Origin: Octopus bimaculoides
Lineage: Eukaryota
NCBI RefSeq assembly: GCF_001194135.2
Contig: NC_068987.1
Coordinates: forward strand, 96,802,274 to 96,864,220
DNA: 61,947 nucleotides
Reading direction: 5' to 3'
Of this stretch, positions 1-61,947 are shown in pieces; position 1 is the stretch's first letter, and the number at the start of each line of letters is the position of its first letter. The translations under genes and the position numbers were made by a program. A model generated the notes under the pieces. The model did no database searches and was not told where the DNA came from. It was given only the letters and a program-made list of their open reading frames with translations.

Positions 1-175
1 ATATATAATCTTTTTTTAGAATAACATAAATCCGGAGAAGAAGCACACACTAAGAAGTAGAGCAGTCTATTATTAGTGAAGGCCAGTTTATAGTGTTACC
101 TGGGGTTTCTTGCCATAAAGGGTACCTTTATGGTGAGAAACTCAGGGTAAACCTATAAACTGACCTTCACCAGTA

Positions 176-213
<38 letters not shown>

Positions 214-1320
214 AAGCATTGCTGTGTGAACAAGAAGCTCACTTTGTAACTGCTTAGTTTCAGGTTCAGTCCCACTGCACAGCACCTTGGGCAAATATTT
301 TCTACTATAACCCCAGGTCAATCAATGCCCTATGAGTAAATTTGATTGATGGAAACAATGTGAAGGCCTATTATGTGCCTTTGTGATTGTCCCTCTCAAC
401 ACTGCTGGACAACTGTGTTGGTTTGTTTACATCCCTGTAACTTAGCAGTTTGGCAAACGAAACTGACAGAATAAGTACTTGAAAAAATAAGTACTAGGGT
501 CAGTTTTTGCAGTTTTACTGGAAGCTTTTGATCCATGAAATAAGATGGATAGAAACCATAGAAAGTTTGCTTGGAAATTCTTGTGCCAGATACACTTAAA
601 GGCTTTGTCAATGTCAAATGCATCAAATTTGTTTTTGCCCAACCTCTTAAAGGTGATAAACCACTGGTCAATGACAATTATTTGTCTCTGATAATTCTGG
701 CTTTACAAGAACTAAATAAGTATTGGGGAGGAAGATATGCAAGTGATGAAGTGATTTTACAGGGAAGCTGTAGGATCAGTTGCCTTGTTGGGTTTCAGCA
801 ATTGGAATTTTGTATGTGGTGGCAGTGTATATTTAGTGGTGTGATAGACATGACTGGTTGGAATTTATGAGCTTTGTTGAGAATGTGCAATGTAGATGTA
901 AAATGGATAGCAAAGGTAGAAGTATTTCTTTTAAGTGAGTCTTGTTAATAGCCATCTTGGTTGAGAAATCTTGAGTAAGAGGATTCTGTAAGGGAATCGG
1001 AAGGTTCTACTGCAGTTTGGGGAGCAGGTAGAGTTGCTGGCTGTGTGATACTTTTGCTTTTCTGATGGTGATCTTGCATGTGTTGTAGTTGTAGGTGACA
1101 TTCTCCAGTTGTTTTATATTGGTGTAGCTCTACTGAGGGTAAGCCGTTCTGGTGTTTTGGATTTATGCGCTTTGATTATGTGAGGGTTACGAAAAAAAGT
1201 CTTTTTGGTTGGTTTTAATCCTTCAATTGTCTTAGATGAGGTTGTGAGCAGTAGGAAATATCTCCATCTTTAAAAACATTATGCACCATTCGAGCATTAC
1301 CGATGCCAATGTCACCTGAT

Positions 1321-1511
1321 TGGCCCCTGTGCCGGTGGCATGTCAAAAGCAACCACTACACTCTGAGTGGTTGGCGTTAGGAAAGGCATCCAACTGTAGA
1401 AATCTTGCCAGATCAGATTGGAACCTAGTGCAGCCTTCTGGCTTGCCAGTCCTCAGTCAAACTGTCCAACCCATGCCAGCATGGAAAATGAACGTTAAAC
1501 AATGATGATGA
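1321..1511 (+). mobile_element. (TGA)n-tailed retroposon family (SINE/LINE-3'-end like); other copies ~4660-4841(+), 5144-5333(-), 5404-5507(+), 6496-7068(+), 7547-7663(-), 10727-11147(+), 12705-12850(-), 13028-13162(+), 16063-16250(-), 16648-16773(-), 20368-20476(-), 20481-20624(+)
   Basis: Recurrent core gagtggttggcgttaggaagggcatccagctgtagaaac...ccaacccatgc(t/c)agcatggaaa with (TGA)n tail and variable 5' truncation. Confidence 0.85.
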
Positions 1512-1867
1512 TAATTCCAACAAAGAAACTATGCCACCCATAGAAGTGTAACCCCCCCCCCCNNNNNNNNNNNNNNNNNNNNNNNNNNNNNNNNNNNNAA
1601 TCCCCCCAATTTTTTTTAATATACCAAAAGTATATGTGCACACACACTTGCACAAAATATTTTTTTGTGTTTTAGCCCAGAGGTTATGGCCATGCTGGGT
1701 CACTGCCAGTAACTTCTTTAATATTACAACATCAATGAATTAAAGGTCTGTCAGTTTAAAATACTTTTTTGTAACACTGAATTGTCCTCTAGTTTTATGA
1801 CTAAAAAAACATTTTAAAAATTTCTCTTATTGGTAAGTAAGTGTTCTGTAAAATGTTCGTTTGATAA

Positions 1868-1984
<117 letters not shown>

Positions 1985-2210
1985 TAAAATCGACTTTTTA
2001 AACATTTTTTTAAGAAATGAATTGCTTTTAGTGTCATACCGGAACTTGTCTGCTCCCAAGAATGTCATTTATCTCTAGATAGAAACCAGCTATCACAGGA
2101 ATTTTATTGTATTTAAAAGGGCATGGCACTTGGACTTAACTATCGAAACAAAATTGAGTGGTTTTGTCATGGTGACCTTTTTTCGGTAATTTGGTAGATC
2201 TAACATATAC

Positions 2211-2430
2211 TTAACCCTTCGGCATTCCGAGAGCTCTGTCAAACATAATGCTTATTTATTCAGATCATTTTGAATTAATTTTGCATTATCTTGTAGCTTC
2301 CAGATTTGAATGATGTGATTGTTTATTTTTAGAATGACATTGTAGGCTAGGTGTGAGAGGACAGATCTAGTTAGTTTAAGCATAAGACAGATAGAGCTGG
2401 ATGTAGCTAGTTTAAATGCTAATGGGTTAA
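2211..2430. mobile_element. piggyBac-like MITE (TTAA-CCCT...GGG-TTAA); related copies 11918-12141 and partial ~5550-5657
   Basis: TTAA at both ends, short terminal inverted repeats, shared internal sequence among copies. Confidence 0.7.
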
Positions 2431-2451
2431 GGTAGTTTATGAGAAAATGCA

Positions 2452-2563
2452 AACACATTCTTGTTGTTCCCACCCTTGCCCCAGTGGAACACATTCTTGA
2501 TGATCCCATCCTAGCCCCAGTGGAACACATTCTTGATGATCCCATCCTAGCCCCAGTGGAACA
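2452..2563. repeat. 36-bp minisatellite, ~3 copies
   Basis: gccccagtggaacacattcttgatgatcccatccta repeated directly, no spacers. Confidence 0.85.
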
Positions 2564-3550
2564 GCCACGTTGTGACAACCTTGGTATAGTATTGTGATTT
2601 CTTATTTGTTATCCTTCATAAGATCATGTAAGGAAAAGTTGTCCTCAACCAGATTTCAACTGAGAGTGCAGAAAGCCAAAGAAAATGCTTATGGCATTTA
2701 ATCTAACACTCTAATAACTCTGCCAACTCTAGGCTTTTAATAACAGATGGTTACTTATTAAAATGTAAACGAGAATATACTTAGGCAATAATTACAGAGT
2801 ATCAATGCAGAGTAGGTAAAGAGTAAATTGCTACTGTTAGCCCTGTTGCCACTGCATAAACCATTTCACTGTTCGCAAATGTTTGCGGCACTGTATGATT
2901 GATGCTAGTGGTAGGGCATCTCTGTCAGTCAACAATGAGGATTTAGTTGTTCAATCAACTGAACATCATGCTACTGAATTAATGTGTTAGTGGTTGAGCA
3001 TTTGACGGACATGTGTTCTGTAATTCTAAGGTAGAAGCTGCATGAAAGTGTGTGACAAGGCTATATGTTTTGAAATACAGGTACAATCCACCCAATAGGT
3101 TTCATTATCAAGGTTTAGGTTGACCTGAGCCATTCAAAAATGACATTTGTCTAAGATTCCATGCAGTGAGATTAAAACTCAGATATTATGGTTGCAAAAC
3201 TAACTTTTTAATTGTTCAACCATACTGTACTACTTGTAAATACTACTACATATAACTATGCTAACTTGTTCGCATTTAAACTGGCTATATCCAGCTCAAA
3301 TATTCTATCTATTTTATGTTCAAACTGGCCTGATCTTACCTGCCACACCTCCTTTACAATGCCATTCTAAGAATAAGCAATCACACTATCTAAATCTCAA
3401 AGCTATGAGATATTGCAGGATTAATTCAAAACCTTTTGAATAAACAAACGTTACATTTGACAGAGTAGTCTTAAATGCTAAAGGTTGTTGCTGCAGAGTC
3501 TATTACTCAATTCATTTAGAAACCCATTGAATATTCAATAGAACTGTTAG

Positions 3551-3724
<174 letters not shown>

Positions 3725-4214
3725 TAAGATAGGATATAATTTAAAAAATAGTGTCACTAATAAGAATCACTAACCATTGTGGTTAACTGTTCAGGCAAAT
3801 GTACAAACCATTGAAAGAACTTCTCTATAATCATTTGTAAAAAATAGCTTTGAAAAATTCACTGTCTTGTACAAGAAAGATGCATTAGATACAATATCTG
3901 AATAACAGACAGACTGGTCATGGCTGGAATGTATTTGATCATATGTCTGTCTACTCTGTCATAGATGGCCTGGAACTCAGTAATTATGATTCATGGCTGT
4001 TTAGTGTGTAAAGGTATCTGATGCATGGAAGACTGCTGTTGGCCAGAGGAAGACCTGCCAAATAATATAAGACTGGTTGTTGGGCTTTACCAACAAGATG
4101 CCATAGGATTCAAAAGATTAGTTATGTATTGTACTGAGGATCTATCACTGTTGGCATGAACAACCATATAAAAATACTGATTAACTAATTTTGAAAAATT
4201 TTATTCTCCTGTAG

Positions 4215-4370
<156 letters not shown>

Positions 4371-7344
4371 TAAAATCTGAGGTGTAGCTGTGAGGTTAAG
4401 AAGCCTGCGTCCCAACCATGTGGTCTTGGGTTCAGTCCCACCGCATGGCACCTTGGGAAATCATCTGCCGTAACGCCAGGCTGATCAAAGCTTTCTGAGT
4501 GGATTTAGTAGGTAAAAACTAAAAGAATCTGTCATGTCATCATCATTTAACCTCCGTCTTCCATGCTGTCATGGGTTGGATGGCTTCACAGGAACAGGTA
4601 AACCAGAGGATCATACCAACCTCCACTACCATAGTTGTTGCATAGATTTTACAGCTGTGCCAGTAGCACATAGAAGCATCCACTACACCCTCGGAGTGGT
4701 TGGCGTTAGGAAGGGCATCCAGCTGTAGAAACTCTGCCAAATCAGATTGGAGCCTGGTGTAGCCATCTGGTTCACCAGTCCTCAGTCAAATCGTCCAACC
4801 CATGCTAGCATGGAAAGCGGATGTTAAACGATGATGATGATGCCAACTACTTTACAGAGTGGACTGAGTGCTTTTCATGTGGCATCAGCACTGGTGAGGT
4901 CACTGAGTACCTAGCAAGATAAAGATCCCTTGTGTGCACCCTTGCCTCGTGCAAGCAGTGTTGTTCATTTCCTGACTTCCATGAAAAATATTCCTGGCTA
5001 TAGAAAAATATTGTGTTGCATAGAAACTGAAGGTTGGCAAGAGGAAGGGTACCTGACTGTAGAAAATCTGCCTCAACAAATTCTGTCTGACTCATGCAAA
5101 AGGTGGTCAGTTACCCTTTAGTATTCAGGTTACTTTATTAAATCATCATCATCATCATCATCATCGTTTAACGTCCGCTTTCCATGCTAGCATGGGTTGG
5201 ACGATTTGACTGAGGACTGGTGAAACCGGATGGCAACACCAGGCTCCAGTCTAATTTGGCAGTTTCTACAGCTGGATGCCCTTCCTAACGCCAACCACTC
5301 AGAGAGTGTAGTGGGTGCTTTTACGTGTCACCCGCATGTTGACGTGAATATGTTTATTTATTCAAATCATTTTGAATTTATCCTGTATGATCTTATAATG
5401 TCACCTGGGAGGCTGGTGTTGCCATCCGGTTTCACCAGTCCTGTCAAATCGTCCAACCCATGCTAGCATGGAAAGCGGACGTTAAACGATGATGATGATG
5501 ATGATGACCTTATAATGTCAAAATTTCAGTGATGTGATAATATATTTTTGGAATGACATTGTAGGATAGGTGTGAGAGGTCAGTTCTAGCCAATTTGAAC
5601 ATAAAATAGGTAGGATATTTGGGTTGGATACAGCCGGTTTAAATGCTAAAGGGTTAAATGTTAATGATGTGAATATGATGAATGTTTTATACACATGTCA
5701 GTGAAAGCTGATATGTATTTAAATTTATGTAGATCTTATGTGGCTTTGTTTACCAATGTCTTATAATGTATTTTCCAACAATAGATTTTTAGTGTGCAAC
5801 ACTATCATCATCTTCCTCTCTCTCTCTATTTCACATTACAATATCAAGCTGTCTGGTGTCCTTGGCTAATATGCTGGTCAGAAATTAGGTTAGTAATACA
5901 ACCTGCAAAGTAGTAGAAAAATATAGATTTTTTTTTAAGTTACTTCACTGAAGAAGTTATACAGCCATATCTCAACTTACATTGGTTAGTGGTTCCCAGA
6001 CATGTGACTTGACTTAGAAACTGACATAACACGAAAAATTACTTCAAAATATTTATTGCCTTATGTCTGTTTTATTAAATAATTTGTACATATTTTCACA
6101 TCTATTTTATTTGATTTTTCCATTTCAGTATTGGCTTTTAGGTGTTTTTTTTTTTTTTTTGTAATTTTCATTCTTTTAAATATGTTCACTGAAACCAGTG
6201 TAATGTTGGATAAATTGACTGAAATTGCGATTTATTTTTTGCCCATTAATTTCTTGAAAAGAACAACATAAAGTCAAAAAAGACATAACTTAAAATGATG
6301 TAAGTTGAGGTATGCCTGTAATTTGTCTTTCACAAATATGAGGAATGATGATCATCTGTATACTAATTCAGTTACTTCACTGAAATATCTTTGAGTCATA
6401 ATTCATGCCACCACCTTCATTGTTTCAACATTTATGGTTTTTTTCTCATATGACACCATGTGAATGAATGTTATGATATTGACATAAGTTGTCATTACTG
6501 CTGTTGGTGGTGAAGTACGGTCTTCGAATGTTGGGTCTCATAGAGGCAATGGCTAGTAACTGAGAGCTTTGGCATTCTGTGCTTGAGAAGACCTGTCAAG
6601 CCAAGTGAAATCGTAGTTGTGGTCGATGCCAGTGTCACATAACTCACACCCATGCTGGTAGCATGTAAAAAGCATCTTCCAAACATTGGGCCTCATGGAG
6701 GCAATGTCGCCATTGCTGGTGTTGCATAACTACCACCTGTGCCAGTGGCACATAAAAAGTACCTTTTGAGCATTGGTCCTCATGGAGGCAATGACAAATC
6801 TTTGGCAATATGCTGTGCTTGAGTTGACCCATCAAGCCAAGTGAAATCATAGTCGTGGCAGATACTGGTGTCATGCAATTGGCACCTGTGCTGGTGGCAC
6901 ATGAAATCACTCATCACACTCTTGGAGCGGTTGGCATTAGAAAGGGCATCCAGCCGTAGAAACCATGTCAAACCAGACTGGAGTCTAGTGCAACCCTGCT
7001 CCAGCTTACCAGCCTTGATCAAACTGTCCAACCCATGCCAGCATGGACAAATGACATTAAATGATGACCATAATGAAAAGTAAACTGACAGAATCATTAG
7101 AACAATGGAAAAAATATCTTGCAGCATTTCTTCTGGGTTTTTTGTTCTGAATTCAAATCCTGCTGAGATGAACTTTGCCTTTCATCTCTCAAGGATGATA
7201 AAATAAAATACCAGCTAAGTACTGTGATTTGAGGGTTTTGACTAATCTCCCTTCTTCAAAATCGCTAACCATGTGCTTTATTTGAAGTGTGCTTAAAAAA
7301 AAAAATTTTTTTTTTGTTTCCAAATGCATAGGCTCAGAGGTGCA

Positions 7345-7540
7345 GGTGTGGCTGTGTGGCTGAGAAATTTGCTTCTTAGCCACATGATTTCCGGTTCAGT
7401 TCCACTCTGTGTTACCTTGGACAAGTGTCTTCTATGTCTCCAGGTTGACCAAAACCTTGTGAGTGGTGTATTTGGCAGACGGAAGCTGAAAGAAGCGCAT
7501 TGTGTGTGTGTGTGTGTGCGTGTGCGTGTGTGTGTGTGTC
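7345..7540 (+). mobile_element. tRNA-derived SINE with (TG)n tail; related copies ~214-385, 4381-4530, 24770-24895(-), 29002-29100(-)
   Basis: tggctgtgtgg A-box, ggttcagttcc B-box-like motif, accttggacaagtgtctt core, microsatellite tail. Confidence 0.7.
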
Positions 7541-8161
7541 CCCCCCTCATCATTAAAATCTGTTGTCCATGCTGGCATGGGTTGGATGATTTGACCAGGG
7601 TTGGCAAGCTAAGGAGCTGCAATAGACTACAATCTGATTTGGCATGGTTTCTATGGCTGGATGACTTCAGTTATTGGTAAAGGATTATCCATCTGGGAAA
7701 AATACTTCATAAGTTCTCTGCTTGCACACCAGGCTAACAATATTATTTAGATTAGTAAAGAACTCCAAGTCTTTTTATAGCAGAATCCTAGTTTGTTGTT
7801 CATCACCATTCTATATTGTAAATCTGGGGTTGCACTCCAGTCAAACTGTTTTTTACAAAGTGATATACAAGGTGCAAATAAAGGTCATTACATATTTTTC
7901 CTTTATTAGAGTAAATTTGGCTTACAGCTGTTTCCAGTTGTCATTATAAGTTCATTATTGATAGGTTTCTTAATTGGTCTATTGGTCAGTTGAGAAAAGT
8001 TGTATGACCTAAAAGTTAATGCTACTTTCGTTAGAGCCATTTCTGGTCTTTCAGTGTTCTGCTGAAATGGATCTAACGAAAGTAACTTTAATTTATTAAA
8101 ATAAAGGAAAAAACTAACTCCAATAAAGTACAAATATGTAATGACCATTATTTATATCTTG

Positions 8162-8205
<44 letters not shown>

Positions 8206-8436
8206 TTCCTAGTCTTTGTCTCTCCACTTTTCTTGATAACTGGTGTTGGTTTGCTTACATCTCTGTAACTTAGTGGTTTGGCAAAAGAAACTGAAAGAAT
8301 AAATATCAGACTTAAAAATAAGTACTGGGTGGGTGGGGGGTAATTTCGACTAAATCTTTCAAAGTATTGCCCCAGCATGGCTGCAGTTCAATGACTGAAA
8401 CAGGTAAAAGATAAATGTCATAGTCATCTCTCCTAA

Positions 8437-8625
<189 letters not shown>

Positions 8626-9348
8626 TAGACACTTGTCTTTGTTGTTTATCAGTTGTAATTATGGAGTGTGTCTCAGATACACTTGCTGGGTTTTATGGCT
8701 ACCAAACTTAAGAGAGATTCAGAGAATATTAGCTCAAGTGTTCTGAGAGGATTTTTTTTTTTTTTGTCTCAGAAGTTCTGTTTCTTCATATTTCAGCTGT
8801 GGCACTTTTCTTGCATGGAAATTTTGTCTAATTTGATTTGTATTGTAGTTGGTGAAACAGCATCAGGTTATGGGTTTATTACAAACCAATCACTAATTCG
8901 TTACTCTGACAAGAGTAGCAAAATGAACATCTGCAACAAAAAGCAGACTTAATATCAAAAAACTTCACTTGAAATGCAGTTTTTTTTGTTTTTTTTTCTT
9001 GATGCTGTTTATATTTGTTGCCAGTATAGACACAGGCATGTTTGTCCTCCTGTTCCAAGAACAAGTATGATAAAAAGTGTTAGTTATTTTAAGTAATCTC
9101 AGTCACTTCTGCTTTATTGATTAGCATTTCATTCAGTCTTGTTAAAAATGCAGTCTTAAGATTTAAAACTGGAGTTTATAGTCCCTCTGATATAAGTTTA
9201 CACTAGATAGTCTAGGGTGACATGTTAAGATTTGCCATGTGGTTATGGTTTGTGGTAAAGCACTGAAGTAGTAGTGGCTTAAAAGTTTAATTTCTTTTTT
9301 TAGTTCTTCATCCTTAAATATCTTCCCAATTTTCATTTTTGACTATAA

Positions 9349-9570
<222 letters not shown>

Positions 9571-10180
9571 TGATGTAGTGAAGAGAATGAAATACTAGCC
9601 AGTTGAGATAATACTTCACATATGAGTCTATCCATGATTGTAATAGCAACTGGAAAAGTCAGAAATTCAAGCTCTGCTACTAGTATTTTGTGAACACAGT
9701 GAAGGCACTTAAGGACAGACTACCTACTTCTGAATTATTGTTTAGCTCTAGCATATCTCTGAGGTGATCTATGGTCAGATATTTTGTCTGTAATTATCCT
9801 ATCTTTTTCCTAGGCTCTGTGAACTCAAGATCATGTTATTCAGTGTGTCTCTTGTGATTTGAAGGACGTTTGTCTGCTATTCCTAGCTATATATATGTGC
9901 TGCTGATAGTATAGTTCACTGTTATAGGCTGCAGGTAGTCCTGTGATTTGTTATCATGAATGCTGAGTCTAGCAAGTTTCCATAGAAAATGCATGTAATA
10001 GTCTCTTATCCAGGGAGATATTCACTTCTCATCTAAATAATGTTACAGAAAACCCAGATAAGCACCAGTCTTATGAATAATTGCCTTTCAAAAAATATTA
10101 GTTAGCTGACCAGCTGGCTAATGTTTCCTATTAGATCCTTTGTGATGAAGAAAGGATTAGCTAGCTGACTAGCCACAAAC

Positions 10181-10690
10181 TACAAGGTGGTATCAGAAGG
10201 TTCCTGGACTAGTTATGTTTAATAAGAAAATAACTTATTTACCTAAATTTTAACATCTTCAAAATAGTCACCTTGTACAGCATACACCAATCCCAGTGTT
10301 CCTGCCACTTTTAGAATCTGGCCTGAAAGTCGTTTTTCTGTGAGTCAAGGACCTTCTGTGATTCACTCTTGCTCTCAACAACTGTTAAAATGGCGACCTT
10401 AGATGAAAGTCCACAGGTGCTAATTCTGGTGACTAGGGCGGGTGTAGAAGCAATACCATGTTTTTAGCAAGAAACTCATGAGTGAGGAGAGCTCAGTGAT
10501 AAGGTGCGTTGTTGTTGTGAACAATCCAATTCTTTGCGGTCCACAGATCTGGTTGTTTTTGTCAATGTCTTTCCTCAAATCCTTCAAAACGTTGTGGTAG
10601 AACTCTTGATTGATGGTCTGACCCTGGGGAACGAATTTTCTATGGACAATGCCACATTTCCAGGGGTGACACTCATGGCAGATCTTCCAA
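10181..10690 (-). mobile_element. Degraded mariner (DD34D) transposase 3' half with terminal repeat
   Basis: GIVHRKFVPQGQTINQEFYHNVL.., SP.LAPVDFHL-like and QGDYFED motifs; end TA-caaggtggtatcagaagg at 10181. Confidence 0.85.
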
Positions 10691-11361
10691 GGGTTGTTCT
10701 TCCACTTTGGAAGTACCAGTAGATCACTAAGAGCACCATCTGAGTGTGATCGTTGCCAGAGCACCAGCTGTCTGGCTTCCGTGCCGGGGGCATGTAAATA
10801 GCACCATTTGAGCGTGATCGTTACCAACATCGCCCTCCTGGCACGTGAAAAGACATTCGAGCGAGTTCGTTGCCAGTACCGATGGACTGGCTCCTGTGCA
10901 GGTGGCACATAAAATACACCATTTCGAGTGTGACCATTGCCAGTACCTCCTGACTGGCCTATGTGCTGGTGGCACGTAAAAGCACCCACTACACTCTCGG
11001 AGTGGTTGGTGTTAGGAAGGGCATCCAGCTGTAGAAACTCTGCCAAATCAGATTGGAGCCTGGTGTAGCCATCTGGTTTCACCAGTCCTCAGTCAAATCG
11101 TCCAACCCATGCTAACATGGAAAGCGGACATTAAACGATGATGATGATATAAAAACAAACACAAACTATTATAGTTCTTAAATTTGACAGGAAAAGGGAG
11201 GCTGATTCACTGGTGTAAAGGTAACACACTTTGTCGCATTAACAAAGGCATGTGGATTTGTCTCCCATGTGGATAGGAAAGCCTTCTTTTTTTTCTGTCG
11301 ATGGCTAATATATACCTTTATTAGACTATTTTCCTTAGTCATTGCATGGTGATTACCATAA

Positions 11362-11589
<228 letters not shown>

Positions 11590-13352
11590 TAGTTTGGTGG
11601 GAGGAGAACTTTTAGTCAAAATCTCTTTCTAAAGTACTTGCATTTTATCCCTCTACATTTAGTGTTCTGTCTTTATCACCATCTCCTCGGTTGTCCTAGT
11701 GGTATACAGGCTGAGTATTACCCAATGGGCAGTTTGTCTTGTGTTCAGTGCTCTAAAAACTGGAGTCAAACATCAACTACAACGGTCTTAGTTTAGCCTC
11801 CTTACTAAATATAATCAATGAAGTTAATCTGAGGCAAGGCTATTGCTAGTTGAAAATTTTAAATACAAATACTTTTTCTTTTTACAAGCCCATGAAAGAC
11901 AAATAGCTAAGTCTACCTTAACCCTTTAGTGTTCAGTTTACTCTGTTAACTGTACTACTTATTCACATTGTTTTCAATTAACCATGCATTATCTTATAGC
12001 TTTGAAGCTTCAATGATGTGATTGTTTATTTTTAGAATGTCAATGTAGGTTAGGTGTGAGGAGGTAGATATGGTCAGTTTGAATGTAAGATATGTAGAAA
12101 ATTTGGGCTGGATATGGTCGGTTTAAACACAAAAGGGTTAAATCATATCCTATTGTATTAAAGAAGGATATATTATTCAGTGTTGTCTGATATACAAAAT
12201 TATGGGATAGTCATAACACATTCATCAGCTTTAAAAAAGTGTACATAGCTAATTGTGAAAATCGAAGATGAAACTAGTGTCCATACCAATACAAATATTA
12301 AAATTTGGTGCCAGTACTTGGAAGATGTAGAATCCAATATATCTGTAAGCTAAAAAATGTATTTTATATCCAAGTGAATCCTTACCCAGCACATGTATTG
12401 TATTACATGTATTACAAGTGTTGTAACCATGATCCCTAACTTGGGCAACATTTCTTAATGTGTCCTTGATATTTCTAACCATTTTTTTCTTACTATATTT
12501 ATATTGAAATATACTGCTTTTGTTGCAATTAATTTTGAAAATAAGGGAAATAATGAGACACAAGTGTGTGTGATTAAGAAGTATGCTTCCTAATCACATG
12601 TGTGGCATCTTGGGCAAGTATTTTGTATTACAGTTACAAGCTGACCAAAGCATTGTAGATGGATTTGGGAGAGGGAAACTGAAAGAAACCTCTTCATCAT
12701 TTAGTGTCTATTGTCCATGCTGGCATGGGTTGGATGGTTTGACCAGGGCTGGTAAGCTGAGGGGCTGCACCAGGCTCTAGTTTGATTTGGCTGGATGCCC
12801 TTCCTAATGCCAACCACTCAGAATAATAGGTACTTTTACATGCCACCAGCATGTAAATAAACTCCATCCGACCCACAAGCATGGAAAAATGGATGTTAAA
12901 ATGATAATGAATTTATTAGAATAACTTTCTCATTAAGATGGTGTTTAGAATATAAATTAACATGAAATTTTGATGGAAGGTTTTAATTTAGATTCACTTT
13001 AAAACAGAATTTTTATCATCAAACCTCTGCTGGGTGGTTGGTGTTAGGAAGGGCATCCAGCCATAAAAACCCTGCCAAAATAGATAGAAGTCTGGTGCAG
13101 GATCCTGTCAAACTGTCTAGCCCATGCCAGCATTGAGGGTGGATGTTAAACAATGATGATGAACCAATGGTGGTTTCAGGTAGGCTAGTATCAAAAGTTA
13201 GACAGAATGATGTGACTGAAAGGAGATTTGGCTGCTATTTTTAGTAGGTTGCATAAAGCTACTTTAGCTTGTATAAAAAAAAATGTTACTGTTAATTGCT
13301 TGGGGTGGGACTTGAAGAATTAAACTTGAACAATTCAGCAATTTATGATTAA

Positions 13353-13514
<162 letters not shown>

Positions 13515-14085
13515 TGAGTGCTATCTCATTCTTTTTTTCTTAAATTTTAATGTATTGATCTGAGATTGTTTTCAAACTGAAACATTTACATCATGAAATA
13601 GTCATAAGAGCTATTTAAATCACAAACGCACATCATTTTATTAACTTTTGCTTTATTTTGTAATGGTATCCTACTAACAAGCTTCCTTGCTATCAGTGGT
13701 GGGCACAGCTAACCAAATAGTTAGCTTAGCTAACCACTAATCCGCTAACTAATAAAGTTAGCTTCGCAAATGCTAAACTGCTAAAACCTCTAAAAATAGA
13801 CCTACAGAGCTGAAATTTTCATGCTTTAGCTTAGACATAAAGCTTTCCAAAAAGGTATAGCATGCCAAGATCAGATGATGATCAACGTGTGTGCAAATAA
13901 TTAAATGAACAAATGAAATTAAACATTTTCCATATTCTTTTCTCCAATTTGTCTCTGGTGATGGAATATCCCATACTCGAGGATATCCCAGAAACAGCTG
14001 TAAGATTTTGAATTTCTTCCTGTAGTAATATTGTATATTACTTAAGATGTTTGCCTTGCCTTAATGTTTGACGTCCTGTTTAACA

Positions 14086-14123
<38 letters not shown>

Positions 14124-14852
14124 GGTGGGTAGGAGCAATTTAAAACCAACAATGAAATAATTCACCATCGCTAAGGGTGCAGTGAGCATCAGCATTGCTA
14201 GAAATAGGAGTTGTAGACTCCTTACCCACAAAAGCACATAGTCTCTTTGTATTGATTGGAGAGAAAACCCTCCCCACTCTGAGTGAAAGGCATTAAATTA
14301 GCATGCTAATTTCATATAGGAAATTAATACTCATCAGTCATGCTCACTCATTGCAGCTGGTAGAGGCCAACTCAGCCTGTCAGTATTATTGATAATACCA
14401 AAGCAGTGGACTGAGAAACATTAGCATGTTGGGCGAAATGCTTAGCAGTATTTCATCTGTCTTTATGTTCTGAGTTCAAATTCTGCTGAGGTCGACTTTG
14501 CCTTTCATCCTTTCGGGGTCAATAAGTACCAGTTGCATACTGGGGTCGATCTAATCTACTGGCCTCCTCCCCCAAAATTTCAGGCCTTGTGCCTAGAGTA
14601 GAAAAGAATATTATTGATAATGCCATCGGAATCAATGACTGATTTCACAAAATGGTAATGTGAAAATTATGAAATAATCAAGATGGCATGGGTGTCTACA
14701 TGCATGGCACTGGCACAAATCAACCCGCTAACATTTATATCAGCTATTTATAAGTGATAATTAACATCTAGCCATCTCTTTCCAGTTAAATTTGCCTCTA
14801 CAGACCGTTATCTTTTGACTAAGACCTTACATTTTAATTTTTTTTCTTTCAG

Positions 14853-14883
14853 CATCCGTGCTGTGTTGGACATCCCTGAATGA
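14853..14883 (+). CDS. ADH5: ADH class III terminal coding exon
   Basis: ctttcag|C ATC CGT GCT GTG TTG GAC ATC CCT GAA TGA = (S)IRAVLDIPE*; AATAAA hexamers follow near 14993 and 15068. Confidence 0.9.
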
Positions 14884-15702
14884 TATTGATGTTAACGATA
14901 ATGAAGTGATTTGCTGACCAGACTCTGAGAACTTGATTTTTATTTTTTTATGGATTTCAACTATGAAAATGTTTATAGGACTTGCCTCCCTTAATAAATT
15001 CTTCAATGTGATTTATATATTTTCTGGGGGTAACCTTAACATTCCCCATCTGATTATATCTTCACAAAATAAAAGTATTTCTCTAATAATGTTCTTCGTT
15101 TTATGTCTGATATTATATACCACTGGTCACAATGTGCTTCCTTGCATTGTTGTAGCTTTCGAATGATGCCACTCGACTGGCTTGGTGGGGCAGGCCGACA
15201 TTCCCTCTGAAAGGGACCCCAATATGTTGCAGGGTTACCTATTTACAGCTGATTAGACTGGAGCAACATGAAATGAAGTGTCTTGCTCAAGGACACAGTA
15301 TACCACTTCTTGGTGAATTGAAACCATGATTTTGCAATCATATGTGCAGCACCCAAACCGCTAGGCCACTAAATTAATTCATTTCTTTTACTTGAAGTCT
15401 CTGGCAATTTGTTCTTGCTGGACTGAATCCATTACCTGATTAGAAACCCTTCACTTATATTGTTAGTATAGTGTTTAGGGTGTTGGGCTCATGATCATAA
15501 TGTTGTGGGTTTGATTCCTGGGCCTGGTGCTGCATTGTCCTTGAACAAGCACTTTCTTTACACCACTCAAGTTTACTTAGCTGAAAATGAGTACCAGCAC
15601 TAATGCTGGTGTAGCTCTTACCTTCCACTTGTCACATCCTGCTGGGTCAATAGATAGGTTGGCCAAGAGGATGTCAATGTCTAGTTGTGACTACATAAGT
15701 AC

Positions 15703-18700
15703 CTCCTACAATTATTAACAATAGCTTGGAATATTCTTCTAGGTCAGATTCACTGGCTAGAGACAGCTATGGGTTTTTTAAAAAAAATATATTTTGGAAT
15801 GACAGGAATGTTAGAACTTCTATTTTAGGTGTTAAGACAGTTTAACAAATGGTTACCCAATCTATAACTATTTCTGTCATTACACTCCTGTAAGTGGGGA
15901 AAGAACTGGATATTTTACAAATATATGTCCTCTTTTCCTTTTTGTCTAATATAGTTACTCTCATATCAACTATAATGGGCTCTTCACTTACTGGAAATAG
16001 CAACAAAATCTTTTTGAAATTGCATTCTTCCATCTTAAATAAGGAAAGAACACATTAATGTCATCATCATCGTTTAACGGCCGCTTTCCATGCTGGCATG
16101 GTTTGACCGAGGACTGGCAAGCCAGGAGGCTGCACCAGGCTCCAATCTGATCTGGCTAAGTTTCTACAGCTAGATGCCCTTCCTAACACCAACCACTCCA
16201 AGGGTGTAGTGGGCGGTTTTTATGTGCCACTGGCACGGGACCAGTCTGGTGGCACATACGATTATAAGACAGCATGATCATTGCTGGCATACCTTTTGAT
16301 CATGTTTCTTGTATCATTGTTGACCTCAGTTAACCTTTCTGATACCATCCTACCTGAAACTGCCCCTGGCTCTGATATAAACTTCCGGTTTTAAAGTGAT
16401 CTAAATTAAAACCTTCCATCAAAATTTCACGTCAATTTATGTTCATATGGTAACAAAAGGGTTAACCAACCAGTATGTGACTAAGCTTACTGCAAAAATT
16501 CCCTGGATATTTTTTTGTGTGCAGGGCTCAATGGAATTTGTGGCGTTCATGCATTTCTCAAAGCATTGTTTAGTGGTTCAGTTATAATTGAAAATAGCAA
16601 GCAGTGTGAAAGTTGGTTCAGTGTGTGTGTGTGCTTTATATAATATTCATCATCATTTAACGTCTGCTTTCCATGCTAGCATGGGTTGGACGATTTGACT
16701 GAAGACTGGTGAAACCGGATGGCTGCACCAGGCTCCAGTCTGATCTGGCAGAGTTTCTACAGCTGGATGCCCTAAAGACAATAGTTTCTCAGTCCAGAAA
16801 AATTCCTGGTTCTTATTTCAGGTTTCCTTGGGATTAAACAGATGATGTATACACATATATACTTACATAATGGGCTTCCACACAGTTACCTTCTACCAAA
16901 TTCACTTACAAGGCATTAGTCAACCTGGGTCTATAGAAGAAGAAACTTGCCCAAGGAGTTGTAGAATGGGACTGAACCTGAAATGTGTTGCAAAGTGAAC
17001 TTTTTAACAATGCATTCATGCCTGACCACTACACAATGTCAGGGCTGACCTGGGGCTGCACAACAACTTAGAGTTACACACTTTTTTGGCCTCTAGTTTA
17101 GCAGAAATTTATGATAATCTCTTTGTGGTTGCTCAAACCTGATAGAACTACAGTAAAACTCAAATCTTACCATACAGTCTGGAATGGTATTCATGTTTTC
17201 AAGTCAACAGTGCTATCTTTACAGAGTTGCTTGATTTGTGAGTAAAGTTCCTTTTCAAACCACATTCTCTTTCCCTAGAACAAAGAGAGAGAGAGAAAAA
17301 AAGCAGAAATAACTTCCTACTGTAGGAACAAGGCATGGAATTTTGGGGATGGTCAATTACATCAACTCAAGTTATTGATTAACTGGCACTTATTTCATTG
17401 ACCTTGAAAGGATAATGGCAAAGTTGACCTCAGCAGAATTTGAAATCAGAATGGAAAGACAGACGAAATTCCATTAAGCATTTTGTCTGACGTGCTAATG
17501 ATTCTGTCAGGTTGCTGCCTTGGAAGTATTAAGTAGCATAAGATATATTGCACTTGAAAATAATATGGGATGTAACCATTTTGATGAATTAGATTTGTTC
17601 AATTGAGGCTGACCTGAGACTAAATTACAAGCTATGTTACTGGTGTGAATCACCATGATACAGATAACTATCAATATTTCAGATAGTTTCCAGTCCGTCA
17701 TGTCAGGTTACTTTTTTTCAACTACAACTTTAATCTGTATGTTCTCCCCTGTCATTGGCTATTCACCAATATATAAAAATTTTTATTCCTGAGAAAAGAT
17801 ATTAAAAAAAAAAAATAATCAAACTTAGCCCAAACATCCTGTACTCCCTGTTACGTGGATTTAGCCATTGAGTACCAGATGTTTGACCACGCACTTCAGT
17901 TAGGGTTTGAGCTACAAGTTCTTGTTTAGTTATGTAGTGTACTACCAAACCGGCCATCCATATTCCTTGAACTTGCAAATTCAGTAGCTAGATTTATCTC
18001 CCAAATCCCTACATGACTGTAGTTTAGAAGTCTGCTTCCGGGTTCGATATCACTCCCGAGCACCTTGAACAAATGCTCTTTTAACTATACATTGTGAAAG
18101 CAATATGGTATACGAAACTACAGAAATCACCCACGGAAAATAAATTAGTGGTCACACGACTAAAGGGAGGTGACTCTAAAATGTCAACTCGTTAAAAATG
18201 AACATCAGTACTAGTATCGAGATAATTTAGGAAAACCCTTGAAAGCCGTGCTCCAGTATAACCCAGACCCCAAACAGGAAATCCTGCGAGTAAAGACTAC
18301 AATCCCAAGTTCGTGGTTCATAGCCACAGTATCGTCATTAAGGCACAGAAACTTAAAACCATGAAAAATAGCTGCTCTTTTGATACGATTATATTTTCGT
18401 ACTAGAAATATATCGAGGAATAAGAAACAACAGGAGGACGATCAGAAACCGAAAGGCTGTGTCGATGTAAGAAAAAAATTTCAATCTTTTAAGTTGAGAT
18501 TATTTGTTCGAAAGTGGAGGCGCAATGGCCCAGTGGACTCGCAGTTTCAATTCCCAGACCGGGCGTTGTGAGTGTTTATTGAGCGAAAACACCTAAAGCC
18601 CCACGAGGTTCCGGCATGGGATGGTGGCGAACCCTGCTGTACTCTTCCACCACAACTTTCTCTCACTCTTACTTCCCGTTTCTGTTGTGCCTGTAATTCA

Positions 18701-18990
18701 AAGGGTCAGCCTTGTCACACTGAATATCCCCGAGAATTACGTTAAGGGTACACGTGTCTGTGGAGTGCTCAGCCACTTTCACGAGCAGGCTGTTCCGTTG
18801 ATCGGATCAACTGGAACCCTCGACGTCGTGCCAATAATTTGTTCGAAAAACGATAATCATAGAAACAATAATACATTATCATCATTATTTTGACTTCCAC
18901 TTCTCCATGCTTGTACAATTTTTTGAGGCATATTTTCTTCAGCCGGACGCTTTTCATATCGCTCACCTTCACTAGTTTCCTAAGCAAGAT
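15703..18990 (-). pseudogene. Candidate unannotated multi-exon gene or pseudogene (putative exons ending 18967; 17788-17654; 17274-17171; 16033-15857; 15766-15703)
   Basis: Several consensus-quality splice pairs in non-repeat sequence; 59-codon open phase-0 exon; hydrophobic N-terminus; one-base frame break in the 104-nt exon. No recognisable homology. Confidence 0.3.
18514..18836 (+). mobile_element. tRNA-derived SINE (GGAGGCGCAATGG head family) with 12-bp TSD
   Basis: atttgttcgaaa at 18502-18513 and 18837-18848; internal deletions relative to other copies. Confidence 0.9.
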
Positions 18991-21434
18991 AATATTTTAC
19001 TTAATCTTTCGAATATGAATCGCACAGTAGTCAGATACATTTTTCACAGATTTCAATTGAACGACACCAATGACGTATGTTGACAACTGTTGTAAAATAC
19101 TGACGCACAAACATACACATATATACACACACACACACGATAGGTTTCTTTTATGAAATCCATTCACCAGGCTTTTGATAGACTGGAGCTATAGTAGAGA
19201 ACACCCGTCGACGATATTGCGTAATAAGGAAGCAAACCTTTCTACTACACTGTCGTTCCTTCAGTCAGTCTCTAGCTGTTGCTAAAAAAAAAAAAAGGTT
19301 AGCTGGTCTAATTAGCTTTTCCAGCCATGACCATCCCATCTTTGCAGTTAAGGCGTAATTTGAGGGAGATATAGCTGTCATTTCTAACAGATCGAGTGAC
19401 TATAGAGAACAGGCATGGGCAACCCTTTCTCCAAGAAAAAGGCTGCATGAGACCTGGTTCATTATCAGGTAGGTTAGCTACCAAAAATATTCAAGGTAAT
19501 TTTTCATTACGGGTGTCATTCAAGTCATACGGGCCACAGATTGCCCACGACTGAAGAAGCTCTCCCAATGGTTTCAAATTTTGGCAAAATGCCAGAAATT
19601 TTAATGGTGGGGGCATTAGTCTATCACATCCACCCCAGTACTCTGCTACTTATTTTCTTGAAACCCAAAAGGTAAAGTCAACCATGGTAGAATTTGAGCT
19701 CGGAACATAGTTGGTGAGCAGAAATACTGCAAAGCATCTTGTCTGAGGCTACAAAAATTCCACCTGCTCATTGCCTTGCATTGAGATATTGATAGCATTT
19801 CCAAGTTCTTGATTTGTGGTACACTGCTATGTTTTAACATGATGGCCAGGTGATCACATTTAACTTTACCTGTGCTGAGGAACAAGCAACCTAGCTTACT
19901 TTGCTCCAATGTGACTGAACAAAAACAGACTCATTCCTGATTAGCAGTCAATGGTGGAAGCTTTTACACAGTTATTCAATCTGCTAGACATGACATTATG
20001 TCCAACATACTTCTAAAAAGATGGGTTGGTTATGGCAAGAATAATCTTGATCACAGCTCTGCTCAATGAGGGTTGTTTTGGCTCTAAACTGCTGCTAGAT
20101 GAACATAAACCAACCCAGGATGGAAATATTGCAAATGTTGCTTTGTAATTGAAAATATTCATTTTTAATTAGTAAGTACCCACTTTTTAAAAAAATAAAT
20201 TTCAGTTAGACCAATGCTCATTATAATTTGTAGGCCTTAACAAACTGGTGAAATATTTAATTTTCCTGACAATTAATATGACATCAGCTCAGAGGTCAAA
20301 GTGAAAGTCTTCATGTAGGTGCTCTGACCTGCTGGAAAAAAGTCAAATCTCACCACTGAATTAAAAAGGATGGACGATCTGACTGAGGACTGGTAAGCCA
20401 GAAGGCTGTACTAGGCTCCAATCTGATCTGGTAAGGTTTCTACAGCTGGATGCCCCTCCTAACGCAAACCACTCCACATTTGGAGTGGTTGGCGTTAAGA
20501 AAGGCATCCTACTGTAGAAACCTTGCCAGATCAGATTGGAACCTGGTGTAGCCTTCTGGCTTGCCAGTCCTCAGTCAAACTGTCCAACCTATGCCAGCAT
20601 GGAAAATGGACGTTAAATGATGACACTAGACAACAGTCCCTGATATACAAAAAAGACTGAAACAGCTAGAATGGCTGCATGGTTAAGAAATGTGCCTTGT
20701 AGCTAGATGGTGTCCGGTCACCTCATTGCACAACTTTTTGGGTGTCTTCTATAGTACTGCACAAATGCCTTGTGAGTAAATTTGGTACATGAAAAATTCT
20801 GTTGTATATTCATGTCTGAATGTTCATTCACACGACTGACTCCCAAACATAAGCTGATGACAGCAAGAGCACCCAGTTGTAAAATCTTGCCTCATATAGG
20901 TCCCTGTCTAACCCATGGAACCAGGGAAGAAAAACAAACATTTCGTCAATTCAACGCCCACTTTTCTACACTTGCATGGGTCAGATCAAACTTGTCAGAT
21001 GGATTTTCACAGCCATATTCCCTTCCAGTAACCAACCCTCACCCATTTCCGAGTAAGGTATTAATTCCCCATGGCTAGACTTCTTCATGGAAGATTAGAA
21101 GCGAAAAATTTATACGACTGTGACACTTGTTTACAATAATCATGCAATGTCAAGGCAAGGAGACAGATATACACACACACAATTGGCTTCTAATGAATGA
21201 AAGATGAAGTAGGCCCTTGCACTGAAGACCACAAAATAATTGAATGCTGCAAGGACATTTAGCCATCCAAGCACCTGATCTTTTATCACCTCAACACTTA
21301 TGGATATTATGACACAACATATAGAAAGCAGATAACAATTTATCCTTTGAAGTCTTATTTCCAACATCAAATACACAAAGATTTCCAACAGCTATCAAAA
21401 AGCCAAGACAGCCAATCTGTTAACATAAATGCCT

Positions 21435-21440
21435 TTTATT
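21435..21440 (-). terminator. Candidate ATF4 poly(A) signal
   Basis: AATAAA on minus strand ~380 nt after the stop, followed by a GU/U-rich tract. Confidence 0.55.
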
Positions 21441-21817
21441 TCTATTTATGATATCATAGTACACAAATGAATAATATAGAATATTAAGGAGTGATGAGAG
21501 AGAGAAAAAAAAATTTAATTCACCAATTTTAAATTAAAAATTCATTAAGTAATGGGTATAATGTTCAGTTCTTACAATGCACATTAGTATTGGTGTGAAT
21601 TAGTTGAACCATTACCAAAAAAAAAAGATGAAAACAAACTAAAATGGTCCACTAGTATATATGTAATGTTCATAATGACTACTAATTTATTTTAACAAAG
21701 CAAAACTTCACATAAATAATAATAATAATAATAAAAAAAATCAAAAACACCAAACTAATGTGATCATAGTAGTTTCTAGCACAGCGCAGGGTGCAGTGGC
21801 TGTGATGGTAACAAGCT

Positions 21818-22743
21818 CTAACAGTGCCGAGATGACTTCGACCTTGCTTTCTTCACCTCTTCCATCAAGTTAGCCACATACCTGATCTCTCTTTCCAAGT
21901 CTTCAACCTTTTCTTTCAATCTTGCATTCTCTCTTAACAGTTCCTCCTCTTCACCAAGTCTTATCTTGGCCTCAGCTTTCATCTTTTGCCGATACCGAAT
22001 GGCAGCATTTTTGTTCTGGAGCCTCTTCCTCTCTTTCTTGCTTAGTTGTTGCTGTTCTACCCCTGCAGTGCTATCGTACGGCAACGGTGATGATGACGGT
22101 GATGATGGTAACTCGGTACTTTTGCTGTCTGAATTATATGGACTGTGGCGGTTGTTATTCTTTGTATGACACGACTTAGATCCCTTAACTTTTCCATGAA
22201 ACTTTTCTGGCTGTGGAGAGTCTGAGAGTATCTCTGGTTGTGGGAAGGGAGAGGGAAGTATTTCTAGTGAAAAGGGAGAGCCAGTGGTGCTTGAAGGAGA
22301 ACTATCAAGATAAGAGTCAGTTCCTGAATCGCTAGGTGAAGGTGAAAGGGCATTTGCAATTCCTGAATCGCCAAGTGAAGATGAAAAGGCATCTGAACTG
22401 TCACTTTCACATTTCATTAATCCCATGTTGCTTGCCAACAGCCCATCTACACTGACTTGCTGCGGCAAATCTGTGCAGGGCTGCACTGGCTTGGCCTGAA
22501 GGTCATTTGTTGTCACACCAGGATTAAGTACGCTTTCTAAATCATGGCATGATAATGGTGAAGACATAAGTTCTTCATAGCTTTGGTGATCAAAGGATGC
22601 AAATGTTTCCACATCCTGGCTCAGTTGAAGAGGTGAGTAGTCAAGGATAGAATCACCCAGAGAATACATATTTCTGCTACTGACATTGCTGACAGAGGCA
22701 GTAAAATCAGACGGTAAAGCTTCTTTATCGTAAAGAAATATAT
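21818..22743 (-). CDS. ATF4: ATF4/CREB2-type bZIP transcription factor, last coding exon (exon 4)
   Basis: Acceptor tctttctttacag| at 22744; open frame to TAG at 21818-21820; C-terminal basic region and zipper KKERKRLQNKNAAIRYRQK...LKEKVEDLEREIRYVANLMEEVKKARSK typical of ATF4/ATF5; Ser/Pro-rich middle with DSGTDS degron. Confidence 0.93.
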
Positions 22744-22920
22744 CTGTAAAGAAAGAAAGAAAAGAGTGTCAGTGCATGTAATGTTACAGTGAATAAAAGA
22801 GCAATTTTATATAAAAATAAGAACCTAATACTAATTAAGAGACTGACAATTAGACAAGTATCTATATATATATATATAGCAATGCTTCTATGAATACAAC
22901 TCGATCTTGTTTAAGAAACT

Positions 22921-23278
22921 TGTTGGCACTCCATCGCCTACGACGTTCAGGGTTCCAGTTGATCCGATCAATGGAACAGCCTGCTCGTGAAATTAACGTG
23001 CAAGTGGCTCTGCACTCCACACACACATGTACCCTCAACGTAATTCTCGGGGATATTCAGCGTGACAAGGCTGACACTTTGAATTACAGGCACAACAGAA
23101 ACAGGAAGTAAGAGTGAGAGAAAGTTGTGGTGGAAGAGTACAGCAGGGTTCGCCACTATCCCCTGCTGGAGCTTCGTGGAGCTTTAGGTGTTTTCGCTCA
23201 ATAAACACTCACAACGCCCAGTCTGGGAATCAAAACCACGAGTCCGCTGCCCTAACCACTGGGCCATTGCGCCTCCAC
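22921..23278 (-). mobile_element. Same tRNA-derived SINE family, in ATF4 intron 3, 13-bp TSD
   Basis: tgtttaagaaact at 22908-22920 and 23279-23291; A-box TGGCCCAGTGG. Confidence 0.92.
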
Positions 23279-23723
23279 TGTTTAAGAAACTAGGTAAAGA
23301 ATATACTATGTTAGCAGATACTTAACTGTATTTTAATCGCTTCAGTGCTTTTCTATAAATTCTTTTTAACTCAACTAATGTTAGCAAGTAAGCCTTGCTG
23401 AAAATCTAGCTAAACTGAAAACTCTTCCCCGAATGATCAATGCTTTATCTTTTACACAATCATGTCAAATCCAATAGCATTCAAGTTATGTGCAATTATC
23501 CTATCTCAAATTATTTTATATGAGCTGTTAATTTTATTACATTAACAGAAGACAAAAAATTCACAACTATAATTAACATCTTTTAAGCCAAAGAATCTAT
23601 AGAGTCTGATGTGTTACTATCTTAAATATGCTTTCATGTAATGCATAAAAAAAAGCCCTGTCAAAGCCTGAATTTCTTGCATTGTTTGTTACAACAGCTA
23701 AGCAGTTGGTCTAAAGAACTTAC

Positions 23724-23895
23724 CTAAGTCATTCACCCTTTCGTCAAGAAAGGATTTTGAATCTGACAAAGAATCAACAAAAGTACCGATGTCCATTAGG
23801 TCACCTTTCATCAAACTCGTACCCAGTTTTCCCTCGCCCAACCAGTCGAGTCCGGAATCGCTCAGTTCCATATCCATGTTTCTTTCGGTTATCAT
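23724..23895 (-). CDS. ATF4: ATF4 first coding part of exon 3 (exon 23724-23948)
   Basis: MITERNMDMELSDSGLDWLGEG...VNDL-G|gtaagt phase-1 donor joins exon 4 (G|AT=Asp) in frame, giving 365 aa from 23895 or 359 aa from the better-Kozak AUG at 23877. Confidence 0.85.
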
Positions 23896-26800
23896 CTATA
23901 TGAGATATTTCGGTGGCAAATGCCAAAACGCAAACATATTGAAGAGACCTGCAATAAAGAAAAAGTCAGTTTGAATAAACTATGATAAAAAAACAATGCA
24001 ATGACAACATTAAAAAGAAAATCTTTCTCTTGCAATCCAATCCTGAAAACTTGGTCTCAATATTCCCCACACACGTTACTGTAAACATTTTCCAGCAGCA
24101 CAGTAATAATTAAAAGCCAATACAATTACACAAGTTTAATGAATGCACTCACCTCCATTGATGCCAGACGAGAAATATTTTACTAAACCAGCTAAAATGG
24201 CAGTTGGGAAACATGTTCGAATCACTATTAAGGAAACAACAATATCAGATGGGGAGCGAAGAAGAATTTCTACAAAGAATCGGCAAATCTTCAAAGAGTT
24301 GTTCGCAGCAACAGAACAATTGTTCTCGATTGGAAGCAGATGCAATGTAATTAATAATATAGCCAAAGGGAAACTACTCTTAAGAGTTCTGAAAACTAAA
24401 TACAAATATGGTGACACCTTACGCTTATGAACAAAGGGGAGCCACGTCAAGGTTCCTTTGTTGGACTTTTGTTTTTTGTCAAAAGTGTTATTTGCTAACG
24501 TAGTGTCTTCGTTAAAAGACATATCGACATGTTGCAAGCGTCATCATACATTGCTTATATCGACGACACTATTGAGAGAAACATCAGCATCACGGCTTCG
24601 AAATTATCTGACGTGGAGCACTTCGAAGATTTTCTTTTTAAATCCAATAAATCGACCCCAGTAATTATTCTATCGATTTTTTGCCGAACCGGCAGGTTAA
24701 GGGGAACGTAAACAAACCAACACCGGTTTTCAAGCGGTAGGAGTAAGTAAGCAGATGCATCTAACTATTCACGACGAACTTTTCATAGTTTCCGTCTACC
24801 AAATTCACTCAGTCCGGGGCTGTAGCAGAAGACACTTGCCCAAGGTAGCGCGCAGAGGGACTGAACCCGGAACTACGTGGTCGCAAAGCGAGCCTTTCAA
24901 CATTATTTCACAGCGTAGGCTACCTTATCATTGGCGAAACACACACACTATCTTGTCAGTAAAGTTAAATATAAATCAACAGACGAGCACACAGACACGC
25001 GTACTACTCCCTCCCACCTCCATATTGAATGACGAACAAAACATTCCATTCAAGCCAGAGAGCCCATTATTTTCAGAACCAAACAGCCTTTTTGATATTA
25101 TTAATTGATGATATCCAACATTACTTGAGCTAGTTGGCCTAAATCACACGCTAGATATTATACAATTACACGTGTCTAAATATATTCTCGAGTGTAGTGA
25201 GAGAGGGAGGCGATCATAACATTTATCATTCATGCGAAGATAGGAATTAAGATTGGTTCATTTCGTTTATTGTACTTTATCTTCTGTGAATTTTTACTTT
25301 AGTTTGGTTCCAGATTACTTCTCTCCTTAAGTAGACATATGCTTAGTGTTGTCATCCAAACTAAATTTTTAGAAACGACATCCAACATATCATTCCGTTT
25401 TTAAGATAAGGTGATGAGGGTTGAAAGCGACTCGTAGGTCGAGCAACTTCGTAGATCAGTTGTGTTAGTTGATTGTAACTGAATAACAGTATCTAATGAA
25501 ATTGACTGCAAAAATAGATACAGGCATGGCTGTATCGTTTAATTAGTACGCTTCCCAATTGCTGTTCCAGGTTTGATCGTACCCAGAAGAAATCTTAAAT
25601 TGCTCGTAAGTATTAGATTTAGTCCGTCGTCCGGTTTAACACTACAACTTGGAATAGCTTCGGCGGAATATACTCTAATTGCAAGCACTATGTACCAGGC
25701 CTCTCCGCTTCGAGTATATAATCAATGAACTGAGCTTCTTTCGTAAAGGTCATGGAACCTGTCCTACCGCGTGTGACGTAGCCATACCCATATAAGTGTG
25801 TCCCTCGACTTTCTAAACTTTTAGAAAAAAATTGCTATTTTTTAAATGAAATTGTCTACAATAATTTTAAGATGCGGTAGATTACGATTAAATCAGAATA
25901 AAAAAAAAATGTGGCGGTGCGCACATACATATTGACACACCACTATACGGGCTTCGCATTCCGCTTTGTTTCCCTTTTATAGTAATTACACATTGTTTTA
26001 AAATGATTTTAATTCAGCATTCATTATATAAGCACATCATGTATAATAAAAACCAAAGACAAGTTAATTCCGCTCAGTAAATGCGAAAACTAAAAGCAGT
26101 CCATTCGAAACTATCTTTTTAAAGGGTTCAAGCAAATTGCCATTCCGATTTTCAAGTATGATAGAAATAATAGCGTTGGCTATTATTTCTAGCAGATCAA
26201 ATGATCACGTAAAGACTTTTGTAGGTCAACCTTAATCGAACAGAGCATAGATCAAAACCACGCCACCCAGTATGTCCCTTTTTTAAAACGGCTGAGTGAG
26301 ATCTGGTTATTTCAAGCAAGTCGAATGACCCTCAAGAGGCTCTCTCAGATCCTAGGAACTTTATATTAAAATCCATATTTTCAGGCCATTATTTACGTCT
26401 ATTCTTCTTGGATTTTTATAAACAGGAGATTAAAACGTATTACAACTCAGAAAAGCCAATCCCATACACACAAACCGAATATAAAAACCTTTAAATGCCT
26501 AACATCCTCAAAAATCATACAGACAAGCACTAGCTGAACATTAAAACGAATATTGACAATCATTCTTTGATTTTATCGACGACTAGATTAATTTATTGAA
26601 CCCCCAACCACAAAAAAGAAAAAAGAAAAAGAAATCATGTGTTTGGCTGACAAAGTGAAGTCATTAACTTTGCAGGAACGACACGTGTGCAAGGCAACTA
26701 ACAGTTCAACCCAAATCAGTTCGTCTGTATTACTGAAAGCCTGTATCACAGGACATTAACCTGTACATTTCACATACACACTATACAAGACAGAGAGATG

Positions 26801-27616
26801 TGAAGAAATTTAATGAAAATACTATAGAGAATTTCTCGAGGTTTATATTAATAAAAAAAAAATAGTCGAAGAAACACGGAAATGTAAGCAGGAACATCGG
26901 AATGAAATTAAAAGTTCAGTTTTTTTTTTTTACATAGATTTTCGAACCTGTAAAATATACAACCATTTTAAGGAAGGAAAATAAAATAAACAAAGCATTT
27001 TTTTTTGGCGGGGCAAATTTGTTTGGGTTCAGAATCATAAGGACCATCTCTTATTAACACATTTTAACTGCACTCGAAAGCGATTTCGAGGTGGACGGAC
27101 GACAAATGAAAATGTCAAAGTAGACAAATCGATAATTCTTCATAATTTTTTATTATATATAAAAAGGCGATTTATATGGGTCATCGTATTTGTAAGTTCT
27201 CGTCCATGAAATCTACTCTGATGTTCATAAATTTAATCGGACATTGATTATTGTGAACAACTAAAAGGCGGGGGTGGCGGGAATCAATAGCAATCGACAT
27301 CTTTAAGTACAAGAACAAAACAGATTTAGTCCGTTGACTCCAGCTTGGTTGCGAGGCAAATGTGATCACAGTAGAGTTTGAAATCAAAATGCATTAAAAA
27401 ATATCGCGAGGCATTTCGTCCTTTGTTCTACTGATTCTGCCACGTAATGTCTTAACAATTACAAGAGCGCGATGGGTGGTAGTAACGATATACTTTGTTT
27501 AAGTGAACAGGATGATCAACGAAGCAAAATATTTCATTTTAATGTATCATTATCGCCATTTGTTCATAATACAACATATGAGTGTGAAAAAAATAATAAA
27601 ACAGTACTTACGCCAT
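23801..27616 (-). promoter_or_regulatory. ATF4 inhibitory uORF2, spliced (27616-27612, 24224-24153, 23948-23801), 74 codons, overlaps main ORF out of frame
   Basis: 5+72+148=225 nt, open: MADSNMFPNCHFSWFSKIFLVWHQWRSLQYVCVLAFATEISHIDDNRKKHGYGTERFRTRLVGRGKTGYEFDER*; stop TGA at 23803-23801. Confidence 0.78.
24153..24224 (-). other. ATF4: ATF4 5' leader exon 2 (72 nt)
   Basis: Pyrimidine tract and taatag| acceptor at 24225; perfect GAG|gtgagt donor at 24152; keeps uORF2 open across both junctions. Confidence 0.8.
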
Positions 27617-27715
27617 TGTGCAAAGCTAAACTTCGCAACTAGAAAGTTGCTACAGAAGAAATTAGTAAGACATCTTTGGAGCAAACTTGTTAATGACAAT
27701 GTAGGCAGTTAAGTG
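27612..27715 (-). other. ATF4: ATF4 5' leader exon 1 (TSS approximate)
   Basis: Starts ~30 nt after TATATAAG (27738-27745); contains ATG TCT TAC TAA and ends ATGGC|gtaagt (donor 27611). Confidence 0.75.
27662..27673 (-). promoter_or_regulatory. ATF4 uORF1 (Met-Ser-Tyr-stop)
   Basis: ATG TCT TAC TAA; same 3-codon length and M-x-Y pattern as the vertebrate ATF4 uORF1. Confidence 0.8.
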
Positions 27716-27737
27716 GTGAAAGTAGTGCGACGTCTTA

Positions 27738-27975
27738 CTTATATAGCTAGATCCAAATTTTCGTAATATTGAAAATTTCTACAAAAGACACCAAAATTTC
27801 TCAAAAATAAACTAATTAATTGTGATAATTACAAAATAACAACAAAACAACAAGTTTTTAAAATGTAAAATAGAGTAATACATTTGGCACTATTTGTTTT
27901 CGCGTGTTTATATCGGCGTTATGTATGCAGGCTGATGCAATAACATGAAGGCCTTTTAACTGATTGGTCAATTGG
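27738..27975 (-). promoter_or_regulatory. Candidate ATF4 promoter: TATA box, CARE/AARE, two CCAAT boxes
   Basis: TATATAAG 27738-27745; TGATGCAAT 27933-27941; ATTGG at 27963-27967 and 27971-27975 (CCAAT on minus strand). Confidence 0.6.
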
Positions 27976-28391
27976 TGTCTCACCCAAGAATAAATTTTAT
28001 ACATACTTATGTGATATACATGCGCGCGTGTGTGTGTGTGTGTGTGTGTGTGCGCGTGTATGTGTATGTGTGTGTGTGTGTTCAGAGAACATGTAAGTGG
28101 GTGTTAATTTATGACACACACACTCACACACACACACATACACACGCACACACACACACATACACACGCACATACACACACATATCCTTTCTATCTTCAC
28201 AATTTTTCGCTCTCATGTTTTTCTTAGCCTGGCATTCTTCTATTATTCATTCTTAATACCCTGTGTACATTTTCTCATTCATTTCCTTTCTTTCTTTCTT
28301 TCTTTCTACACATACAACATATTTTATTTCCTGTACGAATATCGCTTGGCCTAACGTCAGGATTCATTATAGAACATGTTATATCATGAAC

Positions 28392-28392
<1 letters not shown>

Positions 28393-28455
<63 letters not shown>
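28393..28455. repeat. (TCTA)n microsatellite at gap edge; other large arrays (TG)n 177-212, 37614-37682, 53858-53946; (TATG)n 29413-29466, 30061-30126, 40560-40680; (CA)n 54225-54314; (TTTC)n ~56710-56815
   Basis: Direct reading of simple tandem repeats. Confidence 0.95.
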
Positions 28456-29483
28456 NNNNNNNNNNNNNNNNNNNNNNNNNNNNNNNNNNNNNNNNNNNNN
28501 NNNNNNNNNNNNNNNNNNNNNNNNNNNNNNNNNNNNNNNNNNNNNNNNNNNNNNNNNNNNNNNNNNNNNNNNNNNNNNNNNNNNNNNNNNNNNNNNNNNN
28601 NNNNNNNNNNNNNNNNNNNNNNNNNNNNNNNNNNNNNNNNNNNNNNNNNNNNNNNNNNNNNNNNNNNNNNNNNNNNNNNNNNNNNNNNNNNNNNNNNNNN
28701 NNNNNNNNNNNNNNNNNNNNNNNNNNNNNNNNNNNNNNNNNNNNNNNNNNNNNNNATATATATATATATATATATATATATAGACTGCACCGCACGAAGA
28801 ATTATAGTCGAACGAATCGATCCCAGTACTTATTTTTACTTTCTTAAAAGCCTTGTACTTATTTTATCCTTCTCCTTTGCCAAACCACTAAGTTACGGTG
28901 AACCTAGACGCACATACACAAACACGCACGCACGCACGCACAAACGCACTCATGCACGCACACTCGCGCGCGCGCGCGCACACACACACACACGACAGGC
29001 TTCTTTTAGTTTCCGTCAACCAAATCCACTTACAAGTCTTTGGTCGGCCCGAAGCTACAGTAGGTGTCATGCAGTGGGATTAACTCGGAACCATATGGTT
29101 GCTACTATCCATTGATACGGAAGAAGAATGCTGGAAAGATCTATTTTCATTTATACGCCTATAAACCACTATAGATTAAATTTACAGCCTGATCTTCCTC
29201 CGGTGATCAGTGGTATGTGTCAGCAGCTGGTTAGTTCTATCGATTTCTTATTGATTTCTTTGAGGGAGAGAATAATCTATTGTACCGATATCAGTCATCG
29301 ACTGATGCTTATTTTATCGACCTAGGATAGATGAAAAACAATGTCAACCACCGCCACCAAATGTTTAAAGAACTTTAATACTTTCAAGTGTTTGGTCTGA
29401 CGCTTAGCCAATCATGTATGTATGTATGTATGTATGTATGTATGTATGTATGTATGTATGTATGTACGCACGTATATATGTAT

Positions 29484-30060
29484 ACGAGATGTCTCAGGCA
29501 CATACTCAATGTTAGCTGGACCTCAAAAGTTCCAGACACACAGATCCTGAGGACAGCTGATATCTTGAGTATTGAGGCGATGGTGCACAAGCACCGGTTA
29601 CGTTGGACTGGACACCTTATTAGAATGAAGGATAGCAGGATTCCTAAGCAGATGCTCTATGGAGAACTTGTGAATGGAAGGAGACTCCGGCAGAAACCAA
29701 GGCTTCGCTTTAAGGACTGTGTCAAGTCCTCATTAAAGGCCTGTGATATGCTGGACACTGACTGGGAGAACAATGCCTGTCATCGCCACAGATGGAGGAA
29801 GCAGGTTAAGGAGGGGATCGACACTTTTGAGAGAGCACGTATCCAGCATGAAGAACTTAAGCGAGCTGCGCGAAAGCGCACGGCTCGTATAGTGAATGGG
29901 GAAAGCTTAATCTGCAATGTTTGCAGTCGTGTATGCTTGTCAAGAGCAGGGCTCATTAGCCACCAACGGAGCCGCAAATGCAAAATATAAGTTAGTCCTA
30001 GAGCGCACAATGTTCCTGAAGGTCGGCAATGGTCTTCCTCGGTCACGAGTGGACGGCCAT
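29484..30060 (+). mobile_element. 5'-truncated RTE-clade LINE: RT C-terminus, zinc-finger tail, 3' UTR
   Basis: Uninterrupted RCLRHILNVSWTSKVPD..RLRWTGHLIRMKDSRIPKQMLYGEL..RFKDCVK..CNVCSRVCLSRAGLISHQR*; (TATG)n on both sides. Confidence 0.9.
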
Positions 30061-30249
30061 CATGTATGTATGTATGTATGTATGTATGTATGTATGTATG
30101 TATGTATGTATGTATGTATGTATGCATGTTTATCTTTTTCTTCTTTTTATATGTTAGTATTTTTTCTAGAATGATATAGATGGGTTTTAATAAAGAGACG
30201 AAAATTTCACCATTGGAATTTGGATAACAATAACGATAATTGTTACATA

Positions 30250-31830
30250 TCGCACTTTCAGAAAGTCTTACATATTTTTGCTATTCCACTTACAGATTAC
30301 ATCTGTGAAGTTCTTGGTAGCTGTTCTCTTTCTTTGCTTGAAAATCTTAGCTTCTTCAAATTCTGACATAGGTATTTACTAACATAACCGAGTGTACATT
30401 CATATTGTTATAAATGTAAATTTATACGCAGGATTGAGAAGTTGCGGGTTTCGAAGCAACTATCCACAGTTATTCTCCCTTCTCGTTAATTTCGGAAGAG
30501 ATGGTCACATATGCAGGGCAACTAACGTCTATAAATGTGCACAAATTTTGTTTTCAGTCCCGAATAACTATGTCAGACCTGTTACGTTTGAATTTGGTAG
30601 CAATATTGATAGGATTTCACGTTTATGTATTTGTTTTGTAAGATTCCTGATGTGAAATTGTCTGTTGAAACAGATATCGTTATATTTTGGGACGGTCATA
30701 TTTTTTTGCCAAATAACCACACGCACTGTATACTCGTTCTTCACTTCACTTCATTATTATTCTTATTTTAGTATCCTTTGTCTGAAATCTTTCGTCACAC
30801 ATCCTATGACCTTCTCAGCGACTCTCCATCTCATGTATCTCCTTCTGCTTTGTTTAGTCCACTCTTATCATTCTGTGTTTCTCTTCCAGCTCTTTGCTGA
30901 GATGTGCGAGCTTACACGTCTGGGTTCGTATGGGAGGTCATCAGGAAATGATTGTTTCTTGAGGACTTCACTGCCGATTCCATATGATATTGTTCATTTC
31001 ATTTTTGAACACTTGATTGTATTTATTTTTACAGGTATTGTTTTGCAGATGCTGTCAGAACAATCTTGTACAACGCCTGAAGGTAGTCGGTACTGATCTT
31101 AAGCCTCTTCCTCTCTTTTTTTCTTTTGAGATAGTCTGTCGATATCGCTGTTTTTGTGAAAATTTGCAGTCAATGTCAGAATCTTGCGGGTCTTAATATC
31201 TACGGAGCGGATTTCCTCTACAGACCGGATGAGCATCCCAAATACGTTGTAGGATATTGTCCTGAAGAGAAAAACTCTGACCACCATATCTTGTTATAGT
31301 TTTCTATAATATTCGTTGGTTATTCTATCCTTGTTCACATTACCTTCGCATGATATATTGGTATATTTTCACCAAAACTTAGGTATTTATAACACTCATT
31401 TTGTAGAACAGGGTTGAAAGAGGGTCCATTAACGAAAAGTTTTTTACGTTTGGGGAACAGTTTTTTCATGTTCATTTGTTAAATATCGACATTTTTTTGA
31501 CCAAACTCCACTACCATAATCAATGGAAAATGGTGCAATTAACAGACAGTACCCGTAGCTGACTACGAGGCCTCTTGTCTCCTGCCATTAATGTAACTTT
31601 TTCACTGCATTGATAAAAGTTTCAACGTCGGTCGTGTAAGTTTTGCTACTGATATTGGTGCAGTATTTTTGAGTTGTTTCCTCGTTCCAGATCTCAGACT
31701 AGAATGATTATATATATTTTTATTTAAGTCTCTGAAATGGATTTGGAGAAAAATGTGTTTCTATAATGATCAATTTTCTGTATTTTCGAGTCTTTAAACG
31801 CTATCAGCAGTACTCCAGTTGGTGTTACGA
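30250..31830 (-). mobile_element. Degraded R4/Dong-like non-LTR retrotransposon (RT C-terminus plus restriction-like endonuclease)
   Basis: Fragments VEFGQKKC, YKYL, DIKTRKILTLTANFHKNSDIDRL, NRSDIVIRD..TFIDVSCP (PD..D REL motif), GIAKICKTFL; many stops and frameshifts. Confidence 0.75.
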
Positions 31831-32881
31831 TGTAGTTGAAACATATTTGGTTTGTGTCACGTGACCATATAAAACAGTATTAGGAAAACGAACTCCATGT
31901 TTGCGGGCAAAATGTTTCCTACATTCAAATAGAAATCACACTCTGATGAAGCTCTTAAAATCTCATATGAAATAAAGCATTTATGTCTTAAAGCCAAAGC
32001 AGTAATCCATTGTAAATTATAGGCAGGTGAATTTTTAAAATTCAAAATTTATTATTTTTCTCAACATGGCTAAAGTTCCACAGGTACTCATACATTTTCA
32101 GTTTACCCCTCACATAGATTCCTAACCTAGCTCTTCTAGTTCAGGAAATCTGCTGGTTCCCACTAAAATCCTAAATAACTTTTTATCCTTAAAATGCTAC
32201 AATATCTCTTGGCTGTTGGCTGAACTTTTTTGCTTGTTTTTTTTTTTTTGTAATAAACATTTCAGTCCTACATTTGCAGTTTTTCATCTTTGTAAAAAAT
32301 GTAAAAAGGAAGTTTAGCTTGTCCAGGGTGTCAACAAATCTAAATCCGGCCTTGTGCATAGCCGCTGTAGAAGAGTGGTAGATGAAACGTATTTGTGTCA
32401 GACATCGTCGTTACAAAACTGGTGGATCTACGATTAGTCAGCTAAATTGAAATATCAAATAGTTGGGATTGTATGATAGAAGAAAGTGAAGTGTATTTAC
32501 CCCTTTGAAAGCAACCAGCCGATACCGCTTCTGGAGTGTGGTCTAGGTGCCAAGGGGGCGGCAGCACGAAAAAGTTTGGGAGCCACTACCTATCACTGAC
32601 TAGCTGATTGGAGCTTTATTAAATGTTTTTATCAACATGTACACTTATGTAACTCCTGTCGGTAAAGAAACATGAAATAAATAATACCAACATTTTCAGT
32701 TTTTTGATATGTAGTTACTCTGCAATAAATATTATCCTGTATTTAACAACGGTATTCTCTAGTGTTGACAACACTCATATGGATCATAAAGTCTACCAAT
32801 ATTCTTTGGAGAACTGGAATAAGAAGATGTGCTTCATGAGGACATAGATTGGATTATAACCCCATATACATATTATATATA

Positions 32882-33115
32882 GGGAGAATTCACAAAAAAA
32901 AAACAAAACAAACGAACAAAAAACAAAAAAAACAAAAGACGAAGACAGGTGGTGTAGACAGCAAACAGATGTATTAGTTTAACGCTCGGGAAGTGAAAAA
33001 GTCTTTAACGTTTCGAGCCTACGCTCTTCTACAGAAAGGAACACAGAAAGAAGCAGGGAGAGAAAATAAAGAATGTGTTGTGGCTAGCGATCTATCATGG
33101 CGAATGCCGGACAGA
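32882..33115 (-). mobile_element. Penelope-like element terminal-repeat fragment
   Basis: Contains ..GAAGAGCGTAGGCTCGAAACGT.. motif characteristic of Penelope/Neptune pseudo-LTRs; no ORF retained. Confidence 0.65.
33003..33038 (-). ncRNA. Minimal type-I hammerhead-ribozyme-like motif with variant core
   Basis: CUUU-CUGUAGA-A-GAGC(GUAG)GCUC-GAAA-CGUU-AAAG: stems I and II pair, stem III is an ACGU palindrome, core has U at the A6 position. Confidence 0.6.
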
Positions 33116-33165
33116 GGGGTCGGTGCCCCAGCATGGCTGCGGTCTAATGACTAAAACAAGTAAAA

Positions 33166-33197
<32 letters not shown>

Positions 33198-34099
33198 CGA
33201 TCAATGAATGTTGGAAGTTACCAATTTTGTAGCAGTTAGATGTAAGATCCAATTTTAATAGTTGCTAAACACCAGAGGTCACCAATTATAATGATTATGT
33301 GTTACAATAATAATATGTACCGAATAAATGAGTGAAAGATATTTTAATTCTTAGTTTAAAGTGGCTCTTTATTTATTCGTTTCTTCTCTAGGCACAAGGC
33401 CCGAAATGTTTTTGGGGTAGCGGGACCAGTCGATTAGATCGATTCCAGTACGCAACTGGTACTTAATTTATCGACCTCGAAAGGATGAAAGGCAAAGTCG
33501 ACCTCGGCGGAATTTGAACTCAGAACGTAAAGACAGACGAAATACTGCTAAAGCATTGCGCCCGGCGTGCTAACGTTTCTGCCAGCTCACCGCCTTAATG
33601 GCTTTTTATTTATTATCGTCTTCGTTACAATGTAAATGACAACTACTTCGAGTTGTGGAACACAAATCATTTTAGTCCACTCCGTTGGTAAACTTCATCT
33701 ATGGGTTCCTCCTGGAAAGAGAGAAAGAGCAAAAGAATGGAGGCAGATAGAAAAAAGTAAGAGCTGTGTTGTCCCTCGCATAAAGGTGCTTCCTCCATTG
33801 GCGTCGGAATAAAGAAGAAGGAAGAAAGAGAGATGCTCTCTAATCAGAGGCCAAGAGACAAAAGATAGAGAACCGATCTTTGGTTACGTATTTGTATTTT
33901 CTCTAACTAAAGCAGGTCAGATTAAACAGAGGATTTCCCCTCTGTATCAGTTTTGACCCATGCATGTCTCGAAAAGGTTGAGGCCAATTTACTTTCATAA
34001 ATTTCCTAGTGCAACAGGCGAAAACAGGAGGCAGAAAACGTGTAGAAAAATGTAGATTCGGTTTCGAATCCTGGCTTAGAAATTCGAAAGCTATTCCTT

Positions 34100-34137
<38 letters not shown>

Positions 34138-34167
34138 ACACACACGTACGTGCATACCTACGTATGT

Positions 34168-34550
34168 GTGGAGGCGCAATGGCCCAGTGGTTAGGGCAGC
34201 GGACTCGCAGTCGTAGGCTCGCGGTTTCGATTCCCAGACCGGGCGTTGTGAGTGCTTATTGAGCGAAAACACCTAAAGTTCCACAAGGCTCCGGTAGGGG
34301 ATGGTGGCGAACCCTGCTGTACTCTTTCGCCACAACTTTCTCTCACTCTTACTTCCTGTTTCTGTTGTGCCTGTAATTCAACAGGGTCAGCCTTGTCACA
34401 CTCTGTGCCTCGCTGAATATCCCTGAGAACTACGTTAAGGGTACACGTGTCTGTGGAGTGCTCAGCCACTTGCACGTTAATTTCACGAGCAGGCTGTTCC
34501 GTTGATCGGATCAACTGGAACCCTCGTCGTCGTAACCGACGGAGTGCCAA
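34168..34550 (+). mobile_element. Full-length tRNA-derived SINE (same family); further copies 56930-57312(+) and 3' fragment 37442-37548
   Basis: A-box TGGCCCAGTGG, B-box GGTTTCGATTCC, ~380-nt body shared with other copies; followed by (TATG)n. Confidence 0.9.
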
Positions 34551-35787
34551 CCATGTATGTATGTATGTATGTATGTATGTATGTATGTATGTATGTGTCT
34601 TAGTGTTTGTGATGTCCTCCATGGCCACTTGACAACCAGTGTTGGTTTGTTCACGTCCCCGCACATTATCAATTTATCAAAAAAGACCGATAGAATAAGC
34701 ACCAGACTCGAAGAATTAAGCACTGGTGTCAATTTGTTCGACTAACACCTTTCATGGCAGTGCTCCAGCATAGCCGTAGTCTAAAGACTGAAACGAGTGC
34801 CCCACCCCCGCCGAAAAAGGGGTGGCGATCAAATCCACAGTTTCTTTGTCAAACCCACATTTTGTTTGCTATGAATTCTGGCCATGTCATGACATTTGCA
34901 GTGAAGTGAACGGGTCGGTTTTAGTTCACACAGTACGTTCTGATTAATACAGAGACCGAACAACAAACTAAAAAAAAAAAACCAATAAAAACAACACATA
35001 ACCAGCACTACTGCTTAACCATTCCCACATCACACATAAACGAGTGCCACTACATGTTTGTAAGTGTTGCAACAACGTCTACGGCTACAAGAACGACTGT
35101 AAGTAACTATAGTCCCTCTCTCCTCTCTTTCTCTCTCTCTTTCTCTCTCTCTCTCCACTTCTCTGTTTTTACGTCAGTAATTCTCGTGACTTCTTCTGTC
35201 AATACATCCAGTCTGCTTGATGTCTATCGCCATTTATCTCTTCTCTGCAAATATAAACTCAATAATAATTTCTATAAATAGACAGGGGAAAATCACAATT
35301 TCGCTTACGTCAAAAAAAAATTGCTTTCACGTAAATACACTGGCTGTCGCTTCATGTGATCTTAAGTAATATTGGTTTCAAATTTTGGTACAAGGCCAGC
35401 AATTTCGGGGAGGGCAGGAGTGGACCCAAGGGGAGGGGGCCTGAGGGGCACGTGCCCCCCTCAAGAAAAGAAGTGCACCCCCCCCCCTTCTAAATAATGT
35501 TATCACGCCCTTTTCTTCTGGAATTGTATTCCCGTCTGACCTTGTGCCCTCCCTTCGAAAAATTCCTGGGACCGCGCCCGGAGGGGTTAAGACCCCAGTG
35601 TTCAACAACTATTTATTTTATCGACCACGGAAGGATGAAATGCAAAGTCGATCTCAGTGGAATTTGAACTTAGAACGTGAAGTCGGACGAAATACCGCTA
35701 AGCCCTTTGTCCGGTATACTAACGATACAGCCAGCTCACCGCTCCTTTGATCACAAATAATATTATCAAATGGTTATCATTATCTGC

Positions 35788-36435
35788 GAGCTGGCAGAAT
35801 TGTTAGCACGCTGAGCGAAATGCTTAGCGGTATTACGCCTGTCGCTACGTTGTGAGTTCAAATCCCGCCGAGGTCGACTTTACCTTTCACCCTTTCGGGT
35901 CGATAAATTAAGTACCAGTTGAGTACTGGGATCGATGTAATCGACTATCTCCCTCCCCCAAATTTCAGGCCTGGTATAACGGGAAGGATTATCAAGATTA
36001 AAGGCTTAAAGCGGTGAGCTGGCAGAATCGTTAGCACGACGGACAAAATGCATAGCGGCATTTCGTCCGCCTTTATGCTTTGAGTTCAAATTCTGCCAAG
36101 GTCGATTTTGCCTTTCATCCTTTCAGGGTCGATAAAATAAGTACCGCTTGAAGACTGGAGTCGAAGTAATCAACAAGTCCCGTCCCCACAAAATCCCATC
36201 CGTCGTGCCTATAAGTAGAAAGGATTCTTTAAGACAGCAAGCTGGTAGAATTATTAGTGCGTCGGACAAAATGCTTAGCAACATTTCTCACGGCTTCGCT
36301 TTCTGGGTTCAAATTCCATCGAGGCAGACTTTGCCTTTTATCCTCCCGGGGTCGATGAAATAAGTACCAGTTGAGCAATGTGGTCGATGTAATCGACTAC
36401 CCCGCTCCCCACAAATTTCAGGCATTTTGTCTACA
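35788..36435 (+). mobile_element. Head-to-tail cluster of a third tRNA-derived SINE family (gctggcagaa head; gtcgactttgcctttcatcc core); other copies ~14405-14610, 33390-33600(-), 41215-41425(-), 54772-55392(-), 60262-60676(-)
   Basis: Recurrent gagttcaaat B-box and gaggtcgactttgcctttcatcctttcggggtcgataaa..agtaccag core. Confidence 0.85.
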
Positions 36436-37611
36436 GTAGAAAAAGAAAAAAAAAAAAAGAAAAAAAGAAAGAAAAAAAAAACGTTTAGGGATTGTCGATT
36501 GGCAGAATCATTAGAGTGTCGGATAAAATGCATTGCGGTATTTGTTCCGACTATACATTCTGCGTTCAAATCCCGTCGTGGTCAGCCATCTGTTGCCGAT
36601 AAAATAGGGAACAGTCAAGTACAGTCGTCGAGTTGTTGCTTTTGTGCATTGAGAAGAGAAACGTTCGTATTTTATTGTTGTTGTAATAGACAAGATATGC
36701 AAATCCCTGTAGTTTTAATATATAGACGGATGGGTTGATCACGGCTGGAATAACCTTGATTATAAGTCGACTAAAACTGGCCAAACCTGGGTCTAAACAA
36801 CTACAACAGTTATACGATGCAAAGAAGGAATCTATACGTAGTTGCTTGATGTGCTAGAAATAGCAGTTAAATCACACTGTACTATCATAAGAAAGGAATA
36901 ACGCATTGGACAATGTAGTGTCTAATATGCTGAATAATGTACACTTAGATACACTGTACCTCAAAAAGAAGAAAAAGAGGAGATTGTCACGGTTGATCCA
37001 GGTTGAAACAACAATAGCAATAACAAAAACAATTGTACTATCTAAAAGACGAGAGCTGATTATGCACCATTCTCGATCAATCAGTTGGTGAGTTTATTTC
37101 CAGAGTCGAGCCTACGTCATAACGTTTTGGACTAGTTAAGTGGTGCATCATTTCGGCACCAATACGTAATTTTTTTCTAACCAATCAGTAAATTAGACCG
37201 ATATTAAATGAACAAACATCGATGAATCATTACAAGCTTAGCAACTGGCATTGTCTGCAGTGGCTGCCAGGCTTGCAGTGAAGTTGAGATTGGCTGTGCT
37301 ACGCCTCATCAATGCAAATATCGACGTAACCCAGCACCAGTAGTATAACTGGTAGTCGTCGATCGTTGCAATAGGTAGGGCAAGAAAACAGGAAGTATCA
37401 GCCCTGATAAAAAAAATACCACGAACTCACATGCTCAACATGTACACGTGTCTGTGGAGTGCTCAACCACTTGCACGCTAATTTCACAAGCAAGCTGCTC
37501 CGTTGATCGTATCAGCTGGAACCCTCGACGTCGTAACCGACGGAGTGCTCCTATTACATGTGCATACATTCATACATAAGTATATGCATATATATACATA
37601 TATACATGCAG

Positions 37612-37682
<71 letters not shown>

Positions 37683-38459
37683 NNNNNNNNNNNNNNNNNN
37701 NNNNNNNNNNNNNNNNNNNNNNNNNNNNNNNNNNNNNNNNNNNNNNNNNNNNNNNNNNNNNNNNNNNNNNNNNNNNNACACACACACACACACACATACA
37801 CACACACACACACACAACTACACAGACGCATGCACACACACAACTACACACACACACGCACACACACACATGCATGCATACATACATACATACATACATA
37901 CATACACAAACACTCTCACAATCATTGCTTTTTGAGTATACCTGTAATATCCACCTCACGTATATTATATTCTTTGATGCTGAAATCGGAGCCCATATTG
38001 TAAGTTCATTGTATGCAATCACCCCGCTGTTTTAAGGATATCTAGCATAGATTATTCATAATGTATTTCCTTGTTTAAGATAGTATGGAGTGATCTGGAA
38101 AGTAGATCGATCGATCATAATATATAGGTTATCTTATTGCATGCGAGACAGTGCAGATAAGTACATATAATTGAAATGCCTTTTGTTAAATATTACACAT
38201 TAAAAATACGTATTATGTTAGAATCTCTATTGTTGTTTATTTTCAAGTAAGTTCTAACCAAGCAGTTGTCCGGTAGTGGTCATCTCATTTTAGAGAATAG
38301 TAAAGTCCATAAAGGAAGGAGAAAGAGAAAAGAAAAGACACAATGACCGTTTAAATGGTTTTATTCACATTTCCTACTGGTCGATAAATCAGTTAGGCTG
38401 TGACAAGCTATGATAGTCATCTTCACTTCGCGGAACGGAAAGTATAAATATACTATATA

Positions 38460-38538
38460 CTGGGTGCGGCAGAAAGGTTGCCGCGATTGTTTTTTTTATT
38501 AACCTTTGAAATCGGGGCAACCTTTCTGCCACACCCAA
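38460..38538. mobile_element. 79-bp mariner-type micro-MITE
   Basis: TA at 38458-59 and 38539-40; ~23-bp near-perfect TIR (c/t)tgggtg(c/t)ggcagaaaggttgcc. Confidence 0.8.
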
Positions 38539-38554
38539 TACATACATACATACA

Positions 38555-38600
<46 letters not shown>

Positions 38601-40650
38601 NNNNNNNNNNNNNNNNNNNNNNNNNNNNNNNNNNNNNNNNNNNNNNNNNNNNNNNNNNNNNNNNNNNNNNNNNNNNNNNNNNNNNNNNNNNNNNNNNNNN
38701 NNNNNNNNNNNNNNNNNNNNNNNNNNNNNNNNNNNNNNNNNNNNNNNNNNNNNNNNNNNNNNNNNNNNNNNNNNNNNNNNNNNNNNNNNNNNNNNNNNNN
38801 NNNNNNNNNNNNNNNNNNNNNNNNNNNNNNNNNNNNNNNNNNNNNNNNNNNNNNNNNNNNNNNNNNNNNNNNNNNNNNNNNNNNNNNNNNNNNNNNNNNN
38901 NNNNNNNNNNNNNNNNNNNNNNNNNNNNNNNNNNNNNNNNNNNNNNNNNNNNNNNNNNNNTATATTTGTATGTGTGTATTTATATATGTATACACACACA
39001 CACACACACACACACACGCATATTTGTGTGTGCATATATATTATGTGTACATATGTATATTTACATATATATGTATGTATGTATGTGTGTGAGTGCGTGT
39101 GTTTGTGTGTGCGTGCGCGTGTTTGTATGTGTGTTTTTCTGTCTCATCGCCTTGGTATCGTGTAATAGTTGTAAGCGAGTGTCACCGTTATGCGAGCGGT
39201 GTCCTTTCTTTCCAATCGTCTATGAAATCATGTCTAGGCATGGTAAAATATTACCTTACTTGGAAACAGGTGAGGATTGGTGAAAGGAAATGCATCCAGG
39301 CGTACAAAATCTGTCTGATTCATGCGAGCGTGGAAAGGTGGATGTTTCATTTATATATGTGTGTGCGCGTGTGTGTGTGTTTGTATGTATGTATGTATAT
39401 TGGAAGGACGATAATATTTTTCAATTGAAATGTTACAACTGTTTCTGATTGTTCAGATGCTTCAATTCTATGTATGTGTGTTTAAAGAAAGAATTAAAGA
39501 AAAAAAGGACCCATTATATTGAATGGTATCGATAATATCGAGTGGAAATAGGGGGTGCTGCCGTTCCGCAGTGCCAATATACGAGCCGCCACTGCACACG
39601 ACATATGTATTGCTTTACTTTGGGCCTTGAGCTATCTTTGAGAAATTGTCCGCCAGCCTCACGTGTCTGGAGTCATAATGCTAATCGTACGTATAATTTG
39701 GCTGTAATATGCAGGAGCCCCGAAGTCGGTGAACCGTCAGAATTGTTAGCACGTCGGACAAAATGCTTAGCGGTATTTCGTCCGTCTTCACGTCCTGATT
39801 TCAAATTTTGCCGAGGTCGACTTTGCCTTTCATCCTTTCAAGGTCGATAAAATAAGTACCAGTTGAACNNNNNNNNNNNNNNNNNNNNNNNNNNNNNNNN
39901 NNNNNNNNNNNNNNNNNNNNNNNNNNNNNNNNNNNNNNNNNNNNNNNNNNNNNNNNNNNNNNNNNNNNNNNNNNNNNNNNNNNNNNNNNNNNNNNNNNNN
40001 NNNNNNNNNNNNNNNNNNNNNNNNNNNNNNNNNNNNNNNNNNNNNNNNNNNNNNNNNNNNNNNNNNNNNNNNNNNNNNNNNNNNNNNNNNNNNNNNNNNN
40101 NNNNNNNNNNNNNNNNNNNNNNNNNNNNNNNNNNNNNNNNNNNNNNNNNNNNNNNNNNNNNNNNNNNNNNNNNNNNNNNNNNNNNNNNNNNNNNNNNNNN
40201 NNNNNNNNNNNNNNNNNNNNNNNNNNNNNNNNNNNNNNNNNNNNNNNNNNNNNNNNNNNNNNNNNNNNNNNNNNNNNNNNNNNNNNNNNNNNNNNNNNNN
40301 NNNNNNNNNNNNNNNNNNNNNNNNNNNNNNNNNNNNNNNNNNNNNNNNNNNNNNNNNNNNNNNNNNNNNNNNNNNNNNNNNNNNNNNNNNNNNNNNNNNN
40401 NNNNNNNNNNNNNNNNNNNNNNNNNNNNNNNNNNNNNNNNNNNNNNNNNNNNNNNNNNNNNNNNNNNNNNNNGGAGTTAGTGATCCGGTTGTTGGTCTCT
40501 GATAGACTGCTTTGATGATCAACGTTACTATCATCTCCGAGCTTGCTACTAACATATCCATGTATGTATGTATGTATGTATGTATGTATGTATGTATGTA
40601 TGTATGTATGTATGTATGCATGTATGTATGTATGTATGTATGCATGTATG

Positions 40651-40681
<31 letters not shown>

Positions 40682-41558
40682 CTGTACATGTGTTTGTATA
40701 TATATATTTTTATGTCTGGTGTGTGCGTTCGTGTGCGTGCGCGCGTGTGTGTGTGTGCTCGCGCGCGCGTGTGCGTGCGTTTGTGCGCGTGCACGCGTAA
40801 TGTGAATTTACTGCTTCAGACAGCATATCATACAAGATTCTTTCCGGCTGTCTATGCACCATTTTCAATTACTGCCAAGGTTAACTTCGCCTTTCTGTCC
40901 TTCATGGTCGATAAATAAAGTACTAATAGAGGGTTCTAATTATTCTCTCTCTCTTCCTCTTTTTCTGTCTATCTGTCTCCCCTCCCCCTCTCCCTCTCCT
41001 TCCCGCCCTATCTCTGTCTCCGTTTCTATGTTGGAAGAAATTGACTATGTTCAAATTTGAACAGAGGTGGCTTTCACCTGGCTTAAATGCTCCTATCATG
41101 CTGTAAGTCGTGGTGGAGTCGCCACGAATTCATCAACGACCTGGGGTCGGAATCAGAGTCGGCTTAAAAGCATCATAGGCCTCCGTGCAAAGCAATGCAC
41201 TGCGGCTCCTACATATTGGTTTCAAATTTTGACACAAGGCCAGCAGCTTTGAAGCAGGGCTAAGCCGATTAAATCGACTCCAGTGTTCAACTGGTACTTA
41301 TTTTATCGACCTTGAGAGGATGAAAGGCAAAGTCGACCTCGGCAAAATTTGAAATCAGTACGTGAAGACGGACGAAATACCGCTAAGCATTTTGTCCGAC
41401 GTGCTAACAATTCTGACGGTTCACCGACTTCGGGGCTCCTGCATATTACAGCCAAATTATACGTACGATTAGCATTATGACTCCAGACACGTGAGGCTGG
41501 CGGACAATTGCTCAAAGATAGCTCAAGGCCCAAAGTAAAGCAATACATATGTCGTGTG

Positions 41559-42232
41559 CAGTGGCGGCTCGTATATTGGCACTGCGGAACGGCAGCACCC
41601 CCTATTTCCACTCGATATTATCGATACCATTCAATATAATGGGTCCTTTTTTCTTTAATTCTTTCTTTATACTTGTACATTATATAATCCTTAAGCTTAA
41701 TGCTAGTAGCCATCCCCTAGTTTATGAATAAGATACAAAAATCCTTGCATAGAACTGTGTGCTTCACAGTTCCCGCGACGCGGTGTTTGGCTGTTGTGCG
41801 CATGCTCATATGTCTGAAATAGGAAGCTTCACGCTAGGGAGAGACAACACTGTCGTTCACACAGTGCCGGTGAAAAGTAGTGTTTCTTTTTGACTCCGCG
41901 TGTGTTGAGCTTAAAAACGTGTTTATATTCTTGAATTTGATAGAGTGTAGAGTTAGATTATTATCCTGTGTTGCTGCCAGGATTTGAAAAAGAGGACAGA
42001 TCCCCCCTTATTCTGTGATTTAGGGGGGATTTTTTAGAAACAAGGGGGAATTCGCAGCGGTGTTCAGTGAACAAATTAAGCATACTACCCGGCAGTGGCT
42101 AAAACGCGAATCGATCAAGTTTATGTATAAATTTTCTTTTTATATGTTTGTTTCTTTAACACAATACTAAAACAACGGATAAAAATTTTCTGAAGTAGCA
42201 CCCCCACTAATTTTATATACGAGCCGCCACTG
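41559..42232. mobile_element. Non-autonomous hAT element (674 bp)
   Basis: 17-bp perfect TIR cagtggcggctcgtata; 8-bp TSD gtcgtgtg at 41551-58 and 42233-40. Confidence 0.93.
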
Positions 42233-44199
42233 GTCGTGTGTGTGTTTTGTGAAATACAATCACAGTATAATCATTAAAATTTGAGAAATGTATTTGATAA
42301 TAGTGTTAATTCAAATGAATTGATTCATATCTGTCTGTTATCCTCGACATCTACGTATCTTTCAACTTTTCTGTTTCTCTCACTTTAGATTGATTAATCT
42401 CCAGACATTAATCGTCTCCCATTCTCTCTCTTATGTATATCACTCTGGCTCTCTTTGTGTAAATACTCTCCCCACCTCTAGTCTATGTCGGTTTTATTAC
42501 CTTGTAATTAAAACGCAGTTAATTCAGCGTCAAGTCAATTAGTAGATTAAGTTTTGATAATTTGCCAGTTCATTTTTATTTTTATATTTTTCTGTCTAAT
42601 AACCAGAACACCGCAACATCGTATTATCGCTCCGCACGGCCAATTTTTATTCCCAACAAGGTTCAGATTGAAACTTTTGCCAGCAAACTAGGGGTCGCTT
42701 AGCTGGTCACTCGATACGCTAGAAATAACAGTCAAATCACACCTTACTGTAGTAGTTCCTACTCTTGGAGACGTTGTAAGCTCATAAAGGGGGCGGTAAA
42801 TGTCAAGGGAACGCTCTGACGCCCCCTGATCGATTAGAAGTTTTCTTGATTTTATCTTATCGAAATAAAATATTTGAACCAAAAACAATATTTATACTTT
42901 AAAGATATCTTCAAAAGATATATTTGGATAGAAACAGGACGGATGTTGTGCCAAGTTCAAATATAGTTCCATTATATATTTTCGCTTTTTTAAAGATAAT
43001 TTTCAAAAATATTTAACACGGGGTGCTGGGCTACGCAAATGTCTAAAAAAAGGGGTACATGCTTGAGCAGACAGTATAAGAAAACATGGATAATAAAGCG
43101 CTACAATAATTAACTTCTATTTGATTAAACAATCTTCTGTTATTTATTTATTGTAAAATATGAGGAGGCTTTTGTAAAACACTATTCGATGAAATGCAAA
43201 AGGTGGAGAACCATCGCACAACTGAATAAGGAAAAAAAAAAATGGGAAGGACACTTCAGATAATGTTACCCTCGATACCAATGTAAAAACTAACACTTCT
43301 TTTTTCCGAGCTGAGATTCGAAACCGAATCTAAGGATTTTCGCTCGTTTGGTCTATCACTGGCCAAACAGACGCGAAAGAAATTTCTTGTACAGTCAAAA
43401 AGTGATACATGGATTTCTCTTCGACCTGACTCGTGTCATTTAAGGTTCAAGTGGACAGGAGACGACTTACATAAGTAGAAATTACTCTTGTGGTATGTCT
43501 GTCCTTCTAGCTAGCATGACCATTATAAACACAGTCAGACATATGACAGAGGCAGATAACCATCACCAGGCGAACTGTCAAGAGACAGCCAGCAAATAAC
43601 TTGCGCCAGTCAAGCAGCCAACATAGAACCACATATTCAGCGTGAACGACCCAGCACAGTGGCAGTCGCAGAACATAAACAGACACTACCGAATAACCAA
43701 TGCACACACAGACACAAAACATACCCGGTTCTACCTCATCATATCGACAGAGTATTTCCCCTGTTTATGTTATTCTTCGCCAACTCGAAGCAAGTTGGTA
43801 ATGTCATGAAGTGAATTTTTTGGTGTATACAACAAGTAAATGCAAGTGTCAATCGAATAAATTACTTAAACCACAATCCGATGCTTTTCCATTGTTTTAC
43901 TTTGATGTCGTCCACATGCCTATTTCATCAGCTACCTCAACATATTTTGCTACACCTTTCCTATTACACACCTTCCATTTAATTACACCGTCAGAGCTCT
44001 TGTCTAATTCATGACCAATCCACTATTATTAGGAAAATAATTTTGTTAGTATAAATCTTACATATTGAATGTTAGTTTTATAACTAAGGCTAAATATACA
44101 TGCAGTTTTTTTTGTCTTTAATGAAGTATTTTTGACGCCAGTCAGTTCAGGTTGAAAATTATTTTTGGCAACATTTTGCAGCAAACAGAGAGTCTATAT

Positions 44200-45620
44200 T
44201 TGGCTTCAAATCATGTAAATTTGCAAGTCTTAGAATAAATCGCAAACGTTCATCTCTGAGTCTTGACCGCAAACGCAGATATATTTATTTTCATCGTCGA
44301 AAAGAACTGCCCATAAACATATGTACTTCTAAACATGACCAAGCAAACAGTTGGGGAAATCTGTTACATGGAAAAAAAACCCCAAAAAACTTGTTGAACT
44401 CTGAAACTCTAATCATTGCATATTTCTGATTCAGTATGGTGTCACATTGAAGTTCCACTAACTTTACTTGACATTCCTCAGAAGTAGTACCAACGTCCAT
44501 GGTCAGTGGAGTAATAATAAACACAATTTCCTTTTCTAACGCTAAAAGGTCTTGAAAACGCCGATCAAATTCTGTTAACAAATTTCAAATTATATTTGCA
44601 TATTTTTTCAAGCGCAGTGCGTCGACCTTGCCTGATGATTGCGTAGCTATAGAGTGAATCAGGCTACTGATTGCAAGCTGTTTTGCCCACAATGAAAGTT
44701 TACACTTGTACGATCTCATTCACTCGTACATCATCGTAATAATCTGCTATGGATCCTGAAGGCTCAAGTTTAAAGTGTTAAAGTCGTCTGTCAGAATAGT
44801 GAGCAACGCCAGATTAGATATGAAAGAGGGATTACTAAGTTCAGGAACATTATTGTCTTTCATTAACTTGAATAAAATAATGCAGAACATTTCTTCGACT
44901 GAGCCACCTCTCCTCAGTATTATACAATAATTCTTCGAATACTTTATCAATGATGGCTTGAAAAGAAGTAAACTGTCTGTTGTTGAGAGCCTTTGCTCAA
45001 ATAAAGTTAGCAATTTTCACAGCTATAGTTATCACACTCTCCACCTGAACTACTTTGCATAATACAATATATAGCAGAGACAGATGACATCAAGGCTGTT
45101 CAGTTTATTTTAGAGAAGTCTAACTATGCACACCCGTTCAGAACATATTAGAAGGTACACTGTCTGTTGCCACCGATACGAATTTTTAACCAATTCAATC
45201 CGGAATGTTCAATGCACATTTTGCAGAGCGCTAAATACGTCTCACCTTACCATTGTTATTTTCGTTGATAGTAAATCTTGTAATTTGTCAGTAACATTAC
45301 AGTTTTTGCCAACTCTGCAGATAATAGACAGCGCAATAAGGAGTGTCTACGTCAAACGCAAGGGTAAAATTTGTTTCAAAATCTTTCGCAGTAGTATCCA
45401 GGTGCTGATATGGATTGCTTGCTAAATCAATGATGCGGCGAGGAACAGTATTTACTGAGATGCTAATACTCTTGTAGCGGTGATTCGAAACCGAACCGTT
45501 CGGTAGCCAGTCAGGCATCACAATGTGATCGGTCTAATAAGCAACCAATCAGCGTCAAGCCATTGCATGATTCAATCTTCTTGCGCACTATAGCAAAAGG
45601 TGGTTTATTGGCAGTAATTA
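44200..45620 (-). mobile_element. Degraded hAT transposase (SPIN/Charlie/GTF2IRD2-like)
   Basis: Fragments SVNTVPRRIIDLA, VSVATD, VPELSNPSFISNLALL..LNLSLQ, LTEFDRRFQDL..LVELQCD, SRLRDERL in successive broken frames. Confidence 0.85.
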
Positions 45621-48195
45621 CAGAATGTTGAGGTAGCCGTACGTTGTGCTTCTATTCTCGCCACATCCAGCCGGTTAAAACAGATGTCCTTTGGTTGACA
45701 GGAATTTTCATCGCCACGAATACAGCTCAATTATTTTCCAATTGTGATGGGCCTACCACAGATTGCTGCATCAGCAAGCGTGTCGTAAACTCTAGGCAGT
45801 ATGTTTCCCTCAGAATGTAATTATTACTGTTAGTGTTTGTAAAAGACCAACGCATTCAAAATTCTAGCTAAAACTCTATATGCAATTATAAAATCTTCTG
45901 CTAATTGTTCGCGGTGTTGTCAGTTACTTCTACGCGCAGACTGAGAAATAAATTTTCATTCAGCAACTCAACCAGTCATTACCTCAGACCAGCCAACAGC
46001 AATAACACTGCAACTCGTGACACTCAAATAGTTTCTTTTTCTCTGGGCAGGCGACTTCCTTAACTTCAGAAAATGGTTGTGACGATTTTTCCAATTGTTT
46101 AACTAAAAAAAAAAAAAAAAATTCTATCACTTTATTCAATTTGGAAAAAGAGGTCTTGTTACTTTATCATGGCCGACTTATGTGGCTCAATTTTTCCTCT
46201 CGTATTTTTCCATTTCATAGTGTTCTCTGCACGTTGTTCCATAATGACTCCAAATATTTTCTGAAATATTATCAGACTGATTAAGTTGTTGACTTGTTGA
46301 CCTAATAAACTATATTAAGGATCTTGGCATTCAACAGAAAACCATTTTGATACTATTCTAGTAAAATATTTTATGAAAATAATTTAACGTAAAAAAATAC
46401 CTTATAAAAACAATTTATTCATTATGTAATATAAATATACACGAATAAAATCACGGAGTATTTTGTTGGTATTATTACTTATTAAAACTAAAAATTGAGC
46501 AAAAAATATTCTAATACTTAAAAACGACATGATTTTCCCTTTAAGTCACATTTTCGGGAAAATTCTGACTATGATGAAATTTTGCTTACGATGTAAGTTG
46601 TAGCAGTGAACCGTGAAGTCATGTATTTAAATACAACTGGTTTTGTATGCTTTGAAGGCGTGTGCTAAAAATGTACTGCAAACAGATTGTGAATTCGGTC
46701 ACAGGTAATGACAGTATGAAGGATCGCTGGTCACATATATTTAGTCCGCAGGTTGCTTGTTTGAAACTTGATTTTATGCGTTTAGAGGTTTGATACGGAA
46801 CATTTTTCAGTTGTTCAAGCCAAGTCTCTGACTATATATTCTCTTTTACTTTAAAAATGATTTTTCAAAAATGGGTTTTCATATTCTTTGTTAGGCGGAG
46901 GTGCAAAACCATGACAATATAAATCATTAAAAGAAAATAATTTTGTAACAACTTTGAGTGAACGTAAAGCGGAAGAGTTGAAATGAATATGCATTATAAT
47001 ACGTAATTATAATTATGTCCTCTCTCAAATCTGTAGGATCGTTTTTTTTCCACCTTTTCCTTTAGTTTAGGCAAGGAAAGCTATCTTTCAGACAGTTGTT
47101 CATTTTCATATGTTCACAAGATTGTAATATATTTACTGAAGTGGTAAACTTGACCTCGCAACCCACCTGAGACGACTCTTGATTTTCTGATAAAAACTTC
47201 CCGTTTTAAAGTGAAAGTGATCTAAATTTAAAACCTTCCATCTAAATATATCAAGATATGTTACTAACACTAGTTTATTAATAACAAAGTTATTTAACTA
47301 AATTCTTCGTTATTTTAAAAATGAACTAAAGCAAAGACAGTGTAATTCAACAGAAATATAGTAACAAAAGTGTTAACTCCACAACTTGGCCATTCGAGGA
47401 TTTAGAGGAGTTCATTCTGTTGCTAGAAATCGACAAAATCTCTGGTCGCACACTAATTTTCTCCCTTCCAACAACTAGTTCTGTTGGTCATCAGGAGGTA
47501 ATGGGCGTTTCTCTAACTCACTCTGACTAAGCCATTATAAAACTGCTTTAATTGGTACATGACCATTTCACTACTAACCAATGAAACGTATCGCTTCAGT
47601 TTTTGCCATACTTCCTTAATGCGTTGTATATACTACTAACTTGTGAAGGCGCGTGACTTCGTGGTTAGGCTATTCGGCTCATGAAAATATATATGTAGCA
47701 TTGGATTCGACCCCGCAAAATTGAGATTGAGCTGTGGTTTGAGATTTGTATGTGGCAAGCCACATACAACTCAGTCATAGTTTTGATCATATGCACAACC
47801 GAGATTTTATCCAATGAAAGGCAGTTGTTCACATGATAGTTCGGTGGCCCTACTAGAATTTACCGTAAACAAAGCCTATAAATACAATCAAGAAACGACA
47901 CCAATTTCGCCAAGTGTCGTAGACGTTAGAGCCGACATGGCGCTCTCCGCTCTCGCCAAGTTCAGAGTGTCTTGGATCGAGTTTGAATTACACTCTCCAT
48001 TCAGCTGTTCTTAGGGCTGCATATTCAATCGAGGATAATCGAAGAAGAAGACATGCCACGGCACTTGAATATTTACTTGACATTTTTTTTTGCGTGTCAT
48101 ATTACGCAGTTTCATTATATTGTTTCCTTTAATTGTATTGCAGGAACACCTTTCCTATTAATGAAACAAATAAATTATGCTCGAAAGAACTCTTG

Positions 48196-48231
<36 letters not shown>

Positions 48232-48241
48232 NNNNNNNNNN

Positions 48242-48280
<39 letters not shown>

Positions 48281-48488
48281 CACACACGAGTGATCTCCGG
48301 AAAAGGATTACACACAGAATCTCAATGTACTTAAGGCAGACACGATTCTTCGGCTCTTTAACTAATCATCTAAGAGAAGATGACTCCATACAAATCCTAC
48401 ATCCAGATAACTACAGGGCTAGTGACACTCGCTGTATCAGACCAATACAAGCCTGAAGGATGTGACAATGGGACTGGATCTGCACAAG

Positions 48489-48865
48489 CCTTTTCCGTAA
48501 AAAGTGTCTTCGGCGATCTTCACGAAAGATTGACCTTTTCTGTAACACCCGCACGATCTTCATTACGGTGTCAGGGTTAGGGTTTTAGGGTTAGGGTTTT
48601 AGGGTTAGGGTTAGTGTTTAGGGTTACAGTTAGGGACGGAATTCCCTAACGCAAACCCTAAAGCCCAAACCCTAACCGTAAACCTAACCCTAACCCCTTC
48701 AAAATAAATCGCGCTCTCTGTATGTCTTTCGCTGTTATGACGTCGTTTTCCTGTTTCTCTCCAACACTTTTTACGGAAAAGGCCGAAATTTGGTAAAGAT
48801 CGCCGAAGACACTTTTTATGGAAAAGGCCGATATTTAGGACTCGTACCGAAAGATCGCCGTGAAG
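48489..48865. repeat. Fold-back element with inverted degenerate TTAGGG/CCCTAA arrays
   Basis: 32-bp outer inverted repeat (48489-48520 / 48796-48827, 31/32 match); G-rich array 48572-48635 facing C-rich array 48644-48697. Confidence 0.8.
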
Positions 48866-49028
48866 AGTACTGTACTGTTGAGTTGCTAGACTCTCATTTG
48901 TCGAAGTGACGGGTGGCCAGGACCTCCACCCCACAGACGCACGCACGCATACACAGAGACATATGCACCAGTTCTATGTTACTGGTATATGTAACGAATG
49001 TAGTGATTATTAGTGCTGTGTAAAGCAA

Positions 49029-49177
49029 GATTCATGACAGACGAATTGTAGACAGGAACTTCGCTGCGGGCTAGCTAGGAAGTTGGTCAGCAGCGAAAGG
49101 GACTTCCGGTGAAAGAAGAACAACAAAAGAATGTCAGCAGTGAGTGTGAAACGAATCTAAATAAACTAAACAGAAGT
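49029..49177 (+). mobile_element. Truncated LTR related to 51214-51378
   Basis: Shares gattcatgacagacgaa..aacttcgctgcgggctagctaggaagttggtcagcagcgaaag with the downstream LTR, has an extra ~30-bp block and lacks its last ~40 bp. Confidence 0.75.
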
Positions 49178-50324
49178 GATGTGACAATGGGACTGGATCT
49201 GCACAAGCCATCCCCTCATTAACAATGATTCATTGTGCAGGTTATTCACGCATGCGCAGGGACTAGTTCCGGAAGGAATACAGGAAGAGTCTCATGCGCA
49301 TGCGTAGTCATCGATATCCAAACGTTCCCGCTTCTTTCACCCTCTTCTTTCGCTGGCCGACGAAGAGCCTAGACGTCGAAGCAGCCTCTCTCCAACAACC
49401 CAACTCTGGAGCTAGACAAATAACCACGCAACTTCATTGATGGCGTCTCAGTAACCAAAGGGCGAAGTGCTGCCGAATTCTATTGTAATAAATACTGTNN
49501 NNNNNNNNNNNNNNNNNNNNNNNNNNNNNNNNNNNNNNNNNNNNNNNNNNNNNNNNNNNNNNNNNNNNNNNNNNNNNNNNNNNNNNNNNNNNNNNNNNNN
49601 NNNNNNNNNNNNNNNNNNNNNNNNNNNNNNNNNNNNNNNNNNNNNNNNNNNNNNNNNNNNNNNNNNNNNNNNNNNNNNNNNNNNNNNNNNNNNNNNNNNN
49701 NNNNNNNNNNNNNNNNNNNNNNNNNNNNNNNNNNNNNNNNNNNNNNNNNNNNNNNNNNNNNNNNNNNNNNNNNNNNNNNNNNNNNNNNNNNNNNNNNNNN
49801 NNNNNNNNNNNNNNNNNNNNNNNNNNNNNNNNNNNNNNNNNNNNNNNNNNNNNNNNNNNNNNNNNNNNNNNNNNNNNNNNNNNNNNNNNNNNNNNNNNNN
49901 NNNNNNNNNNNNNNNNNNNNNNNNNNNNNNNNNNNNNNNNNNNNNNNNNNNNNNNNNNNNNNNNNNNNNNNNNNNNNNNNNNNNNNNNNNNNNNNNNNNN
50001 NNNNNNNNNNNNNNNNNNNNNNNNNNNNNNNNNNNNNNNNNNNNNNNNNNNNNNNNNNNNNNNNNNNNNNNNNNNNNNNNNNNNNNNNNNNNNNNNNNNN
50101 NNNNNNNNNNNNNNNNNNNNNNNNNNNNNNNNNNNNNNNNNNNNNNNNNNNNNNNNNNNNNNNNNNNNNNNNNNNNNNNNNNNNNNNNNNNNNNNNNNNN
50201 NNNNNNNNNNNNNNNNNNNNNNNNNNNNNNNNNNNNNNNNNNNNNNNNNNNNNNNNNNNNNNNNNNNNNNNNNNNNNNNNNNNNNNNNNNNNNNNNNNNN
50301 NNNNNNNNNNNNNNNNNNNNNNNN

Positions 50325-51186
50325 CTACTGACATTGGTAGACCACTATACCTGTTGGCCTGAGGTTATCGCTCTCCGCAGCACGGAAACACAAGAAGTCA
50401 GCCGAGCCTTCATCGCAAACTGGGTCGCCCGTTTCGGTGTCCCAGACAGCATCTCATCCGATCGGGGTCCACAATTCACCTCAAAGCTATGGAATGACAT
50501 GTGTGACCTTTTTCGAATCACAATGAACCACACAACAGCCTACCACCCACAGGCCAACGGATTAATGGAGAGATTTCACTACCGCCTGAAGGAATCCTTG
50601 ACAACTAGACTTAATGGGCCAAATTCTATTGACAAACTCCCATGGTTAAAACTGGGAATTCGCACCGCCCCAAAAGAAAATCTCAACACTTCCTCCGCGG
50701 AAATGGTGTACGGTGCCCCTCTTACAGTGACAGGAAAGTTCCTTCCGAATACGAAGTCAGACCCGGATGTCAAAAGGTACCTCGCTCAACTGAGAAACAG
50801 CGAGGGCCAGTTATGCCCTGTTCCCATATCGACACACGGTACACCCAGATCATCCATACCAGGTGACCTCCGCACGGCTAACTTTGTGTTCGTTCGACGT
50901 GACACACGACAAAAACCCCTCCAGTCACCCTACGATGGTCCATATCAAGTCATACATCCGGGAAATAAAACATTCCAACTCCTAATTGGCGAACGACAAG
51001 ACAGTCTCTATCGATAGACTGAAACATGCCCATCTCGATATTGACAGCCCCGTTCAGGTAGCCCAGCCACCAAACAGGGGCCGCCTTAGGCAGATCACAT
51101 CAACCCTTAACAAGGAACAGTCACCAAAGAATCGAGTAACCACACGCATGGGCAGGGCAATTAAAATGCTTTCCCGTTTCCAATGA
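50325..51186 (+). mobile_element. Ty3/Gypsy pol remnant: integrase core and C-terminal domain, one frameshift near 51000
   Basis: VD..RFGVPDSISSDRGPQFTS..TTAYHPQANGLMERFH (DDE), PYDGPYQV, then VSIDRLK in the next frame; 5' part hidden by N-gap 49499-50324. Confidence 0.93.
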
Positions 51187-51213
51187 CAGACAACAGTTCT
51201 GGCTGGGGAGCTA

Positions 51214-51378
51214 TGTTGGAAAGGATTCATGACAGACGAACTGTAGTCAAGAACTTCGCTGCGGGCTAGCTAGGAAGTTGGTCAGCAGCGAAAGAATGTC
51301 AGCAGTGAGTGATAAACGAATCTGAATGAACTAAACCTTTGATAAATGTATTCTCGTCTCCACTAGCTTGTTTGCACA
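51214..51378 (+). mobile_element. Gypsy 3' LTR (165 bp) preceded by polypurine tract
   Basis: ggctggggag PPT at 51201-51210; TG start, CA end (tttgcaca). Confidence 0.75.
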
Positions 51379-52269
51379 TAGCTTAACAAAGCTATAGTTG
51401 ATAGCAGCTTACTTAAAAAGCTTCATAGGACAGTGTGATACGCACCAAATGAAGTAACAGAAAGGAAAAAGTAAATTCTCACAGATTTTATTTATCCGTC
51501 ACAATTCATCGTTAGGGACAGGAACACAGAGTATGTACTATACAGTCCGCTGTTCTATGAGACAGTTTGTCGTGGCCAAAAACAGTATCCGGTTCATTCT
51601 GTAGAAAGAAATTACAATGAAAGCCATTAATTAGTTAAGTAAAGTTATGTTGAACATTCCAGAAATTTCGCTTGCGATTGATACGTATGTCCCATACATA
51701 TATATTTATATATACAGATACATAAATCAGAACACAGATCCACACATGCAAAGGCATGCATGCTTAGACATATACATATGTGTCTACATGCATACATACG
51801 TGTGTGCTGAAAGAATTTTGTTTCTGGGTTAGAAACCAGTTTTTCCTTCATTGGTGAGAAAATTTAGAAATAAAACTGAATAATATATTCACATACACAC
51901 ACACACACACATACATACATACATACAAAGATACATACATACACAATATGCACATATGTACATGCATGCATAATATACATTCCCATAATGCATACATATG
52001 TATACTATTATGTGCAACATTAAGAACAAACTTTACACATTCTGTCTCACGTCATTGTTTTAGTATGATTGTGAATTTAACAAACAAGTGGTTGATGGGC
52101 GGATAGTTTGAACGAAAAGAGCGTGGAAATGTTACGAAAAATAATTGATGACTAATTTTGCGTTGTTTGAATTGAGGAAATACCTCAGAAATTTCGTAAC
52201 AGTATAATTTGATTAGACAAAAGGCGGTTGATTTTTTATTTCCCAGCCATAGTTTCCCGAAGTCACATG

Positions 52270-52487
52270 TGTAAGGGAACGACCGTGCGAACTTATAAAA
52301 AGGAGAAATGGTGACGAATGGAAAAACAGAGGACTCCTTTTATTTAAACGCGTCACACGATCGAACACACAATAATATATATCAATAATGATATATTAGA
52401 TATGTTATGCGACGATAACATAGATGACCAGTAATGAAAGACCACAACCGTATAAGATGAATAACAGAGATATTTATTATGGCGTTA
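52270..52487 (-). mobile_element. Diverged LTR copy related to the terminal repeats at 61290-61938
   Basis: ~215 nt alignable by eye (gaccgtgcgaac..aaacgcgtcacacg..gaccagtaatgaaagaccacaaccgtataagatg). Confidence 0.85.
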
Positions 52488-53868
52488 AAGATGTATGTCT
52501 ATGTGTGAGTGTGAATGCGACATATAAGAACATAATCAAAGACAGGCCGTCGTACAAAGAAAAGTATGTATGTGAGTGATACATGTATGTGTATGTGAAA
52601 TATTACAGCAGAGAAAGAGTCAATAACACGTGAGCAATTATACCNNNNNNNNNNNNNNNNNNNNNNNNNNNNNNNNNNNNNNNNNNNNNNNNNNNNNNNN
52701 NNNNNNNNNNNNNNNNNNNNNNNNNNNNNNNNNNNNNNNNNNNNNNNNNNNNNNNNNNNNNNNNNNNNNNNNNNNNNNNNNNNNNNNNNNNNNNNNNNNN
52801 NNNNNNNNNNNNNNNNNNNNNNNNNNNNNNNNNNNNNNNNNNNNNNNNNNNNNNNNNNNNNNNNNNNNNNNNNNNNNNNNNNNNNNNNNNNNNNNNNNNN
52901 NNNNNNNNNNNNNNNNNNNNNNNNNNNNNNNNNNNNNNNNNNNNNNNNNNNNNNNNNNNNNNNNNNNNNNNNNNNNNNNNNNNNNNNNNNNNNNNNNNNN
53001 NNNNNNNNNNNNNNNNNNNNNNNNNNNNNNNNNNNNNNNNNNNNNNNNNNNNNNNNNNNNNNNNNNNNNNNNNNNNNNNNNNNNNNNNNNNNNNNNNNNN
53101 NNNNNNNNNNNNNNNNNNNNNNNNNNNNNNNNNNNNNNNNNNNNNNNNNNNNNNNNNNNNNNNNNNNNNNNNNNNNNNNNNNNNNNNNNNNNNNNNNNNN
53201 NNNNNNNNNNNNNNNNNNNNNNNNNNNNNNNNNNNNNNNNNNNNNNNNNNNNNNNNNNNNNNNNNNNNNNNNNNNNNNNNNNNNNNNNNNNNNNNNNNNN
53301 NNNNNNNNNNNNNNNNNNNNNNNNNNNNNNNNNNNNNNNNNNNNNNNNNNNNNNNNNNNNNNNNNNNNNNNNNNNNNNNNNNNNNNNNNNNNNNNNNNNN
53401 NNNNNNNNNNNNNNNNNNNCTGAAAGCAGAATAACCGCCTTGAAGGTTATGCTTCCCGTAAACTTTAGAAGGGTGCTAATATCAACGGAAACCTAATTTT
53501 TCTTTGGGCTCTTGACAGTTACGTAACGTCACATTTCGAATATTATGCTTGTGCAAAAGCAGACGATGGCTACAAAATTCCTAATAAACAAAAGAGATAG
53601 TGAGCAAAATAGTAATAGTTGCCATCATATTTTCTCTCTCTACTTCCCTCTCTGTCTCTCTATCTCTCTGTCTCTCTGTCTCTCTATCTCTCTGTCTCTC
53701 TATCTCTCTGTCTCTCTGTGGAATAGTGAAATAGAGGCACAGAGAATGAAAACACTGATTAAGAGACAGGGAGACACAAATTGAGAGAAAGACAAAGAGG
53801 AAAGTTATGATGATAATAGTGGCAATAAGTTTGTGTAACATCAAACTGTGAATGCATATGTGTGTGTG

Positions 53869-53949
<81 letters not shown>

Positions 53950-54221
53950 CAGCACCATTCTTACCAACTTGTTTTAATTCAGTCATAGTGCATCTAAGAC
54001 TACATAATCCAACATGTCCTTCCATTTTCAAGACGTTAGGGTTTCATTAGGTGGAGCTCTGGCTGCTATTGCAGCTGTTCAAGCTACCACGTACATATAT
54101 GCTCTCTATGTTAGTGCATCCAGATTTACACATCGAAAATTATTATTAAGTACGACTGTGAATAAATACTCCCCCCTCTCTATCTGACAAGGAGGCTGTC
54201 ACAAAACATTAGATACCGCTT

Positions 54222-54307
<86 letters not shown>

Positions 54308-56138
54308 ACACACGCATGTATATCACCCACTCTTTGAAGTAGCATGTAAATTGTTAAAAATTCTACAGACACGTCTACCCTTCAGAAAATTCTCGGGCAA
54401 AATCATCGTGAAACTGTGTGACAAAGTTGACTCCTTAAAATATGGGTATAATCACTCGACAGATTTCTATAGTTTCCATTTATAGTTTCACTTATAAGGC
54501 TTAGGACACTCAAAACTACAGTTAAAACTACAGTTAAAAGATACGAGCCAAAGATGCCTCGCAATTGAACTGAACCTATGATTATGAAGCGAATTTCGTA
54601 ACCATTAACCCACTCTGTGTACAGTATAATAACGTCTTATACTATACGTGAATGGTGGGATCTTTTCAAATTTCTTCGCACCATTAGATTAAAAAAAATT
54701 TTTTTCTACACTATTGTAGTTTTGCTTGCTGATGACGAAAATCATATAATTTTCTCGAAATAGTGGTTTCCAATTTTGGCTCAAGGCCAGTAATTTTAGG
54801 GGAATTCGATTACATTGACCCCAGCGCTCAAGCGGCGCTTATATTATCGACCCCGAAAGAATGAAAGGTAATCTCGACCTCGGCAGAACTTAAACTCAGA
54901 ACGTAAAGAGCCGGAAGAAATGCTGTTAAGTAGTTTATCCGACGGACTCACGATTTTGCCAACTCGTCGCCTTTCTCTTGAAATTAATGTTTTCAAATGT
55001 CTGTACAAGGCCAGCAATTTTAAGGGGAAGGGTCAAATCGATTACAATGACCCCAGTGCTCAATTGGTACTTGTGTTATCGACTCTGATAGAATGAAAGG
55101 TTAAGTCGACCTCTGCAGAATTTGAACTCAGAACATAAAGACAGACGAAAGGCCGCTAAGCATTTTGTCCGGTGTGCTAACGTTTCTACCAGCTCGTCGC
55201 CTTTCCCCTATTAATAACCCTTTATACTATAAGCAAAAGGCCTGAAATTTCGCAGGAGGTGGTTAGTCGATTACATCGACTCCACTGCTCAACTGGTTCT
55301 TATTTCATCGATTCTCGAATGGGATGAAAGACGGATGAAATGCCTTTTAGCATTTTGTCCGGTGTGCTAACGATTCTGTCAGCTCACCACCTTCCTCTAG
55401 AAACTAACAATAAAAAAAGTTATTTGTTGATATAATAATTCATTGNNNNNNNNNNNNNNNNNNNNNNNNNNNNNNNNNNNNNNNNNNNNNNNNNNNNNNN
55501 NNNNNNNNNNNNNNNNNNNNNNNNNNNNNNNNNNNNNNNNNNNNNNNNNNNNNNNNNNNNNNNNNNNNNNNNNNNNNNNNNNNNNNNNNNNNNNNNNNNN
55601 NNNNNNNNNNNNNNNNNNNNNNNNNNNNNNNNNNNNNNNNNNNNNNNNNNNNNNNNNNNNNNNNNNNNNNNNNNNNNNNNNNNNNNNNNNNNNNNNNNNN
55701 NNNNNNNNNNNNNNNNNNNNNNNNNNNNNNNNNNNNNNNNNNNNNNNNNNNNNNNNNNNNNNNNNNNNNNNNNNNNNNNNNNNNNNNNNNNNNNNNNNNN
55801 NNNNNNNNNNNNNNNNNNNNNNNNNNNNNNNNNNNNNNNNNNNNNNNNNNNNNNNNNNNNNNNNNNNNNNNNNNNNNNNNNNNNNNNNNNNNNNNNNNNN
55901 NNNNNNNNNNNNNNNNNNNNNNNNNNNNNNNNNNNNNNNNNNNNNNNNNNNNNNNNNNNNNNNNNNNNNNNNNNNNNNNNNNNNNNNNNNNNNNNNNNNN
56001 NNNNNNNNNNNNNNNNNNNNNNNNNNNNNNNNNNNNNNNNNNNNNNNNNNNNNNNNNNNNNNNNNNNNNNNNNNNNNNNNNNNNNNNNNNNNNCGTATAT
56101 ATGTATATATATATGTGTGTGTGTATGTTTGTGTGTCT

Positions 56139-56347
56139 GTGTTTGTCCCCCCCAACATCGCTTGACAACCGATGCTGGTGTGTTTACGTCCCCGTAACTT
56201 AGCGGTTCGGCAAAAGAGACCAATAGAATAAGTACTAGGCTTACAAAGAATAAGTCCTGGGGGTCGATTTGCTCGACTAAAGGCGGTGCTCCAGCATGGC
56301 CGCAGTCAAATGACTGAAACAAGTAAAAGAGTAAAAGAGTAAAAGAG
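56139..56347. mobile_element. Young copy of a SINE-like family with (gagtaaaa)n end; older copies ~400-500, 8210-8410, 24660-24750, 34620-34800
   Basis: Shared cgttacggggacgtaaac..ccagcatggccgcagtcaaatgactgaaacaagtaaaa blocks. Confidence 0.7.
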
Positions 56348-56730
56348 ATATAAGCATTTTCTAACTCGCGGATGTCATTGTTACTATTCAAAATGTACAT
56401 CTGGAAAAGCTAGCGGAACTATATTTTCCAATATATATATATATATTCTTGCATTTCTTCTTTTTTTTTATTTCCCCATGAAGCCACTTCACTGATACAA
56501 AATGACCTTGGTAGTTGTCAATTATCCAGCTGGAATTGCCCAGAGAACAAAGTATTATTGATTGCTGTATCTAGCACACGGCTTTCAATGTCGTTGTATT
56601 GTCATGTTGGCAAAAGTACGAGCTCTGTTTTTGTGTGTCTGCCTTATTTCCTTTTCTCCCATCCATTATCTTTTATTCAGATTTTATTTTTTCTCTCACT
56701 CTATTCTTTCCTTCCTTCCTTCCTTCCTTC

Positions 56731-56816
<86 letters not shown>

Positions 56817-57535
56817 CTTTGCTCGATCATTCTTACTTTTCCTCATTTTGTTTTTGTTTTTCTCTTCATTCTTTCATTCCTTCCGTCTGTGTTTTTTTTC
56901 TGTTTTTACCCTTCATACTTTCCTTTTCTGTGGAGGCGCAATGGCCCAGTGGTTAGGGCAGCGGATTCGCGGTCATAGGATCGCGGTTTCGATTCCCAGA
57001 CCGAGCGTTGTGAGTGTTTATTGAGCGAAAACACCTAAAGCTCCACGAGGCTCCGGCAGGGGATGGTGGCGAACCCTGCTGTACTCTTTCACCACAACTT
57101 TCTCTCACTCTTACTTCCTGTTTCTGTTGTGCCTGTAATTCAAAGGGTCAGCCTTGTCACACTGTGTCAAGCTGAATATCCCCGAGAACTACGTTAAGGG
57201 TACACGTGTCTGTGGAGTGCTCAGCCACTTGCACGTTAATTTCACGAGTAGGCTGTACCATTGATCGGTTCAACTGGAACCCTCGACGTCGTAAGCGACG
57301 GAGTGCCAACAACAAAAACTTTTCCTTTCTATTTGACTCGGTTGGTCGATTTCTCTCTGTGTCTCTCTTTCACCTGCCTTTCCTTTGTTTATATCTCTTT
57401 TTCTAACTCGCGTGCGCGTGCACGGATGCACAAACTGTGCACGGGCGCGTGTATGTGTGTGTTTGTATGTATATCTGAACTCACACATACAAACACACAA
57501 AGGTTGACCCGAAAGAAGCGGGCATAACAGTTTTA

Positions 57536-57830
57536 TTACCATAGGTCGTTCAAATGTTGGTAGAGGAACTTTTCGTCTATGTTGAGTAATGCCTTTATAC
57601 TACTCAACATACTTTCCATCACGACTGATGCATCTGTACAATCGTCGGATCTAGCTCTAGAATTCTTTTTGTTAAAATTTCAGGTGTACACGGTTTTACC
57701 TACTTTTTCAGAGCTGCTTTTACCTCGTCTGCGTCACCAAATCGGTGTCCCCGAAGTACTCTTCATAGGACCGAACAGATGGAAGTCAGAGGGCGCCAGA
57801 TTCGGGCTGTAACAACAGTAGATGAGGGAG
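57536..57830 (-). mobile_element. Mariner transposase 3' remnant
   Basis: YSPNLAPSDFHLFGPMK and RCISRDGKYVE* motifs; TIR-like end at ~57537. Confidence 0.8.
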
Positions 57831-60826
57831 CTACTGATTTGGTTAATTTGCCAATTTCTTGATTTACTATCAAAGATATACACACTGTCAATGTCAGTGT
57901 GAATCGTTTTCAAATTCTTGTTCGGTCTCTTCCTCCTAATGGATTCCCTAAGCTGCTCGTGTGTCTTATTGTATCGCTCGCTGTTCACATTATAGACACA
58001 TTCCAGAAAATAAGGAAAATTATGCCCTTGTTATCTCCCAAAACAGCTACCTTGACTTTATGTGCGGATCCTTAGCTCTTAAACTTCCCCGGTATTGGAG
58101 AAGAAATATAACAACATTCCATGGACGGAGCCTTCCTTTCCAGATCTTAAAGGAGCAGTCACATTTCATCCCTTCTCATCAGATAGGCAAAAAAAAAAGT
58201 GTCTCCATTGGCTTCAGACGTTTCCAGTAGAAAAGAGCAGACTTCTACCCTTCTCTCTTTTAAATCAGGTGTCAACAACCGAGGTATCAACTTCGTATAC
58301 ACTTTCTAAAGTCCAAAGCATTCTATCACCTTTTATAATCTTATAATCCATTTTGGTTCAGTTCAAATATGCAGCAAGCTTGGAGAAGTCCATTCGCTGG
58401 CGATTCACGCCAGTGGTCGCAGTTAATAGTCTTTCATTGCGTTGGCCTAGTATAACTAAAATCTCGTTAAACAGTGTGAGTGTTTAAGGTTACCGTTGTA
58501 TAATCTCTTTACAGTTAGCTCTGCTTGAAGGGAACCTATACCGCAGAGCTTGAGTTAACTGTGGATGACCAAACAACGGATTTTTTCTGTTTGGCTGCTC
58601 CTGTGGAAATTTTAAAGTTTAGTGAAAATTTTGAAATTCGGTGTATTGATGTAATTTTCCAAGCTGAATCTCAGGAGATGATTCACTTTTTCCAGAAACC
58701 TTTTTTTAAAGAGTTACAGTAGTTTAAAGTTTGATAATTTTTACCCAGACAGCACATGTTGTCAACCGTAAACAAATGAAATATTGGCAGAATTCTGCTT
58801 TACGTGCTTCATACAATCCCGTATAACTTTTTTATTTTTTAGAATTTTCAAAAAGTTTTGCGAATTTGTATTCTACACACGGGAATTTATACGATTATGC
58901 AACATCCAAAAGAACAAAAAAAAAAAAAAAATTGCGTTTGATTTAAGGCCTATTTAGCTATTATTTTTAACACATCTCATGATCATCTCAATAGTTGCTC
59001 AAAGTCTCTTAACATTCGACCGCCTTAAAAAAACAGAAACACGGTGGAAAATGTCATGTCTTCTCTGAACAAAACGTGACAGCTGGTAAGTTTTCAACTG
59101 TAACTGAAACGGTTTTGTGGTTTGCTCACTCAAGACTGACTTAAAGCTAAAAAACGACGGCGGCGGTGATGCCAACAACAAAACAGCAACAAAGCATCAA
59201 CGACTGCACATTGNNNNNNNNNNNNNNNNNNNNNNNNNNNNNNNNNNNNNNNNNNNNNNNNNNNNNNNNNNNNNNNNNNNNNNNNNNNNNNNNNNNNNNN
59301 NNNNNNNNNNNNNNNNNNNNNNNNNNNNNNNNNNNNNNNNNNNNNNNNNNNNNNNNNNNNNNNNNNNNNNNNNNNNNNNNNNNNNNNNNNNNNNNNNNNN
59401 NNNNNNNNNNNNNNNNNNNNNNNNNNNNNNNNNNNNNNNNNNNNNNNNNNNNNNNNNNNNNNNNNNNNNNNNNNNNNNNNNNNNNNNNNNNNNNNNNNNN
59501 NNNNNNNNNNNNNNNNNNNNNNNNNNNNNNNNNNNNNNNNNNNNNNNNNNNNNNNNNNNNNNNNNNNNNNNNNNNNNNNNNNNNNNNNNNNNNNNNNNNN
59601 NNNNNNNNNNNNNNNNNNNNNNNNNNNNNNNNNNNNNNNNNNNNNNNNNNNNNNNNNNNNNNNNNNNNNNNNNNNNNNNNNNNNNNNNAAAATTGTTACA
59701 CACATAGATACGCACAGCGTAATTTATTATATAAACAATATATGCGTATAAATTACGATTAAACCGGATGAAATATGTCACAGGGAATAACATTTTTATG
59801 ACCGCCCAGCAGTAACTCTATTCAGCTGAATAGACGTCAGTGATTGGTTGAAATGACAGAAATACGACAACTTTAACATGGAATAACTTGCGATGTACGT
59901 TTTGTTGTTAAGAAGACTAAGAGTAAAAGATGTTTTATATGACACATTCTACCAGTGTCCCAAGTTTCAAAGTGTTTCGTTAGTGTTTCGTTAAGAAAAT
60001 ACTGGTGCCCCCGCTTTGAACTAGATCCGTTGTGCCCATAATATTTGAAGAAACTCACAGATTGACGAAATTGATGTGACCGATGTCAACTTTCAACATT
60101 TGCAAGTGAATGTAAGCGACGAGGAAACAGTGAACCCGTTGAAACAGAATGATCACCGTTAAAGACAGCTAAGATCAAGTGATGTTCGTGACGGTGTTAC
60201 CAGATTTAGGGTAGTGTCAAAACTAGCATCTACAATATAATAATTATTTCAAATTTTTGCCATAGGGGTAGCTTGGGGTAGGTGGGGATGAGTCGATTAC
60301 ATCGACCCCAGTGTTCAACTGGTACTTTATTTTATCGACCCCGAACGGATGAAAGGCAAAGTCGACCTCGGCGGAATTTGAACTCAGAACACAGCGACGG
60401 ACGAAATACCGCTAAGCATTTCGTACAGCGTGCCAACAATTCTCATTTCTTTATTGCCCACAAGGGGCTAAACATAGAGGGAACAAACAAGGACAGATGA
60501 AAGGATTGAGTCGATTACATCGACCCCAGTGCGTAACTGGTACTTAATTTATCGACCCCGAAAGGATGAAAGGCAAAGTCAACCTCGGCGGAATTTGAAC
60601 TCAGAACGTAACGGCAGACGAAATACCGCTAAGCATTTCGTACAGCGTGCTAACGATTCTGCCAGCTCGCCGCCTTAGCATCTACAATATAATAGCAATA
60701 AAAAAATAATTGGTGTAAGCATGCGTGGTGATATGTAAAGTTACTACAAACGTGGAAAGAAAAGAAATGTAGTTAGCTAGATTAAACCCAAGTTTGCATT
60801 ATTTCAGGTTGTTATACGTATCTAGG

Positions 60827-60913
60827 GGATCTATTTTAAAACGGGGGCGCCAGTATTTTCTTAACGAAACACTAACGAAACACTTTGAAACTCCCCCGTT
60901 TTAAAATAGATCC
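60827..60913. mobile_element. 87-bp micro-MITE with 21-bp perfect TIR and 8-bp TSD
   Basis: ggatctattttaaaacggggg..cccccgttttaaaatagatcc flanked by tatctagg (60819-26, 60914-21). Confidence 0.85.
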
Positions 60914-61289
60914 TATCTAGGTTTATTGTCAAAATTTGATACTTGTTCATATATGATATACTTAGAGGTTTCATACATACATACATACAGATGTGTGTAT
61001 TATGCATGTGTATGTACATACGTGTGTGTGTGTGTGTGTGACAAAGGAATATTTTGGTTGGTTCACAAATTTGTGTGAACTTACAAGGATTGTTTACGAA
61101 ATAAAGAACAAAATGACAAAAGGAAAAATGGCGTCATTGTGAAGAATGACGGGAAAGAAATATTCACACCAAGTTCGTGCGTGGCCGTAAGAAATATGGG
61201 TGTCAGTGTGATAACGATTGTTGAAGTATTTGAATTCTGAAGCCGAAGTTGACCTTAGCTGTGTTATGACAATTGGTCAGTTATATATA

Positions 61290-61938
61290 TGTAAGAACGA
61301 CCGTACGAACTAAAAAAGGAGCAATGGTGACGAATGGAAAAACAGGAGAACTCCTTTTATTTAAACGCGTCACACGGTCGAACACAAAATTAATATATCA
61401 ATGATGATATACAAATATGTTATACTACGATAACATAGATGACCAGTAATGAAAGACCACAACCGTATAAGATGAATAACAGAGGTATTTATTATGGCGT
61501 TAGGTAGTTTCACTACACTAGCCTCGCACCAGTCAGTTTGTCGAAGGCAAACAGACGAAATAAAAAAAATTGATGTAGTGAAAAAGACTAATAGAACGGT
61601 TGGTCTATTACTGGCATTTAGTCACCATTTTAGAAAAGCTATGTGAACAATCACATTGGGATGTACAGATCAGAAGGGCTGTATGAACGAATCACGTCGG
61701 GGTCACCAATTGTAAGAACGACCGTGCGAACTCAAAAAGGAGAAATGGTGACGAATGGAAAAACAGAGGAACTCCTTTTATTTAAACGCGTCACACGGTC
61801 GAACACAAAATTAATATATCAATGATGATATACAAATATGTTATACTACGATAACATAGATGACCAGTAATGAAAGACCACAACCGTATAAGATGAATAA
61901 CAGAGGTATTTATTATGGCGTTAGGTAGTTTCACTACA
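61290..61938 (-). mobile_element. TRIM-like non-autonomous LTR retroelement (two 228-bp LTRs, 193-bp non-coding core)
   Basis: LTRs 61290-61517 and 61711-61938 (TG..CA, 223/228 identical); PBS 61688-61708; purine-rich tract next to other LTR; TATA TSD. Confidence 0.9.
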
Positions 61939-61947
61939 TATATATAT

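Follow-up and report, generated by a model that had tools for sequence, protein, structure and literature searches.

A two-exon leader with a three-codon uORF1 and an overlapping uORF2 in the octopus ATF4 orthologue

Introduction

In the mouse ATF4 mRNA, uORF1 has 3 codons and a second frame, uORF2, reaches into the coding region; control by delayed reinitiation was established there by mutagenesis (PMC2172506). Among invertebrates, Drosophila ATF4 (crc) is a precedent, backed by reporter assays (PMC4433282). In both animals ATF4 is induced upon eIF2alpha phosphorylation, and mutagenesis assigned opposite roles to the two reading frames, uORF1 being positive and uORF2 negative (PMC2172506 for mouse; PMC4433282 for Drosophila). 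In our literature searches, neither the uORFs of octopus ATF4 nor dual coding in ATF4 turned up as the subject of a paper. Herein, we describe the ATF4 leader of Octopus bimaculoides, which lies within an analysed stretch of 61,947 nt (hereafter, the window). The gene and all features described below are on the minus strand.

Results

The main open reading frame encodes a protein with 89% identity to the O. vulgaris protein named "cyclic AMP-dependent transcription factor ATF-4" at NCBI. When its bZIP was compared with solved structures, the top match was ATF-4 (PDB 1ci6, E=1e-9), while C/EBP-beta reached only 5e-4. The Pfam families bZIP_1 and bZIP_2 gave weak matches under the curated cut-off, and Pfam bZIP matches are on record for mollusc homologues of the protein. 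By these homology comparisons the main frame is an ATF4-family bZIP factor and the ATF4 orthologue; the name ATF4 given to the gene in an original prediction, made from the DNA letters, is backed by both the O. vulgaris identity and the match to 1ci6.

The exon structure was taken from five assembled transcript contigs representing three octopod species (L001; L002-L004; L007). Contig L001 (Logan SRR32601320) matches the window at 100% identity; L002-L004 come from one species, with a protein 94% identical, and L007 comes from another, with a protein 65% identical. Alignment of L001 to the genome joins 27612 to 23948 and 23724 to 22743. The first ATF4 coding part (23724-23895) ends at 23724 and is followed by the donor GTAAGT, and the last coding exon (21818-22743) holds the bZIP and the stop codon; the 3' UTR reaches at least 21419.

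Upstream of the leader, a TATA-like box (TATATAAG, 27738-27745) was read from the sequence; the same letters occur in O. vulgaris, and TATATAAAG in Argonauta. The genome match of the transcript contigs starts at 27706-27685, about 35-60 nt 3' of this box, and L002 and L003 have bases at their 5' ends with no genome match. The 5' end of leader exon 1 (27612-27706) is approximate: L002 spans 27706-27612, and L001 matches 27697-27612 at 100%. The first AUG 3' of the TATA-like box opens uORF1 (ATG TCT TAC TAA, 3 codons, 27662-27673), which is present in the mature mRNA (L001). A spacer of 45 nt (27617-27661) separates it from uORF2 and contains a perfect 6-bp hairpin, GCAACT-TTCT-AGTTGC (27650-27635), which is part of the minimum free energy fold. 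The second frame starts in a strong context (acaATGg) with the final five nucleotides of the exon, ATGGC (27612-27616), followed by the donor GTAAGT. Intron 1 (23949-27611, 3663 nt) interrupts uORF2 within codon 2; all five transcript contigs carry the 27612/23948 junction, and the acceptor reads TTGCAG before GTC at 23948. The rest of uORF2, codons 2-50 and TGA, occupies 23801-23948 (full peptide, MASLQYVCVLAFATEISHIDDNRKKHGYGTERFRTRLVGRGKTGYEFDER). Its stop, at 23803-23801, lies in the +2 frame relative to ATF4, 95 nt past the ATG at 23895 and 77 nt past that at 23877 (range 71-95 nt over the candidate starts). The length of 50 codons is common to all five octopod sequences. In conclusion, the mature mRNA carries a short uORF1, then a uORF2 running across the ATF4 start in a different frame.

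Much of this had been foreseen. The original prediction had placed the same uORF1, a distance of 45 nt, ATGGC followed by a splice donor, and a uORF2 stop 95 nt inside the main frame in another frame, all of which are found as predicted. That uORF2 is split by an intron after ATGGC also stands, but its splicing across three exons into 74 codons does not: since the transcripts join 27612 to 23948 and lack the additional 72-nt stretch that had been proposed as exon 2, uORF2 has 50 codons on two exons.

The beginning of the ATF4 frame holds further elements that were absent from the original prediction. A nested uORF3 of 13 codons (MFAFWHLPPKYLI, 23896-23937) lies in the ATF4 frame, and its TAG adjoins the ATG at 23895; it is kept in L007 (MFAFWHLPPRYLI), in Argonauta and in L009, a distant cephalopod-like transcript (MCEFWHLPPPPSRYLI). 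Three in-frame ATGs are candidate ATF4 starts, at 23895 (weak context), 23877 (strong context, aacATGg) and 23871. Gene callers chose 23877 in L001 (359 aa) and the equivalent of 23895 in L002. The nested uORF3 could catch ribosomes that bypass uORF2, a point against delayed reinitiation as discussed below.

Conservation beyond the octopus had been suggested as a check on the prediction. The architecture seen in the octopus transcripts is present in cephalopods, in other mollusc transcripts and in Lymnaea. A 3-codon uORF reading MSx was found in eight other mollusc sequences, as MSH in O. vulgaris and L002, MSQ in L007, MSL in Argonauta, and MSA in L010, L011 and Lymnaea. The spacer is 45 nt in every octopodid transcript and 44 nt in Argonauta. 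O. vulgaris and Argonauta hians share the 3-codon uORF1, a spacer of 44-45 nt, the 50-codon uORF2 and the uORF2 stop, and L009, whose ATF4 is 29% identical, keeps the uORF2 frame and its stop. In three further mollusc transcripts (L010-L012), an MSA uORF1 is followed by a spacer of 37-42 nt and by a uORF2 of 55-67 codons, which overlaps the ATF4 start and ends at a conserved GGTGAC. Genomic DNA of Lymnaea stagnalis reads ATG TCA GCT TAA, then 40 nt, then ATGGC and GTAAGT, a start and donor also shared with O. vulgaris and Argonauta, and the position of its intron is identical to that in the octopus. A uORF2 overlapping the ATF4 start was present in all mollusc leaders examined. The leader conserved in cephalopods was also sought as an exact pattern among JGI metagenome contigs. 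Nothing matched, not even L009; since L009 by our reading carries the pattern, its metatranscriptome is apparently outside the JGI collection scanned.

RNA structure was considered as a cause of this conservation. Shuffled sequences fold as well as the entire leader does (z=+0.87), and in RNAalifold the covariation term was +0.45, with one compensatory pair. A candidate hairpin in the overlap has a z near 0 and is broken in L007. We therefore rejected this explanation.

Among four octopodid sequences, nine sites of the overlap vary. Eight of them are synonymous when read in the uORF2 frame, and none of the nine is so in the ATF4 frame (binomial P ~1e-4 to 4e-4, for these four sequences only); variation in the remaining CDS, used as a control, is even over codon positions (58/52/59). 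By this bias, the uORF2 peptide may be under constraint within Octopodidae. The uORF2 of Argonauta differs in its C-terminal part, with 7 synonymous and 12 nonsynonymous changes, and an N-terminal motif, MA[STP][LFY][QH][YDN][VI][FC], is common to molluscs. It is possible, though we would not favor it, that the uORF2 of cephalopods, perhaps of all molluscs, is more than a positional decoy and encodes a 50-residue peptide on which purifying selection overrides that on the ATF4 N-terminus. Such a peptide could act in cis, as a nascent chain, or on its own as a micropeptide. The fuller form of this reading, which joins to it the intron shared by octopus and Lymnaea in uORF2 codon 2 and the conserved uORF3 abutting the ATF4 AUG, is equally tentative.

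Discussion

The leader of the octopus ATF4 orthologue probably represents the canonical uORF arrangement of the integrated stress response, operating by delayed reinitiation from two exons. Judging from the ATF4 homologues of mouse, human and Drosophila, uORF1 would be translated and ribosomes would then scan on. While eIF2 ternary complex is plentiful, they would reinitiate at uORF2 and be carried beyond the ATF4 start. Once eIF2alpha is phosphorylated, ternary complex would be reacquired later, the uORF2 AUG would be skipped, and ribosomes past it would initiate at the ATF4 AUGs, 58-82 nt downstream. Stress inducibility, and a uORF1 permissive for reinitiation, are properties that we infer for the octopus. 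The distances count against this mechanism. The mouse uORF2 is taken here to be 59 codons long. Combined with an overlap of 83 nt (PMC5666893), this assumed length gives about 97 nt from the mouse uORF2 AUG to the ATF4 AUG, and both the octopus spacer (45 nt) and the corresponding octopus distance (58-82 nt) are shorter.

These short distances would also fit a leader whose uORFs are real but serve mainly as a constitutive brake, or exert their effect via the uORF2 peptide or via uORF3; ribosomes would then escape by leaky scanning rather than by a switch sensitive to eIF2alpha phosphorylation. The synonymous bias in the octopodid overlap and the nested uORF3 kept in cephalopods can be read in the same way, and work on human ATF4 has added further layers to delayed reinitiation, namely queuing of ribosomes, leaky scanning and several AUGs (PMC11058473). 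However, the 3-codon uORF1 and its spacing, a hallmark of reinitiation, are kept from octopus to gastropods; as a simple brake needs neither, we consider this alternative improbable. The opposite effects of uORF1 and uORF2 under mutagenesis in mouse and Drosophila (PMC2172506, PMC4433282) also argue against it.

Other alternatives concern the exons from which the leader is built. The original prediction inserted a 72-nt exon 2 (24153-24224) by way of junctions 27612/24224 and 24153/23948. This stretch is a multiple of three, is bounded by AG and GTGAGT, has one of just two GTRAGT sites in intron 1 as its donor and contains no stop in the uORF2 frame, which would then run to 74 codons; in O. 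vulgaris the frame is likewise open and the two splice signals are retained. Its constitutive inclusion is nevertheless very improbable. None of the five transcript contigs from three species, including the one identical to the window, aligns to it or uses either junction, and no counterpart was found in the Argonauta locus, where exon 1 and the following exon do match. The stretch is 94% identical to O. vulgaris, no more conserved than many 100-nt windows of the intron (background 70-96% per 100 nt), and four of its five substitutions, read by eye, alter a uORF2 amino acid. Lymnaea, L010 and L012 run directly from ATGGC into conserved uORF2 codons. That the frame holds across both junctions had been offered in favor of the exon, a weak argument because 72 nt are frame-neutral and the frame is equally kept without them. 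A protein search with the 74-aa product gave no candidates and is therefore uninformative on inclusion. As a rare or conditional cassette exon, the stretch might instead lengthen uORF2 and the scanning distance, and so modulate ATF4 translation. Its good splice signals and frame-neutral inclusion would allow this, and there is a precedent in kind in human ATF4, which is modulated by leader splicing through intron-1 retention (V1 vs V2; PMC8933703). Assembled (de Bruijn) contigs display the dominant path only, so that a minor isoform could escape the five that lack the exon. Still, conservation is limited to close Octopus species, and inclusion would add one more strong-context uAUG, with a 20-codon ORF; we consider a cassette exon unlikely. 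The splicing-level rheostat of the original prediction had this exon as its sole basis and is left unsupported by its absence from the transcripts. A transposon or domain origin of the region was also considered, and was dropped as Pfam gave no matches for its ORFs on either strand and no repeats were found at this spot within the window. We conclude that the predicted exon 2 is a pseudo-exon within intron 1 and no part of the switch; the most it could be is a minor cassette exon.

We retain delayed reinitiation as the probable mechanism. The leader has two exons rather than three, a correction of the gene model that is relevant to annotation and to the design of octopus ATF4 reporters. The anatomy of the switch is the same in cephalopods and gastropods: a 3-codon uORF1 is followed, after a spacer of ~40-45 nt, by an overlapping uORF2 that an intron interrupts behind ATGGC. 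This supports, without extending, the textbook view of an ancient mechanism. Constraint on the uORF2 peptide, if real, is the sole element that could interest specialists in translational control. Here the closest described cases are the CPuORFs of the ESUCA survey (PMC7530721): the amino acids of uORF2 may likewise be conserved in octopods, where substitutions are biased toward synonymous ones. In contrast to them, a sequence-dependent effect of the octopod peptide would be conjectural, and its conservation statistic comes from four octopodids.

The leaders of mouse and human ATF4 resemble that of the octopus in their 3-codon uORF1 and in several close in-frame AUGs at the ATF4 start (PMC11058473). 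The overlapping inhibitory uORF is out of frame in mouse and octopus alike, with an overlap of 83 nt (PMC5666893) and 71-95 nt, respectively. In human, where it is numbered uORF3, it measures 180 nt (PMC13587735), compared with 50 codons in the octopus. A leader intron is found in human ATF4 (PMC8933703) as in the octopus, though it need not sit at the same place in uORF2. Unlike mouse and human, the octopus has no start-stop uORF0, and it has a nested uORF3 adjoining the ATF4 ATG. The human overlap contains the SL3 stem-loop, while no conserved one was detected in the octopus overlap. Drosophila crc has two uORFs, the second of which overlaps ATF4 in another frame as in the octopus (PMC4433282), by 125 nt rather than 71-95 nt. 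Yeast GCN4 follows the same logic of delayed reinitiation governed by eIF2 ternary-complex levels (PMC2172506), but with four short non-overlapping uORFs, whereas the inhibitory uORF of the octopus overlaps the main frame. Leaders of this type are known from mouse, human and Drosophila, and that of the octopus is an ordinary, well-conserved further example.

The ATF4 gene and its leader

The minus strand of the window encodes a protein of 359–365 aa with a C-terminal bZIP domain, from exons 23948–23724 and 22743–21818. The protein is 89% identical to the Octopus vulgaris protein annotated at NCBI as cyclic AMP-dependent transcription factor ATF-4, and 53% identical to an ATF-4-like protein of Argonauta hians. 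This places the window in an Octopus species near to O. vulgaris yet separate from it. Pfam bZIP models matched it weakly; the best structure match of the bZIP domain was human ATF-4 (1ci6, E=1e-9), followed by C/EBP-beta (5e-4).

The leader elements, all on the minus strand, were read in the sequence. A TATA-like box, TATATAAG, opens the 27745–27612 stretch about 65 nt upstream of uORF1 (ATG TCT TAC TAA, 27673–27662). A 45-nt spacer separates uORF1 from the uORF2 start, ATGGC (27616–27612), which is followed by GTAAGT. The acceptor TTGCAG opens the exon with the ATF4 start region at 23948, and the uORF2 stop TGA (23803–23801) lies 95 nt beyond the in-frame ATG at 23895. The original prediction had described uORF1, the spacer, the ATGGC/GTAAGT boundary and the position of this stop correctly. 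The start contexts, aagATGt for uORF1, acaATGg (strong) for uORF2, and tagATGa (weak, 23895), aacATGg (strong, 23877) and gatATGg (23871) for the candidate starts of ATF4, fit a delayed-reinitiation model.

Several further features were observed at the locus. The spacer holds a 6-bp perfect hairpin (GCAACT-TTCT-AGTTGC, 27635–27650, minus), invariant in all octopod sequences; other mollusc leaders have, by eye, small GC stems at a similar place, e.g., GCCC...GGGC. An interspersed repeat is present in two copies of opposite orientation, one within ATF4 intron 2 (22860–23330, minus) and the other downstream of the gene (18380–18990, plus), with ORF translations about 85% alike (MFIERKHLK...PCCTLPPQLSLTLTS...). 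A short repeat in intron 1 (24657–24893), also found at 237–479, 7389–7433, 8232–8305 and 56159–56239 and with two further matches in the locus of O. vulgaris, looks SINE-like. Microsatellites (TG/CA and others) lie beside an N run, an assembly gap, at about 28000–28800, immediately 5' of the ATF4 promoter region. Downstream of ATF4, a zinc-type alcohol dehydrogenase-like gene (ADH_N, ADH_zinc_N) is placed tail-to-tail in the loci of O. vulgaris (L005, 19289–21693) and Argonauta (L008, 15155–21344), a synteny that is conserved between the two.

Transcripts give a two-exon uORF2

Among the homologues found by search was a 359-aa protein that matches the window's at 100% identity; it is encoded on a Logan contig from run SRR32601320 (L001). 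Since this contig holds the whole ATF4 protein in only 1636 nt, it must be a spliced mRNA. It aligned with the window in the blocks 27697–27612, 23948–23724 and 22743–21419 (the first and last at 100% identity) and reads ...CACAATGGC/GTCTCTTCAATATG... across the junction, confirming that donor 27612 and acceptor 23948 are joined directly; no part of it aligned at 24224–24153. The same direct junction was found in three contigs (L002–L004) from three further runs, representing a species with a 94% identical protein, and in a contig (L007) of another species, whose protein is 65% identical.

uORF2 had been predicted to span three exons through junctions 27612/24224 and 24153/23948, neither of which is used in the transcript contigs recovered. 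The 74-codon frame from 27616 to 23803–23801 does stay open when spliced in this way in silico, but the transcripts give 50 codons in two exons (ATG GC/G TCT CTT CAA TAT GTT ... AGG TGA; peptide MASLQYVCVLAFATEISHIDDNRKKHGYGTERFRTRLVGRGKTGYEFDER). The 72-nt stretch is frame-neutral, and uORF2 therefore keeps its stop and its overlap with or without it; for the same reason, the frame held across two junctions, offered as independent support for the exon model, carries little weight.

The 72-nt stretch (24224–24153, minus; borders ...TAATAG and GTGAGT) was assessed as a candidate exon. It has a consensus GTGAGT donor, and the 3663-nt intron contains just one other GTRAGT site; the acceptor of the stretch is acceptable, and both splice signals and the open frame are also present in O. 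vulgaris. However, its identity to O. vulgaris, 94%, does not stand out, as 100-nt intron windows span 70% to 96%, and, read by eye, four of the five substitutions alter a residue in the uORF2 frame. Moreover, BLAST against Argonauta matched exon 1, the exon with the ATF4 start and the last exon, but gave no match to the 72-nt stretch. The stretch is not repetitive and gave no domain match on either strand. We conclude that it is a pseudo-exon; a rare cassette isoform is unlikely, though the assembled contigs would be compatible with one. The proposed rheostat, in which skipping of this exon would tune the stress response, depends on a stretch absent from the transcript contigs recovered and, like the three-exon structure and the 74-codon length, is not supported.

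One other transcript contig (L006; P0004, 327 aa) carries unrelated sequence (1–210) in place of the entire ATF4 leader and N-terminus, joined at a short duplicated GGATGTGGAGACA motif within the last exon. This contig probably reflects chimeric assembly, not use of an alternative promoter.

Conservation across molluscs

The uORF1/uORF2 arrangement is kept in octopods, Argonauta, two other mollusc transcripts and the gastropod Lymnaea stagnalis. uORF1 encodes MSY in the window and MSH in the O. vulgaris genome, where the spacer and the uORF2 peptide are identical to those of the window. In the Argonauta genome, uORF1 is ATG TCT CTC TAA (MSL), the spacer is 44 nt, and uORF2 (ATGGC/GTAAGT) has 50 codons and the same stop (MASFQYVCVLAFATKKSHIDDNREKHGYGTERFRTRLFGRGKPYHGLDER). 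The mollusc transcripts L010 and L011 both have a uORF1 encoding MSA, with spacers of 42 and 37 nt and uORF2s of 67 and 55 codons, respectively, each overlapping the ATF4 start and ending at the conserved GGTGAC. Two contigs are 5'-incomplete, so that uORF1 and the spacer fall outside them: the mollusc transcript L012 has a 62-codon uORF2 with the same overlap and the same GGTGAC, and the distant cephalopod-like L009 (a JGI metatranscriptome contig; ATF4 29% identical) keeps the uORF2 frame (…YVRVLAFAT…HGYG…LLGRG…R*), with TGA at the same GGTGAC. The N-terminal motif MA[STP][LFY][QH][YDN][VI][FC] of uORF2 is common to molluscs.

In Lymnaea genomic DNA (L013, ~8500–8600 and 9900–10110), uORF1 is ATG TCA GCT TAA (MSA), and a 40-nt spacer leads to ATGGC/GTAAGT; about 1.3 kb downstream, ...TTTCAG/AACTTACCAGAATGTATTC... 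carries uORF2 onward. Thus an intron lies within uORF2 codon 2 at an identical position in gastropod and octopods.

Possible constraint on the uORF2 peptide

We compared the 95-nt uORF2/ATF4 overlap (23801–23895, minus) with L002, L005, L007 and L008. Among the four octopodid sequences only, 9 sites were variable; 8 of the 9 fall on the third position of a uORF2 codon and are synonymous there, while all 9 are nonsynonymous in the ATF4 frame. If 25–30% of random changes are synonymous, the probability of at least 8/9 is ~1e-4 to 4e-4. As a control, differences in the rest of the ATF4 coding sequence were even over codon positions (58/52/59, L001 versus L007). Against Argonauta the pattern was weaker, with 7 synonymous and 12 nonsynonymous changes. 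The substitutions in the four octopodid sequences suggest selection on the uORF2 peptide. RNA structure was considered as a cause of the pattern and rejected by RNA-structure analysis.

A nested uORF3, absent from the original description, lies in the ATF4 frame at 23937–23896 (minus; 13 codons, MFAFWHLPPKYLI), its TAG immediately adjoining ATG 23895. It is kept in L007 (the octopod contig with the 65% identical protein), Argonauta and L009, and could intercept ribosomes that bypass the uORF2 AUG.

Comparison with known ATF4 leaders

The original observation is thus partly confirmed and its interpretation partly supported: transcripts together with cephalopod and other mollusc sequences establish the uORF1/uORF2 switch as real, expressed and deeply conserved, and its switching under stress is suggested by homology. 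The shared intron position and the possible peptide constraint are modest new leads. The 23724/22743 junction follows the uORF2 stop by 77 nt; translation of uORF2 is therefore predicted to make the mRNA susceptible to EJC-dependent nonsense-mediated decay.

Human ATF4 is regulated via splicing of a leader intron, namely intron-1 retention (variant V1 versus V2; PMC8933703), so the general idea of control by splicing has precedent, though not via the 72-nt stretch. Human ATF4, like that of octopus, has multiple clustered AUGs (PMC11058473). In mouse ATF4, uORF1 has three codons and uORF2 extends into the coding region (PMC2172506). Drosophila ATF4 has a 125-nt uORF2/ATF4 overlap and two uORFs of opposite effects (PMC4433282). 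According to a review, conservation of the two uORFs extends from invertebrates to mammals (PMC5666893). The octopus leader belongs to this well-known type and, sharing the anatomy of ATF4 leaders with demonstrated delayed reinitiation, most likely works as they do.
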